This document shows, one piece after another, positions 1-61,890 of a DNA stretch of 61,890 nucleotides. The notes under the pieces were generated by a model. That model made no database searches and was not told the DNA's origin. It saw only the letters and a list, made by a program, of their open reading frames with translations. Every line of letters starts with the position of its first letter. The first letter of the stretch is position 1. The stretch comes from Bacillota bacterium. GTDB lineage: Bacteria > Bacillota > Dethiobacteria > DTU022. The position numbers were made by a program, and so were the translations under genes. The DNA is taken from the NCBI GenBank assembly GCA_012800855.1, contig JAAZIN010000137.1, forward strand, positions 1 to 61,890. Direction: 5' to 3'.

Positions 1-1
1 C

Positions 2-49
2 CAGCGCCTGCTCATCGGCAGGGCCCTGGCCAAAGAGAAGCTTAAATAA
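2..49 (+). CDS. 3' end of an unidentified CDS entering from the left edge (...QRLLIGRALAKEKLK-stop)
   Basis: Frame 2 is open from the window edge to TAA at 47-49. Too short to identify. Confidence 0.3.
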   Translation, partial: QRLLIGRALAKEKLK

Positions 50-53
50 ACCC

Positions 54-83
54 GGGACACTAGGGACGTACCTGTTTGTCCCA
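54..83 (+). repeat. 30-nt intergenic element, copy A (GGGACACTAGGGACGTACCTGTTTGTCCCA)
   Basis: 27/30 identical to the reverse complement of 21276-21305. Architecture is GGGAC-N4-GGGAC-N10-GTCCC. Confidence 0.7.
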
Positions 84-183
84 CTAATGGGTAGGTAATT
101 GGGCATCGTTTGTATGGGTCGAGCATGCCCGGCCCGGTGTAGGGGCCGGGCACCGCCCGCCCGTCCCATGTGAAAGGGGGCTC

Positions 184-208
184 CCGGCCCGGCGTGCCGG
201 ATATTTTT
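184..208 (+). terminator. possible weak intrinsic terminator of the left-edge gene
   Basis: CCGGC (184-188) pairs with GCCGG (196-200), followed by ATATTTTT. A stronger 9-bp hairpin, GCCCGGCCC/GGGCCGGGC at 127-151, has no T-run. Confidence 0.3.
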
Positions 209-240
209 CCTGCTTCTGTTTTCCCGCTTCTTTTTTTGAA

Positions 241-765
241 TCACTGTCGATCGAAGTAGATGTTCTTGCCAGTGGCGGAGATGGGGACGCCGATGACCAT
301 CTCGCCCCTAATGAGTCCCATTCTGCGCGCCACCACACCAATGCGGAACATGATGCGGTTGTCGGCGTTGAAGAGAGAGGCCGTTTTCACGGCAGAGCCG
401 AGGGCAATGCCCAGGTCGAGGACACGCCAGCTGCATAAAGGACCGGCAAAATCAGCCCCCTCGGTAAAAGCCTCTTTCATCTCGCGGCAAGATTTTAAGC
501 CGCAGGCGCCGCAGTCAGCCCCCAGGGGTTCGGAATCGGTAAGGGAGAGCAGCAAGACGGCGCTGGAGCGGCGCACATTATCGCCGTCGCGATCATAATT
601 GCGCCTGCCCTTTTCCCGCCCGTATTTTTCCATTTCGTCGGCCAGCTTATTGATATCCGCTCCGGTCAAAATTTTGATTTCGATAAAGTCCGCGCCCAAG
701 GCCTTCGGGGCGGTACGTGCGGAGAGCGCCATCATCCCGGCCACAATTTCCAAGATGGAATCCAT
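241..765 (-). CDS. DUF2148 domain-containing protein
   Basis: 174-aa ORF. Motifs ARTAPKA, CGACG, GIALGSAV, DNRIMF and C-terminal GKNIYFDR match the DUF2148 family as I remember it. Confidence 0.75.
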   Translation of the reverse strand: MDSILEIVAGMMALSARTAPKALGADFIEIKILTGADINKLADEMEKYGREKGRRNYDRDGDNVRRSSAVLLLSLTDSEPLGADCGACGLKSCREMKEAFTEGADFAGPLCSWRVLDLGIALGSAVKTASLFNADNRIMFRIGVVARRMGLIRGEMVIGVPISATGKNIYFDRQ

Positions 766-858
766 GTCCTCGCCTCCCGAGCAGTTTTAGATTTATTTTA
801 AGGCATGTCCGGGCAGGCGTAAACCGGGCTGGGCAGACGTTGCCAAAGGCAAACAGGG

Positions 859-954
859 GATAATGTGATTCTAACTTGGTATAGTTATTTATCCGACGTG
901 CGGTGCTCAAACTTCGCAAAGGTGATAATGTGATTCTAACTTGGTATAGTTATT
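859..954 (+). repeat. tandem direct repeat: 31-bp unit GATAATGTGATTCTAACTTGGTATAGTTATT at 859-889 and 924-954 (65-bp period)
   Basis: The two units are identical by eye. Each carries an extended -10 (TGgTATAGT at 877-885 and 942-950) facing the riboswitch and permease. Confidence 0.85.
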
Positions 955-1059
955 GGGAGAAAATCAAAAACGCTGCAGGATTTTCACCGCTTGTGCCGAA
1001 AGAAATAGATGACAAGAAAAAAAGTGCTCGCGATGCTAATATTTTGCATTGCGAGGGAA

Positions 1060-1236
1060 AGTGTACCTAGGGTTCCGCTGGTGAGGCGAAGCGGGGAGCT
1101 TCGCCCGCCAGGCTGGTCCGAGTGGTACAGGCGCTTAAGGAAGCGTTGTGTAAAGGCAGCCTTCTTGGGCGCTACACCGGAGGGACAAAAGCCCAGGCGG
1201 GTAGGTTTCGCTCGCAGCCTACTTGCCTGGGCTTTT
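1060..1236 (+). promoter_or_regulatory. ykkC-yxkD class riboswitch (subtype-2-like; candidate PRPP or ppGpp sensor) with terminator expression platform
   Basis: Conserved blocks are CTAGGGTTCCG (1067-1077), CTGGTCCGAG (1113-1122) and ACACCGGAGGGACAAAAGCCCAGG (1174-1197). The 3' block is also the 5' arm of a ~19-bp stem (1187-1205 with 1218-1236) ending in TTTT. Confidence 0.7.
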
Positions 1237-1326
1237 AAACTGGGGGGTGATTCCTGCAGAAGGAGTAAAAAGGCGTCTCCTTTGGCAATCTAGAGCAAAA
1301 ACAAACACGAGGAGGTATGAAGCAGC

Positions 1327-2616
1327 GTGCTGGAAAAATTTTTCAAGCTGAAAGAGAACCATACCAACGTCCGCACGGAGATTATCGCCGGGATCACTAC
1401 ATTTATGACCATGGCCTACATTATCTTTGTCAACCCCGATATACTTTCCACCACGGGGATGGACAAGGGAGCGGTGATGACGGCGACAATACTCTCCGCT
1501 GGATTGACCACCATTCTCATGGGCCTGGTGACCAACTATCCCTTTGCCCTGGCCAGCGGGATGGGGCTCAATGCCTTCTTTGCCTTTGTTGTGGCCCCGC
1601 AGTACGGCTGGCAGGCGGCCCTGGGTGCGGTATTTGTTTCCGGTATAGTTTTCTTACTGCTCTCGGTTACACGGGCCATCGGCTACATAGACGCCGCTGT
1701 GCCTACCACGCTCAAGCGGGCCGTCTCTGCGGGCATAGGCCTATTTATTGCCTATATCGGGCTGCAGAACGGCGGGATCATTGTCGCCGATGAAGCCACC
1801 CAGGTAACACTGGGCGATCTGACCCAGCCAGGACCGCTGCTAACCCTCATCGGCCTGCTGATCATCACTATTCTCATGGCCCGCAAGGTGAAGGGTGCCA
1901 TCTTAATCGGGATTCTGCTGACCACCGTGGTGAGCTTCTTCATGGGCATCAAGGAAGTACCCACCGGGATCGGGGATATTATCGGCTTGCCGGCTTCGCT
2001 GGCTCCCATTGCCCTGAAGCTGGATCTGAAGGCCTATCTTGCCGTTCCTTTCTTCATCATCTTTTCCTTCCTTTTTGTCGATGTTTTTGACACCATGGGT
2101 ACCCTCCTGGGGACGGCGTCCCGGGCCGGCTTTCTCGATGAGAAGGGGCGGCTTCCCCGCGTCAACCAGGCCATGCTTGTCGATGCCATCGGGACCGTGG
2201 GCGGCGCCCTGCTGGGCACCAGCACGGTGACCACCTACGTGGAGAGCACGGCCGGGGTTTCCGAGGGGGGGCGCACCGGGCTCACCTCGGTCGTAACCGG
2301 GGTGCTGCTTTTGCTCACTCTCTTCCTTGCCCCTCTGGCGGGCTTGATCCCCTCGCAGGCGACGGCCCCGGCGCTGATCATCGTGGGTGTGCTCATGGTC
2401 GGCGGGATCATGAAAATCAATTTTGATGACTTTACCGAGGCCCTGCCGGCTTTTCTGACCATCATTTTCATGCCGCTGGCATACAGCATCGCCGATGGCA
2501 TTGCCTTCGGCTTTATCGCCTACCCCGTGGTGAAGCTCGTTGCCGGCAAGGGGAAAGAGGTGCACTGGCTGGTTTATATTCTGGCCGTGGTGGCCCTGAT
2601 CCACTTCTTCTTCTAG
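1327..2616 (+). CDS. NCS2/AzgA-PbuG-type guanine/hypoxanthine (adenine) permease
   Basis: 429-aa polytopic ORF with GTG start. N-terminus MLEKFFKLKENHTNVRTEIIAGITTFMTMAYIIFVNP is typical of PbuG/AzgA permeases. Confidence 0.85.
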   Translation: MLEKFFKLKENHTNVRTEIIAGITTFMTMAYIIFVNPDILSTTGMDKGAVMTATILSAGLTTILMGLVTNYPFALASGMGLNAFFAFVVAPQYGWQAALGAVFVSGIVFLLLSVTRAIGYIDAAVPTTLKRAVSAGIGLFIAYIGLQNGGIIVADEATQVTLGDLTQPGPLLTLIGLLIITILMARKVKGAILIGILLTTVVSFFMGIKEVPTGIGDIIGLPASLAPIALKLDLKAYLAVPFFIIFSFLFVDVFDTMGTLLGTASRAGFLDEKGRLPRVNQAMLVDAIGTVGGALLGTSTVTTYVESTAGVSEGGRTGLTSVVTGVLLLLTLFLAPLAGLIPSQATAPALIIVGVLMVGGIMKINFDDFTEALPAFLTIIFMPLAYSIADGIAFGFIAYPVVKLVAGKGKEVHWLVYILAVVALIHFFF

Positions 2617-2637
2617 GGCGGGTAGAAAGGAAAGCTG

Positions 2638-2673
2638 CATGGGGGCTGCCCCATTTGCCGGGGCACCCCCCAT
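2638..2673 (+). terminator. strong GC hairpin after the permease gene (partial terminator or RNA stabiliser)
   Basis: CATGGGGGCTGCCCC pairs with GGGGCACCCCCATG, about 14 bp with one bulge. No T-run follows. Confidence 0.35.
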
Positions 2674-2892
2674 GGCTTGCTCTTCAAATTCCCCCCGATC
2701 CTCCTTTTTAAAAGGGGAGAAGGGCAAGGCTAGAGCAAGGGATGAAAGCTTGGAAAGAGCTTGTTGCTTCCTTTGAAAGGGGATAGTATTTTCGAAAGGG
2801 TTTTTAAAGCCCCCCTTTAAAGGTTTAATAAGGGTATTATTCCCCCGTTCCTCTTTGGGGAAGTGTGAGTATCAGTGAAAAGAGGTGAGGGG

Positions 2893-3441
2893 ATGTCTGC
2901 GCGGCCGGAAGTGGGCATTGTCATGGGCAGCGACTCGGACCTGCCGGTAATGGCAGAAGCGGGCGCCGCGCTGGAGCGCTTCGAGGTGGCCTATGAATCG
3001 GTTATCGCCAGCGCGCACCGCCATCCCGAGAAGGTGGTTCGCTATGCGCGGGGCGCCGCGGAGGCGGGCTTGAAGGTGATTATCGCCGGCGCCGGCGGGG
3101 CCGCTCACCTGCCGGGGGTGATTGCCGCGCTCACGGTGCTGCCGGTAATCGGGGTTCCAGTATCTACACCCCAGCTGGGGGGTCTCGATTCCCTCCTGGC
3201 TATTGTGCAGATGCCCCGCGGTGTGCCCGTAGCCACGGTGGCGGTAAACGGCGCTTACAATGCCGGTCTCCTGGCGGTGCAGATCCTGGCCCTGGAAAAC
3301 AAGGATTTGCAGGAGCGGCTGTCCCGCTATCGCCAGGAGCTGGCAGCACAGGTGGAAGAGAAAGACGAGCGCCTGCGCCGTCTCGGCTTTCACCGCTATA
3401 AATCCGAGATTTTAAAGGCCGGCGGGGAGAAGCCCTCGTAA
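2893..3441 (+). CDS. purE: 5-(carboxyamino)imidazole ribonucleotide mutase PurE
   Basis: MSARPEVGIVMGSDSDLPVM..SAHRHPEK..GAGGAAHLPGV are PurE hallmarks. ATG 2893 follows the SD GAGGTGAGGGG. The ORF track starts at GTG 2875. Confidence 0.9.
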   Translation: MSARPEVGIVMGSDSDLPVMAEAGAALERFEVAYESVIASAHRHPEKVVRYARGAAEAGLKVIIAGAGGAAHLPGVIAALTVLPVIGVPVSTPQLGGLDSLLAIVQMPRGVPVATVAVNGAYNAGLLAVQILALENKDLQERLSRYRQELAAQVEEKDERLRRLGFHRYKSEILKAGGEKPS

Positions 3442-3542
3442 CAAGGTTAGGAGGCGGGCCATAATTAAAAGGGCTCCAAAGAAGAATTCTACAATAAGAC
3501 GGCAGTGCTGGTGATATTCATATTGGGGGGGCAGGAAAAGCA

Positions 3543-5735
3543 ATGAAGTCCAAGGACGAACAGCCCTGGCGTGAGCTGGGGCTTACGGGTGAGGAATACG
3601 AGCGCATTAAAAGGGAACTGGGGCGCGAACCGAACCTGGTGGAGCTGAATATGTACAGCGTCATGTGGTCGGAGCACTGCAGCTACAAGCATTCCCGCGC
3701 GGCGCTGCGCCGGCTGCCGGCAACAGGCCCCCGCGTGCTCCAGGGCCCGGGGGAGAACGCCGGCGTGGTTGACCTGGGCGGCGGCCTGGCGGCGGCGTTC
3801 AAGATCGAGAGCCACAATCATCCCACCGCGGTGGAGCCCTTCCAGGGCGCGGCCACGGGGGCGGGGGGGATTATCCGCGACATCGTGGCCATGGGGGCGC
3901 GCCCGGTGGCCCTGCTCGGCTCGCTGCGCTTCGGGCCGCTGGAAGATGGGCGCAGCCGCTACCTCTTCGAGCGGGCGGCTGCCGGAATGGCCTGGTATGC
4001 CAGGGAGACGGGGATTCCCGTGGCCGGGGGCGATATTTACTTTGAAGAGAGCTACCGGGGCAACCCGCTGGTCAACGTCATGTGCGTGGGGCTGCTGCCG
4101 GTGGAGCGGCTCGTGCGAGGACGGGCCTCCGGGGAAGGAAACCTGGTCCTGCTGGCTGGAGCCCCAACGGGCCGTGACGGCATCCACGGCGCCAGCTTTG
4201 CCTCGGTGGAGCTAACCGCGGAGATAGAGGAAGAGGAGCGCCCGCCGGTGCAGGTGGGCGATGCCGCCCTGGGGAAGGCGCTGATGGAGGCGACCCTGGA
4301 GGTAATTGAAAAGGGCCTCGTCGTGGGAGTGCAGGACCTGGGCGGCGCCGGGCTGAGTTGCGCTTCAACCGAGACAGCGGCCCGCGCCGGCAGCGGGATG
4401 GAATTGGACCTGGACCTGGTGCCGCTGCGTGAAGAGGGGATGGCCGCCTACGAGATCCTCACCTCGGAGTCGCAGGAACGAATGCTTTTAATCGTGGAGC
4501 CGGAGAAGCAGGCGGAGGTGGCGGCGGCCTTCACCAGGCGGGGGCTTTACTGCGAGGCCATCGGCCGGGTTGCAGGCGACGGCATGGTAACGGTTAAGCA
4601 CCACGGGGAGACCGTGGCCCGGGTGCCGGCGAAAAGCGTGGCCGAAGGCGCTCCCGTCTACGATCCCGCCTCGCGTGAGCCGTCATACTTCCGCGAGCTG
4701 GCTTCCTTTGACCCCCTGGAGCTGCCGCGGGAGGAGGATTTCAACGGCGCGCTCTTAAAGATTCTTAGCTCCCCCGACGTGGCCGGAAGGGCATGGATGG
4801 CCCATTGCGCCGGAGGACAGGGAGTGGAAGCCGATGAGGGCGCTGCTCTGCTGCCGCTGCCGCAGGGGCGGGCTATGGTCGTGGCCGTGGCCGGAAACGG
4901 GCGACAGGTATTCCTCGATCCCTACCGCGGGGCGGTTTTTGCCGTCTGCGAGGCAGCGCGCCTGCTGGCCTGCGCTGGGGCGGAGCCGCTGGGCATTACC
5001 GACGGCCTGAACTTCGGCAGCCCGGAAAAGCCGGAGGTATACTGGCAGTTCAAGCAGGCGGTAGAGGGCATTGCTGACGCCTGCCGCACGCTGTCGCTGC
5101 CCGTTGTCGGCGGCAACGTGAGCTTTTACAATGAGGTGGACGGCGAGGCTATTTACCCCACGCCGGTCATCGGGGCGGTGGGGCTGCTGGAAGATGCGGC
5201 GAAGCGCTGCGGCACGGGCTTCAGCGAAGACGGCGACCTGCTCTACCTGCTGGGAGCGGACTCCGTCACCCTCGGCGGCAGCCAGTACCTGAAAAGCTGC
5301 CGCGGCCGGGTTGCCGGGGCGCTGCCGACTATTGACCTGGATCTGGAGCGGCGGCTTCTGGAACTGCTGCGCCGCCTTACCGGAGAAGGGCTCCTGCGCT
5401 GTGCACGGGCCCTGTCGGAGGGCGGACTGGCTGCGGCCCTGGCGAAATGCTGCCTCCGGGGAAGGCGCGGCGCGGCGGTAAAGCTGCCCGCCACCGAGCG
5501 GCCGGAGCTGAGCCTTTTCGGAGAGGGGCCCACGCGGGTAATAGTGGCGGTGAGTCCGGAGAGTGCTGCGCGCCTCGAGGCGCTGGCCCGGGAGGCGGCC
5601 GTGCCGGCAGTGATACTGGGGCAGGCCGGCGGGGAGAAGCTGCGCATTGCCGCGGGCGCGCGGGAGCTGGTGGACCTGCCGTTGGCCCAACTGGAGAAAG
5701 CATACCGGGAGGCGATCCCGTGTCCCACTCCATAA
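3543..5735 (+). CDS. purL: phosphoribosylformylglycinamidine synthase subunit PurL
   Basis: 730 aa with the N-terminus ..LGLTGEEYERIKRELGREPNLVELNMYSVMWSEHCSYKHS. Confidence 0.95.
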   Translation: MKSKDEQPWRELGLTGEEYERIKRELGREPNLVELNMYSVMWSEHCSYKHSRAALRRLPATGPRVLQGPGENAGVVDLGGGLAAAFKIESHNHPTAVEPFQGAATGAGGIIRDIVAMGARPVALLGSLRFGPLEDGRSRYLFERAAAGMAWYARETGIPVAGGDIYFEESYRGNPLVNVMCVGLLPVERLVRGRASGEGNLVLLAGAPTGRDGIHGASFASVELTAEIEEEERPPVQVGDAALGKALMEATLEVIEKGLVVGVQDLGGAGLSCASTETAARAGSGMELDLDLVPLREEGMAAYEILTSESQERMLLIVEPEKQAEVAAAFTRRGLYCEAIGRVAGDGMVTVKHHGETVARVPAKSVAEGAPVYDPASREPSYFRELASFDPLELPREEDFNGALLKILSSPDVAGRAWMAHCAGGQGVEADEGAALLPLPQGRAMVVAVAGNGRQVFLDPYRGAVFAVCEAARLLACAGAEPLGITDGLNFGSPEKPEVYWQFKQAVEGIADACRTLSLPVVGGNVSFYNEVDGEAIYPTPVIGAVGLLEDAAKRCGTGFSEDGDLLYLLGADSVTLGGSQYLKSCRGRVAGALPTIDLDLERRLLELLRRLTGEGLLRCARALSEGGLAAALAKCCLRGRRGAAVKLPATERPELSLFGEGPTRVIVAVSPESAARLEALAREAAVPAVILGQAGGEKLRIAAGARELVDLPLAQLEKAYREAIPCPTP

Positions 5736-7093
5736 GAGAAGCCTGCGGGGTTTGCGGAGGCTGGGCCGAAGATCAGCCCATGGCCTACCTGGCCTGCTTT
5801 GCCCTGTACGCGCTGCAGCACCGCGGCCAGGAAAGCGCGGGCATTGCCGTGGGCACTGGCGATGGTGGGAAAATGTGGCTAAAAAAGGGGCCCGGCCTTG
5901 TCTCCGAGGTCTTTCCCGATACCGAGGAACTGAAGCAGCTGCCAGGACCGCTGGCCCTGGGCCATGTCCGCTACGCCTACAGCGGGGAAGGGCGGGGGCC
6001 GGAAAACAGCCAGCCCCTGCTGCTGCGCTACCGCCACGGCGAGCTGGCCATTGCCCACAACGGGCGCCTGGTGAACGGTGCCCGGCTGCGCGAAGAGCTG
6101 GCCGAGCAGGGAGCCATTTTCCAGACGGAAACCGACAGCGAGCTTTTGGGGCATCTCATAGCCCGGCAGAACAACCCCTGCCTGGAAGAGGCGGTGGCGG
6201 CGGCGGTGTCGCGGCTGGAGGGAGCCTTTGCCTTCATCCTCTGCGACGGGAAGAAGATTATCGGCCTGCGCGACCGGCATGGTTTCAGGCCCCTTTCACT
6301 GGCCCGCCTGGGCGAGAAGGGCTATTTCCTCGCCTCGGAGACCTGCGCTTTCGACACCATCGGGGCGCAGTTTATCCGCGACGTGGCTCCGGGAGAGGCG
6401 GTGGTGATTGACGATGGGGGGATAAGATCCTACCAGGTCCTGCCCCCGGCGCAGCCTTCCCTGTGCCTCTTTGAGTTTATCTACTTTGCCCGTCCCGACA
6501 GCAACCTGCAGGGGAAGAATGTGCACCTGATGCGGCGCGAGCTGGGGCGGCGCCTGGCCCGCGAGCATCCCGTCGATGCGGACATGGTTACGGGGGTGCC
6601 CGATTCAAGCATTGCCGCGGCTTCAGGCTATGCCGAGGAGGCGGGGCTGCCCTACGAGATGGCCCTGGTGAAAAACCGCTACATCGGCCGCACTTTTTTG
6701 CGTCCCACGCAGCGCATGCGGGAAGAGGGGGTTGACCTGAAGCTCAACGCCGTGGAGAAGATCGTCCGGGACAAGCGGGTGATTATTGTCGATGATTCCA
6801 TTGTCCGGGGCACCACCAGCGTGAAGCTGGTGCGGCTGATGCGCCGGGCGGGAGCCAGGGAAGTACACCTGCGCATCAGCTCGCCGCCGGTGATTGACGC
6901 CTGCCTTTACGGCATTGACATGCCCGCTTCCCAGGAACTGGTAGCCCGGCGCTACAAAATCGCGGACATAGCCCGCGAGCTGGGGGCCGACTCCATCGGC
7001 TACCTCAGCCTGGAGGAGACAGTGGCGGCGGTGGGGCTGCCGGGGGAGGGGCTTTGCCGGGCCTGTTTTACCGGGCTTTACACCATTCGTTGA
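5720..7093 (+). CDS. purF: amidophosphoribosyltransferase PurF
   Basis: The catalytic-Cys region EACGVCG..ALYALQHRGQESAGIAV places the start at GTG 5720 (SD GGGAGG), overlapping the purL stop. The upstream part of ORF 5447.. is a frame artefact. Confidence 0.9.
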   Translation: MSHSIREACGVCGGWAEDQPMAYLACFALYALQHRGQESAGIAVGTGDGGKMWLKKGPGLVSEVFPDTEELKQLPGPLALGHVRYAYSGEGRGPENSQPLLLRYRHGELAIAHNGRLVNGARLREELAEQGAIFQTETDSELLGHLIARQNNPCLEEAVAAAVSRLEGAFAFILCDGKKIIGLRDRHGFRPLSLARLGEKGYFLASETCAFDTIGAQFIRDVAPGEAVVIDDGGIRSYQVLPPAQPSLCLFEFIYFARPDSNLQGKNVHLMRRELGRRLAREHPVDADMVTGVPDSSIAAASGYAEEAGLPYEMALVKNRYIGRTFLRPTQRMREEGVDLKLNAVEKIVRDKRVIIVDDSIVRGTTSVKLVRLMRRAGAREVHLRISSPPVIDACLYGIDMPASQELVARRYKIADIARELGADSIGYLSLEETVAAVGLPGEGLCRACFTGLYTIR

Positions 7094-7237
7094 GGACGGT
7101 AGCGGCGGTTAATGATAACATCATGTTAAATTTTTTGCGACAAAGCAGGAATTTACTCTGCCTGTAGGTAATTAGAATAGCCTATAGACAGGAATCTGCT
7201 CTATTATTAGGGTCGTTTTAAAGGAGGATTGTATCAG

Positions 7238-9199
<1,962 letters not shown>

Positions 9200-9268
9200 A
9201 AAGCCGGTGACGGCATGGAGTTAACCATTTACTGAAAGGATGGAACAGGCACAAAGGTGAGCAAGTAC

Positions 9269-10312
9269 ATGGACTACCGGCAAGCGGGGGTGGACATCGA
9301 TGCCGGGGAAGCTGCCGTGGAGCGGATCAAAAGATTAGCTCGCTCCACCTTCCGCCAGGAAGTGCTCCAGGACCTGGGCGGCTTCAGCGGCCTGTTCGCG
9401 TTAAAAACGGAAAGATACCGCCGGCCGGTGCTGCTCGCCGGATGCGACGGCGTGGGGACGAAGCTGAAGGTGGCCTTTGCCCTGGGCAGGCATGACACGG
9501 TGGGCGAAGACTGCGTGGCCATGTGCGTGAACGACATCCTGGTCCAGGGCGCGGAGCCGCTTTTCTTCCTCGATTACCTGGCCGTGGGGAAGCTGGACCC
9601 CGCGCAGGTGGAGCAGGTGGTAACGGGCCTGGCCCGCGGCTGCCGCATCGCCGGCTGCGCTCTTTTGGGCGGGGAGACGGCGGAGATGCCCGGCTTCTAC
9701 CCTCCCGGGGAGTACGACCTGGCCGGTTTTGTCGTGGGCGTGGCGGAGGGCGATGCCATTATCGACGGAAGGGCCATTGTTCCCGGCGATGTGCTCATCG
9801 GCCTCGCCTCCACCGGCCTGCACAGCAACGGCTACTCCCTGGCCCGGAAAGTGCTCCTGGAGCAGGCGGGACTCTCGCTGGACGACAGGCCCGCGGAACT
9901 CGGGGGGATTGCCCTGGGCGAAGAGCTGCTCCGGCCCACGCGCATCTACGTTCCGCTCATCCTGCCGCTCCTCGGCCGCTTCCGGATCAAGGGAATGGCC
10001 CATATTACCGGGGGCGGCCTGCCGGGCAACCTGCCGCGGATCCTGCCGCCGGGGCTGCGGGCGCTTATCGAAGCTTCTTCCTGGAAGACACCGCCCATTT
10101 TCGGGCTCATAGAAAAGCTGGGGCCCGTGGCCCGCGGGGAGATGTATCGCACCTTCAACATGGGCATCGGCTTTGTGCTGGTGACGCCGCCGGAAGAGGC
10201 CGGCGCCATTATTGAGGAGTTGGCGGAAAAGGGCCAGGCCGCCTACCGCATCGGCATCATTGCACCCCTGGATGCGGAGGGGGAGGCGCGAGTTTACATA
10301 AATCACGGCTAG
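9269..10312 (+). CDS. purM: phosphoribosylformylglycinamidine cyclo-ligase PurM
   Basis: [13 protein letters not shown].. is a typical AIR synthetase N-terminus. The alternative GTG start at 9257 adds 4 aa. Confidence 0.9.
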
Positions 10313-10357
10313 CCGGCGGGGCGCAGGCGGCAGGCCCAATAATCTGGAGGGGAGTGG

Positions 10358-10969
10358 ATGATGAAGCGGATTGCGGTGCTGGCCTCGGGTGAGGGGACTA
10401 ACCTCGAGGCCATCCTGGAGGCGGTGGAGCGCGGCGAGATTAGCGGACGGGTAGTGCTGGTGATCAGCGACCGGGAGAAGGCGCCGGCACTGGAGCGGGC
10501 CCGGCGCCGCGGGGTGCGTGCTCTTTTTCTTGATCCCCGCGCCTTCCCGGGACGTGAAGCGTACGATGAGGCCCTGGCCGCGGAGCTGCAGGAAGCCCAG
10601 GTCGACCTGGTGGTCCTGGCCGGCTTCATGCGCCTCCTTTCGCCGGTAATGGTCAGGGCATTCCCCATGCGGATCATGAACATCCATCCATCGCTGCTGC
10701 CCTCCTTCCCCGGCACAGAGGGGGTCCGGGATGCCCTGGAGTACGGCGTGAAGGTAACGGGCTGTACAGTTCATTTCGTGGACGAAGGGCTCGACACCGG
10801 GCCCATTATCCTGCAGGAGGCGGTTCCCGTGATCCAGGGCGATACCGTGGAGACACTGCATGCGCGAATTCATGCTGCGGAATACCGCCTCTATCCACGG
10901 GCCATCGAGCTCTTCTGCCAGAACAAGCTTAGAGTTGAAGGAAGAAGGTGTTACATTGACGCAGAGTAG
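10358..10969 (+). CDS. purN: phosphoribosylglycinamide formyltransferase PurN
   Basis: [32 protein letters not shown] are GART motifs. Confidence 0.9.
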
Positions 10970-12518
10970 CGGATATCCCAAGCGGGCTTTAATAAGCGTT
11001 TCCGACAAAAGCGGCATTCTGAACCTGGCCCGCCAGCTGGACGCCATGGGCTGGGAGATTATCTCCACCGGGGGGACGGCCCGCGTTCTCTCCGACGCCG
11101 GCATTCCGGTAACGGAGGTGGCCAGGGTGACCGGCTTTCCCGAGATTCTCGGGGGGAGGGTAAAAACGCTGCATCCCAAGGTCCACGGCGGGCTGCTGGC
11201 CCGGCTCGAACTGGCAGAGCACCGGCAGCAGCTGGCGGAGCAGGATATTTTGCCCATCCAGCTCCTCGTGGTCAACCTCTACCCCTTTGCCGAAGTGGCC
11301 GGGCGTCCCGGCGCCCGCCTGGAGGAGGCGGTGGAAAATATCGATATCGGCGGCCCGGCCATGATCCGAGCCGCGGCTAAAAATTACAAGCATGTCAGCG
11401 TGGTGGTAAACCCGGCCCGCTACCAGCAGGTTGTGGCCGAGCTGGCGGAAAAGGGCGCCGTCTCCGAGGAAACCCGCTACCGCCTGGCGGCTGAAGCCTT
11501 CGCCCATACGGCGCATTACGATGCCATCATTGCCCACTACCTCAACAGCCGCCGCGAAGGAGGGGGCGAACTCTTCCCGCCGCTGCTTACCCTGCCGCTG
11601 CGCAAGGTCATTGACCTGCGCTACGGGGAGAACCCGCAGCAGGAGGCCTCCTTCTATGCCCTCGACTGGTGCCGCCAGGGGCTGGCGGAGGCGCGGCAGC
11701 TGCAGGGGAAGGAACTATCCTTCAACAACCTGAATGACCTGCATGCGGCCTGGGAGCTGGTGCTGGAGTTCAGCGCGCCTACGGCTGTAGCGGTAAAGCA
11801 CACCAATCCCTGCGGTGTGGCTTCGGCGGCAACCATTGAGGAGGCCTACCGGCGGGCCTACGAGGCCGATCCTGTTTCCATCTTTGGGGGAATCGTGGCC
11901 CTGAACCGGCCGGTGTCCGAGGAACTGGCCCACGAGATGACCAAGATCTTCCTGGAGGTGGTGGCCGCTCCCTCCTTTAGCCAGGAGGCGCTGGAGGTCT
12001 TCAGGAAGAAAAAGGATGTCCGCCTGCTGGAGATGGCCCCGCCTGCGCAGGCGCCGGCGGACCGGCTCGATGTGAAGAAGGTTTCCGGCGGCCTGCTCCT
12101 GCAGACGGTGGACAGCGAGCCGGTGGACATCTCGAAGGGCGAGGTGGTTACGGCGAGGGCGCCTTCAGAAAGCGAGTGGCGCGACCTGGCCTTTGCCCAG
12201 AAAGTGGTCAAGCATGTAAAGTCCAACGCCATTGTTGTGGCCAAGGGAGAGCAAACCCTTGGCATCGGCGCCGGCCAGATGAACCGCGTGGGCGCGGCAC
12301 GCATCGCCCTGGAGCAGGCCGGTGAGAAAGCCGCCGGCGCGGTGCTGGGCTCCGATGCCTTCTTCCCCTTCCCCGATACGGTGGAAGTGGCGGCGAAGGC
12401 GGGGGTAACGGCCATTGTCCAGCCGGGCGGCTCCCTGAAAGACAAGGAGTCCATCGAGGCCTGCAACCGCCACGGCATTGCCATGGTCTTCACCGGAAGG
12501 CGCTACTTCAAGCACTGA
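10956..12518 (+). CDS. purH: bifunctional AICAR transformylase / IMP cyclohydrolase PurH
   Basis: ..[26 protein letters not shown].. at the N-terminus. TTG 10956 follows GAAGGTG and overlaps the purN end by 14 nt. ORF 10860.. is over-extended. Confidence 0.9.
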
Positions 12519-13861
12519 TGGAACCGGCGAAGGGGGAGAGAGCGGTGCGCGTACTGATTATCGGGGGAGGCGGCCGGGAGCATGCCCTGGCCTGGAAGCT
12601 GGCGCAAAGCCCGCTGCTGGAGAGGATCTACTGCGCCCCGGGCAACGCCGGCATCGCCGCCGTGGCCGAGTGCGTGGACATCTCGGCCGTTGATATCGAC
12701 AGGCTGGAAGAGTTTGCCCTTAAGAAGAAAATTGACCTGGCGGTGGTCGGGCCGGAGGCGCCCCTGGCGGCGGGCCTGGCCGACCGCTTTCACCGCGCCG
12801 GGCTGAGGGTTTTCGGCCCCGGGCGCGAAGGGGCCCGGCTGGAATGGAGCAAGATCTGGGCGAAGGAGTTTATGGCGCGCTGGGGAATCCCCACGGCCGC
12901 CTTTGCCGTTTTCGACGACTATGATGCCGCCTGCCGCCACCTGGAGAAGCACTACGCCGGCAGGCCGGTTGTGGTCAAGGCGGACGGCCTTGCCGCCGGC
13001 AAGGGGGTCACCGTGGCCCGGGACAGCGGCGCCGCCGTGGAGGCGCTCCGCGCCATGATGGTGGAGAAAGATTTCGGCGCGGCCGGGGAGAGGGTGGTCA
13101 TCGAGGATTGCCTTGAAGGCGAAGAGGTCTCCGTTCTCGCCGTTACCGACGGGAGCGAGCTGGTCATACTGCCCCCCTCGCAGGATCACAAGGCCATCGG
13201 CGAGGGCGACCGCGGCCCGAACACGGGAGGGATGGGGGCCTACGCCCCCGCGCCGCTGCTCACGGCGGAACTGGCCCGCAAGGTGGAACGTGAAGTCTTC
13301 CGACCCTTCCTGGCCGGCCTGGAGCGGGAAGGAATCGATTACCGCGGGGTCATCTATGCCGGCCTCATGGTCAGCAGAAGCGAGATTAACGTGCTGGAGT
13401 TCAACGTCCGCTTTGGCGATCCCGAAACGCAGGCCATCCTCCCGCTGCTGGAGTCGGACCTGCTGCCTCTCCTGCTGGCGGCAGCGGAGGGGCGCCTTGC
13501 CGCGGCCAGGAAAGAGCTGGATGTCCGCTGGCGCGACGGGGCCGCCGCCTGCGTGGTCCTGGCCTCGGCGGGATATCCCGGGCCCTACGAAACGGGAAAG
13601 GTAATCCAAGGCCTCCAGGAAGCCGCTCCTGCTGAAGGCTCCGCTCCTGGCAGGAAGGATGGGGTAGTGATCTTCCACGCGGGAACGTCCTTTGACAGCC
13701 AAGGTCGCATCGTTACTGCCGGCGGGCGGGTTCTTGGCGTCACCGCCTGGGCGGGGAGCCTTCCTGCGGCGCTGCAGAAAGCCTACCGGGCGGTGGAAAA
13801 GATCAGCTTTGAAGGCTGCTACTACCGGCGCGACATCGGCCCCCGCGCCCTGAAGAAATAA
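12518..13861 (+). CDS. purD: phosphoribosylamine--glycine ligase PurD
   Basis: ..VRVLIIGGGGREHALAWKLAQSP... ATG 12518 overlaps the purH TGA (TGATG). An alternative GTG start at 12545 has an SD. Confidence 0.9.
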   Translation: MEPAKGERAVRVLIIGGGGREHALAWKLAQSPLLERIYCAPGNAGIAAVAECVDISAVDIDRLEEFALKKKIDLAVVGPEAPLAAGLADRFHRAGLRVFGPGREGARLEWSKIWAKEFMARWGIPTAAFAVFDDYDAACRHLEKHYAGRPVVVKADGLAAGKGVTVARDSGAAVEALRAMMVEKDFGAAGERVVIEDCLEGEEVSVLAVTDGSELVILPPSQDHKAIGEGDRGPNTGGMGAYAPAPLLTAELARKVEREVFRPFLAGLEREGIDYRGVIYAGLMVSRSEINVLEFNVRFGDPETQAILPLLESDLLPLLLAAAEGRLAAARKELDVRWRDGAAACVVLASAGYPGPYETGKVIQGLQEAAPAEGSAPGRKDGVVIFHAGTSFDSQGRIVTAGGRVLGVTAWAGSLPAALQKAYRAVEKISFEGCYYRRDIGPRALKK

Positions 13862-13921
13862 TTGTTTTCATTTCCCTTGTTTTTCTTGTCCCCCTGTGAG
13901 CTTTTTTGTGCTAAAATAATG

Positions 13922-13951
13922 TTGCAATATTTATACATTTGACAATATATA
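13922..13951 (+). promoter_or_regulatory. sigmaA-type promoter for the CoA-transferase/ACAD/cobO block
   Basis: TTGCAA (13922-13927), a 17-18 bp spacer, then ATATAT/TATATA (13945-13951), inside an AT-rich gap. Confidence 0.5.
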
Positions 13952-13985
13952 GACAGCATGAACCTGAAACAAAGGGGGGATACTC

Positions 13986-15008
13986 TTGACGCAGGAGAAT
14001 TACGCCCTTGCCGGCGAGCGGCAGGCGCTTTACCGCCCCGCCGGCTGCAGAAGGCTCTTCACCAATCCGGACGTGGATGAGGCGAGAGCCTTATTTCGTG
14101 AAAAATCCCGCCAGAAGGTGGAGAAGGTAACCACGGTAAAGGAGGCGGTGGCCCGCCTGGTGCACGACGGCGATTACATTTCCGTGGGGGGCTTTGGCGG
14201 CACCCGCATCCCCACGGCCCTGCTCCACGAAATCGTGCGGCAGCGAAAGAAGAACCTGGGGCTGGCCGGCCACACCGCCACCCACGATTTCCAGATCCTT
14301 GTTGCGGGGCGCTGCATCAACCGCTGCGACGTGGCCTACGTCATCGGGCTGGAGGCGCGGGGCCTTTCGCGCACCGCCCGCGAGGCCATTGAAAAGGGCG
14401 AAATCGAAGTCACGGAGTGGACCAACGCCGCCCTGGCCTGGCGCTACAAGGCGGCGGCCATGGGTATATCCTTCATCCCCACGCGGACGATGCTCGGCAC
14501 CGATACGGTGAAGTACAGCGCCGCCGTGGAGATGGAATGCCCTTTCACCGGGAAGAAATACCTGGCCCTGCCGGCGCTCTTTCCCGACGTGGCCCTCATC
14601 CACGTGCACCGTGCCGATGTCTACGGCAACTGCCAGATCGACGGGATCATGGTTTCAGACTACGACCTGGCCCGGGCGGCAAAGCGCCTTATTGTCACCA
14701 CGGAGCGGCTGGTGCCCGAGGAGGTCATCCGCCGCGAACCCCACCGCACGGTGATCCCCTACTACCTGGTGGACGCGGTTATCGAGGTGCCCTACGGCTC
14801 CTACCCCGGCAACATGCCCTACGAGTACTTCAGCGACGAATCCCATCTCCAGGAATGGCTGCGCGTGGAGAAGGATCCCGAGGAGCTGGCCCGCTTCCTA
14901 GAACGCAACATTTACGGCGTGGAGGAGTTCTGGGAATACGTCCAGTTGAACGGCGGGCTGAAAAGGATGGCCGAGCTGCGGCGCCAGGAAGTTCTCGTGG
15001 ATATATAG
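13986..15008 (+). CDS. family I CoA-transferase, subunit A-like (glutaconate CoA-transferase GctA-like)
   Basis: 340 aa. ..VHDGDYISVGGFGGTRIPTALLHEI.. and overall length fit GctA-type A subunits. TTG start follows GGGGGGA. Confidence 0.7.
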   Translation: MTQENYALAGERQALYRPAGCRRLFTNPDVDEARALFREKSRQKVEKVTTVKEAVARLVHDGDYISVGGFGGTRIPTALLHEIVRQRKKNLGLAGHTATHDFQILVAGRCINRCDVAYVIGLEARGLSRTAREAIEKGEIEVTEWTNAALAWRYKAAAMGISFIPTRTMLGTDTVKYSAAVEMECPFTGKKYLALPALFPDVALIHVHRADVYGNCQIDGIMVSDYDLARAAKRLIVTTERLVPEEVIRREPHRTVIPYYLVDAVIEVPYGSYPGNMPYEYFSDESHLQEWLRVEKDPEELARFLERNIYGVEEFWEYVQLNGGLKRMAELRRQEVLVDI

Positions 15009-15192
15009 GCTCCGGGCCTAGCCTATTTGTATATGCACATTCTCCCTTCTTGAGCAGGAATGGGGCGCTTTGGGCAAGAATGAATAAACGCCCGGTATTT
15101 ACTGCCGGCGGCGGTGAAGCCCGCCAAGGGGAGGGGCATTGCCGCCCTTCTCGTGGAGAAGGACCCAAGTAAATGCCAAGGAGGAAGATAGA

Positions 15193-16335
15193 ATGGATTT
15201 CATGCTGGCGGAAGAGCAAGAGATGACCAGGCAGATGGTCCGGGAATTTGCCGAAAAAGAGGTTAAGCCCAGCGCCGCGGAGAGGGATGAAACGGAGACC
15301 TTTTCCCGCGAGATCTTCGACAAGATGGGGAAGCTGGGCTTGACCGGGATCCCCTGGCCGGAGGAGTACGGCGGTGCGGGCAGCGACTTCATCAGCTATG
15401 TCATCGCCGTGGAGGAGCTTTCCCGGGTGGACGCCTCTACCGGGACGACCCTGTCGGCGCACATCTCCCTGGCCAGCTGGCCCATTTTCAAGTACGGCAC
15501 CGAGGAGCAGAAGCAGAAGTACCTGGTGCCGCTGGCCCTGGGCGAGAAGCTGGGCGCCTTCGCCCTCACCGAAACTACCGCCGGCACCGATGCGGCGGCG
15601 GGGAAGACCACGGCCAGGCTGGATGGCGACAGCTATATCCTAAACGGGAGCAAGATCTTCATCACCAACGCGGGCGAGGCCGAGATCTACATAGTCTTCG
15701 CCCTCACCGACCCGGAGAAGAAGGGACGCGGCATGAGCGCCTTCATCGTGGAGAAGGGGACGCCCGGATTCTCCTTCGGCAAAAAGGAGAAGAAGATGGG
15801 GCTGCGCTCCTCGCCCACGCTGGAGCTCATCTTTGAAGACTGCCGGGTCCCCAAGGAGAACCTGCTCGGCCGTGAAGGCGAGGGGTTCAAGATTGCCCTG
15901 AGCACGCTTGACGGGGGCCGCAATGGCATCGCCGCCCAGGCGGTGGGGATCGCCCAGGGGGCGCTGGATGAAGCCCTGGCCTACGCGCAAAGCAGGGAGC
16001 AGTTCGGGCAGCCCATTGCCAACTTCCAGGCCATCTCCTTCATGCTTGCCGACATGGCCACGAAAATTGAGGCGGCGCGGCTGCTGACCTACCAGGCCGC
16101 TTACCTGGAAAGCAAGGGTCTGCCCTACGGCAAGGCCTCGGCCATGGCCAAGCTTTTTGCCTCGGAGGCGGCCATGGAGATCACCACCAAGGCCGTGCAG
16201 ATATTTGGCGGCTACGGCTACACCCGGGACTATCCGGTGGAGCGCTTCATGCGCGATGCCAAGATTACCGAAATTTATGAGGGCACCAGCGAGGCGCAGC
16301 GCATGGTTATTTCACGCTATCTCCTCAAGGGATAG
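15193..16335 (+). CDS. acyl-CoA dehydrogenase (butyryl-CoA dehydrogenase-like)
   Basis: [53 protein letters not shown] 15193 follows GGAGGAAG. Confidence 0.9.
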
Positions 16336-16391
16336 CCGTCTCCGGCATGGGCGGCAGGCGTATCACCATGGGGAAGGGAGCATAAAGAGGC

Positions 16392-16922
16392 ATGGCTGGA
16401 GGGAAAGAGAAGGGCCTGGTGATGGTCTACACCGGTGACGGGAAGGGAAAGACCACCGCAGCGGTGGGCCAGGCACTGCGGGCCCTGGGGCACGGCATGC
16501 GGGTCTACATGATCCACTTCATGAAGGGCCGCGATTACGGTGAATTCCTGGCCGCAGAGAGGCTGCCGCACCTTACCGTTGACCGGGCGGGCAGGGACAG
16601 CTTTGTCAACCGGGAAAACCCCGATGCAGTGGACATCGAGCTGGCCCGCGAGGGCTTTGCCCGGGCGGCCAAGGCCGTCAAGAGCGGCGAATACGACCTC
16701 GTCGTGCTCGACGAGATCATCGTGGCCGTGGACTACGGCTTAATCCCCGAGGCGGAGTTGCTTAAGCTCCTGGAGGATAAACCGCCAGGGGTCCACCTGG
16801 TCCTGACCGGGCGCGGTGCTTCGCCGGAGCTGATCAAGCGTGCGGACATGGTCAGCGAAGTGCTAATGATCAAGCATCACTACCACAACGGTGTTCCCGC
16901 CTGCAAGGGGATAGAATATTAG
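16392..16922 (+). CDS. cobO: cob(I)yrinic acid a,c-diamide adenosyltransferase (CobO/BtuR type)
   Basis: GLVMVYTGDGKGKTTAAVGQALRALGHGMRVYMIHFMKG..LVVLDEI.. matches the family. Confidence 0.85.
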   Translation: MAGGKEKGLVMVYTGDGKGKTTAAVGQALRALGHGMRVYMIHFMKGRDYGEFLAAERLPHLTVDRAGRDSFVNRENPDAVDIELAREGFARAAKAVKSGEYDLVVLDEIIVAVDYGLIPEAELLKLLEDKPPGVHLVLTGRGASPELIKRADMVSEVLMIKHHYHNGVPACKGIEY

Positions 16923-17201
16923 GGCAGAAGCTGCGCAAGCTCAGAGCTAAGCGAAGGGTTTCACGTTTGCACGCGCCGCGCAACCGCGGCGTTTATCCAA
17001 GCAGAAATCCTTCGCTTTCTCTTTGCCAGGGGAAAGGAACAAATTTCGCGAGATTTTTCGGGCTGCAACCGGGCCGTTATGTTATCCCAGAAAGTCTTGG
17101 CAATGGCCCTTGGATGGTTACCCATGACCGGAGGGCTACTTGCCTGATGCACTTTTGCCCCCGTATGTCCATACAATATATCATTATGGGAGGCGAAGTG
17201 T

Positions 17202-19639
<2,438 letters not shown>

Positions 19640-19725
19640 TCCGGCCGTGCCCATCCCATGACGCCGCCGCGGCGCGGCAAGAAACAAGCGGCTGCAACTA
19701 TTGACCATGGCAGGTGGAAGAATTG

Positions 19726-20388
19726 ATGAAATGGATGAATAAGCTGGAGCGCAAGTACGGGCGATACGCCCTAAACAACCTCATCTTCTATGTAATCGCC
19801 CTTAACGCAACGGTCTTTATCCTATCATACCTGTCGCCGCAGCTTGAAGAGCTGTTGATTCTTTATCCCCAACGCGTTCTCCAGGGCGAGCTATGGCGCC
19901 TGCTGACCTACATTTTCATTCCGCCCACCTATTCACCCTTGTGGATTATTTTCGTTCTCTATTTCTACTACCTCGTCGGCAGCGGCCTGGAGCAGGCCTG
20001 GGGGGCTTTCCGGCTGAACCTCTACTATCTCCTGGGGATGATCGGTACGACCCTGGCCGCCTTTATTACCGGGGCCGGCTACACCGGGGCTTACATTAAC
20101 CAGTCGCTTTTTTTCGCCTTTGCCCATCTCTACCCTGATTTTGAGGTATTGATATTCTTCATCCTTCCCGTGAAAGTAAAATACCTGGCCTGGCTGAACT
20201 GGGCCATACTTGGCTTCACGGCAATATTCCTTCCCCTGCCCTACAAGCTTGCCGCCGTTGCGGCGGTGGCGAACTACTTTATTTTTTTCGGCCCCGACAT
20301 CTACCGCCGGATCAAGCTGCGGCGGCAGGTGCAGGCAAACCGCCGGCGCTTTTTTTCCGAAGTGCGCAAGGCGCAAAAGAAGCGCTAA
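19726..20388 (+). CDS. polytopic membrane protein with rhomboid-like signature (GELWRLLTYIF) but no obvious catalytic Ser/His
   Basis: 6-7 hydrophobic segments. ATG 19726 lies 7 nt after AGGTGGA. The ORF track gives GTG 19714. Confidence 0.55.
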   Translation: MKWMNKLERKYGRYALNNLIFYVIALNATVFILSYLSPQLEELLILYPQRVLQGELWRLLTYIFIPPTYSPLWIIFVLYFYYLVGSGLEQAWGAFRLNLYYLLGMIGTTLAAFITGAGYTGAYINQSLFFAFAHLYPDFEVLIFFILPVKVKYLAWLNWAILGFTAIFLPLPYKLAAVAAVANYFIFFGPDIYRRIKLRRQVQANRRRFFSEVRKAQKKR

Positions 20389-20503
20389 GCCGTTGCGGGG
20401 ATCTTTTTCAGAATTCCTGGAAAGACTATGAAATGATATGATATAATATTAAATAATGAAAATATTAATTTTAAAGAATATACGCGAGGAAAGGAGGGAT
20501 TAA

Positions 20504-21004
20504 ATGAGGATATCGCTCTTCGTGGACGGGGGCAACTTCTTTTACATGCAGAAGAAGGACCTGGGCTGGTGGGTCGATCCGCGGAAACTGCTCGATTACG
20601 TTAAAAGCAAGGGCGAACTGATTGACGCCAATTATTACGTGGGCAAGGATGCCCATCCCGAAGCCAGGCAGGATAAGTACCTCAAGGCGCTCACCTACAT
20701 GGGCTACTCGCTTATAACAAAGGATCTAAAAAATGTATTGCAGGATGACGGCACTTATAAGCAGAAGGCCAACCTTGATATCGAGATTGTCCTGGATATG
20801 TTTAATACCATAGACCACTACGATATGGCGGTACTGGTCAGCGGTGACGGTGATTTTGAACGGCCCATAAAGCTGTTGAAAGCGCGCGGCAAGAGATACC
20901 TGGTCATGGCCACCAAGAATTTTATTGCCAGGGAACTGAGGGAGGCTGTGGGTATGCACTACGTGGATTTTCAGGATATCAGGGAACTGGTGGAAAAAGA
21001 TTAA
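20504..21004 (+). CDS. NYN (LabA/DUF88-like, PIN-fold) domain protein
   Basis: MRISLFVDGGNFFY..DIEIVLDM..AVLVSGDGDFERPIKLLKARGKRY are NYN-domain hallmarks. Strong SD AAGGAGGG. Upstream extended -10 TGATATAAT at 20439-20447. Confidence 0.8.
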   Translation: MRISLFVDGGNFFYMQKKDLGWWVDPRKLLDYVKSKGELIDANYYVGKDAHPEARQDKYLKALTYMGYSLITKDLKNVLQDDGTYKQKANLDIEIVLDMFNTIDHYDMAVLVSGDGDFERPIKLLKARGKRYLVMATKNFIARELREAVGMHYVDFQDIRELVEKD

Positions 21005-21030
21005 TCCGTGCTGCCGGCAGTCAAAAACGT

Positions 21031-21059
21031 AAAACCCCTGACGCAGGGCAGGGGTTTTT
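21031..21059. terminator. bidirectional intrinsic terminator (NYN gene / tRNA-Trp)
   Basis: Perfect 10-bp stem AAAACCCCTG/CAGGGGTTTT with an 8-nt loop. A/T runs flank both sides. Confidence 0.8.
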
Positions 21060-21083
21060 GCACTTCAGGTTGCCGTAAAAAAA

Positions 21084-21159
21084 TGGCAGGGGAGACAGGA
21101 CTCGAACCCGCAGCCCCTGGTTTTGGAGACCAGTGCTCTACCAGTTGAGCTACTCCCCT
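21084..21159 (-). tRNA. trnW: tRNA-Trp (anticodon CCA), CCA end encoded
   Basis: The reverse complement reads AGGGGAGTAGCTCAACTGGTAGAGCACTGGTCTCCAAAACCAGGGGCTGCGGGTTCGAGTCCTGTCTCCCCTGCCA. It folds as a cloverleaf with anticodon loop CU-CCA-AA. Confidence 0.95.
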
Positions 21160-21168
21160 GCTGCCCCT

Positions 21169-21197
21169 ATTTTAATCCAGCGCCGCACTTTTGTCAA
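21169..21197 (-). promoter_or_regulatory. consensus sigmaA promoter of tRNA-Trp
   Basis: On the minus strand, TTGACA (21197-21192), 17 bp, then TAAAAT (21174-21169), about 10 nt before the tRNA 5' end. Confidence 0.8.
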
Positions 21198-21275
21198 ACA
21201 GCTCGCGCACCGCGCCGGCATCCACCGGGGCTCCACGTCAAATAAGCGGCTAAATCGGCCCTGCAATGAACAAAA

Positions 21276-21305
21276 TGGGACAAAAAGGTACGTCCCCATT
21301 GTCCC
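21276..21305 (-). repeat. 30-nt intergenic element, copy B (minus strand: GGGACAATGGGGACGTACCTTTTTGTCCCA)
   Basis: 27/30 identical to 54-83. Part of an inverted repeat AGGTACGTCC (21286-21295) / GGACGTACTT (21312-21321). Confidence 0.7.
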
Positions 21306-21351
21306 ACTTCTGGACGTACTTGCCCCGGCTTCCGGCCTATACCTTGGCATA

Positions 21352-21380
21352 TTGCACAGACAGCCCCATTAATATAAAAT
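21352..21380 (+). promoter_or_regulatory. sigmaA-type promoter of proC-proB-proA
   Basis: TTGCAC (21352-21357), 17 bp, then TAAAAT (21375-21380). Confidence 0.6.
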
Positions 21381-21413
21381 AAATTTTAATCACCTTTCCA
21401 GGAGGGGCAGAGA

Positions 21414-22229
21414 TTGGGCTCATTTGCTGCCGGCATTATCGGCTGCGGCGTCATGGGCGCGGCACTGGCCCGGAGGCTGGCCGCTTCCGGGAAGATTGCC
21501 CCACCCGAACTGTGGCTTTTTGATGTGGAGGGGCAAAAATCTGCTGCGGTGGCCATGGAGTTGGGGGCAAAGGCGGCAACGGAGCCGGAAGCGCTCTTCC
21601 GGCAGTGCCGCTACATTTTCGTGGTCGTTAAGCCGCAGGACGTCAAGGCCGCCGCCAGCGGCTGGGCGGAGCTTTTCCAGCCCCCCGGCCAACTGCTCAT
21701 CTCCCTCGCTGCCGGTATCACGACCCGCTTTTACGAAGCGCTCCTGCCGGAGGGGAGCAAGGTCATCCGCCTCATGCCCAATACCCCCTGCCTTATTGGA
21801 GAGGGGGCCGTAGCCATGAGCGCCGGGAAGGCGGTGACTCCCCAGGAAGCGGCGGAGGTAGAAGATCTCCTGCGCTGCCTGGGCCTGGTGGTTCCCGTTC
21901 CCGAGCAGGCCATGGATGCAGTGACCGCCCTTAGCGGCAGCGGCCCCGCCTACGTCTACCTTTTCATCGAGACCCTCATCGATGCCGGGGTGAACTTGGG
22001 CTTGAACCGCGCCACCGCCAGGGCGCTGGCCGTGCAGACTGTTCTCGGGGCGGCGCAGATGGTCCGGGACAGCAGCCGCCACCCTGCGGAACTGCGCAAC
22101 GACGTGACCTCGCCCGGGGGGACGACAGCCGCCGCCCTGGAGGTGCTGGATGGCGGGCGCTTCCGGGGCGACCTGATCAGCGCGGTCAAGGCGGCGGCGC
22201 GGCGCGCGGGAGAGCTGAGCCATGATTAG
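21414..22229 (+). CDS. proC: pyrroline-5-carboxylate reductase
   Basis: GIIGCGVMGAALARRL..NDVTSPGGTTAAALEVL.. TTG start lies 6-7 nt after AGGAGGGG. Confidence 0.9.
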   Translation: MGSFAAGIIGCGVMGAALARRLAASGKIAPPELWLFDVEGQKSAAVAMELGAKAATEPEALFRQCRYIFVVVKPQDVKAAASGWAELFQPPGQLLISLAAGITTRFYEALLPEGSKVIRLMPNTPCLIGEGAVAMSAGKAVTPQEAAEVEDLLRCLGLVVPVPEQAMDAVTALSGSGPAYVYLFIETLIDAGVNLGLNRATARALAVQTVLGAAQMVRDSSRHPAELRNDVTSPGGTTAAALEVLDGGRFRGDLISAVKAAARRAGELSHD

Positions 22230-23373
22230 AGAGGACTTCCGGCCGGAGACGGCACAGCGCATCGTGGTCAAAGTGGGCACCAGGCTGCTCACGCACCAGA
22301 CGGGGCAGCTGAACCTGGCTTACATTGAGCGGCTGGTGCGCGAGCTGGCCGACCTGAAAAACCAAGGGCGCCAGGTCATCCTGGTTTCATCGGGCGCCAT
22401 CGGGGCTGGCATGGGGCGGCTGGGTCTGAAGCGCCGCCCGGAGACCATCCCCGAGCTGCAGGCTGCTGCCGCCGTGGGGCAGGGCGTCCTCATCCAGCTA
22501 TATGAGAAATTTTTCCTGGAATACGGCCAGGTGGTGGCGCAGGTCCTGCTCACCAGGGCCGACTTTGCCGCGAGGAGCCGCTACCTCAACGCCAGCAATA
22601 CCATCCTCACCCTGCTGCGCTGGGGCGTGGTGCCCATTATCAACGAGAACGACACCGTTTCGGTGCAGGAGATTAAATTCGGAGACAACGATCGCCTCTC
22701 GGCGCTGGTGGCCGGCCTCTGCGACGCCGACCTGCTGGTGATCCTCACTACCGTGGAGGGGCTATACGAGGCAGACCCGCGCCTTTCTGAAAGGGCCCGC
22801 CTGATCCGCGAGGTAAAGGCCATCACCCCCGAGTTGAAGCGCTGCGCCGGCGGAGCGGGCGACGAGCTTTCCACGGGCGGGATGGTGACTAAGCTGCAGG
22901 CCGCCGAGATAGCAGTAAATTCGGGCGCGGGGATGTTTATCGCCTGCGGCAGGGATCCCGGCGTGCTGAACCGCATCCTGCGCGGCGAGAACCCGGGAAC
23001 CTATTTTTACCCGCGAAATAGATATCTCAACCGGCGCAAGCGCTGGATCGCCTTTGGCCGGAACGTGCAGGGCAGCGTGACCGTGGACGATGGAGCCAAG
23101 GAGGCACTCTGCAAAGGCGGGAAGAGCCTCCTGCCGGTGGGGGTACTCAGCGTGGAGGGCTCCTTCGAACGGGGCGCCCTGGTTTCCGTCCTGGACCGGA
23201 GCGGGAGGGAAATTGGCCGCGGCCTCTGCAACTTTTCTTCGGAAGAGCTTTCCCTGATCAAGAAGCATCCCAGCAGCCACATCACCCGGCTCATCGGCAG
23301 GGAAAGCGGCGACGAGGTGATTCACCGCGACGACCTCGTGATTTGTGATGCGAACGATTTAAACTGGAGTTAA
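22222..23373 (+). CDS. proB: glutamate 5-kinase (with PUA domain)
   Basis: RIVVKVGTRLLTH..VILVSSGAIGAG..FGDNDRLSALVA. Overlaps the proC end by 8 nt. Confidence 0.9.
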   Translation: MIREDFRPETAQRIVVKVGTRLLTHQTGQLNLAYIERLVRELADLKNQGRQVILVSSGAIGAGMGRLGLKRRPETIPELQAAAAVGQGVLIQLYEKFFLEYGQVVAQVLLTRADFAARSRYLNASNTILTLLRWGVVPIINENDTVSVQEIKFGDNDRLSALVAGLCDADLLVILTTVEGLYEADPRLSERARLIREVKAITPELKRCAGGAGDELSTGGMVTKLQAAEIAVNSGAGMFIACGRDPGVLNRILRGENPGTYFYPRNRYLNRRKRWIAFGRNVQGSVTVDDGAKEALCKGGKSLLPVGVLSVEGSFERGALVSVLDRSGREIGRGLCNFSSEELSLIKKHPSSHITRLIGRESGDEVIHRDDLVICDANDLNWS

Positions 23374-23408
23374 AATAATGTAAATTAGAGACGAGAGGAG
23401 GCCCCCAG

Positions 23409-24662
23409 ATGCATCCCGAAGTGGTCGCCAAAGCCGAACGGGCGCGGCAGGCGGCAAAGGTAATGGCGGGAATTCCCACCGGAGCCAAGAACGAGGTGCT
23501 GCAGCGCATCGCGGCGGCTTTGAATGAGAGGAGCGAGGAGATTATTAAGGCGAACGCCGGGGACCTGGAAGCTTACCGCAGCCGCCCCGGATACAGCAAG
23601 GCCCTTTACGATCGCCTCCTGCTGAACAGGGAGCGCATTGCCGCCGCAGCAAAGGGGCTGCTGGAAATTGCCGCCTTGGAGGATCCTGTGGGCGAAGTCG
23701 TGGGGATGCGGCTGCGGCCCAACGGGCTGCAGATTGGGCAGGTGCGTGTGCCCATAGGCGTGGTGGGGATAATCTACGAGGCCCGGCCCAACGTCACCGT
23801 TGACGCCGCCGGCCTGACCCTGAAATCGGGCAACGCCGTGATCCTGCGCGGCGGTTCCGAAGCCATCCGTTCCAACCTCTGCCTGGTGGGGATTATCCAG
23901 GAGCAGCTGCGCGCGGCGGGGCTTCCCGAGGCCGCGGTTCAGCTTATCGAAGATACCGACCGTGAGGCGGCCCGCGCGCTGATGCGCCTCAACGGCCTGG
24001 TGGACCTGCTCATCCCGCGCGGCGGACCCGCGCTGATTAAAACGGTTATTGAAAATGCCACCGTGCCGGTGATCCAAACCGGCGCCGGCAACTGCCATCT
24101 CTATGTTGACGAGGGCGCCGACCTGGAGATGGCTGCGGCCATCACCCTTAACGCCAAGACGCAGCGGCCGGGCGTCTGCAACGCCATCGAGACCCTGCTG
24201 GTTCACGAGGCCGTGGCGGACCAGTTCCTGCCCCCGGTGATGGAGAAGCTCCTCGAGGCCGGGGTGGAGCTGCGCGGCTGTCCCCGCGCCGCCTCCTACA
24301 ACCATGCGGTGAAACCGGCTACCGAAGAGGACTGGTCCACCGAATATCTCGACCTCATCCTGGCGGTAAAGGTGGTCGCCGATATGGACGAGGCCATTGA
24401 TCATATCAACCGTTACGGGACGATGCACTCGGAGGCCATTGTCACCCGCGATTATGACCGCGCCCGCAGCTTTTTAAATCGCGTTGATGCGGCGGCGGTT
24501 TATGTCAATGCCTCCACCCGCTTTACCGACGGCTACGAGTTCGGCCTGGGGGCCGAGATGGGAATCAGCACCCAGAAGCTGCACGTGCGCGGCCCCATGG
24601 GCCTGGAGGCCTTAACCAGCCTGAAATACATCATCTTTGGATCTGGCCAGATCCGCCGTTAA
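23409..24662 (+). CDS. proA: glutamate-5-semialdehyde dehydrogenase
   Basis: ..IYEARPNVTVDAAGLTLKSGNAVILRGGSEA..NASTRFTDGYEFGLGAEMGIST.. Confidence 0.9.
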   Translation: MHPEVVAKAERARQAAKVMAGIPTGAKNEVLQRIAAALNERSEEIIKANAGDLEAYRSRPGYSKALYDRLLLNRERIAAAAKGLLEIAALEDPVGEVVGMRLRPNGLQIGQVRVPIGVVGIIYEARPNVTVDAAGLTLKSGNAVILRGGSEAIRSNLCLVGIIQEQLRAAGLPEAAVQLIEDTDREAARALMRLNGLVDLLIPRGGPALIKTVIENATVPVIQTGAGNCHLYVDEGADLEMAAAITLNAKTQRPGVCNAIETLLVHEAVADQFLPPVMEKLLEAGVELRGCPRAASYNHAVKPATEEDWSTEYLDLILAVKVVADMDEAIDHINRYGTMHSEAIVTRDYDRARSFLNRVDAAAVYVNASTRFTDGYEFGLGAEMGISTQKLHVRGPMGLEALTSLKYIIFGSGQIRR

Positions 24663-24709
24663 GATGCCGCCGCATCCGGCGGCGGATGACGTAAAGGAGA
24701 GTAGAAGAG

Positions 24710-25903
24710 ATGAAACGGTTTTACGACGGTTTAAAAAAAGGTTCAGTAATGCTGGTGGACACGACGCTGCGTGACGGCGAGCAGACCGCCGGCGTGGTTT
24801 TTTCCAACCAGGAGAAGATGCGCATCGCCAAGATGCTCGACCATATCGGGGTGCACCAGATCGAGGCGGGCATCCCGGTCATGGGCGGCGACGAGAAAGA
24901 GGTCATCCGGCAGATTGCCTCCTTCGGACTCCAGGCGAGCATCATGGCCTGGAACCGGGCCAACGTGGATGACGTCAAGCACTCCCTGGAATGCGGCGTG
25001 GACGCCGTGGCCATTTCCATCTCCACCTCGGATATCCATATTGCCCACAAGCTGCGCACGTCGCGGGAATGGGTCCTGGAAAACATGACCAAGGCGGTGG
25101 AGTATGCCAAGAAGGCGGGAGTTTACGTTTCGGTTAACGCCGAGGACGCCTCGCGCAGCGACCTGGACTTCCTGATCAAGTTCACCCGCGAGGCCCAGGC
25201 TGCCGGCGCGGACAGGCTCCGCTTCTGCGATACGGTGGGGGTGCTGGAACCTTTCCGCACCTACGAGGTGATCAGCCGGATCATTGACGCCACGGGCATG
25301 GACGTGGAGATGCACACGCACAATGATTTCGGCATGGCCACGGCCAATGCGCTTGCCGGGATCAAGGCGGGGGCGCGCTTCATCGGGGTAACGGTTAACG
25401 GGCTTGGCGAAAGGGCGGGGAATGCCGCCCTGGAAGAGGTGGCCATGGCATTGAAATATCTCTTTGGGGTTAATCTAGAAGTAAATACGAGGGATTTCTT
25501 GAACCTGTGCGAATACGTGGCCCGGGCTTCCGGTCGGCCGCTGTACCCGGGCAAGCCCATCGTGGGCTCCAATACCTTTGCCCATGAATCGGGGATCCAC
25601 GCCGACGGCGTCCTGAAGGACCCCCAGACTTACGAGGTGTTCAGCCCCGAGGAGGTGGGGCTGCAGCGCCAGATTATCATCGGCAAGCACTCCGGAAGCA
25701 AGGCCATAAAAATGAAATTTGAAGAATACGGCATCGCCCTTTCCGACGAGGAGGCGAGGGACATCCTCAGCATGGTGCGAAGCGCGGCCATCGATCTGAA
25801 GCGCCCGCTCTTCGACAAGGAGCTCATGTATATATACGAGGACTACCTGTACGAGCAGAAGAGGCCTTCCAAGGCCCAGGCGCCTTCCGCCGAGGAGGAT
25901 TGA
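24710..25903 (+). CDS. homocitrate/isopropylmalate/citramalate synthase family enzyme, short NifV-like form (possible Re-citrate synthase)
   Basis: VDTTLRDGEQTAGVVFSN..IEAGIP..HTHNDFGMATANALAG..VNGLGERAGNAALEEV. About 397 aa with no LeuA-type C-terminal regulatory domain. Confidence 0.8.
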   Translation: MKRFYDGLKKGSVMLVDTTLRDGEQTAGVVFSNQEKMRIAKMLDHIGVHQIEAGIPVMGGDEKEVIRQIASFGLQASIMAWNRANVDDVKHSLECGVDAVAISISTSDIHIAHKLRTSREWVLENMTKAVEYAKKAGVYVSVNAEDASRSDLDFLIKFTREAQAAGADRLRFCDTVGVLEPFRTYEVISRIIDATGMDVEMHTHNDFGMATANALAGIKAGARFIGVTVNGLGERAGNAALEEVAMALKYLFGVNLEVNTRDFLNLCEYVARASGRPLYPGKPIVGSNTFAHESGIHADGVLKDPQTYEVFSPEEVGLQRQIIIGKHSGSKAIKMKFEEYGIALSDEEARDILSMVRSAAIDLKRPLFDKELMYIYEDYLYEQKRPSKAQAPSAEED

Positions 25904-25974
25904 GCAGCCTGGGCGGAGGGCCGGAGCCGGGGAAAAGCATAGCTGAACCATGCCACTGAAAGGGAGTGAACGCG

Positions 25975-26277
25975 ATGTGGGAAGACTTTCTCTCCGCCAC
26001 CATTGGGCTGCTCGTCTTCAGCAAGGAGAAGGCCGAAGAATTTATCGACATGCTGGTGGAGAAGGGCGAGATGCAGCGTGACGAGGCCCAGAAGCTGGTC
26101 AACCGGCTCATTGAGAAGGGGAAAGACGAGAAGGACCGCCTGAAGGAGCAGCTTCAGCAGCTGAAGGAGAAGGTAGACAGCTCCTGGAAGGAGAAATTCG
26201 TCAGCCGCGAGGACCTGGAGCGGGTTGAAAGAAAATTGGATGAGCTCATTGCCTTGATTAAAGACAAATTGACATGA
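25975..26277 (+). CDS. phasin-like (COG3937-type) coiled-coil protein
   Basis: MWEDFLSATIGLLVFSKEKAEEFIDMLVEKGEMQRDEAQKLV.. resembles phasin-family proteins commonly found upstream of ABC1 kinases. ATG lies 8 nt after GGGAG. Confidence 0.6.
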   Translation: MWEDFLSATIGLLVFSKEKAEEFIDMLVEKGEMQRDEAQKLVNRLIEKGKDEKDRLKEQLQQLKEKVDSSWKEKFVSREDLERVERKLDELIALIKDKLT

Positions 26278-27950
26278 AATTGGGACTGGGACCGCTGCGG
26301 CAGCTGCGCCACCTGGAGCGCTACCGCGAAATCCTGCGAGTCTTAATCAAGTACGGCTTTGCCCAAGTTCTCGATGAACTTCATCTCTATGGGCTTAGAG
26401 AGAGGATTTTCGCCCGCGGCAGGAAGAAGGCGGATGGGGCGGCGCCCCAGACAATGGAAGCCCGCCTGCGGATGGCCCTCACCGAACTGGGGCCCGCCTT
26501 TGTCAAACTGGGGCAGCTCCTGAGCACCCGGGCGGACCTGCTCCCGCCCTCCTTTATCGAAGAGCTCTCCAGGCTCCAGGACCGGGTCCCCCCTTTCCCC
26601 ACGGACCAGGCGGAGGCCATACTGGCCTCCGAGCTCAATGCCGCGCTGGAAAGCCGCTTTGCCCGCTTTGACCCGGAGCCGCTTGCCGCCGCCTCCATCG
26701 GCCAGGTGCACCGGGCGCTTCTCCACACCGGCGAAGAAGTGGTGGTGAAGATCAAGCGCCCCGGCGTTGATGAAGTGGTTAGGCGGGACCTGGACATTCT
26801 CATCGAGCTGGCCTCCTTTGTGGATCGCAATACGCACCTGGGCCCGCTCTACCAGTTCACCCGCATTGCCGAAGAGATGAAGCAGCTCCTGCTCCGGGAG
26901 TTAGACTATACCATCGAGGCGCGCAATGCGCAGCGCTTTCGCCAGAACTTTGCCGCCGAGGGACGCGTGTACATGCCCCGCGTCTTCTGGGAGAGCAGCA
27001 CCCGCAATGTGCTCACCCTGGAATACCGCGAAGGGATCAGCCTCAATCGCTACCTGGAGCAGCCGCTGCTCCAGCCGCCGCCGCAGAAAGTGGCGGCAAT
27101 TCTGGCCGATGTCTTCTTCAAGCAGATTTTTGTCGACGGTTTCTTTCACGGCGACCCCCACCCGGGCAACATAGCCGTGCTGCCCGACGGGCGCCTCTTC
27201 TTCATGGATTTCGGCTCCGCCGGCCATATTAGCGAGACGGTGCGCGGAAAATTCATAGCCATCGCTCGCGCCCTGCAGGGATACGATTCGGCAGCCGCCG
27301 TGGATGAACTCCTCGGCTTGGCCTTCGTCCCGCCGGTGATAAACCGCCTTGAGCTTATCCGGGACCTGGATGAACTGCTGGAGGATTATTTCGAACTTCC
27401 CCTGCAGAACATCGTCATCAGCGAAGCCATCCGCAGGCTGATGCAGGTAGCGGTTAAGCACCGCCTGCGATTTCCCCACGAGCTAACCCTGCTAGCCAGG
27501 GCCGTGGTGACCCTGGAGGGAACGGTGTCGCGCCTGGATCCGGAATTCAGCCTCGCTGATGCGGCGAGGAAGTATGCCCTGGAGCTGCAGCGGCGGCAGC
27601 TGAAGCTGGAGCTGCGCCGCTTCCGGAGCGCCTGGCGCGGCTACCGGCGCCTCTTCGAGGAGTTCCCGGAGCAGGCGAAGGAGATCCTGCGCGCCTCCGC
27701 CGCCGGTGAATTAAAATTGAAGCTGGAGCTGCCCCAGCTTGAGCCGGTGATGAAGACGGTAAAAAACATGGTCAACCGCCTCAGCTTCAGCATTGTCCTG
27801 GCCAGCCTCATCATCGCGCTCTCGCAGAGCTTGCAGCTGGGCCACAGCGCCTGGCTGGAAAAATTTCCCCTGGCCGAAATTGTGCTCGTTGGGGCTCTCT
27901 GCGCCGGTATCTGGTGGCTTGTGTCCATCTTTCGTTCAGGGAGAATGTGA
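26274..27950 (+). CDS. ABC1/AarF/UbiB-family atypical kinase with C-terminal TM segments
   Basis: ..AAASIGQVHRALLHTGEEVVVKIKRPGV..FHGDPHPGNIAV... ATGA overlap with the upstream gene. Confidence 0.85.
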   Translation: MKLGLGPLRQLRHLERYREILRVLIKYGFAQVLDELHLYGLRERIFARGRKKADGAAPQTMEARLRMALTELGPAFVKLGQLLSTRADLLPPSFIEELSRLQDRVPPFPTDQAEAILASELNAALESRFARFDPEPLAAASIGQVHRALLHTGEEVVVKIKRPGVDEVVRRDLDILIELASFVDRNTHLGPLYQFTRIAEEMKQLLLRELDYTIEARNAQRFRQNFAAEGRVYMPRVFWESSTRNVLTLEYREGISLNRYLEQPLLQPPPQKVAAILADVFFKQIFVDGFFHGDPHPGNIAVLPDGRLFFMDFGSAGHISETVRGKFIAIARALQGYDSAAAVDELLGLAFVPPVINRLELIRDLDELLEDYFELPLQNIVISEAIRRLMQVAVKHRLRFPHELTLLARAVVTLEGTVSRLDPEFSLADAARKYALELQRRQLKLELRRFRSAWRGYRRLFEEFPEQAKEILRASAAGELKLKLELPQLEPVMKTVKNMVNRLSFSIVLASLIIALSQSLQLGHSAWLEKFPLAEIVLVGALCAGIWWLVSIFRSGRM

Positions 27951-27976
27951 CTGAGATAGCAGGAGGAGGGTGAACG

Positions 27977-28924
27977 GTGGAAAGAAAAGTCTATGCCATC
28001 GGCGACGTCGGCGGGACGAAGACGCTGCTGCTGCTGGTAGACGGGGATAGGCAGGTGCTTTGGCGGCAAAGGCTGCGTACCCCTGCGGGGTCTCCTCCCG
28101 AAGTGGTGGTGGAAACAATTGACGAGGCCCTTTCGCAGGGACAGCGAGAGATCGGGCTGGACCGACGGCATCTTGCCGGCGTGGGCATCGGCATAGCCGC
28201 CCTGCTCGATTTCGACGAGGGCGTCATCTACGAGTCGCCCAACCTGCACTGGCATGAACCCATACCCTTTCGCAGGATGATGCAGGAATGCTTTCCCTGC
28301 CCCGTGTACATCGACAATGACGCCAACGCCGCCGTTCTGGGCGAGGCAACTTACGGCGCGGCGCAGGGCCATCGTTATGCCGCTTATATCACCATAAGCA
28401 CAGGGATCGGCGGAGGGCTCTACCTTGACGGAAAGGTTTACCGGGGCAGCAGGGGCTTTGCCGGCGAGATCGGCCACATCAAGCGTTTCGGCAAGGGGCG
28501 GCGCTGCGGCTGCGGCGGCGAAGACTGCCTGGAGGCATGGGCTTCAGGCGAAGCGATGGCGCGCAGCGCCAGGGAATTGTGGGACGAAAGCGATCCCTCC
28601 ATCGGGCCGCTGAACACAGCGGTGGTGTTTGATCTTGCCGCGGCGGGGAATCCCCTGGCCCGCTTCATTATTGAACGGGCCATTGAGGACATCGGCACCA
28701 GCCTGGCCAACCTGGTGACGCTGCTCAATCTTTCCTGCCTGGTCATAGGTGGAGGGGTGGCCCAGAACCGGTCCGATTTTATCGCTCAGCTCCGTGATAT
28801 AATTAACCGGGCGGCCATTGCGCCCTCCGTTAAGGTAACCCGCGTGGAAGTGGTTCCCGCCCGCCTTGGCGCGGAGGCGGGGGCATGGGGCATGTTCGCC
28901 ATGATGCAGGCAAGCGAGTGCTGA
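27977..28924 (+). CDS. ROK-family glucokinase
   Basis: YAIGDVGGTKTLL..GEIGHI...CGCGGEDCLEAWASG is the ROK zinc motif. GTG start follows AGGAGGAGGG. Confidence 0.8.
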   Translation: MERKVYAIGDVGGTKTLLLLVDGDRQVLWRQRLRTPAGSPPEVVVETIDEALSQGQREIGLDRRHLAGVGIGIAALLDFDEGVIYESPNLHWHEPIPFRRMMQECFPCPVYIDNDANAAVLGEATYGAAQGHRYAAYITISTGIGGGLYLDGKVYRGSRGFAGEIGHIKRFGKGRRCGCGGEDCLEAWASGEAMARSARELWDESDPSIGPLNTAVVFDLAAAGNPLARFIIERAIEDIGTSLANLVTLLNLSCLVIGGGVAQNRSDFIAQLRDIINRAAIAPSVKVTRVEVVPARLGAEAGAWGMFAMMQASEC

Positions 28925-28927
28925 AGG

Positions 28928-29581
28928 ATGGAGCTGCCGGAATTTTTTGTGCTCATACAGGATTTTTGCGGCGCCCTGGTGGAGAGATACGGCCCCTGGG
29001 GTGTGGCTGCGGCCATGTTCATTGAGAGCGCCGGGGTGCCCTTTGCCTCCTCGGTGGTCCTGCTGGCCGCGGGGGGGATGTTTTTAACCGGCCGGGCCAA
29101 GTTCTGGACTCTCTTCATCGCCTCCACGGCAGGGATTATCGCGGGAAGCACGCTCAGCTACCTGATTGGCTACCTGGGCGAGAGGCTGGGGCAGGTGGTG
29201 GGGAGCCAGGTCCTGAACCGCCGGAAGGCGGCGCCGCCGCCCCGGCGTCCGCCGCGCCTGGAGAAGATTTACGCTTTCATGGAGAAATACGGCACCTACT
29301 CCATCTTTGCCGGCCAGCTCTGGGGGGTGACGCGCACCTTCATCTCCTTTCCCGCCGGGGCCATGCACATGAACTTCCTTGTTTTTCTCGCCTCCACCGC
29401 CCTGGGGGGCGCCCTCTTCAGCCTCTGGATTATCGGCTGGAGCATCATTTTGACCGGGGCAGCCGGTCTGCTGCTTCTCCTCTTGAGAATTCTCACCTCC
29501 CTCTCCCCCTGGATCTGGCCGCCGCTGCTGCTCTGCGCCGCCGGACTGGCATGCCTCTACCTCAAAAAAAGAAGAAAGTGA
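28928..29581 (+). CDS. DedA/SNARE-associated family membrane protein
   Basis: ..AAMFIESAGVPFASSVVLLAAG.. with 4-5 TM segments. Confidence 0.7.
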   Translation: MELPEFFVLIQDFCGALVERYGPWGVAAAMFIESAGVPFASSVVLLAAGGMFLTGRAKFWTLFIASTAGIIAGSTLSYLIGYLGERLGQVVGSQVLNRRKAAPPPRRPPRLEKIYAFMEKYGTYSIFAGQLWGVTRTFISFPAGAMHMNFLVFLASTALGGALFSLWIIGWSIILTGAAGLLLLLLRILTSLSPWIWPPLLLCAAGLACLYLKKRRK

Positions 29582-29660
29582 AGGCAGGTGCACTTAAACG
29601 GCCGGCAGTCCCGGCGTTCGCCCTCCGCTTTCATACCTATCTCCGGCCTGGGCTGCCGCC

Positions 29661-30986
29661 TTATATCTTATTGACAAAACGGCGGATGAGGAGGCAATCG
29701 AGAAGGGAGACAAAGAGATAGCAGGCGGTGTAGGCGAAGATGACCCCGTTGATGCCCCAGCTGGGGAGGGCGGCAAGGTGATAAATCATGGCCAGGCTGA
29801 TGGCCGTTCCCAGCAGATCGGTGGCCACGGCGACAGCCGGAAGGCCCATGCCGTGCAGGATGGCGGCGGTGGTGAACTGCAGGTAGGCAAAGGGCGCCGC
29901 CGGGGCCAGCCGGGAAACCAGCCCCGCAGAGGCGGTGCTTCCATAGAGGATGGCCGCAAGGGGGGAGGCGGCCAGGTAGAGCAGCGCCGCCGCCAGCGAG
30001 CCCACGGCCAGCGTTCCCCACAGCGACATCTTTACCAGCATTTCCAGGCGGCCGCGCTGCCGCAGGGTAGTTGCGCCGGCCACGGCGGGAACGAGGGTCG
30101 TATTTAAAGGAATTATTAACACGGTGGGCAGGAAGAGCAGGGGCAGCGCCATCCCGGCCAGCTCCCCGAAGAGGCTGGTCGCCCTGGCGGCGCTGAAGCC
30201 GGCTGCCTGGAGCCGCGCCGGGATCATGAGCGACTCCACCGTCTGGGTAACGGAGGTGCCCAGGCGCAGGAGCAGGGTCGGCAGGGCCAAGGAGAAGATC
30301 TCTTTCAGCAGCGAAAACGATGGCGGGCGCCGCGGCGGCGGCGCCTTCACTTCTGCCGGCTGCATAAAGCAGAGCACTCCCAGGCAGGCGATTTCGCCGG
30401 CAATGATTCCACCCACCAGGCCGGCAAGGGCGCTCTCCATGCCGCGGGGAAGCAGAAAATAGGCGGCAGCAAGCCCCACGACGACGCGGGCAAGCTGCTC
30501 GGCCACCTGAGATAGGGCCGTGGGGGCCATGTTTCCCAGGCCCTGGCTGTAGCTGCGCAAAATGGAGGAGACGGCGGCAAAGATGTATGCCACCGGCATG
30601 AGGCGCAACATGCCGATGATACGCCGGTCGGGGATAAAGGTGAGCGGCAAAGAAGTCGCCAGCAGGAGGAGCGCGGTGATGGCGGCGGCGGCGACGAGGA
30701 CAAGGCGCAGGGAGAGCTGGCGAACCCTTCTCCGGCCGGCGATATCGCCGGTGGCGCTGCGGTCGGCGACCATCTTGGTCACGGCCCCGGAAAGGCCGAG
30801 GCCGGCAATCACGGCCAACAGGGCATAAAGGGGCAGGATCATCTGGTAGAGCCCCAGCCCTTCGGCGCCGATGATGCGGGAGAGGGCCATCCGGTTGAGC
30901 AGCCCGATGATGCGCACGAGTATTCCGGCCGCGGCCAGCTGAACCGTTCCCCGGATGAGAGAAGATTTGAGGCTGGCGGAAACCAT
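29661..30986 (-). CDS. MOP-superfamily flippase, SpoVB/MurJ-like
   Basis: 441 aa, polytopic. N-terminus ..LIRGTVQLAAAGILVRIIGLLNRMALSRIIGAEGLGLYQMILPLY.. is typical of SpoVB. Confidence 0.75.
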   Translation of the reverse strand: MVSASLKSSLIRGTVQLAAAGILVRIIGLLNRMALSRIIGAEGLGLYQMILPLYALLAVIAGLGLSGAVTKMVADRSATGDIAGRRRVRQLSLRLVLVAAAAITALLLLATSLPLTFIPDRRIIGMLRLMPVAYIFAAVSSILRSYSQGLGNMAPTALSQVAEQLARVVVGLAAAYFLLPRGMESALAGLVGGIIAGEIACLGVLCFMQPAEVKAPPPRRPPSFSLLKEIFSLALPTLLLRLGTSVTQTVESLMIPARLQAAGFSAARATSLFGELAGMALPLLFLPTVLIIPLNTTLVPAVAGATTLRQRGRLEMLVKMSLWGTLAVGSLAAALLYLAASPLAAILYGSTASAGLVSRLAPAAPFAYLQFTTAAILHGMGLPAVAVATDLLGTAISLAMIYHLAALPSWGINGVIFAYTACYLFVSLLDCLLIRRFVNKI

Positions 30987-31148
30987 GGCAGTATAATTCT
31001 ATGCGCTGCAACACAGTAGCAGAAGAAGACGTTTAAAGATGGGGGAGGAGGAATAAAGAAACCGGGCAGCGATTATTGCCCGGGCGAGCGCAGGATTCGG
31101 CAAAAAGTTCTTTGGGCGGCCAACTTTCGGCAGCCTCCGGCGTTCAAC

Positions 31149-31922
31149 TTACCTGCCGCCGGGGATGGCCGCGCGGGCGATCTTGGACATGGCCCGGCCC
31201 ACCTTCTCCGCCCAGAGAGGGTCCTCGGCATAGCGGGGACCGATGGCCTGGAGATTATTTCCCCCGTAGTTGCGCGAACCACGGATCAGGTAGCTGTTGC
31301 GCAGCAACCTGGCGGCGTAATAGATGCACTCCTCCTTGGAGGAGAAAAGGAGGGCATTCTGGTAGGGGTTGGCGCCTCCGGCACCAAGGCCAAAGAGGTT
31401 GTTCTTCTCGCGCGCCAGCTTGGACATCCCCCCGGCGCTTTCCAGGTAGGCGATGGCTGCGAGAACGAGGCTGTTCACGCCGTAAAGCTCTTCGGCACGC
31501 ACCAGGAATGGCCCCGTGCCCTTCAGTCCATGGGCGCCCAGGCTGTTCCAGGCCCGCTCGTACTGCTTTGCCGTGAAGCTGGACTTGGTGAGCACGGGCA
31601 TGGTGGAACCGCGCATGGAGACGGCATTCTGGTAGGTTTGACGCTGGTTGAAGAGTATGGTTTCCAGCTCGCTGTTTCGCTGTTCCACTGTTTCTATCCT
31701 GGTCAGGGCCTCCTCCAGGTCGCGGAGCAGGGCGCGGTTTTCTTCATGCACTTCGGTCAGTTCCCGGGCGGTGCTCTCGTATATCTCTTTCAGTTCGTTG
31801 ATCTGGCGGGTCAGCTGCTCATACTTTTCCCTCTGCATCTCGGAATAGTACTGCATGTAAAGCAGCCCCAGCATGGTCAGCATGCTCACTGCCAGGAAGG
31901 CTGCCCACCTGTAGCGTTGCAT
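31149..31922 (-). CDS. membrane-anchored N-acetylglucosaminidase-domain peptidoglycan hydrolase
   Basis: N-terminal TM segment and coiled coil. ..YGVNSLVLAAIAYLESAGGMSKLAREKNNLFGLGA.. is the glucosaminidase domain signature. Confidence 0.75.
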   Translation of the reverse strand: MQRYRWAAFLAVSMLTMLGLLYMQYYSEMQREKYEQLTRQINELKEIYESTARELTEVHEENRALLRDLEEALTRIETVEQRNSELETILFNQRQTYQNAVSMRGSTMPVLTKSSFTAKQYERAWNSLGAHGLKGTGPFLVRAEELYGVNSLVLAAIAYLESAGGMSKLAREKNNLFGLGAGGANPYQNALLFSSKEECIYYAARLLRNSYLIRGSRNYGGNNLQAIGPRYAEDPLWAEKVGRAMSKIARAAIPGGR

Positions 31923-32124
31923 CGTCTCGCCCCTTAAAAAAGTTTTCTCCCGGAACTTATTTCCTTCGCCGGATATTTTAATTTTCGGTTAAAATCATAA
32001 AAATCCTTCAACAAAGCTCTCCCGGCATGGAGATGGCGACCTTAAAGTGGCAAATAATGACAGGATATTGCATTCTTCCCCCGGCAATCCTACTAGAAAA
32101 GAGCTGCAGGGGAGGTTTAAAGGA

Positions 32125-32400
32125 ATGACCGAAGTAAGGTGCACGGTAAAGAGCTGCCACTACTGGGATGAAGGCGATTACTGCACGGCCGAGACGATCT
32201 GGGTGAAGAACAACTTCGCCGGCGATGCCGACGACGAACTCTTCCGCGGGACGGCCTACGAATTTGCCAAGGAGCCGGGCACGGAAGGGAAAGAAGGGAG
32301 CCGGGGAGAGAAAAATGCCTCCACCTCGAGCCAGACCTGCTGTGAAACGATGCGGCCGAAAAAAGAAGGCGGCGAGGGCAGGCGGGGGGCATGCCGGTAA
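32125..32400 (+). CDS. DUF1540 domain protein (sporulation-associated family)
   Basis: MTEVRCTVKSCHYWDEGDYCTAETIWV.. ATG 32125 follows GGGAGG. ORF 32047.. is over-extended. Confidence 0.7.
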   Translation: MTEVRCTVKSCHYWDEGDYCTAETIWVKNNFAGDADDELFRGTAYEFAKEPGTEGKEGSRGEKNASTSSQTCCETMRPKKEGGEGRRGACR

Positions 32401-32423
32401 AATAAGGACAAAAGACCGCCAGG

Positions 32424-32457
32424 GAAGAAGCAGAAGCCATTCTGCTTCTTTTATTTT
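32424..32457 (+). terminator. intrinsic terminator after the DUF1540 gene
   Basis: Stem AAGAAGCAGA/TCTGCTTCTT (32425-32434 / 32441-32450), loop AGCCAT, followed by TTTTATTTT. Confidence 0.8.
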
Positions 32458-32534
32458 GCCGGCCGGGAGCCGCCACCTTCTCCTTTCCTCGGCCGGCAAT
32501 TTTGGTATAATGAACGCAGAAAGGAGAGAGGAGG

Positions 32535-33923
32535 GTGGCGAGAGAGATTCAGGAAATGGAACTGCCCCTGCAACCGGAAAGCGGCGACAAAAGCTACCTG
32601 ACCATCACCTTCGGCTGCCAGGCCAACGAGTTTGACACGGAAGTCCTCGCGGGGATGCTGGAGAGCCTGGGCTACCGGCCTGCGGCAAGCCCCGAGGAAG
32701 CCGACATCATTGTCGTCAATACCTGCGCCGTGCGCAGGAAGCCGGAGGAGAAGGTGGCCGCCCTGCTGGGCCGGCTGAAAAGCCTGAAGGAGAAAAAGGA
32801 GTCGCTGATCATTGCCGTGGGCGGATGCATGATCCAGCAGCCTGATGTGGCGGCGGAGCTGGCCCGGCGCTTTCGCCATGTCAACCTTTTTTTCGGCACC
32901 CATGCCCTGCCCCGCTTCCCGCAGCTGCTGCAACAAGCCCAAGTGAACCGCCGCCCCCTCATCGATATCGAAGAAAACGGGGACTGCCGAGAGGGGCTCC
33001 CGATGCGCCGCTCCAGCAGCTTTCGCGCCTGGGTGCCGGTAATCTACGGCTGCAACAATTTCTGCTCCTACTGCATTGTTCCTTACGTGCGCGGGCGGGA
33101 ACGCAGCCGCCCCTTTGACGAGATCGTCCGCGAAGTCCGCTCCCTGGCCGAAAAGGGCTACCTGGAAGTAACCCTGCTGGGGCAGAACGTGAACTCTTAC
33201 GGCCATGACCTGGATGAAGGGCGCGATTTTGCCGACCTGCTGGAGGCGCTGGATCGCATTGACGGGCTCTCCCGGATTCGCTTTCTCACTTCCCATCCCA
33301 AGGATCTTTCACCGCGCCTTATCAAGGCCATGCGCAGCGGCAGCAAGATTTGCGAGCACCTGCACCTGCCGGCGCAGGCCGGTAGCAACCGCATTCTCCA
33401 GCTGATGAACCGCCGCTACACCCGCGAGCGCTACCTCGAGTTGGTGGAAAGGCTGCGGGAGGCCATCCCGGGCATTGCCCTGACTACCGATCTCATGGTC
33501 GGCTTCCCCGGCGAAACGGAGGAGGATTTCCAGCAAACCCTGGCCCTGGTGGAGGAAGCCCGCTTCGACCAGGCCTTTACCTTTATCTACTCCCCGCGCC
33601 GCGGAACCCGCGCCGCGGAGATGAAAAAGGAAGAAATACCGGCGGATGAAAAGAGGGAGCGCCTGCGCCGCCTGGCGCGGTTGCAAAATGAGATCAGCCT
33701 GCAGATAAACCGCACCCTGGTGGGCAAAAGGGTGGAGCTGCTGGTTGAAGGTAAAAGCAAAAACAACCCGGCGATGCAGAGTGGGCGCACCCGCACGAAC
33801 AAGCTGGTTCATTTTGCCGCGGAGGAAGACCTCACCGGCAAGCTGGTGGAGGTGGAGATTACCGCGGCCTACACCTGGTACCTAGCCGGAAAGCTGCTTG
33901 AACCGGCGAAGGCACCGGCTTGA
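32535..33923 (+). CDS. miaB: tRNA-i6A37 methylthiotransferase MiaB
   Basis: ..YLTITFGCQANEFDTE..GCNNFCSYCIVPYVRGRERSR.. with a TRAM domain. Position upstream of mutS matches Bacillus. Start uncertain (GTG 32535 or ATG 32556). Confidence 0.85.
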   Translation: MAREIQEMELPLQPESGDKSYLTITFGCQANEFDTEVLAGMLESLGYRPAASPEEADIIVVNTCAVRRKPEEKVAALLGRLKSLKEKKESLIIAVGGCMIQQPDVAAELARRFRHVNLFFGTHALPRFPQLLQQAQVNRRPLIDIEENGDCREGLPMRRSSSFRAWVPVIYGCNNFCSYCIVPYVRGRERSRPFDEIVREVRSLAEKGYLEVTLLGQNVNSYGHDLDEGRDFADLLEALDRIDGLSRIRFLTSHPKDLSPRLIKAMRSGSKICEHLHLPAQAGSNRILQLMNRRYTRERYLELVERLREAIPGIALTTDLMVGFPGETEEDFQQTLALVEEARFDQAFTFIYSPRRGTRAAEMKKEEIPADEKRERLRRLARLQNEISLQINRTLVGKRVELLVEGKSKNNPAMQSGRTRTNKLVHFAAEEDLTGKLVEVEITAAYTWYLAGKLLEPAKAPA

Positions 33924-33972
33924 GCGCTGTGTCGGTTTGGCAGGAATGCCGGAGAAAGGGGAGGAGAGAGGC

Positions 33973-35988
33973 ATGAAAGGCGGTAGCCGACGGCGTTTTC
34001 TTTTCCTTGTCCTGGCGCTGCTTCTGCCGGCGCTGGTCCCGGCCGGCTGCACGGGGCTTCGGCCGGAGGCGGTGGCGGAGCAGTTTTTCGCCCTCTGGGC
34101 GGCGCAGGATTACCCGGCCATGTACGAGCTGCTGAGCAGCAGTTCCCGTGAAGCCTATACCAAGGAGTACTTTGTGGAACGCTACGGCAGCATCAGCCGG
34201 GGGATCGGCCTGGAGGGCGTGGTGGTGGAGGAGATTGAGCGCACCGCATCGGAAGGCCACCGGGTGGAGTTATCGCTGGTGGCGCGGCTGGAGACCTCCA
34301 CCGTGGGCTCCATCCCCGTTCACTACCGCGTGGAGATGAGCCGTGAAAAACGGGGGGCGCCCTGGCTGCTGCAGTGGCAGCCCGGGCTCATCTTTCCGGA
34401 GCTCACCGACAAGCGCCGGGTGGATCTGCAGGTGGAGCTGCCGCGGCGAGGCGCCATCACCGATCGGAACGGCAAGGTTCTGGCCGGAGCAGGAATGTTT
34501 AAAGAAGTCGGCGCCGTCCCCGGCCGCTACGAGGACGAGGCGGCCCTGGCGGCCGCCCTGGAGGGTCTGCTGGGCCTCTCCCGGGAGGCCATCCTGGCAA
34601 AGCTGCACCAGCCCTGGGTCCGCGAGGGGCTTTACGTGCCGCTGGCCCTGCTTGCTCCCGGGCAGGAGCAGCTCGTGGAGCGGCTGCTGCAAATCCCCGG
34701 GGTGATGATTGACGAGGTGGAGAGGCGCAGCTATCCCGCCGGGACCGTCGCCGCACACCTTACCGGCTACCTGGGCGAGATCAGCGCCGCCGAGCTGGAG
34801 GAGATGAAGGCCGAGGGATACGCGGCGGGAGATCTCGTGGGCAAGTCCGGGCTGGAGGCGGCGCTGGAGCGGCTTCTTGCCGGGAGCAAGGGCTATACCC
34901 TGCGCATCCTCGAGGAAGACGGCAGCGAGGCGGCCCTGATTGCCCGGCGTGAGCGCCGCGACGGGGAGGAGGTCAGGCTGACCATCGACCTGGAGCTGCA
35001 GGAATGCGCCGCTGCGGCCCTGGGGACAAAAAGGGGCGCGGTGGTGGCCCTGGATCCGCAAAGCGGGGCCGTGCTGGCGCTTTACAGCAGCCCAGGCTTT
35101 GATCCCAACCGCTTTATTGCCGGCATGAGCGCCGCGGAGTGGCAGGAGCTGCAGGAGCACCCGGGAAAGCCCTTCCTGAACCGGGCTCTCTCCGGCGTTT
35201 ACCCGCCGGGTTCCGCATTCAAGCCCTTTACCGCGGCGGCGGCAGTGGCCGAGAAGGTCCTCGATCCCGCCGCCAAGATGGATATTACCGGGGAGCGCTG
35301 GCAGGCCTCGCCCTCCTGGGGGGATTACTACGTGCGGCGGGTTCATCCCGAGCTGACGAGGGTGGACCTTTTCGAAGCGATGAAATATTCGGACAACATC
35401 TATTTTGCCCGGGCCGGCCTGGCCCTGGGGGAAGAGAAATTTGTGGAGTACGGCAAGCGCTTCGGCATCGGGGAGGAGATTCCCCTCCCCCTTCCCGTGG
35501 CCCGCTCCCGGCTGGCGCGCGAGGGGATCAAATCGGAGATCCAGCTTGCCGACAGCAGCTACGGGCAGGGCGAGGTCATGTTCACGCCGTTGCAGATGGC
35601 CCTCCTGTACTGCGCCTTTGCCGCAGGGGGCACCATTCCGCAGCCCCGGCTTCTGATGGACGAGGATCCCGCTCCCTGGAAGGAAAGCATCCTCGATGCG
35701 GCAGTGGTGAAGACGGTGCACCGTGCGCTGGTGGAGACGCTGCACGGGGCGAATGCGCCGGGGGCCGCGGGGATTGTGCCCGGCTTTACCGTGGCCGGCA
35801 AGACCGGCACCGCCGAAACGGAGGGCGGGGAGGGGAATATCTGCTGGTATGTAACCTACGGCCCCGCGGAAGCACCGGCCATCGTGGTGGCGGCGGTGGT
35901 TGAAGGGGGCCGCTGGGCCTCCACCGACGCCCTGCCTGTGGGCCGCGCCGTGCTGGAGTGCTACCTCCGCATGGCCGGAGAGCAGTGA
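33973..35988 (+). CDS. class B penicillin-binding protein (lipoprotein signal, NTF2-like N-domain, transpeptidase)
   Basis: MKGGSRRRFLFLVLALLLPALVPAGC contains a lipobox. SXXK is SAFK, SXN is SDN, KTG is GKTGTAE. Confidence 0.85.
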   Translation: MKGGSRRRFLFLVLALLLPALVPAGCTGLRPEAVAEQFFALWAAQDYPAMYELLSSSSREAYTKEYFVERYGSISRGIGLEGVVVEEIERTASEGHRVELSLVARLETSTVGSIPVHYRVEMSREKRGAPWLLQWQPGLIFPELTDKRRVDLQVELPRRGAITDRNGKVLAGAGMFKEVGAVPGRYEDEAALAAALEGLLGLSREAILAKLHQPWVREGLYVPLALLAPGQEQLVERLLQIPGVMIDEVERRSYPAGTVAAHLTGYLGEISAAELEEMKAEGYAAGDLVGKSGLEAALERLLAGSKGYTLRILEEDGSEAALIARRERRDGEEVRLTIDLELQECAAAALGTKRGAVVALDPQSGAVLALYSSPGFDPNRFIAGMSAAEWQELQEHPGKPFLNRALSGVYPPGSAFKPFTAAAAVAEKVLDPAAKMDITGERWQASPSWGDYYVRRVHPELTRVDLFEAMKYSDNIYFARAGLALGEEKFVEYGKRFGIGEEIPLPLPVARSRLAREGIKSEIQLADSSYGQGEVMFTPLQMALLYCAFAAGGTIPQPRLLMDEDPAPWKESILDAAVVKTVHRALVETLHGANAPGAAGIVPGFTVAGKTGTAETEGGEGNICWYVTYGPAEAPAIVVAAVVEGGRWASTDALPVGRAVLECYLRMAGEQ

Positions 35989-36043
35989 CGCCGCAGCGCC
36001 CTCTGCTGCTCGATCTTTTTACTCCAAGGATGTGAACAGGCTC

Positions 36044-38662
36044 GTGAAAGACTTGACCCCCATGATGAAGCAGTACCTCTCCATCAAGGAGCAGCACCCG
36101 GACAAGATAGTCTTATTCCAGGTGGGGGACTTCTTCGAGATTTTTTTTGACGACGCCGTCGTTGCCGCCAAGGCCATGGATATTGTCCTTACCACCCGGG
36201 ACAGCAACAAGGATAATCCCATCCCCCTGGCGGGAGTGCCTATACATGCCGCGGATACATACATCAACAAGCTCCTCTCCAAGGGCTTCAAGGTAGTTAT
36301 CTGCGAGCAGGTGGAAGACCCGGCCACGGCCAAGGGGCTGGTGAAGCGCGAGATCACCCGCATCCTCACCCCGGGGACGGTTACCGATTCCGAGATGCTC
36401 GACGAGAGCAGGAACAACTACCTGGCGGCGATCACCTCACTCCCCGGCGGGGAGGGCGCCTACTTCGGCCTGGCGGCAGTGGACGTATCCACCGGCGATT
36501 TCAGGATCAACGAGTGGTCCGGCGAGGAGGCGGCGGCGCACCTGGCCGAAGAGCTGCAGCGGCTGCAGCCGTCGGAATACATCTACACCTCCCAGGAGGC
36601 CGCCGAACTGCTCCGCCCCCACCTGGGCGTCGCCGAAGCTTCCAGCACCGTTTTCGAATATAAGGCCGCGCCGGAGCAGGTGCGAACCCTCATCTGTAGG
36701 CAGTGGGGAGAGGAAATCTGGGAGAATCTTTCCCTGTCGCGTTACCCGGCAGCGGCGGCAGCCGCCGCCCTGGCCTTGAGCTACCTGGAGATGCTGCAGC
36801 ACCCCGCCCGGGGGAGGCACTTCCGTACATTGGAGTTCCTCGCCCCCGGGGGCAGGATGACCGTGGACGGGATCACTGCGCGAAACCTGGAGCTGACCCG
36901 CACCATCCGGGAGGGGAAGAGGCAGGGCAGCCTGCTGGGCCTGCTCGATCATTGCCTTACGGCGATGGGGCGGCGGCTGCTGCGCCTCTGGGTGGAGCAG
37001 CCGCTCACAGGGCGGCAGATGATCGAAGAGCGCCTTGACGCCGTGGAGGAGCTTCTCCAGAACCCCCTCCTGCGGAAGAAGCTGCGCGACATCCTGCGCC
37101 AGGTCCTGGATATAGAGCGCTTCTGCAGCCGCCTCTGCAGCGGCCGGATTGGCGCTCGCGAGCTGGTGGCGCTGAAGGGGACGCTGCAGAAGCTGGAGCC
37201 GCTGGCCGGGCTCCTGGGGGAATGCCGCTCCTCCCTGCTGCACTCCCTGCGGCAGCTGCCCGATTTCAGCGCCCTCATCGAACGCATCGGCAGCGTCCTC
37301 GTAGACGACCCGCCCCTGCAGCTGCGCGAGGGCGGCCTCATCCGGGAGGGCTGCAGCGAGGAGGTGGACAGGCTCCGCCGCATCGCCCGCGACGCCAAGG
37401 GCTGGCTGCTGGAATTCGAGAAGGGGGAGCGCGAGCGCACCGGGATCAAGTCGCTGCGCGTGGGCTACAACCGCAACTTCGGCTACTACATCGAGGTAAC
37501 CCGCCCCAACCTGGGCCTGGTCCCCCCGGAGTACCAGCGCCGCCAGACGCTGGTCAACGCGGAGCGCTTCATCACCGGGCCTCTCAAGGAGATGGAGGAG
37601 AAGATTACCGGCGCCAGGGAGCAGCTCTGCCGGCTCGAGTACGAGATCTTTGAGGCGCTGCGCGAAGAGGTGGCCGCGCAGGCCCCCCTGCTGCAGGCGG
37701 CGGCGGGGCAGCTGGCCCGGCTCGACTGCCTGCAGAGCCTGGCCGAGGCGGCGGAACGCTATCGCTACTGCCGCCCTCGCTTTACGGAGGAGAACAGGCT
37801 CCGCATCAAGGGGGGGCGCCACCCCGTGGTGGAGCAGAACTCGGCGGAGCGCTTTGTGCCCAACGACCTGTTCATGGATGAGAAGGCCTCCATTCTCATA
37901 ATCACCGGGCCGAACATGGCCGGCAAGAGCACCTACATCCGCAGTGCCGCGCTCATCTGCCTCATGGCGCAGATGGGCTCCTTCGTCCCGGCGAAGGAGG
38001 CAGAGCTGCCCATCCTCGATCGCATCTTTGCCCGCGTCGGGGCCAGCGACGACCTCAGCAGCGGCTTGAGCACCTTCATGGTGGAGATGCGGGAGACCGC
38101 TTCCATCCTCAAGGAAGCCACCAACAGGAGCCTGCTCATCCTCGACGAGATCGGCCGTGGCACCAGCACCTATGACGGGATGAGCATCGCCCGCAGCGTC
38201 CTTGAATATATCAGCCGCCGCATCGGGGCAAAGACCCTCTTCTCCACCCACTACCACGAGCTCACCAGGCTGGAGGAGGAGCTCCCCGGGATTAAGAACT
38301 ACACCATGGCCGTCAAGGAGAAGGGGAAGGAGGTCATCTTCCTGCGGCGGGTGGTGCCGGGGCGCTCCGACAAGAGCTACGGGATCAACGTGGCCCGGCT
38401 GGCGGGGCTCCCACTGGAGGTGCTGCTGCGGGCCGAGGCCATTCTGGCCGAGTTGGAAACGGCGGCGGCGAAGGGGAGCCAGCTCAGCCTGGTCCCGCTG
38501 GTCATGGAGGCGCCGCCGCAGGATGAGCGGGCTATGGAGGTTGTTGAAGAACTGAAGGCGCTCGATCTCAATCGCATCACCCCGCTGGAGGCGCTGCAGC
38601 AGCTCTACCGGCTGCAGCAGAAGCTGTTCCAAGAAGAAGACAACAGAGGAGAGATCAATTAA
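36044..38662 (+). CDS. mutS: DNA mismatch repair protein MutS
   Basis: ..LTPMMKQYLSIKEQHPDKIVLFQVGDFFEIF..GPNMAGKSTY... Start is one of GTG 36044, TTG 36053 or ATG 36062. ORF 35900.. is over-extended. Confidence 0.93.
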   Translation: MKDLTPMMKQYLSIKEQHPDKIVLFQVGDFFEIFFDDAVVAAKAMDIVLTTRDSNKDNPIPLAGVPIHAADTYINKLLSKGFKVVICEQVEDPATAKGLVKREITRILTPGTVTDSEMLDESRNNYLAAITSLPGGEGAYFGLAAVDVSTGDFRINEWSGEEAAAHLAEELQRLQPSEYIYTSQEAAELLRPHLGVAEASSTVFEYKAAPEQVRTLICRQWGEEIWENLSLSRYPAAAAAAALALSYLEMLQHPARGRHFRTLEFLAPGGRMTVDGITARNLELTRTIREGKRQGSLLGLLDHCLTAMGRRLLRLWVEQPLTGRQMIEERLDAVEELLQNPLLRKKLRDILRQVLDIERFCSRLCSGRIGARELVALKGTLQKLEPLAGLLGECRSSLLHSLRQLPDFSALIERIGSVLVDDPPLQLREGGLIREGCSEEVDRLRRIARDAKGWLLEFEKGERERTGIKSLRVGYNRNFGYYIEVTRPNLGLVPPEYQRRQTLVNAERFITGPLKEMEEKITGAREQLCRLEYEIFEALREEVAAQAPLLQAAAGQLARLDCLQSLAEAAERYRYCRPRFTEENRLRIKGGRHPVVEQNSAERFVPNDLFMDEKASILIITGPNMAGKSTYIRSAALICLMAQMGSFVPAKEAELPILDRIFARVGASDDLSSGLSTFMVEMRETASILKEATNRSLLILDEIGRGTSTYDGMSIARSVLEYISRRIGAKTLFSTHYHELTRLEEELPGIKNYTMAVKEKGKEVIFLRRVVPGRSDKSYGINVARLAGLPLEVLLRAEAILAELETAAAKGSQLSLVPLVMEAPPQDERAMEVVEELKALDLNRITPLEALQQLYRLQQKLFQEEDNRGEIN

Positions 38663-38682
38663 ATGGCAGGGAGCCGGGGAAA

Positions 38683-40434
38683 ATGATCCGCGTACTGGAT
38701 TCACGCGTGGCCGAGAAGATTGCTGCCGGCGAGGTCATCGAGCATCCCGCCTCGGTGGTGAAGGAGCTGGTGGAAAATTCCCTCGACGCCGGGGCCACCC
38801 GCATTGAGATCAGCGTCACCGGCGGGGGGAAGCACTCCATCAGGGTAACCGACAACGGCTGCGGCATCGCCCCCGACGAGGTGGAGCTGGCCTTTTCGCG
38901 CTTTGCTACCAGCAAGCTTTCCTCGCTGGAAGACCTGGAGGCCATCATCAGCCTGGGCTTTCGCGGCGAGGCGCTGCCGAGCATCGCCGCTGTCTCCAGG
39001 GTGACCCTGACCACGCGGCGGAAGGAGGATTTTGCGGGCACGCGAATCCGCGTGGAGGGGGGAGCGATCTTCCCGCCCGAAGCGGTGGGGGCGCCGGAGG
39101 GAACGGAGGTGCTCGTGGAAGACCTCTTCTACAACACGCCGGGGCGCATGAAGTTTCTGCGCGGGGAGCCGCAGGAGCTGGCCCGCATCAGCGCCCTGCT
39201 TACCTCCTTGGCGCTGGCCCATCCCGGCTGCTCTTTTACCCTGGCCAGCGAGGGGAAGACGGTGTTGCGCACAACGGGAGACGGCTTCCTCCTTCACGCC
39301 ATCGGAGCGCTGTACGGCAGCGAAGCCGCCGCGGCCATGCTCCCGCTGCAGGGCCGCCAACCCTCGCTGGGCCTCGCCGTGGAAGGCTATATCAGCGCAC
39401 CTCATTTTAGCCGGGCCTCCCGGCGCTGGATTACCGTCGTCGTCAACGGGCGCGTTATCCAGAGCCCTCTCCTGGCCGGGGCGCTGGAGCGGGCTTACGG
39501 CGGCATGCTGGCGCGGCGGCGCCATCCCGTGGCTGTGCTCATCGTGAAAGCGCCTCCGAAGCTGCTTGATGTAAACGTCCACCCGGCAAAGAGCGAGATC
39601 CGCTTTCAGCGTCCGGAAATTTTCAACGAACTCGTCTTCCGGGCGGCCCGTCGTGCCCTGCTGGGCCGGCCGGGGGCGGGAGGGCCTCCTCACGGCTGGA
39701 TGGAGGAGCAGCAGAGGGAGTGGCGACGCCAGCAGTTGCAGCTGCTTGATCCCGGGAGGGGCAAAGAGAGCAGGGAAGCGGCACCGGCGCCGGCCGCCTC
39801 TTTTACCGCGGCCGCTTTCTCATCGGCCCCGGAAGCAAGTCCCGGCGATGCCGCCGGGGGCTGCCGCCTCATCGGCCAGTTCCTTCACAGCTACCTGCTG
39901 GCGCAGGAGGGGGAGGAGCTTCTCGTCATCGACCAGCACGCCGCCCACGAGCGCGTGCTCTACCACGCTCTCCGCGCCGGCGAGTGCGGCCTGAGGCCGG
40001 CGCAGCTGACCCTGCCGCTCAACCTGGAGCTGCCCCCGGCCTGGTCAGTGCGCCTGGAGTCCCTCCTGCCCCTGCTGGAGGAAGCCGGGTTTATCTTGGA
40101 ACCTTTTGGAGATAATAGTTATATTCTCCGGGCTATTCCCTCCCTCATGCGGGAGGGCGGCGCAGCGGAGATATACGCCTTCCTGGAGGATCTCCTCCAG
40201 GAGGAGCCCGAACCGGGGGAGGCGATGGAGGAGCGCCTTTGGCAAAAAATCGCCTGCCACGGGGCGATCAAGGCACGGCAACCGCTCTCCAGGGACGAAG
40301 CGGAGCAGTTGCTGCGGGACTGGGCGAATACTCCAGGCGGCGCCTGCTGTCCGCACGGCCGCCCGGCGGTGATTCGAATACACCGCGCGGAACTGGACAA
40401 GAAATTTCTGCGCAAGGGAGGGGGACGCCAGTGA
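38683..40434 (+). CDS. mutL: DNA mismatch repair endonuclease MutL
   Basis: MIRVLDSRVAEKIAAGEVIEHPASVVKELVENSLDAGAT.. and the endonuclease motif DQHAAHERVLY. Confidence 0.93.
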   Translation: MIRVLDSRVAEKIAAGEVIEHPASVVKELVENSLDAGATRIEISVTGGGKHSIRVTDNGCGIAPDEVELAFSRFATSKLSSLEDLEAIISLGFRGEALPSIAAVSRVTLTTRRKEDFAGTRIRVEGGAIFPPEAVGAPEGTEVLVEDLFYNTPGRMKFLRGEPQELARISALLTSLALAHPGCSFTLASEGKTVLRTTGDGFLLHAIGALYGSEAAAAMLPLQGRQPSLGLAVEGYISAPHFSRASRRWITVVVNGRVIQSPLLAGALERAYGGMLARRRHPVAVLIVKAPPKLLDVNVHPAKSEIRFQRPEIFNELVFRAARRALLGRPGAGGPPHGWMEEQQREWRRQQLQLLDPGRGKESREAAPAPAASFTAAAFSSAPEASPGDAAGGCRLIGQFLHSYLLAQEGEELLVIDQHAAHERVLYHALRAGECGLRPAQLTLPLNLELPPAWSVRLESLLPLLEEAGFILEPFGDNSYILRAIPSLMREGGAAEIYAFLEDLLQEEPEPGEAMEERLWQKIACHGAIKARQPLSRDEAEQLLRDWANTPGGACCPHGRPAVIRIHRAELDKKFLRKGGGRQ

Positions 40435-41375
40435 GCGAGAAGATACCCCTGCTGGTACTTGCCGGTCCCACCGCCGCCGGCAAGAGCGCCCTGGCCATGC
40501 GCCTCGCCCCGCTCCTGGAAACGGATATCATCAGCGCCGATTCGGCCCAGGTCTACCGCGGCCTGGATATAGGCACGGCCAAGCCCACCGCAGAGGAGCA
40601 GAGGCTGGTGCGGCACCACCTCATCGACCTGGTGGATCCCGACGAGGATTACAGCGTCGCCGACTACCAGCGTGACGCCCGGCGGGTCATTAAAGAGCTT
40701 TGGAGCCGCGGGCGCCTTCCCTTCCTCGTGGGGGGGACGGGCCTTTACCTGCAGGCCGTCATTGACAATTACGCCTTCGGGAAGAGCGGGGGGGACAAAG
40801 CCTTGCGGGAGCGACTCGCGGCGGAGGCGGAGGCCGAGGGGGTGGAAGCGCTGCACGAGCGCCTGAAAAAAATCGATCCCGCGGCGGCGGCGAAGATCCA
40901 CCCCCGCGACCGGCGCCGCATCATCAGGGCGTTGGAAGTCTTCATACTGGAGGGGCGTCCCATCTCGGAGCAGCCGGCCCTCACGCGGCAGCGAGGATCA
41001 CCTTACCGCCCGCTCCTCTTCGGCCTAACCATGCCCCGGCCGCAGCTATACCGGGCCATAGAGGAGCGGGTGGAGATAATGATGGCACGGGGTTTTTTCG
41101 AGGAGGTCCAGGGCCTGCTTCGCCGGGGCTACTCGCGCAGCGCGCCGGGGATGCAGGTTCTCGGCTACCGGCAGCTGGCCGCCTGCATTGACGGGGAGCT
41201 GGCCCTCGAAGCGGCGGTGGCCGAAATCAAAAAGGAGACGCGGCGCCTGGCCAAGCGGCAGCTGACCTGGTTCCGGCGCGATCCGCGTATCATCTGGCTC
41301 AATGGCGCGGAGAAGGGGCTGGAGGAGCTGGCGGAAACTATTAGGCGCCAGGTAAAGGAAATCTTTGTTTATTAA
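40431..41375 (+). CDS. miaA: tRNA dimethylallyltransferase MiaA
   Basis: VSEKIPLLVLAGPTAAGKSALAMRLA... GTG 40431 overlaps the mutL stop (GTGA). ORF 40239.. is over-extended. Confidence 0.9.
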   Translation: MSEKIPLLVLAGPTAAGKSALAMRLAPLLETDIISADSAQVYRGLDIGTAKPTAEEQRLVRHHLIDLVDPDEDYSVADYQRDARRVIKELWSRGRLPFLVGGTGLYLQAVIDNYAFGKSGGDKALRERLAAEAEAEGVEALHERLKKIDPAAAAKIHPRDRRRIIRALEVFILEGRPISEQPALTRQRGSPYRPLLFGLTMPRPQLYRAIEERVEIMMARGFFEEVQGLLRRGYSRSAPGMQVLGYRQLAACIDGELALEAAVAEIKKETRRLAKRQLTWFRRDPRIIWLNGAEKGLEELAETIRRQVKEIFVY

Positions 41376-41426
41376 GCGAATAATATACTGTTAAGATAAT
41401 GTAGAGAAAAAAATGGAGGGACATCA

Positions 41427-41672
41427 ATGAAAGGACCCGTCAATTTGCAGGATACGTTCCTGAACCAGTTGCGCAAGGAAAATATGCCGGCGACGGTTTT
41501 CCTGATCAACGGCTACCAGATTAAGGGCGTTGTTCGCAGCTTTGACCAGTTTACCGTCCTCATCGAGGTGGAGGGGAAGCAGCAGCTGGTCTACAAGCAC
41601 GCCATCTCCACGGTGATTCCCGCCCGCTACATCAGCCTGCAACAGCCTGAGGAAACCGGCGCGGAAAGTTAA
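41427..41672 (+). CDS. hfq: RNA chaperone Hfq
   Basis: ..[57 protein letters not shown].. Confidence 0.95.
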
Positions 41673-41741
41673 CCGGGAGCCAAAGCCGCCGTCCTCCAGG
41701 GGGACTTTTTTAGCCCTTCATAGCAATGCAGCTTTTCCGAG

Positions 41742-41785
41742 AAAACGGTATAGCCATGATTCGAGGCCATGCCGTTTTTTATTTT
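41742..41785 (+). terminator. intrinsic terminator after hfq
   Basis: 10-bp stem CGGTATAGCC/GGCCATGCCG (41746-41755 / 41765-41774; one mismatch, one GU), then TTTTTTATTTT. Weaker hairpin+T6 candidates lie at ~41689-41710 and ~41787-41818. Confidence 0.7.
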
Positions 41786-41846
41786 GGGCCCGCTTCAGAG
41801 GGGGAAGGGGGCTTTTTTCTTTTTCTCTGCCAAAAGGGCTTTGATT

Positions 41847-41876
41847 TTGCCAAGATGAAATATTATATGGTATATT
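41847..41876 (+). promoter_or_regulatory. promoter-like site for the PII/DUF1538 unit
   Basis: TTGCCA (41847-41852), 18 bp, then TGgTATATT (extended -10; hexamer 41871-41876). Confidence 0.45.
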
Positions 41877-41971
41877 ATATTAGCTGGTAGTAAGCATCCG
41901 GGTAGAAGCTGCTATATCCCTGCAAAAAATATTTATCCGCCAAAAAGATATTCGGAAAGTGGGAAGCGCTC

Positions 41972-42640
41972 ATGGAAGCCATATTTTTTGCCGTTGTCAA
42001 CAGGGGCAAAGCCAATGCCGTCTTGCACAAAGCCCAGGAATACGGAGCCCGGGGAGGCACCATCTTCCTCGGCGAAGGAACGGTTCACTCCAGGCTCCTG
42101 GAGCAGATCGGCCTGGACGAATCGCATAAGGAAATTTTGATGATACCCGCCTCCAGGCAGCTCTGCCGCAAGCTGCACGACATGGTGTGCCGGGAATTCA
42201 TGTTCACCAAGAGGAACAGGGGCATCGCCTTCACCATACCCTTCCGGCGCCGGACGCTGCAGGAATCAGGGGTGAAGCCGGAAAGCCCTGCGGGAGGTGC
42301 CGCTCCTGCCTATTCCTGCATCATAACCATCGTGGACAAGGAACGCGGCAAGGATTGCCTCAAGGCAGCCTGGGCTGCGGGGGCCAGGGGAGGCACTCTC
42401 GTTCACGGCCGGGGGGCCGGTGTACCCACGGAATTTTATTACCCGCTGGTCATAGAGCCGCAGAAGGACATTATCATCATCATTGCCCCCCGGGAAAAAG
42501 CCGCTCCCATCAAAGAACGGATCGCTTCGGAGCTGGAGCTTGAAAAGCCTGGCAAGGGGATCCTCTTTATTTTGCCGGTGCTCCAGACAAGCGGCCTTTT
42601 TGAAAATGAGCCCGGGGATCAGGGAGGTGTGGCCTCGTGA
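41972..42640 (+). CDS. tandem double PII-like (GlnB-superfamily-like) protein
   Basis: 222 aa with an internal duplication: VVNRGKANAVLHKAQEYGARGGTIFLGEGT and IVDKERGKDCLKAAWAAGARGGTLVHGRGAG. Resembles the PII beta-alpha-beta plus T-loop base. Confidence 0.65.
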   Translation: MEAIFFAVVNRGKANAVLHKAQEYGARGGTIFLGEGTVHSRLLEQIGLDESHKEILMIPASRQLCRKLHDMVCREFMFTKRNRGIAFTIPFRRRTLQESGVKPESPAGGAAPAYSCIITIVDKERGKDCLKAAWAAGARGGTLVHGRGAGVPTEFYYPLVIEPQKDIIIIIAPREKAAPIKERIASELELEKPGKGILFILPVLQTSGLFENEPGDQGGVAS

Positions 42641-44493
42641 GCCTGCTGGCGGAAAAGGCAAAAGATGTCACCCGGACCCTGCTGCCCGTGGTCATCCTGG
42701 TGCTGCTGCTCTGCCTCACTATAGTGGATGTGGAAGCCGGCGTATTCATCCGCTTTCTGGTGGGCAGCGCCATGCTCCTGGTGGGGCTCTCCATCTTCCT
42801 GTGGGGCGTGGAATTGGCTATGAACCCCATTGGCGAGCACATGTCCCGGGAGATCGCCACCTCCAGAACACCCTTGAAGATCGCCCTCCTCGGCTTCCTG
42901 CTGGGCTTCTTAATCACCGTGGCCGAGCCGGATCTGCTTGTTCTCGGCTACCAGATCGAGGCCGCCTCCGGGGGCGCCCTGAGCGCCTCGGTGATTGTAT
43001 ACATGGTTTCAATAGGCGTGGGCGTCTTGGTTTCGCTGGGCATCTTCAGGCTCCTGGGCGACATGCCCTTTAACCGCTTCATGCTCATAACATATGTCAT
43101 CATTTTTATCCTGTCCGCCTTTGTCTCGGAGGAATTCATGGCCATATCTTTTGACGCCTCCGGCGCCACTACCGGCGCGCTGACCACTCCCTTCGTTTTG
43201 GCCATATCGCTGGGGCTGGCCAACATAAAGGGCGGGCGCCACACGGAAGAGAATGCCTTCGGCCTTGTGGGCATCATGAGCGCCGGGCCCATCCTGGCGG
43301 TGATGCTTCTCTCCGTTCTAACCGAGCAGAAAAACATTGCCAGCGTCGAAATTGACGTTGGTGTGGCCGAGGGCGTGCTTGGACCCATACTGGACGCTCT
43401 CCCGTCAATCTTCGTCGAATCCATTGTCGCTCTATTACCGATAACCCTTCTCTTTTTCATATTCAATTTTACCAGGTTCAAAATCTCCCGCGACGAGCTA
43501 TCCAGGATCATCAAGGGGCTTCTCCTGATCCTGGCGGGGCTTGTTCTTTTTCTTACCGCCACCGCCTCCGGCTTTATGGACATGGGCCGCATTATGGGCA
43601 TGGAGCTCGCCGGGATGAGCAGATGGCTGCTCATCGGGATAGGCTTTCTCATGGGGCTGATTGTCGTTCTGGTGGAACCCGCCGTTCACGTCCTGGGCCA
43701 GCAAATAGAAGAGGTTACCAGCGGCCACATACCCCTCAATCTCATTCGCATCACCCTCTCCATCGGCGTGGGGCTGGCCATCGCCCTCTCCATGGTCCGC
43801 ATTGTCATCCCCGAGGTTAAACTGTGGTATTTCATCATTCCAGGCTTTGCCCTCGCCCTGGTGCTCTCCTTTGTATCCGAACCCATATTTGTGGGGATCG
43901 CCTTTGACGCCGGCGGAGTGGCCTCGGGCCCAATGACGGCCACCTTTGTCCTGGCATTCGCCCAGGGAGCGGCCACGGTCATAGAGACGGCCGATGTCAT
44001 GATTGACGGCTTCGGGGTCATCGCCATGGTGGCGATGGCGCCGGTCTTCTCCCTCATGGTTTTGGGCACCCTGTTCAGGCATGCCCGGGTGGAATTCCCC
44101 TCCCGCAAGGAGAAGGAGGCGCCTTCTCTCCCGCCGGAGGAGGAACTTCAGCACAACTGTATCATGGTCATCGTAAACCGGGGCTTTGCGGAAAGCGTCG
44201 TCGACGCCGCCCGCCTTGCCGGGGCCACGGGAGCGACCATCATCCGTGGGAGGGGGACGCAGGAGGATCACAAGGTCGTCCTGCCCATTATCCACGTGGA
44301 GCTGCAGCCCGAGCGGGAGATTGTCCTGTTAATCACCGGGGCCCACCTCAGCGAGCAAATCGCTGACAACTTGCTGGCCGACCCCCTGCTGGTCCGGGAA
44401 GGAGAGATGGCCGTGTTCATGGTCCCCACGGAGGCCCTGGTGAAGATCCCCGAGCAGGATGCGCCTCCCGGCGGCGCCTCTTCCGGGACCTGA
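42637..44493 (+). CDS. fused 2x DUF1538 polytopic membrane protein with C-terminal PII-like domain
   Basis: 618 aa. The two halves share AEPDLLVLGYQIE/VEPAVHVLGQQIE and SFDASGATTGALTTPFVLA/AFDAGGVASGPMTATFVLA. C-terminal module is IVNRGFAESVVDAARLAGATGATIIRGRGTQ. GTG start overlaps the upstream stop. Confidence 0.7.
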   Translation: MSLLAEKAKDVTRTLLPVVILVLLLCLTIVDVEAGVFIRFLVGSAMLLVGLSIFLWGVELAMNPIGEHMSREIATSRTPLKIALLGFLLGFLITVAEPDLLVLGYQIEAASGGALSASVIVYMVSIGVGVLVSLGIFRLLGDMPFNRFMLITYVIIFILSAFVSEEFMAISFDASGATTGALTTPFVLAISLGLANIKGGRHTEENAFGLVGIMSAGPILAVMLLSVLTEQKNIASVEIDVGVAEGVLGPILDALPSIFVESIVALLPITLLFFIFNFTRFKISRDELSRIIKGLLLILAGLVLFLTATASGFMDMGRIMGMELAGMSRWLLIGIGFLMGLIVVLVEPAVHVLGQQIEEVTSGHIPLNLIRITLSIGVGLAIALSMVRIVIPEVKLWYFIIPGFALALVLSFVSEPIFVGIAFDAGGVASGPMTATFVLAFAQGAATVIETADVMIDGFGVIAMVAMAPVFSLMVLGTLFRHARVEFPSRKEKEAPSLPPEEELQHNCIMVIVNRGFAESVVDAARLAGATGATIIRGRGTQEDHKVVLPIIHVELQPEREIVLLITGAHLSEQIADNLLADPLLVREGEMAVFMVPTEALVKIPEQDAPPGGASSGT

Positions 44494-44562
44494 TATCACC
44501 ATCCCATCCTGGCGGCGCATGCCGAGGGATATTCGACATAACGAGCAGCGACCATTTTATAA

Positions 44563-44587
44563 GGCACCGCTTCCGGTGTTTTTTTTT
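44563..44587 (+). terminator. intrinsic terminator after the DUF1538 gene
   Basis: Stem CACCG/CGGTG (44565-44569 / 44574-44578) followed by T9. Confidence 0.6.
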
Positions 44588-44672
44588 ACGTCTTCTATTG
44601 CTTTCTCATTTTTTCCCGGCGGTGCGTATACTGGTACAGTGCACTGAAAGGCGAAGGGGAGGAGAGGGCGGC

Positions 44673-45617
44673 ATGTACCTTCTTTCCAGGCAGCCGCCTG
44701 AGCCCTTTGACAGCCACCTGTGGCGAAAGATAGAACGCGGCGAACTGGGGACGCTGGAGGCGCTGCAGCGGATGGGAGGGCTGCGGCGCGAGGGGCGGCA
44801 AAGCGACAGTGCCGCGGCGGCGGCGCTGTGGGAGCTGAAGCAGCTTGTAGGGCTGTCCGAGGTGAAGCAGGTTGTGGAGGAGATCAAGGCCTACATCGAG
44901 ATCGGGGCACAGAGAGCCGCCCACCATCTCAAGTGCGAGCAACTGGTATGGCACATGATTTTCAGCGGGAACCCGGGAACGGGAAAAACCACGGTGGCGC
45001 GGCTCCTGGGCAAACTGTTCAAAGGCCTGGGATTGCTGGAGCGGGGCCACCTGGTGGAAGTGGAGCGCGCGGACCTGGTGGGCGAATATATCGGCCATAC
45101 GGCCCAGAAGACGCGGGAGCAGATCCAGAAAGCCATGGGCGGCGTTCTCTTTGTCGATGAAGCCTATTCGCTGGGGCGGGGCGGCGAGAAAGACTTCGGC
45201 AAGGAGGCCATTGACGTGCTGGTAAAGGCGATGGAAGATCATCGCCACGAGTTCATTCTCATCCTCGCCGGCTATCGCCGGGAGATGGCCGCATTCCTGC
45301 GGCTGAACCCGGGGTTGAGCTCCCGCTTTCCCATACAGATTGACTTCCCCGACTACAGCGTGGTGGAGCTGCTGGAGATCGCCGAGATGATGGCGCAGCA
45401 GCGCCACTACAGCCTCTCACCTGAGGCCAGGAGAAGGCTGCAGCGCTACCTGGCGGAGCGGAAGGGCGATCTGAATTTCAGCAACGCCCGCCTGGTGCGT
45501 AACATCCTGGAAAAATCCATCCGGCGGCAGGCGGTGCGCCTGAGCAAAAAAGAGCGGCTCACTCGAGAGGAGCTCATCACCATCGAGGAAGCCGACCTGG
45601 CGGTGGAGGAGCGGTGA
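44673..45617 (+). CDS. spoVK: stage V sporulation protein K-type AAA+ ATPase (CbbX-like)
   Basis: ..LVGLSEVKQVVEEIKAYIEI..MIFSGNPGTGKTTVARLLGKLF..VLFVDEAYSL... ATG 44673 follows GGAGAGGG. Confidence 0.85.
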   Translation: MYLLSRQPPEPFDSHLWRKIERGELGTLEALQRMGGLRREGRQSDSAAAAALWELKQLVGLSEVKQVVEEIKAYIEIGAQRAAHHLKCEQLVWHMIFSGNPGTGKTTVARLLGKLFKGLGLLERGHLVEVERADLVGEYIGHTAQKTREQIQKAMGGVLFVDEAYSLGRGGEKDFGKEAIDVLVKAMEDHRHEFILILAGYRREMAAFLRLNPGLSSRFPIQIDFPDYSVVELLEIAEMMAQQRHYSLSPEARRRLQRYLAERKGDLNFSNARLVRNILEKSIRRQAVRLSKKERLTREELITIEEADLAVEER

Positions 45618-46234
45618 CCCTGACCATAGCCGTTGTGGGCGCGGCCCGGGTGGGGAAAACCCTTTTCTGCATCAATTTCGCCGAGTACCTGGGCGCCCGC
45701 AGCCTGAGCTACATCGAATGCGGCAGCGCGGGGGAGGGGCGGGGAACGCTTTCGCCGGCCGCGGCCAGGGAGATGATGGTCCATCGCGGGCGGCGCAGCG
45801 GCGCGGTGGTGCGCACTTTCACCGTGCACCTGTCGCCGCGGCAGACGTGGCGGCGCATTGCCCTCATTGACACCGCCTCGCTGGTAGAGAAGAAGCCGCT
45901 GACGCGCGCGGCGCGAACTGCCCTTCTGCTGACCCTGCAGGCGATTCACAGCGCCGCGGCGGTCCTGCAGCTGGTCGATCTCAGCTGCCACGATCCCGCA
46001 CGCCGCGAATTTGACGACGCCGTGTGGAGGCATCTTGCCGACTACTGCCGGGAACAGGGAAAACTCTTTTTAACCGCCGGCAGCAAGGCCGACCTCTATG
46101 ACGGCTCCCTGCAAGCGCCGTTTGCAAGCACGGAGAAGATGGTCTTTATCTCCTCCCTGACCCGCGCCGGCTTCCCCAGGCTGCAGCGCTGCCTCCTGGG
46201 GGCAGTGGGGCCGTCAGCCCAGGAGATGAAATAA
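45614..46234 (+). CDS. hypothetical P-loop protein with degenerate small-GTPase motifs
   Basis: GTG overlaps the spoVK TGA. G1 is GAARVGKT, G3-like LIDTAS, G4-like GSKADL, G5-like ISSL. Confidence 0.55.
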   Translation: MTLTIAVVGAARVGKTLFCINFAEYLGARSLSYIECGSAGEGRGTLSPAAAREMMVHRGRRSGAVVRTFTVHLSPRQTWRRIALIDTASLVEKKPLTRAARTALLLTLQAIHSAAAVLQLVDLSCHDPARREFDDAVWRHLADYCREQGKLFLTAGSKADLYDGSLQAPFASTEKMVFISSLTRAGFPRLQRCLLGAVGPSAQEMK

Positions 46235-46540
46235 GGCCGCCATGACGGCTATCCCCACGAGCAGGGTGAGAAAGATGCTACGGGTAATTAGGCCCGCGGC
46301 AAAGGTGGGGAGGGCGGCCCAGAGGTAGAGGTTCTCCCGGCTCAGTTCAAGGGAGCCGTTGGGGGCGAGAATGCTTACGGCGGCAAGGGCGCCGAGGACG
46401 GCGGGGGCGACGTAGGAGAGCCACTTCTCGAGCCAGGGCGGCATTTTGCGGCGCGAGAAGATGGCCACGGGTAGGATGCGCGGGGCCAGGCTAACCAGCG
46501 CCACGCCGAAAATCATGAGCCAGGCATCAGCGGCGTTCAT
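46214..46540 (-). CDS. azlD: branched-chain amino acid exporter small subunit AzlD
   Basis: MNAADAWLMIFGVALVSLAPRILPVAIF.. is a typical AzlD N-terminus. Start ATG 46540 overlaps the azlC stop. Confidence 0.75.
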   Translation of the reverse strand: MNAADAWLMIFGVALVSLAPRILPVAIFSRRKMPPWLEKWLSYVAPAVLGALAAVSILAPNGSLELSRENLYLWAALPTFAAGLITRSIFLTLLVGIAVMAALFHLLG

Positions 46541-47219
46541 CCCAAATGACCCCCAGGGTGGCGCCGACAAGGGTTGCGGCGATGATGTTGAATTTATTGG
46601 CCATGGTGGAGGGGAAGAGCTGCCCCACCAGGAGCGCGGTGCAGGCGGCGGCGAGGGCGGCGTAGATATGGGAGCGGCGCCGCAGCAGGATGATGAGCAG
46701 CGAGATGTACATGGCCGGGAGGGCGAAGTTCAATCCCAGGCGGTCGGTGCTGGAAATGAAGCTGCCCAGGAGGGCCCCGGCAAGGGTGCTGCCAATCCAG
46801 CCCAGGTGGGAGCAGGCCACCAGGGCGGCAAGATAGGGCGTGGCAGCCGGGTGCCTCCGGTAACGGTTCATGGATACGGCGTAAACCTCGTCGGTAAGCC
46901 CGTAGGATAGGGCGGCGGCGAGGGCGGGAGGGATTCTCTCCCTTAAATAGGGCACCGTGGAGGCGGCAAAAAGGGCGTAGCGCAAGTTGACGAGTAGATT
47001 GGTGAGGATGATGGCTATGAGGGAGCCGCCGGCCTTGAACATCCCCGCGGCAATGAACTGCCCGGCCCCGGTGAAGCAAAGAACAGACATGGCCACGGCC
47101 TGTAGAAGGGAGAGGCCTGCGTCCCTGGCCAGCACGCCAAAGGTGAAGCCCAGCGGCAGGTAGCCCAGGATGATGGGAAATGAGTCTTTAAAGCCCTGCT
47201 TCAGCTCTTGCGTGTTCAT
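46527..47219 (-). CDS. azlC: AzlC-family branched-chain amino acid exporter subunit
   Basis: ..FKDSFPIILGYLPLGFTFGVLA..LCFTGAGQFIAAGM.. Confidence 0.8.
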   Translation of the reverse strand: MNTQELKQGFKDSFPIILGYLPLGFTFGVLARDAGLSLLQAVAMSVLCFTGAGQFIAAGMFKAGGSLIAIILTNLLVNLRYALFAASTVPYLRERIPPALAAALSYGLTDEVYAVSMNRYRRHPAATPYLAALVACSHLGWIGSTLAGALLGSFISSTDRLGLNFALPAMYISLLIILLRRRSHIYAALAAACTALLVGQLFPSTMANKFNIIAATLVGATLGVIWDERR

Positions 47220-47452
47220 GAATGCAAAGACCCTTTTACCATGGCTTGTTTTAACGAAAACCCTTCCAAGGCAATTTGCCCGTTCCTCATTAGTTCGTCA
47301 GCGTTGTATAGAATCCTCTTTGTACTTCTTTGTCCTTTACTCTTCTTTCACTTCTTCAGGAAAACCGGTGGGTTAATCCCGAAATATTACCTGCCGCCCG
47401 AAATGTGGTAAAATAAGGGCAGCGTAAACATTTTCCGGAAGGGGGCCGGCGC

Positions 47453-49132
47453 ATGCTCCTGGGGATAGACGTGGGGGGCACCTCCACCGACGGGGTGCTC
47501 ATCTGTGACGGATGCCTGGAAAAAAGCGTAAAGAAGCAGCACCGCGGCGATCTGACGGAGAGCATCCTAAAGGTGCTGGACGAGCTTCTGGAGGGGCGGG
47601 AGGCGGTGAAGGTGCAGCGCCTTGTCATCAGCACCACGCTGGTGACAAACCTGCTGGCCACGCGGAACGGCGCCCGGACGGCGCTCATTCTCATCCCCGG
47701 CCGCGGGCTTCCCTTCAGCTTTTACCGGATTGCTCCGGACACCTACTTTCTCAAGGGCAGCATTGACTTCAGGGGCAATATTACCGAGGAGACCCCACAA
47801 GAGGATATCCTTGCCGCCATTGAAGACATAAAAACGAAGGGCATCCGCCACATTGCCGTGGCGGCCAAGTTTTCCCACCGCAACCGCAGCCTGGAGCAGG
47901 AGGTGGCCCGGGCCATCCGCGAGCGCTGCCCCGAGGCGATGGTCACCCTGGGCAGCGAAACGGCGGATCGCCTCAACTTCCCCCGCCGGGCGGCCACGGC
48001 CTACTACAGCGCCATGACCGCCCCGCAGTGGAACGAGTTTGCCTCCTGCGTCGAGGAGGCGGTGCGGCAGCGCGGCCTGGCCGCTCCCGTGGAGATCCTC
48101 AAGGCCGACGGGGGAACCATGCCGCTGGAGGTGTCGCGGCAGAGGCCGCTGGAGACGGCCTACTCGGGACCGGCGGCCAGCACCATGGGCGCGGTGGCGC
48201 TAAGCCCCCGCCGGGAGAATGCGGTGATGATCGACATCGGGGGAACCACCTCCGATATCGCCCTGCTCATTGAAGGCGAGCCGCTGCACGCCTCCCGCGG
48301 CGCCTGCATTGACGGCTGCTTTACCCATATCAACGCCCTGGCCCTGCGCTCGATGGCGCTGGGCGGCGACAGCGCCTTACAGGCCCGGGAGGGGCGGCTG
48401 GAGATATCCGCGAAGCGTCTGGGGCCGGCGGCCTGCTTCGGCGGCCCTGCGCCCACGGTTACCGATGCCTTCAACTGTTACCATTCTCTGGCCCTGGGCG
48501 ATGCGGCGCGCAGCCAGGCGGCGCTGGCCGGGCTCGCAGCATCGCTCCACATGGCGCCGCAGGAGCTTGCCGCAGCCGTGGTGGAGCAGGTGCTCTCAAG
48601 GCTGCAGGCCCTCATCGAGGGGATGTTCCGCGAATGGGAAAACGAGCCCGCCTACAAGGTTTGGGAGATCGTGCACCGGCGCAAGTTCAAGCTGGAGCGG
48701 CTCATCGGGATCGGCGGGGCGGCGGAGATGATCGTGCCGCAGCTGGCGAAGAGGATGGGGGTCCCCTTTACCGTACACCGCCTCTCCCCGGTGGCCAACG
48801 CCCTCGGCGCGGCGGTGGCGCGGCCCACATTGTCGCTCCATCTTTATGCCGACACGCAGCAGAAGCGCTTTGTCATTGACCAGGAGGGGATTGAAGGGAC
48901 CATCCCCAACCCCGCCACGTTCCAGCTTGCCGATGCCGAAGCGCTGGCCCTGGAGCAGCTGGCCCGCCTGGCTGAGGAGAAGGGAGCGGGCTGCTACGCC
49001 AAAGAGTCGCGCGTGGAGCTGGCGGAGCAGTTCAACATGATCCGTGGCTGGAGCAGGGTGGGGAAGATATTCCAGGTGAGGGTGCAGATAGCGCCCGGCC
49101 TGATCAAGGAATTCAAGGGGGTGGGCGCATGA
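47453..49132 (+). CDS. hydantoinase A/oxoprolinase-family (ASKHA-fold) protein, no HyuB partner
   Basis: MLLGIDVGGTSTDGVL..IDIGGTTSDIALL.. are hydantoinase_A-type motifs. 559 aa. Confidence 0.75.
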   Translation: MLLGIDVGGTSTDGVLICDGCLEKSVKKQHRGDLTESILKVLDELLEGREAVKVQRLVISTTLVTNLLATRNGARTALILIPGRGLPFSFYRIAPDTYFLKGSIDFRGNITEETPQEDILAAIEDIKTKGIRHIAVAAKFSHRNRSLEQEVARAIRERCPEAMVTLGSETADRLNFPRRAATAYYSAMTAPQWNEFASCVEEAVRQRGLAAPVEILKADGGTMPLEVSRQRPLETAYSGPAASTMGAVALSPRRENAVMIDIGGTTSDIALLIEGEPLHASRGACIDGCFTHINALALRSMALGGDSALQAREGRLEISAKRLGPAACFGGPAPTVTDAFNCYHSLALGDAARSQAALAGLAASLHMAPQELAAAVVEQVLSRLQALIEGMFREWENEPAYKVWEIVHRRKFKLERLIGIGGAAEMIVPQLAKRMGVPFTVHRLSPVANALGAAVARPTLSLHLYADTQQKRFVIDQEGIEGTIPNPATFQLADAEALALEQLARLAEEKGAGCYAKESRVELAEQFNMIRGWSRVGKIFQVRVQIAPGLIKEFKGVGA

Positions 49133-50511
49133 AGCCCACAGGGCTGCTCTTTTTTCCCGCTTTCGACTGGGCCATTTCACCGACGCACCCGGAGCGCGAG
49201 GAGAGGCTCCTCTACACGCGGGACCAGATTTTCGAAGAGGGGATCATGGATCTGCCGCAGATCCGCGAGTACCAGCCGCGGCTGGCTTCAGCTAGTGACA
49301 TTGCCCGCATCCATTTCTGCGTCCCCTCCATAGAGAGGCTCGCCACCGAAGCTCACCTCGTCTCCGCCGGCGGGGCCCTCGTCATCGGCGATGCCTTCAT
49401 GAAGGGAGAGATAAAAAACGGCTTTGCCATCATCCGGCCGCCGGGGCATCACGCCATGACCGTGGCCCACGGCAACCGCGGCTTCTGCAACATCAACAAC
49501 GAGGCCATCATGATTGAGTACCTGCGCCGCAAGTACGGGCTGCACCGCATCGCCATTGTGGACACGGACGTGCATCATGGCGACGGGACCCAGGAAATCT
49601 TCTACCACGATCCCGATGTCCTCTTCATTTCCTTTCACCAGGACGGGCGGACCCTCTACCCCGGCAGCGGCTTTGTCGAAGAGCTGGGCTGGCCGCCGGC
49701 CTGGGGGACGACGATAAACATCCCCCTGGCGCCCTACACTACCGACGAGGGCATCCTCTATGCTGTGGACAGCCTCATCCTGCCGCTGCTGGAGGAATTC
49801 CAGCCCGAGCTGGTGATTAACTCGGCGGGGCAGGACAACCACTACAGCGACCCCCTGGCCAATATGAACTTTAGCGCCGGCGGATATGCTGAGCTAAACC
49901 GCAGGATTGCACCGCATATTGCCGTCCTCGAGGGGGGCTACTCCGTGGAGACCGCCCTGCCCTATATCAACCTAGCCCTGATCATGGCCATGGCCGGGAT
50001 TGACAGCTCCAACCTGCGCGAGCCGGATTACGAGCGCCGCGCCTTTCGCGAGAGCCCCGACAACATGGAGCGGCTGAAGAGGATTGCCACCCTGCAGCTG
50101 GAAAACTTTCGCCGCCGCGAGGAGATGCAGGCCGATCTGAAGAAGAAGCACGGGGACTTTTTCAGCACCTACCGGCGCATCTACTACGATACGGACAATA
50201 TCAGCGAGAACCAGGAGATCAGGCTGCGTCTCTGCGACCGCTGCTGCTCCTACCGGGTGATTGACTCCGCGGCGGCGCATGCAATGGGCGAAAGCTACCG
50301 GGTGCTCTGTTTCAGCATCTCCCTTTACAGCTGCCCCGACTGCCAGCAGGAGGCCCGCGAAGCCTACCGCCACTCCCTGGAACGCTTCCTCGGCCACTAC
50401 GATTTCATCTACCTGCAGGATCGCGCCGCCGACGAGTATCTCTGCTTTGACTGCAGCGGCTTTGAGGAACGGGGAATCGGGGGCCGGATGCCAGGAGAGG
50501 GAGAGGATTAA
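49129..50511 (+). CDS. histone deacetylase/acetoin-utilisation (AcuC)/acetylpolyamine amidohydrolase-family Zn hydrolase with Cys-rich C-terminal extension
   Basis: ..IIRPPGHHA..VDTDVHHGDGTQEIF..LEGGYS.. plus a tail with CDRCC, CPDC and CFDC. ATGA overlap with the upstream gene. Confidence 0.8.
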   Translation: MKPTGLLFFPAFDWAISPTHPEREERLLYTRDQIFEEGIMDLPQIREYQPRLASASDIARIHFCVPSIERLATEAHLVSAGGALVIGDAFMKGEIKNGFAIIRPPGHHAMTVAHGNRGFCNINNEAIMIEYLRRKYGLHRIAIVDTDVHHGDGTQEIFYHDPDVLFISFHQDGRTLYPGSGFVEELGWPPAWGTTINIPLAPYTTDEGILYAVDSLILPLLEEFQPELVINSAGQDNHYSDPLANMNFSAGGYAELNRRIAPHIAVLEGGYSVETALPYINLALIMAMAGIDSSNLREPDYERRAFRESPDNMERLKRIATLQLENFRRREEMQADLKKKHGDFFSTYRRIYYDTDNISENQEIRLRLCDRCCSYRVIDSAAAHAMGESYRVLCFSISLYSCPDCQQEAREAYRHSLERFLGHYDFIYLQDRAADEYLCFDCSGFEERGIGGRMPGEGED

Positions 50512-50594
50512 TCCCGCCTGGCGCTGGGAGGATGCCCAGGCAGCAAGCAGACAGCCCCGCCGGTGTTCCCCGGGCGAAAACTGGCGCGCACACC

Positions 50595-50623
50595 TTTATG
50601 CGCTGCCCGCGCTGTGATATGAT
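50595..50623 (+). promoter_or_regulatory. possible promoter of hflX-ynbB
   Basis: TTTATG (50595-50600), 17 bp, then TGaTATGAT (extended -10; hexamer 50618-50623). Confidence 0.4.
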
Positions 50624-50693
50624 CTAGCTGCACGACAAACAAAGCGGAAGGTGAGGAGCAAAACTGGCTGCGGAAAAAGCAATCCTGGTTGGA

Positions 50694-51968
50694 TTGGAGA
50701 GAGCGGGAGAGAGGGCCGAATTTGCCGCCAGCATGGATGAGCTGGCGCTCCTGGCGAAGACCGCCGGCGCCGAGGTGGTGGGAACGGTGGCGCAGCGCCG
50801 CGAAGCCCCTGATCCCGCTTATTATATCGGCCTGGGCAAGGCGCAGGAGCTGGGGGAAGCGGCGGCGGAAGCAGGTGCAGACCTGGTCATATTTGACAAC
50901 GAGCTTTCGCCTTCGCAGGTGCGCAACCTGGATCGCATCCTTGGGGTTAAGACGGTGGATCGCACTGCCCTGATCCTGGATATCTTTGCCCGGCGGGCCC
51001 GCTCTCGCGAAGGCAAGCTGCAGGTGGAGCTGGCCCAGCTGCAATACCTGCTGCCGCGCCTGGCGGGGCTGGGCGAGCAGCTGTCGCGGCTCGGCGGGGG
51101 CATCGGCACGCGTGGTCCCGGCGAGACACAGCTGGAAGTGGACCGCCGCGCCATCCGGCGGCGCATCGGCGACCTGCAGCGCGAAATCAGCAGCCTGCGC
51201 CGCCACCGGGCCCTTCACCGGCAGAAGCGCCGGCGCAACCGCGTGCCCGTGGCCGGCCTGGTAGGCTATACCAATGCCGGCAAATCCACCCTGGCCAATG
51301 CTCTCACCGGCGCTGATCTATACACGGAAGACAAGCTTTTTGCCACCCTTGACCCGACGGTGAGGCGGGGACGGCTGGAAGACGGCCGGGTAATCTTGTT
51401 TGCCGATACAGTGGGCTTTATCAGGCACCTGCCCAGACAGCTGCTGGCCGCCTTCCAGGCTACCCTGGAGGAGATCACCGCGGCCGATATCCTGCTGCAC
51501 GTGGTCGATATCAGCCACCCGCAGTACCCCAGACAGATCGAGATCGTGCGGCGCCACCTTTCCCGCCTCGATCCCGGCTTCGAGCGGCGGGAGCTCCTTG
51601 TTTTCAACAAGATCGACCTGCGAGAGCGCTTGGAGGAACGGCCCTTCCTGGAGCGCGAGTATCCGCGGGCCTGCTTTGTTTCGGCGAAGGAAGGCCGCGG
51701 CCTGGCGGAGCTGAAAGAAGCGCTGGCCCGGATCCTCGATGAACAAGGGGAGAGGGTGCACCTATGCCTCCCCTACGGGCAGGAAGCCATCCTGGAGCAG
51801 ATCCGGCGCCGAGGGAACATCCTCCGGCTTCACTACCGCCCCCAGGGCACGGAGGTGGAGGCGCTGGTGGATCCGGCTCTTTCCAGGAAGCTACTTCCTT
51901 ACAGCCGGATTCCGGAGCGGGAGGGCACGGCGGAACAAACTGCGGAGGCGGAAGCAGGAGATGCCTGA
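50694..51968 (+). CDS. hflX: GTPase HflX (true start probably upstream at CTG 50664; see findings)
   Basis: ..ELALLAKTAGAEVVG..GYTNAGKSTLANALTGA..DTVGFI.. HflX N-domain homology (EKAILVG) extends upstream of the TTG used by the ORF track. Confidence 0.9.
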   Translation: MERAGERAEFAASMDELALLAKTAGAEVVGTVAQRREAPDPAYYIGLGKAQELGEAAAEAGADLVIFDNELSPSQVRNLDRILGVKTVDRTALILDIFARRARSREGKLQVELAQLQYLLPRLAGLGEQLSRLGGGIGTRGPGETQLEVDRRAIRRRIGDLQREISSLRRHRALHRQKRRRNRVPVAGLVGYTNAGKSTLANALTGADLYTEDKLFATLDPTVRRGRLEDGRVILFADTVGFIRHLPRQLLAAFQATLEEITAADILLHVVDISHPQYPRQIEIVRRHLSRLDPGFERRELLVFNKIDLRERLEERPFLEREYPRACFVSAKEGRGLAELKEALARILDEQGERVHLCLPYGQEAILEQIRRRGNILRLHYRPQGTEVEALVDPALSRKLLPYSRIPEREGTAEQTAEAEAGDA

Positions 51969-53220
51969 ATACGGCTGGATCCATGAGCTGGAGCTGCCCG
52001 GTAAGCTTAAAGGCCTGGTGCGCCAATCGCTTCAGAAGGTTAAAGAGGCCTGGGACGAAATAGACAGCGTGGCTTTTCACAACCAGCGCCGCGTCCTGGA
52101 GGCGCTCCAGGAGCAGATGATCGGGGAGCAGGATTTCCTGGACAGCAGCGGCTACGGCTACGGGGACAGCGGCCGCGAGAAGCTGGAGCGAGCCTGCGCC
52201 CGCATCTTTGGGGGGGAGGCAGCCCTGCTTCGCCCGCAGATTGTCTCGGGCACGCATGCGCTGGCGCTAACCCTCTCCGGGCTGCTCCGACCGGGCGAGC
52301 TGCTGCTCTGCCTCACGGGGCCGCCCTATGACACCATGCAGGCGGTAATCGGCAGCCGCGGCCAGGAGACGGGGACGCTGGCCGAATGGGGGATCCGCCA
52401 CCATTACGCCGCTTTGCGCGCCGACGGTTTTCCCGAACTGGCGTCCCTGGAACCGGGCCTGCAGCCCCGCGTGGTCTATATTCAGCGTTCGGCCGGGTAC
52501 GAACACAGGCGTTCCTCATTAAACTGCGCCCAGATAGGCGAGCTGGCCAAGGAGGTGCGCCGGCGCTATCCCGAAGCCTGGATCGTGGTGGACAACTGCT
52601 ACGGTGAATTTACCGGGAGAGAGGAGCCGCTCCATGCCGGCGCCGACCTCGTCGCCGGCTCCCTGATCAAGAACCCGGGCGGGGGCCTGGCCCGGAGCGG
52701 CGGCTATGTAGCCGGCCGGCGCGACCTGATACGCCGGGTCGCCGCCCGCTTGAGCGCTCCCGGCCTCTACGAGAAGCTGGGTTCTTTTACGGAAAAGCGC
52801 AGCTTCTTTCAGGGCCTGTTCATGGCCCCGGCCCTCGTGGGAAATGCCCTGAAGAACGCTGTTTTCGCCGCCGCCCTCTTCGAAGCAATGGGCTACGAAG
52901 TAAAGCCGCGCTGGGATGAGCCGCGCGGCGACATTGTCCAGGTGATCGTCCTAGGGAGCGCTGAAAAGCTTCTCCGCTTCTGCCAGGCGATCCAGGGAGC
53001 CTCCCCGGTGGAATCATACCTCCAGCTGGAGCCGGGGCTGCTGCCGGGCTACGACGTTCCCGTGGTCATGGCCGCGGGCACCTTCCACCAGGGGGCGACC
53101 AGCGAGCTAACCGCCGACGGGCCGCTGCGCGAGCCTTACGCCGTCTTCCTGCAGGGGGGATTGACCCTGCCCCACGCCCTTTGGGCCACCTGCGCCGCCG
53201 CCAAGGCCATCTTTGATTAG
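51961..53220 (+). CDS. YnbB-like PLP enzyme (methionine gamma-lyase / aluminium-resistance family)
   Basis: MPEYGWIHELELPGKL..DSSGYGYGDSGREKLE..SLIKNPGGGLA... Follows hflX as in Bacillus. ATG 51961 overlaps the hflX end. Confidence 0.8.
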   Translation: MPEYGWIHELELPGKLKGLVRQSLQKVKEAWDEIDSVAFHNQRRVLEALQEQMIGEQDFLDSSGYGYGDSGREKLERACARIFGGEAALLRPQIVSGTHALALTLSGLLRPGELLLCLTGPPYDTMQAVIGSRGQETGTLAEWGIRHHYAALRADGFPELASLEPGLQPRVVYIQRSAGYEHRRSSLNCAQIGELAKEVRRRYPEAWIVVDNCYGEFTGREEPLHAGADLVAGSLIKNPGGGLARSGGYVAGRRDLIRRVAARLSAPGLYEKLGSFTEKRSFFQGLFMAPALVGNALKNAVFAAALFEAMGYEVKPRWDEPRGDIVQVIVLGSAEKLLRFCQAIQGASPVESYLQLEPGLLPGYDVPVVMAAGTFHQGATSELTADGPLREPYAVFLQGGLTLPHALWATCAAAKAIFD

Positions 53221-53307
53221 AGGCCAGAGGGTCGAATGCAGGAGGCAAGAAAATTCTCTTGCCGGGGGCAGCTGTCTTACATACCATGGGCACAATCCTC
53301 TGTAAAA

Positions 53308-53370
53308 GGGAGGGCGGTGGGGGGGGAAAACAATTCCGAATAGAAAGAGGGACAGGGAGAGGGGCAGGGG
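53308..53370 (+). other. two G-quadruplex-type G-tract clusters (C-rich, G-poor on the minus strand)
   Basis: GGGAGGGCGGTGGGGGGGG (53308-53326) and GGGACAGGGAGAGGGGCAGGGG (53349-53370), in the convergent gap between ynbB and lexA. Confidence 0.6.
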
Positions 53371-53383
53371 TTTAGAAACTGTT

Positions 53384-53986
53384 TTACAGTCGCCGGAAGA
53401 GGCCGGTGACCTTGCCCAGCACTTCAACTTCCCGCGTCAGGATGGGTTCAAACTCATCGTTTTCCGGCTGGAGCCGGAAATGATCCTTCTCCCGGTAGAA
53501 GCGCTTCACCGTGGCCTCATCGCCAAGCAGCAGGGCGGCAATCTCGCCGTTTTCCACGGTCTGCTGCCGCCGCACGATGACAAAATCGCCGTGGTGAATG
53601 CCCGCGCCGGCCATGCTTTCGCCTTCCACGCGCAGGACAAAGTATTCCCCTCCGGAGACAAAGTCGGCGGGGAGGGGGAAGTATCCTTCCAGGTTCTCTT
53701 CGGCCAGCAGGGGCTTGCCGGCCCTGATCCTGCCCAAGAGGGGGACATAGCGGCACGGCAGCCGGCCACCTGCGGGGTCGAGGAGCCGGATCGCCCGCGG
53801 CCTCTCTGCAGCCCGCTCCAGGTAGCCCCTCTCTTCAAGGGCCGCCAGGTGGCGATGCGCCGTGGAGGTGGAGCGGAAGCCCAGGGCGGCGCAGATCTCG
53901 CGCACGGAGGGGGGATAGCCCCGTTCGGCCACCGCGCGGGAGATGTAATCAAGCACCCGCTGCTGCTGCGGGGTCAAGGGTTCCAT
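53384..53986 (-). CDS. lexA: SOS repressor LexA
   Basis: MEPLTPQQQRVLDYISRAVAERGYPPSVREICAALGFRSTS..VEGESMAGAGI..VKRF. ATG 53986 follows GAGGAGGTGG. ORF 54055 is over-extended. Confidence 0.93.
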   Translation of the reverse strand: MEPLTPQQQRVLDYISRAVAERGYPPSVREICAALGFRSTSTAHRHLAALEERGYLERAAERPRAIRLLDPAGGRLPCRYVPLLGRIRAGKPLLAEENLEGYFPLPADFVSGGEYFVLRVEGESMAGAGIHHGDFVIVRRQQTVENGEIAALLLGDEATVKRFYREKDHFRLQPENDEFEPILTREVEVLGKVTGLFRRL

Positions 53987-54013
53987 GGCGCCACCTCCTC
54001 TGCCGTTTATCCG

Positions 54014-54044
54014 ATTATACCATAATCCGGTGAACAAGTGTTTT
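54014..54044 (-). promoter_or_regulatory. lexA promoter (TGgTATAAT) with Cheo/SOS box
   Basis: Minus-strand extended -10 at 54022-54014. The box tGAACaagtGTTt at 54031-54044 matches the Firmicute GAAC-N4-GTTC consensus with one deviation. Confidence 0.7.
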
Positions 54045-54261
54045 ATTGACTGCATGTTTCATCTGGCAGCGCGTACCCTAAAAAAAACCGCCGCGAGAGG
54101 TGGAGGGGATGAAGAGAGAAGGAGACGCGCAGGAAATCCCGATGGAACCGCTGCCGCCGGAGCACTTTCAGCCCATCGCCGAAGGGGAAGCTGCGGATCA
54201 AGATGATAAGGAGGGAGAGGAAGAAAGCCAGAGCGAGGGCATCGTTCCCCCGCTGCGCCAT
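54043..54261 (-). CDS. candidate small membrane protein upstream of lexA (overlaps an antisense acidic ORF, unresolved)
   Basis: Perfect SD AGGAGG (54273-54268) lies 6 nt before ATG 54261. N-terminal TM is ALALAFFLSLLIILI. Hand-counted GC3 is about 72% versus about 59% for the opposite-strand ORF 54100..54294. Confidence 0.35.
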   Translation of the reverse strand: MAQRGNDALALAFFLSLLIILIRSFPFGDGLKVLRRQRFHRDFLRVSFSLHPLHLSRRFFLGYALPDETCSQ

Positions 54262-54512
54262 CCTTTTCCTCCTTTCTGGGAAGAATGGAAATGAGAAGCA
54301 TATATCTCTCGCCGCCAGTTTTGGGGACGGCTCAGAACAATGCCCGGGCTGTGCCGCGATGCCTGAACAAAAACGATAACTTTAAAATGGAATCAACAAC
54401 TGATGGCTTTTCTTTAGGACAAGCTTAAGGAGATAAAAATTTTGCCAGGTAAGAGGAGGGGACAACTCCAGGATAAAGGCAGAAATCGCCGGATGATGTC
54501 TCGCCTGGACCT

Positions 54513-54540
54513 TTGACCTAAAAAAATAACTTCCTATAAT
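54513..54540 (+). promoter_or_regulatory. near-consensus sigmaA promoter firing antisense into the holin-like gene
   Basis: TTGACC (54513-54518), 16 bp, then TATAAT (54535-54540). Confidence 0.55.
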
Positions 54541-54579
54541 GTATCTTATGTTAACTAAGGAGGGGTTAAAAAATAAAAT

Positions 54580-54831
54580 TTATTTTTTTCTGCTTACGAG
54601 CGTGTTTTTCGCGCCGGAAAAGAGACCTATCGCCGAGAGGCCGAGCACGGTTCCAAAAAAGATTGCTTTTTTCGGTTCGCCAGGCGCAAGGTAGAAAAAA
54701 GCAAAAAATTGTCCCAGGGCTAGCGCCGCCAGCGGAATTAGCCGCGTGGGCAGGCCGAAGCGCTTCAGAAGCTCGGCAAGGCCAATAATAACCGGAACAA
54801 GGGCGATACCGTACACGGTAAGCTGATCCAT
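54580..54831 (-). CDS. small 3-TM membrane protein, holin-like
   Basis: 83 aa. SD GGGGGAGAGGG. ..VYGIALVPVIIGLAELLKRFGLPTRLIPLAALALGQFF.. resembles small phage-type holins, but the family is not firmly recognised. Confidence 0.6.
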   Translation of the reverse strand: MDQLTVYGIALVPVIIGLAELLKRFGLPTRLIPLAALALGQFFAFFYLAPGEPKKAIFFGTVLGLSAIGLFSGAKNTLVSRKK

Positions 54832-55031
54832 CCCTCTCCCCCACTTTCAAAAAATTGCCATCAATTATAAGGGTATGCTCCGGCGGCCCTTCGTAGAACG
54901 CCAAGGAAGAAACCCGGGCTTCAGCGGCGTGACGGGCAGCTTTATTTGTCCTCAGGCTGGTGATATAATTTTATGTGTAAGCCTGCCTGGCGCAGCGATA
55001 AAGTTTTTTAACTAAAACAGGAGTTGAAGCC

Positions 55032-55907
55032 ATGATCAGTATGCGTCGCCTCTTGGGAGTCATTCTCGGGCTGGTCCTTGTCGCCGCGGCGGCCGTCTAT
55101 ATCGCCCAGGATTATCTCATCGACGCAGCCTCCAACGGCAGCTCCGCCGAGCCGCCAGAACAGAAAGATATGCTGCCGGAAGAGCCTGCTGCCGCGGAGC
55201 CGAAAAAGCCGGCGATTCTCGAGCGCACCGTCGGCCTCTACACTGGCAAGGGCAGCTGGGACGTGGACCTGGAGGCGCTGCGGAATTTTCTCGATGAATA
55301 CGGCATCAACTACATTGAAATCGGCCAGGGTGAAATAAGCAGCGCAAACCTGAACGAACTCTGCGATATCCTCGTACTGGTGGGCGGCTTTAGCGCGCAA
55401 TATCTTCACCATATTGAGAACCATGCCAATATCCGCAGCTTCGTGGAACAAGGCGGCTGCTTCGTCGGTTTCTGCGCCGGTGCTTACTATGCCTGCTCCA
55501 CCATGCGCTGGGAAGGCCGTACCTACGATTACCCCCTGCAGCTCTTCGGCGGCGAAGGGGCGGGCCCCGACCTCCCCTGGGGCTACCTGGCAAAGATTGA
55601 TTTAAACCGCGAAATCTCCTTCCAGGAGGATTTTCCCGAGGCCGTGGAGATGTGGTACTTTGGCGGCCCCTACTTCACCGGGTACGATGAAAGCGCCGTA
55701 GATGTGCTGGCGCGCTATAACGCCAACGGCAAAGCGGCGGTCATTGCTTTCAATTACGGGCGCGGCAGCGTAATGCTGCTGGGGCCTCATCCCGAGCTTG
55801 GCTATGTCCCTGCACAGGAATTGGTGCAGACAGGTGGCGGCGACGGCGCGCTCTGGCCCTGGCTCTACGCCGCCCTGGAATGGCTGGTGAGCGAAAAAGC
55901 TGCGTAA
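55032..55907 (+). CDS. BPL_N / class-I glutamine-amidotransferase-like domain protein with N-terminal TM anchor
   Basis: ..DILVLVGGFSAQY..GGCFVGFCAGAYYA... ATG lies 8 nt after AGGAG. Extended -10 TGATATAAT at 54961-54969. Confidence 0.6.
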   Translation: MISMRRLLGVILGLVLVAAAAVYIAQDYLIDAASNGSSAEPPEQKDMLPEEPAAAEPKKPAILERTVGLYTGKGSWDVDLEALRNFLDEYGINYIEIGQGEISSANLNELCDILVLVGGFSAQYLHHIENHANIRSFVEQGGCFVGFCAGAYYACSTMRWEGRTYDYPLQLFGGEGAGPDLPWGYLAKIDLNREISFQEDFPEAVEMWYFGGPYFTGYDESAVDVLARYNANGKAAVIAFNYGRGSVMLLGPHPELGYVPAQELVQTGGGDGALWPWLYAALEWLVSEKAA

Positions 55908-55925
55908 GGAGGATTGGCTAAACCG

Positions 55926-57098
55926 ATGCACATTGGATTCTTCTCCGACAGCTATCGCCCTTATACCAGCGGCGTAGTTCGCTCCATTGAGCTCTTTACC
56001 CGCGAGTTCAACGCCCGGGGGCATGAAGTCTATATCTTCGGGCCCGATTACCCGCTTGTCCACTGCCCCCGTGAAGAAAAGGTGTTTCGCTTTGCCTCCA
56101 TCCCCGCCCCCACCATGCCCCATTTTTCCATACCCATTCCCTTTTCGCTCCAGCTGGGGACGACCATTCGCCGTATCAATTTGCAGGTCATCCACGTGCA
56201 CTCGCCTTTTCTCCTGGGAAGGCTGGGGGCTCATGCGGCTCGCCAATATGGCCTGCCGCTGGTTTTCACCTTCCACACGCTCTACGATCAATATGTGCAC
56301 TACCTGCCGGTAGCCCAGCAGGTGACAAAATCGCTGGTTATTACTATCGCCAGGGATTTCTGCAACCGCTGCGACCTGGTCATTGCTCCTTCGCGCATCA
56401 TTGAAAGCTACCTGCAGGAAATTGGCGTAAAAACAGAAGTGGAAGTGATTCCCACGGGCATTGACCTGGAGGAATTTGCCAATAACGATTCTCACTGGCT
56501 GCAAAAAAATTACCAGGTCTCCCCCGCGGAGAAGGTTCTCCTCTTCGTGGGCCGGCTAGGCAAGGAGAAAAACGTGAAGTTCCTGCTGGAAGCATTTGGC
56601 CGTGTGCAGCAGGAGATCCCCCATGCGCGCCTCGTTATTGTGGGCGATGGCCCGGACAAAGAAGAGCTGCGCAAGTACTGCTTCAAACTGGGCATTGCCG
56701 GCAAGGTCATCTTCACCGGCCTGCTTTCACGCGACCAGATCGTGCATTGCTATGCCAGCGCCCATCTCTTTGTTTTTCCCTCGGTAACGGAGACGCAGGG
56801 CCTGGTTATCGGCGAGGCAAAGGCCGCCGGGCTGCCGGTGGTGGCTATCCGCGCTTTCGGCGCCGCCGAAATGGTGCGGCACGGCGAAGACGGCCTCCTT
56901 TCGGAGCACTCGCAGGAGCACTTTGCGGCCAATATTATCCGGCTTCTGCAGGACCGCTCCCTCTATGAGGCGATGAGACGCAGCGCCCTACGCAATGCCG
57001 CCGCACTTTCCTCCGCCGCCTCTGCCGAAAAGATGCTGTCCTGCTATGAGCGCCTTATTGAAGCAAAGCGAGCCGCCCTCCCCAGCCTACAGCATTAA
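55926..57098 (+). CDS. GT4-family glycosyltransferase (glycolipid-synthase-like)
   Basis: MHIGFFSDSYRPYTSGVVRSI..LFVGRLGKEKN..FPSVTETQGLVIGEA... The ORF track gives TTG 55914, which directly abuts the SD. Confidence 0.8.
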   Translation: MHIGFFSDSYRPYTSGVVRSIELFTREFNARGHEVYIFGPDYPLVHCPREEKVFRFASIPAPTMPHFSIPIPFSLQLGTTIRRINLQVIHVHSPFLLGRLGAHAARQYGLPLVFTFHTLYDQYVHYLPVAQQVTKSLVITIARDFCNRCDLVIAPSRIIESYLQEIGVKTEVEVIPTGIDLEEFANNDSHWLQKNYQVSPAEKVLLFVGRLGKEKNVKFLLEAFGRVQQEIPHARLVIVGDGPDKEELRKYCFKLGIAGKVIFTGLLSRDQIVHCYASAHLFVFPSVTETQGLVIGEAKAAGLPVVAIRAFGAAEMVRHGEDGLLSEHSQEHFAANIIRLLQDRSLYEAMRRSALRNAAALSSAASAEKMLSCYERLIEAKRAALPSLQH

Positions 57099-57138
57099 AA
57101 ACAGGCTTAGGCAGGCGGGATCGCTTACATTAAATTAA

Positions 57139-57180
57139 AATCCTTCCGGAGCTGGATGTTCCGGAAGGATTCGTTATTTT
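57139..57180. terminator. bidirectional intrinsic terminator (GT4 gene / tRNA-Gln)
   Basis: 12-bp stem AATCCTTCCGGA/TCCGGAAGGATT (57139-57150 / 57160-57171) with T-runs on both strands. Confidence 0.8.
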
Positions 57181-57182
57181 GC

Positions 57183-57256
57183 TGGCTGCGGGACTAGGAT
57201 TCGAACCTAGGCTTTGTGATCCAGAGTCACACGTGCTGCCGCTACACCATCCCGCA
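57183..57256 (-). tRNA. trnQ: tRNA-Gln (anticodon CUG), CCA end encoded
   Basis: The reverse complement reads TGCGGGATGGTGTAGCGGCAGCACGTGTGACTCTGGATCACAAAGCCTAGGTTCGAATCCTAGTCCCGCAGCCA. Has the U1-A72 pair and anticodon loop CU-CUG-GA. Confidence 0.93.
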
Positions 57257-57267
57257 ACGCAACTATT

Positions 57268-57296
57268 ATTATAGCAGTAACCCTGATTTTGTTCAA
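57268..57296 (-). promoter_or_regulatory. consensus sigmaA promoter of tRNA-Gln
   Basis: On the minus strand, TTGAAC (57296-57291), 17 bp, then TATAAT (57273-57268). Confidence 0.8.
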
Positions 57297-57379
57297 CAGC
57301 AATATTTCCGGGCCGGCCCAGGCTCATTCATCTCAGCGGCAAATCCTCTACGCGGCCTAGGGAAGGCGGTTGAAAGGCT

Positions 57380-58174
57380 CTAGGCCAGCAGAAGACGATC
57401 GTTTTGGAGCTTCTCGCCGCTGGCGGCATGGAAAAGCTCAATCAGCTTGGCGACAGTGAGCCCCTCTCTCTCGCCGTCGTTGACATCAAGGATGATCTTC
57501 CCTTCATGGAGCATGATCAGCCGCGTCCCCATGCGCAGGGCCTGCTCCATGTTATGGGTGATCATCAGAGTGGTGATGTTCTCCTTTTCGAAGAGCGTCC
57601 TGGTCAGTTCCAGCACACGCAGGGCGGTCTTCGGGTCGAGAGAGGCGGTATGCTCGTCAAGCAGGGCCAGCTTCGGCCGGACCAGCGTGGCCATCAGCAG
57701 GGCCAGGGCCTGGCGCTGCCCTCCCGAAAGCAACTTCACCGGGGTCGTCAACCTGTATTCAAGGCCCAGCTCCAGGCGCGCCAGCTTATCGCGGAAAAGC
57801 TTGCGCTCTTTCTCCGTAATGGCCCGGACCAGGCGTCTTTTCATGCCGCGCCGCAGGGCCAGGGCCAGGTTTTCCTCCACGGTCATGGAGGCGGCCGTGC
57901 CGGTCATGGGATCCTGGAAGATGCGGCAGATGGAAGCGGCGCGCTGGTAATCGGGCAGGCGGGTGATCTCCCGTCCATCCAGGTGGATGGTCCCCTGGTC
58001 GGGGATATAGACACCGGCAATGCAGTTCAGCAGCGTGCTTTTTCCCGCCCCGTTGCCGCCGATAACGGTGACAAATTCGCCCGCCGCCAGCCGTAAGTTT
58101 ATATTTTGCAGGGCGATCTTCTCATTGACTTCCCCGTAGTTGAATATCTTGTAAAGATTGGAGATGTGCAGCAT
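57380..58174 (-). CDS. ABC transporter ATP-binding protein (COG1101 type)
   Basis: MLHISNLYKIF..VIGGNGAGKSTLLN..LSGGQRQALALLMA..LLDEHTASLD. ATG 58174; the ORF track start 58231 is over-extended. Confidence 0.9.
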   Translation of the reverse strand: MLHISNLYKIFNYGEVNEKIALQNINLRLAAGEFVTVIGGNGAGKSTLLNCIAGVYIPDQGTIHLDGREITRLPDYQRAASICRIFQDPMTGTAASMTVEENLALALRRGMKRRLVRAITEKERKLFRDKLARLELGLEYRLTTPVKLLSGGQRQALALLMATLVRPKLALLDEHTASLDPKTALRVLELTRTLFEKENITTLMITHNMEQALRMGTRLIMLHEGKIILDVNDGEREGLTVAKLIELFHAASGEKLQNDRLLLA

Positions 58175-58175
58175 G

Positions 58176-59111
58176 TTAACCGCCAACTTTCTCTGATAAT
58201 CCATCTTTTTGTCCTTCTTCGGCCACCGCAAGTTTGTGGGCCTGCTTGAACCGCTTGCTTATCTTAGGCGAAATCAAGGCGATGGTCACCAGCAAAGCGG
58301 TGAAAAGTTTTAAATCGGTATACTCAATAAAACGAATCCTCAGCACCAGGGCTATGGCCAGGCGGTAAAGGATGGAACCCACCACTACCGCGCAGAGCCG
58401 CCCGGGGATCGATTTTACCCCCAGCACGACCTCTCCGATAATCACCGAGGCCAGGCCGATGACGATCATGCCTATGCCCATGTTAATGTCGGCAAATCCC
58501 TGGTATTGGGCGATGAGGGCCCCGGAGAGGGCGACCAGGGAGTTGCTAATGGCCAGGCCCAGGATTTTCATCCGGTTGGTGTTTACTCCAAGGCTGCGCA
58601 GCATTACCTCGTTGTCCCCCGTGCCGCGCAGCGCCTGGCCCAGTTCGGTGCTGAGAAAGAGATACAATCCCACGATGACCAAAATGATGACGGCCAGGGC
58701 GATCACCGTTTGGCTGGCGCGCAGGGAAATCCCCAGGCCGGTCAAAGCGTCGAAAATAGTGCCATGCTTGAGCAGGGGCACGTTGGGGCGCCCCATAATA
58801 CGCAGGTTGATTGAATAGAGCCCGATCATGGTGAGAATTCCCGAAAGCAGCGGGGTGATGGAAAAGCGGGCATGGAGAATGCCCGTCATCAGCCCGGCAA
58901 GCGCTCCCAGGGGGAGCGCCGCCAGGGTCGCCAGGAAAGGATTGGTTCCCGTGTAGATGAGGATGGCCGTGATCGCTGCTCCCAGAGGCAGGCTGCCGTC
59001 AACGGTAAGATCGGCATAGTTGAGGATGCGAAAGGTGATAAACACTCCCAGCACCAGCAATCCATAAAGCAGGCCCAGATTGAAAGTGCTCCATAAAAGA
59101 GTGAGATTCAT
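58176..59111 (-). CDS. ABC transporter permease (COG4120 type)
   Basis: MNLTLLWSTFNLGLLYGLLVLGVFITFRILNYADLTVDGS... ATG 59111 follows GGAGGAGCGGAAGGAAG. Confidence 0.85.
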   Translation of the reverse strand: MNLTLLWSTFNLGLLYGLLVLGVFITFRILNYADLTVDGSLPLGAAITAILIYTGTNPFLATLAALPLGALAGLMTGILHARFSITPLLSGILTMIGLYSINLRIMGRPNVPLLKHGTIFDALTGLGISLRASQTVIALAVIILVIVGLYLFLSTELGQALRGTGDNEVMLRSLGVNTNRMKILGLAISNSLVALSGALIAQYQGFADINMGIGMIVIGLASVIIGEVVLGVKSIPGRLCAVVVGSILYRLAIALVLRIRFIEYTDLKLFTALLVTIALISPKISKRFKQAHKLAVAEEGQKDGLSEKVGG

Positions 59112-59140
59112 CTTCCTTCCGCTCCTCCCTGTTTTTCCAG

Positions 59141-59177
59141 CTTGATGCCGTGCCCAGCAGTGGGGCACGGCATCAAG
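59141..59177 (-). other. perfect 15-bp intercistronic hairpin between the SBP and permease genes
   Basis: CTTGATGCCGTGCCC (59141-59155) pairs with GGGCACGGCATCAAG (59163-59177), 7-nt loop. There is no T-run in the operon (minus) direction. Confidence 0.75.
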
Positions 59178-59188
59178 TTTTCTTTATT

Positions 59189-60166
59189 TTATTCAATTAC
59201 TTCATCGGCCCGTTCCAACAAAGACGCGGGCAAGGTAACATTTAACTTCTCGGCGGCGGCCTTGTTTACCACGACCCGGTATTGCGTCTGTCCCTCGATG
59301 GGCATGGTAGACGGCTCCGCCTCGCCGCGCAGGATTTTTGCCGCCATCTTCCCTGCCTGGTGGCCCAGCCTGAAGTAGTCAATGCCCAGCGTGGCCAGGG
59401 CGCCTGCACGGACGCAGCTTTCCTCGCCTGGGATCACGGGGATCTTGTGCTCATCCGATACCTGGATCACCGAGGCGATGGCGCTTACCACCGTGTTGTC
59501 CGTAGGAATGTAGATGGCATCCACCTTTCCGATAAGCGACTCGGTGGCGGTGCTCACCTCGCCCGTGGACGTAACCGCGGCCTTAACAATGGTCATCCCA
59601 AAATCCCCGGCAACCTTTTCCAATATTTCAACCTGCACCCGCGAATTCTCCTCGCCGGAGTTGAAAATGACCCCCACAGTGGTGGCATCGGGCAGGATCT
59701 CCTTCAGCAGTTCGAGCTGCTCTTTAATGGGATTCATATCGTGCGTCCCGGTGACATTTTTCCCCGGATGCTCCAGGCTGTCGGCCAGGCCAATGGCCAC
59801 GGGATCGGTTACGGCGGTGATCACAATGGGTATGTCCTTGGTGGCCTTGTAGGCCGCTTCCGCCGCCTGGGTGGCTATGGCCAGGATAAGGTCAACCCCG
59901 TCGGCGACAAAGCCTTCGGCAATGGTAGAGGCGGTGGTGATATCGCCCTGTGCATTTTGAATGTCGATGTTGATGTTTTTGCCGTCTTCAAAGCCTTCTT
60001 CCTTCAGCGCTTCGATGAAACCGTCGCGGGCATCGTTAAGCGCGGGATGATCCGCTATCTGAACGATGCCGATCTTGATCATTCCTTCTTCAGGGCCGCA
60101 GCCGGCCGCTGCAAGAAAGGAAAGACCCAGAACCCCCACAAGCAACCACAACCACACTTTTTTCAC
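59189..60166 (-). CDS. ABC transporter substrate-binding lipoprotein (COG2984 / ABC_sub_bind type)
   Basis: V(M)KKVWLWLLVGVLGLSFLAAAGC contains a lipobox. ..IKIGIVQIADHPALNDARDGFIEAL... GTG 60166 lies 7-8 nt after GGAGGG. Confidence 0.85.
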   Translation of the reverse strand: MKKVWLWLLVGVLGLSFLAAAGCGPEEGMIKIGIVQIADHPALNDARDGFIEALKEEGFEDGKNINIDIQNAQGDITTASTIAEGFVADGVDLILAIATQAAEAAYKATKDIPIVITAVTDPVAIGLADSLEHPGKNVTGTHDMNPIKEQLELLKEILPDATTVGVIFNSGEENSRVQVEILEKVAGDFGMTIVKAAVTSTGEVSTATESLIGKVDAIYIPTDNTVVSAIASVIQVSDEHKIPVIPGEESCVRAGALATLGIDYFRLGHQAGKMAAKILRGEAEPSTMPIEGQTQYRVVVNKAAAEKLNVTLPASLLERADEVIE

Positions 60167-60308
60167 CGTCAATCCCTCCATTTTTCTTTCCGGCGGGAAA
60201 CACCCTCGGAAAAGAAAAAAGCCCGGGAGGGCCCCTTCAGCTCTCCTACCGTTCTGCCGTTCTTCTCCGGTGAGTGTTAACCCTACCATGCTACATTATT
60301 TAGCGGTT

Positions 60309-60337
60309 ATTTTATAATAAAACGGCGCCCCTGTCAA
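60309..60337 (-). promoter_or_regulatory. consensus sigmaA promoter of the ABC operon, embedded in the gltX terminator
   Basis: On the minus strand, TTGACA (60337-60332; in the terminator loop), 17 bp, then TAAAAT (60314-60309). Confidence 0.65.
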
Positions 60338-60350
60338 CAGCAGGCGCCGG
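60313..60350 (-). terminator. intrinsic terminator of gltX
   Basis: Stem CGGCGCC/GGCGCCG (60349-60343 / 60329-60323) plus inner CTG/CAG pairs, then TTTTATT on the minus strand. Confidence 0.75.
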
Positions 60351-60364
60351 AATAATGTTTAGGA

Positions 60365-61810
60365 TTATGAAAAGTTTTTTTCGATCCAGCGGGCCGCTTT
60401 CTCAAGGCGCTCCACGGTCCTCCGGCGCCCCAGCAGGACAATGATGTCAAAAAGGCCCGGCCCCATGGTCCGGCCGGAGATGGCCAGGCGGGTGGAGTGG
60501 ATGAGGCGGCCGGCGGATATGCCCAGCTCTTCGCTCAAGGCCCGGTAAGCGCTCTCGATGGTCTCCATTTCAAAGGGCTCCAGCTCCCGCAGCAGGGCGG
60601 CGGCCCGGCGCAGCAGCTCGGCGCTGCCCTCCTTGCGGAAATGCTTCTCCACGCCCTTGGAGTCATAGGGAAAATCGTCGCGGTAAAAGTAGGTGGAGGC
60701 CTCGGCCAGTTCCGCAAGGGTCTTGACCCGGTCACGCACGGTATCGACTACTTTCTGGTAGTAGCTTAGCTCCTCCCCTTCGAGGGGGGCGCGGAGGAGG
60801 CCCTCCCTTTCGAAGAAGGGCAGGGCTTTTTCTGCCAGGCGCTCCAGCGGCGCCTCGCGCAGGTAATGCCCGTTCATCCAGGTCAGCTTGCTGACGTCGT
60901 AGATGGCGGCGGTTCTGTTCACTCGCTCCAGGGAAAACAGGGCGATCATTTCCGAGAGGGAAATAATCTCCTTCTCGCCGGGGGACCAGCCCAGGAGGGC
61001 GATGTAATTGAGCAGCGCCTCCGGCAGGTAGCCCCGCTCGCGAAACTCCTCCACAGAGGTGGCGCCGTGCCGCTTGCTCAGCTTGCTCCGGTCCGGGGCC
61101 AGGATCATGGGCACGTGGGCATAGCGGGGCGCTTCGTAGCCCAGGGCCTCGATGCATAGCTGCTGGCGCGGCGTATTGGAAAGATGCTCCTCCCCTCTGA
61201 TGACATCGGTTATCTCCATCAGGGCATCGTCCACGACGCTGGCAAAGTTGTAAGTGGGCAAGCCGTTGGACTTGACGATGATGAAATCGTCCAGGGTGCT
61301 GTTGTCAAAGCGGACCTCGCCCCGAATGAGATCCCGCACCACCGTTACCCCGCGGTCCGGGGTGCGCAAGCGGATGACCGGGCTACGCCCGGCGGCCAGG
61401 TAGGCACGCGCCTCCTCCTGGGAGAGATTGCGGCAGGTGCCGGGGTAAAGGTAGGGCTTTCCAGCCTTGCGCGCCGCCTCCCGCCCGGCGGCGAGTTCCT
61501 CGGGGGTGCAGTAGCAGTGGTAAGCTTTGCCCTCTTCCAGGAGGCGGGCCGCAGCGCGGTTGTATTCTTCCAGGCGCTGCGACTGGAAATAGGGACCTTC
61601 GTCCCAATCCAGGCCCAGCCAGCGCAGCGCGTTGAGCAGCGCTTCGGTGTATTCCGGCCGGGAGCGCTCCAGGTCCGTGTCATCGATGCGCAGGATGAAG
61701 GTGCCATTGCTGGCCCGGGCTACAAGATAGTTGAACAGCGCCGTCCGGGCGCCGCCGATGTGCAGCTCTCCCGTAGGGCTGGGGGCAAATCTAACTCGTA
61801 CCGGCCTCAA
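60365..61810 (-). CDS. gltX: glutamate--tRNA ligase
   Basis: ..RPVRVRFAPSPTGELHIGGARTALFNYL..KLSKRHG... TTG 61810 lies 8 nt after AAGGAG. The ORF-track GTG 61819 abuts the SD. Confidence 0.93.
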   Translation of the reverse strand: MRPVRVRFAPSPTGELHIGGARTALFNYLVARASNGTFILRIDDTDLERSRPEYTEALLNALRWLGLDWDEGPYFQSQRLEEYNRAAARLLEEGKAYHCYCTPEELAAGREAARKAGKPYLYPGTCRNLSQEEARAYLAAGRSPVIRLRTPDRGVTVVRDLIRGEVRFDNSTLDDFIIVKSNGLPTYNFASVVDDALMEITDVIRGEEHLSNTPRQQLCIEALGYEAPRYAHVPMILAPDRSKLSKRHGATSVEEFRERGYLPEALLNYIALLGWSPGEKEIISLSEMIALFSLERVNRTAAIYDVSKLTWMNGHYLREAPLERLAEKALPFFEREGLLRAPLEGEELSYYQKVVDTVRDRVKTLAELAEASTYFYRDDFPYDSKGVEKHFRKEGSAELLRRAAALLRELEPFEMETIESAYRALSEELGISAGRLIHSTRLAISGRTMGPGLFDIIVLLGRRRTVERLEKAARWIEKNFS

Positions 61811-61844
61811 CGGAGACACTCCTTATCCTAAATTTACCTTAAGT

Positions 61845-61873
61845 AATATAACACAACCGCGTTGGATAAGCAA
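61845..61873 (-). promoter_or_regulatory. sigmaA-type promoter of gltX
   Basis: On the minus strand, TTGCTT (61873-61868), 17 bp, then TGtTATATT (hexamer 61850-61845). Confidence 0.55.
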
Positions 61874-61890
61874 ACAAGCCCCGTTAAAAG

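Follow-up and report, generated by a model that had tools for sequence, protein, structure and literature searches.

What would a bacterial membrane protein of the DUF1538 family do with three PII-like modules, two of them supplied by the gene next door and one carried at the end of its own chain? Among metabolic sensors the PII proteins are some of the most widespread, and their understood membrane targets are few, AmtB and SbtA above all. There the PII partner (GlnK on AmtB, SbtB on SbtA) locks or releases the transporter at its cytoplasmic face. The question is raised by two adjoining genes in the window considered here, a stretch of 61,890 nt of a Bacillota contig (JAAZIN010000137.1). The answer that we regard as likely is that they form a two-gene operon for an ion-coupled secondary transporter of the DUF1538 type gated by its own PII-like sensors; control of a transporter by a metabolic sensor would then be found here in what is probably an unstudied instance. 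The literature and family databases searched give this architecture no function, and no description of PII-DUF1538 pairing was found in that literature.

Two translationally coupled genes

Gene 1 (41972-42640; this and all other features are on the forward strand) encodes a soluble tandem PII-like protein of 222 aa, recognized from its open reading frame, its homologues and an AF2 model. The homologues fall into 708 clusters of about 222-225 aa, and the named ones are called 'P-II family nitrogen regulator'. Gene 2 (42637-44493), which begins with GTG, encodes 618 aa in which Pfam and AF2 discern a fused double DUF1538 and a C-terminal PII-like module; it has homologues in more than 7,700 clusters, nearly all of the best-scoring 120 being about 600-636 aa long. 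The genes are translationally coupled through a GTGA overlap (42637-42640), with the TGA stop of gene 1 at 42638-42640 overlapping the GTG start of gene 2 at 42637-42639 and a Shine-Dalgarno sequence, AGGGAGGTG, lying upstream. An NTGA overlap is kept in 25 of 31 loci of the window type.

The flanking signals invite a more guarded description. A sigma-70-type promoter-like site (41847-41876; TTGCCA, an 18-nt spacer and a TG-extended TATATT, with 10 of 12 consensus matches) lies within the 300-nt gap that follows the hfq terminator (41691-41705). Between it and gene 1 is a leader of about 95 nt (41877-41971) in which Rfam, at E up to 1, finds no riboswitch and no stable structure is detectable (fold z-score +1.48). 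After gene 2 comes an intrinsic-terminator-like feature (44561-44589), a 9 bp hairpin with 4 G-C pairs and then a T-run, with hairpin and T-run at 44561-44582, 68 nt beyond the gene; the hairpin is also present in the minimum-free-energy fold. Promoter- and terminator-type matches in the region do not exceed those in shuffles (2 vs 1.6 expected; 5 vs 4.6), so the weight of the two signals comes only from their positions. Both open reading frames and their overlap are where the initial annotation had placed them, as are the promoter-like site, a consensus match only, and the hairpin with its T-run, and its view of a self-contained two-gene unit accords with wider neighbours that are not conserved.

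The membrane part and what UmpAB says of it

The initial annotation had recognized two fused DUF1538 units in the membrane part from two motifs that it quoted; both motifs are present, and Pfam DUF1538 (PF07556) covers two stretches of gene 2 with an E-value of 1.4e-124. Alignment of the halves, the invariant columns and AF2 delimit half 1 (D1) as aa 1-245 (42637-43371) and half 2 (D2) as aa 258-500 (43408-44136); they are 29% identical and hhalign pairs them at 99.4%. DUF1538 is the only Pfam match of the membrane part, which has no Amt or SbtA homology; no solved structure in the PDB resembles it by sequence, and no membrane protein is among the top 50 Foldseek matches of the AF2 model of gene 2 (pLDDT 75.3, pTM 0.71). 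The distribution of charge among its loops suggests a topology of 7+7 helices with both termini inside, half 1 and half 2 probably facing opposite ways in the membrane. Columns invariant among 27 DUF1538 domains from Bacillota and Alphaproteobacteria comprise E, D, R, G and P positions that both halves of gene 2 keep: in half 1, E97 in an 'AEP' helix break (42925-42927) and D173 in an 'FDASG' helix break (43153-43155); in half 2, E347 (43675-43677) and D424 (43906-43908); and likewise R138 and R388, one in each half. In the AF2 model E97/E347 and D173/D424 all stand at helix breaks.

The only characterized DUF1538 system is UmpAB of Halomonas zhaodongensis, a heterodimer by co-immunoprecipitation which carries out pH-dependent Na+(Li+,K+)/H+ antiport and is active in E. 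coli without any PII, so that PII can be at most regulatory (PMC5484666). The initial annotation had named this split pair and its antiport correctly. Its further remark that the pair comes with no PII component is right insofar as the UmpAB paper never mentions PII, but every split-pair locus sampled here has a PII gene directly downstream (none of those loci is an UmpAB equivalog). Gene 2 was considered as an UmpAB orthologue and this was ruled out: its scores against the UmpA and UmpB models (NCBIfam NF041627/NF041628) are 157 bits where the cutoff is 490 and 141.7 bits where it is 500, far below both equivalog cutoffs, and so the UmpAB substrate cannot simply be transferred. At the level of the family, the same scores do count as similarity to UmpA and UmpB. 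DUF1538 also figures among the key pH-adaptation genes tabulated for a model that predicts the pH of optimal growth (PMC13255231). By analogy with UmpAB, and given acidic residues within the membrane, gene 2 would be a transporter and its substrate a cation exchanged with protons.

Might the membrane part instead be an anchored signal transducer, with the PII modules as an output acting on other targets? The model for this is BB0017, a YitT-family membrane protein with a C-terminal PII-like domain for which a part in signal transduction has been proposed (PMC6516651). We think it most improbable here: UmpAB transports ions (PMC5484666), 14 helices with invariant intramembrane Glu and Asp at helix breaks are typical of carriers, and there is no conserved downstream target gene.

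Three PII-like modules

The two modules of gene 1, M1 (aa 1-106; 41972-42289) and M2 (aa 112-222; 42305-42637), are respectively the most divergent and the most canonical of the three, and M3 (aa 505-605 of gene 2; 44149-44451) is tethered to the membrane part through some 24 residues of disordered linker, with pLDDT below 50 at 483-502 in the AF2 model. Pairwise identity among them is just 25-28%. The three peptides by which they had originally been aligned are all present, and the proposal that gene 1 is a tandem duplication with a third copy in gene 2 is upheld, well beyond chance, by hhalign (M1-M2 98.2%, M2-M3 99.4%, M1-M3 96.6%; a control of M1 against D1 gave 0.6%).

Their resemblance to GlnB, noted at the outset from sequence, bears on family membership most clearly in M2. 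This module matches Pfam P-II (PF00543) with an E-value of 1e-7 and scores 32.7 bits where the cutoff is 25, and its profile matches 20 solved PII proteins, from E 1.9e-5. M3 falls below that cutoff at 15.9 bits and M1 has no Pfam match, so that these two are joined to the PII family only via profile-profile links to M2 and weak matches of their profiles, among solved structures, to NifI1 (9p1x_H, E 0.005, for M1; E 7e-4 for M3). With the PII fold taken as ferredoxin-like, its T-loop joining beta2 to beta3 and its B-loop preceding beta4, the predicted AF2 structures of both genes have the order beta-alpha-beta-beta-alpha-beta in all three modules (E-H-E-E-H-E for M1), two such modules making up the gene 1 model (pLDDT 80.1, pTM 0.78). 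At probability 1.00 and TM 0.55-0.80, Foldseek matches predicted single modules to SbtB, CPII, TTHA0516, GlnB and GlnK, and the top 50 matches of the whole gene 2 model, SbtB, TTHA0516, CPII and GlnK among them, all lie on M3. Taken together, all three soluble modules can be assigned to the PII-like superfamily and, as modelled, have its fold.

Are they still sensors of what PII proteins commonly sense? A canonical PII protein is recognized by residues that bind Mg-ATP/ADP and 2-oxoglutarate, namely R38, Q39, K58, G87-D88-G89-K90, R101 and R103 (GlnB numbering), together with a full-length T-loop. An alignment with E. coli GlnB shows G24, G27, T29, G35, G89 and F92 retained, other residues in place of the ligand-binding R38, Q39, D88, K90, R101 and R103, and a T-loop that has lost about 6 residues; something other than ATP, ADP or 2-oxoglutarate may therefore be the effector. 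All three modules keep G-x-G-G-T and G-x-G, the motifs lining the inter-subunit clefts, and cysteines are invariant in M2 (C116, C129) and M3 (C508).

The missing canonical ATP/2-oxoglutarate residues and the invariant cysteines could also suit modules that bind or funnel the substrate itself and are not allosteric sensors, the cargo then being something other than monovalent cations. A comparable part has been proposed in the aromatic amino-acid exporter AexB/YvjA for a PII-like cytoplasmic cap that contributes to transport efficiency by a mechanism that is unknown (PMC13170310), and CutA-type PII-like proteins bind copper and pteridines (PMC12685090). This nevertheless appears improbable, since M2 is above the Pfam P-II threshold and its profile matches GlnB, GlnK and NifI rather than CutA, since the T-loop-like segments are of near-normal length and strongly conserved, which is typical of PII proteins that bind partners, and since the only family member assayed moves Na+, Li+ and K+ against H+ (PMC5484666).

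A family-wide genetic linkage

The linkage of PII to DUF1538 proved to be conserved, and more broadly than had been proposed: it is family-wide in the loci sampled, which come from Bacillota, Alphaproteobacteria and metagenomes. In all 31 window-type loci gene 1 immediately precedes gene 2. In nine Bacillota loci a fused DUF1538 pair is followed by a tandem PII gene (cut by the contig end in one, L031), and another locus, L033, has three single PII genes beside DUF1538. Where the DUF1538 pair is split, one PII gene lies 5-33 nt downstream in all 75 metagenomic loci that have room for a downstream gene, and two alphaproteobacterial plasmid loci also have one there; these single PII genes are M2-like. 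With D for a DUF1538 domain and M for a module, independent covalent fusions occur as D-D-M, the architecture of window-type gene 2, as D-D-M-M (P0260, P0262) and as M-M-D-D-M (P0196, P0193). The number of PII modules that accompany a DUF1538 pair accordingly varies among related operons (one, two or three), and tandems orthologous to gene 1 are also found with membrane proteins that have no tethered module. The conserved neighbours give no clue to substrate.

How are three modules to be accommodated? One arrangement, suggested in the initial annotation by the count of exactly three modules and put forward here tentatively, is that M1, M2 and the tethered M3 make up a single PII-like pseudo-heterotrimer, docked 1:1 on the asymmetric cytoplasmic face of the fused transporter. 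Every one of the 31 window-type loci encodes three distinct homologous modules, with translational coupling, L033 likewise encodes exactly three PII genes, and in one lineage all three modules and both membrane halves are in a single chain (P0196/P0193). The pTM of 0.78 for the gene 1 model implies a defined inter-module orientation, one unlike that of tandem ferredoxin-like proteins in the PDB (TM 0.24-0.36), and the inverted repeats, if true, would give an asymmetric cytoplasmic face to suit a differentiated ring. A precedent is at hand in NifI1-NifI2, the nitrogenase regulator of methanogens, whose non-identical PII paralogues share one trimer at 2:1 (9p1x; bioRxiv 10.1101/2025.09.09.675011), and among solved proteins it is NifI1 that M1 and M3 most resemble in sequence. 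Against such a ring are the nine Bacillota loci, in which orthologous M1-M2 tandems accompany a DUF1538 pair without M3, even fused to it as D-D-M-M, and the split-type operons with their one PII gene; assembly of the tandem must therefore be possible where M3 is absent, and with one, two or three modules per DUF1538 pair an obligate M1-M2-M3 ring cannot be the general rule. Were the single ring nonetheless to hold for the window, for which similar caution is due, no heteromeric PII ring before it would have been specified covalently, and after NifI1,2 it would be only the second heteromeric PII complex. An ancestral homotrimeric PII, still to be seen with split DUF1538 pairs, would have reached its differentiated end state in it, and AmtB-GlnK and SbtA-SbtB would be joined by a third major PII-transporter pair.

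A canonical PII protein is a homotrimer, and the transporter on which it docks is trimeric too. It is therefore also possible, and we propose it with equal reserve, that the DUF1538 transporter is trimeric like AmtB and SbtA and that each type of module forms a homotrimer of its own, giving one to three stacked sensor layers. This is the only scheme of closed trimers that fits all the module counts, and all modules keep the cleft-lining motifs. However, UmpAB has been shown only as a heterodimer (PMC5484666), three stacked rings under one transporter would be without precedent, and in the model of gene 1 a defined interface is predicted between M1 and M2 within the one chain.

A probable gated transporter

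The gated transporter that we favour could work as follows. Gene 2 fuses two homologous 7-helix halves which in other bacteria are a split pair (as in UmpAB), most likely oppositely oriented in the membrane, the invariant Glu and Asp of each half serving, at the breaks in transmembrane helices, as putative cation/proton binding sites. Its C-terminus, presumably cytoplasmic, bears one PII-like module on a flexible tether, to which the translationally coupled gene 1 adds two more as a tandem. In the clefts between modules there is probably a binding place for a small effector molecule, an adenine nucleotide being the likeliest, and the well-conserved T-loop-like segments may in response close or free the transporter on its cytoplasmic side, much as GlnK does with AmtB and SbtB with SbtA. 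PII-like domains that adjoin or form part of a transporter have precedents in SbtA-SbtB and in AexB (PMC13170310).

The broader interest is in the constancy of the association. In every related locus sampled a DUF1538 pair has dedicated PII-like modules, be they separate, tandem, tethered or fully fused. If gating by PII is true, a transporter family of thousands, with one characterized representative, gains a named regulator; energy or metabolite control of antiport of the UmpAB type is suggested; and operons with one, two and three modules form a natural series in which to study how a symmetric PII trimer adapts to an asymmetric partner. The invariant pairs of intramembrane Glu and Asp, together with the natural fusions, make the system directly testable.

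Comparison with known systems

Of its known relatives the unit is nearest in its membrane part to UmpAB, also of DUF1538 type, with two homologous halves of about 7 helices that are needed together and invariant Glu and Asp in helix breaks. It differs in having the halves in one chain and in its fused PII module and coupled PII tandem, the UmpAB paper describing no PII.

A C-terminal cytoplasmic PII-like domain fused to a polytopic membrane protein is shared with the YitT/DUF2179 proteins (BB0017; AexB/YvjA). The membrane domain is a different one, gene 2 has no DUF2179 match, and in those proteins the loops are truncated and there is no additional soluble tandem PII partner. With NifI1,2 the window has in common co-encoded non-identical PII paralogues and, in NifI1, the best solved-sequence relative of M1 and M3. 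But the similarity is weak (E 7e-4 to 5e-3), the target there is nitrogenase and not a transporter, the NifI subunits are separate small proteins, neither tandem nor tethered, and the heterotrimer in the window is hypothetical.

The AmtB-GlnK pair likewise has an operon-encoded PII partnered with a transporter, AmtB being regulated by T-loop insertion, and M2 passes the Pfam P-II threshold with a profile that matches GlnK and GlnB structures. Its transporter is of another family, and the window modules do not conserve R38, Q39, K90, R101 and R103, their T-loop being about 6 residues shorter with no equivalent of the uridylylation site.

With SbtA-SbtB the transporters are again unrelated, gene 2 having DUF1538 and no Sbt_1 match; SbtB is a homotrimer from one gene, where the window has three non-identical modules, two tandem and one tethered, and these are without the C-terminal CGPxGC redox loop of SbtB. 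Yet in SbtA-SbtB, too, a PII-like gene adjoins a secondary transporter that its product is thought to gate from the cytoplasm, the canonical 2-oxoglutarate signature is absent there as it is from the window modules, and SbtB is the best structural match of M3 (TM up to 0.80).

A gene pair coupling PII-like modules to a doubled DUF1538 domain

The association of PII-like proteins with DUF1538 membrane proteins is real, widespread and without description in the literature searched. In the window it is represented by two plus-strand ORFs. Gene 1 (41972-42640; 222 aa, ATG start) encodes a soluble tandem of PII-like modules, M1 and M2, and gene 2 (42637-44493; 618 aa, GTG start) encodes two DUF1538 halves, D1 and D2, followed by a tethered third module, M3. 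The GTGA overlap claimed in the initial annotation is present, bases 42637-42640 serving both the gene 1 stop (TGA) and the gene 2 start (GTG), with AGGGAGGTG just 5′ of it. A consensus scan also recovered, at the flanks of the pair, the promoter-like site and the hairpin with T-run that had been proposed: on the plus strand, TTGCCA-18-TATATT with a TG extension (41847-41876) lies downstream of the hfq terminator, and a 9-bp hairpin with T-run (44561-44582) lies 68 nt past the gene 2 stop. Since such matches are no commoner in this region than in shuffled sequence, position is the sole argument for them. The leader gave no Rfam match for a riboswitch or other structure, and no unusual fold stability (z-score +1.48).

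The intergenic region between hfq and gene 1 (41673-41846) contains more than the hfq terminator at 41691-41705 with its T6: another long hairpin, with a T-run after it, spans roughly 41736-41784, and there is a third T-run close to 41814-41828. Tandem terminators are one possible explanation and a small RNA another; the region folds with a z-score of only −0.76 and has no Rfam match.

The module peptides and DUF1538 motifs on which the initial reading was based are all present in the sequences. Pairwise identity among the three soluble modules is 25-28%, and Pfam P-II recognizes M2 (32.7 bits against a cutoff of 25), scores M3 under threshold (15.9 bits) and gives no match to M1. Profile HMMs were built from the homologues of each module and each DUF1538 half; hhalign gave 98.2% for M1-M2, 99.4% for M2-M3 and 96.6% for M1-M3, with 0.6% for an M1-D1 control. 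The M2 profile matches 20 solved PII proteins (best E 1.9e-5), and the best solved match for M1 and M3 is the NifI1 chain of PDB 9p1x (E 0.005 and 7e-4, respectively). Each gene product was modelled separately as its own chain. That of gene 1 (pLDDT 80.1, pTM 0.78) has two beta-alpha-beta-beta-alpha-beta modules, the T-loop-like segments being of low confidence, and that of gene 2 has one such module at its C-terminus after a disordered linker (483-502). The top 50 Foldseek matches for gene 2 all fall on this module (SbtB with TM up to 0.80, TTHA0516, CPII, GlnK), and the credible ones for gene 1 are to single modules (GlnB 2gw8 0.75, SbtB 0.74, CPII 0.63). Whole-chain matches of gene 1 to chlorite dismutase, DyP, tandem ACT and BMC-T proteins (TM 0.24-0.36, rmsd 12-18 Å) were set aside as generic ferredoxin-like repeats. 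Module homology, profile matches to the PDB and predicted folds together make all three modules PII-like, as had been claimed, and on its Pfam score M2 is a bona fide P-II member. Compared with E. coli GlnB, the modules retain G24, G27, T29, G35, G89 and F92, have replacements at R38, Q39, D88, K90, R101 and R103, and have a T-loop six residues shorter; judged by residues, then, they are not canonical GlnB/GlnK.

Three cysteines are invariant in about 100 homologues. Two are in M2 of gene 1: C116 (42317-42319), where beta1 begins, and C129 (42356-42358), within alpha1. The third, C508 (44158-44160) of gene 2, occupies the matching position in beta1 of M3. Split-type operons, which have two separate DUF1538 genes, encode a single PII that lacks all three. 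The cysteines could form a redox or metal site.

The proposed doubling of the membrane domain is borne out by Pfam, which finds two DUF1538 stretches in gene 2 (E 1.4e-124); D1 and D2 are 29% identical and align by hhalign at 99.4%. The gene 2 model (pLDDT 75.3, pTM 0.71) has eighteen helices ahead of the C-terminal module, with helix breaks in each half at AEP/VEP and at FDASG/FDAGG, and loop charges suggest a topology of 7+7 helices with both termini inside and the halves inverted. Glu E97/E347, Asp D173/D424 and Arg R138/R388 are invariant, as are several Gly and Pro, among 27 DUF1538 domains from Bacillota and Alphaproteobacteria. Inverted repeats with acidic residues buried where their helices break are the pattern expected of an ion-coupled carrier. 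Neither phmmer nor profile search found a solved relative of the domain in the PDB.

Conservation, fusion and assembly

The linkage reaches further than the initial annotation suggested, being found in window-type, variant, plasmid and metagenomic loci as well as in covalent fusions. Gene 1-type proteins (~222-225 aa) form at least 708 clusters and gene 2 homologues more than 7,700, nearly all of the 120 listed being ~600-636 aa. A species-level genome scan yielded 37 loci; 31 of them are window-type loci in which both genes are visible, and every one of these keeps the order [M1-M2][D1-D2-M3], 25 of the 31 with an NTGA overlap. Do the three modules then close into one pseudo-heterotrimer per carrier, as was initially proposed for the window type? 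Three differentiated modules per operon, the translational coupling of the two genes and the precedent of NifI1,2, a 2:1 heteromeric PII, are in its favour, and so is a single lineage in which all the parts are in one chain (M-M-D-D-M; P0196 and P0193, 89% identical, on a 219-kb biogas contig). No further full fusion was found among representatives clustered at 50% identity. In alignments of P0196, MAFFT repeatedly put the gene 1 homologues on its C-terminal PII module rather than its N-terminus, and the result varied with the sequence set.

Other arrangements count against a single mixed ring. In two variants at 35-40% identity (L030 and L032), and in annotated plasmid or chromid records of Paraclostridium, Peptoclostridium, Vescimonas, Acetoanaerobium and Subdoligranulum, a [D1-D2] gene is followed by a tandem PII, so that the same tandem protein works with carriers lacking a tethered module. 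Besides D-D-M fusions, the representative library even has D-D-M-M ones, with the tandem itself attached (Pfam-confirmed in P0260, 720 aa, and P0262, 709 aa). Split pairs have only one PII gene: [DUF1538][DUF1538][single P-II] is annotated on Methylocystis and Chelativorans plasmids or chromids, and a metagenome scan seeded with the alphaproteobacterial split type gave 80 loci, and in all 75 of these with room downstream the second DUF1538 gene is followed, at a distance of 5-33 nt, by the start of one M2-like PII gene; the remaining five have no PII gene and their sequence ends within 400 nt. Assembly of the tandem therefore cannot depend on M3. A trimeric carrier bearing one, two or three homotypic rings, one for each type of module, would be compatible with every module count. 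Both arrangements are tentative, and we rate them about equally.

Two further variants at 35-40% identity have two [D1-D2] genes, followed in L033 (4349-8853) by three single PII genes and in L031 (1709-5780) by a PII gene interrupted by the contig end. The three separate PII proteins of the L033 type are of 142, 113 and 116 aa, the first having lost the G-x-G-G-T motif. Among the representatives, P0345 (860 aa) has some 370 residues inserted between its DUF1538 halves, and P0284 has an RsmD-like methyltransferase (PF03602) ahead of DUF1538x2, a fusion that may be a gene-calling artefact.

On the reading with most support, gene 2 would be a DUF1538 secondary transporter, probably swapping a monovalent cation for protons, and its gating would be post-translational, by dedicated PII-like sensors responding to a small-molecule effector, probably a nucleotide bound in a non-canonical way.

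Genes around the pair

Genes outside the pair are not conserved and gave no clue to substrate, synteny being at lineage level only (e.g. SbcCD-like); the hfq/spoVK surroundings are common only to the closest MAG (L037). The spoVK-like AAA+ ORF (44598-45617, listed with a TTG start at 44598) has a promoter-like site at 44603-44632 and an ATG at 44673, which is probably its true start. The start of a P-loop-like ORF of 206 aa (45614-46234) overlaps the stop of the AAA+ ORF, and the two ORFs also adjoin in L037. About 1.7 kb downstream of the gene 1-gene 2 pair is an AzlD/AzlC branched-chain amino-acid exporter pair (46214-47219, minus strand), and after it a hydantoinase/oxoprolinase-like gene (47453-49132), a context again common only to L037.

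Relation to known systems

Functional work on DUF1538 is confined to one paper, the study of UmpAB of Halomonas zhaodongensis, a heterodimer with pH-dependent Na+(Li+,K+)/H+ antiport (PMC5484666); the initial account of it was accurate, and PII is nowhere mentioned there. DUF1538 is also in a table of key pH-adaptation genes from a machine-learning predictor of optimal growth pH (PMC13255231). Against the NCBIfam equivalog models for UmpA and UmpB, with cutoffs of 490 and 500 bits, gene 2 scores 157 and 142, a family-level similarity only, and the split-type loci (L045-L124) score ~80-124 and are not equivalogs. Given these low split-type scores, the characterized UmpAB is a narrow clade; the bulk of the family, whether split or fused, is without a characterized member. 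Literature searches with DUF1538, PF07556, UmpAB and PII-like transporters found no paper on a PII-DUF1538 link, the two apparent leads being reference-list mentions only.

Transporters gated by a PII protein have precedents in AmtB-GlnK and SbtA-SbtB. A fused PII-like cap is found in the YitT-family proteins BB0017 (PMC6516651) and AexB (PMC13170310). What is already known, then, is the kind of system, PII-regulated membrane transport; what is new within that kind is the transporter family involved and the tandem and tethered organization of the modules.
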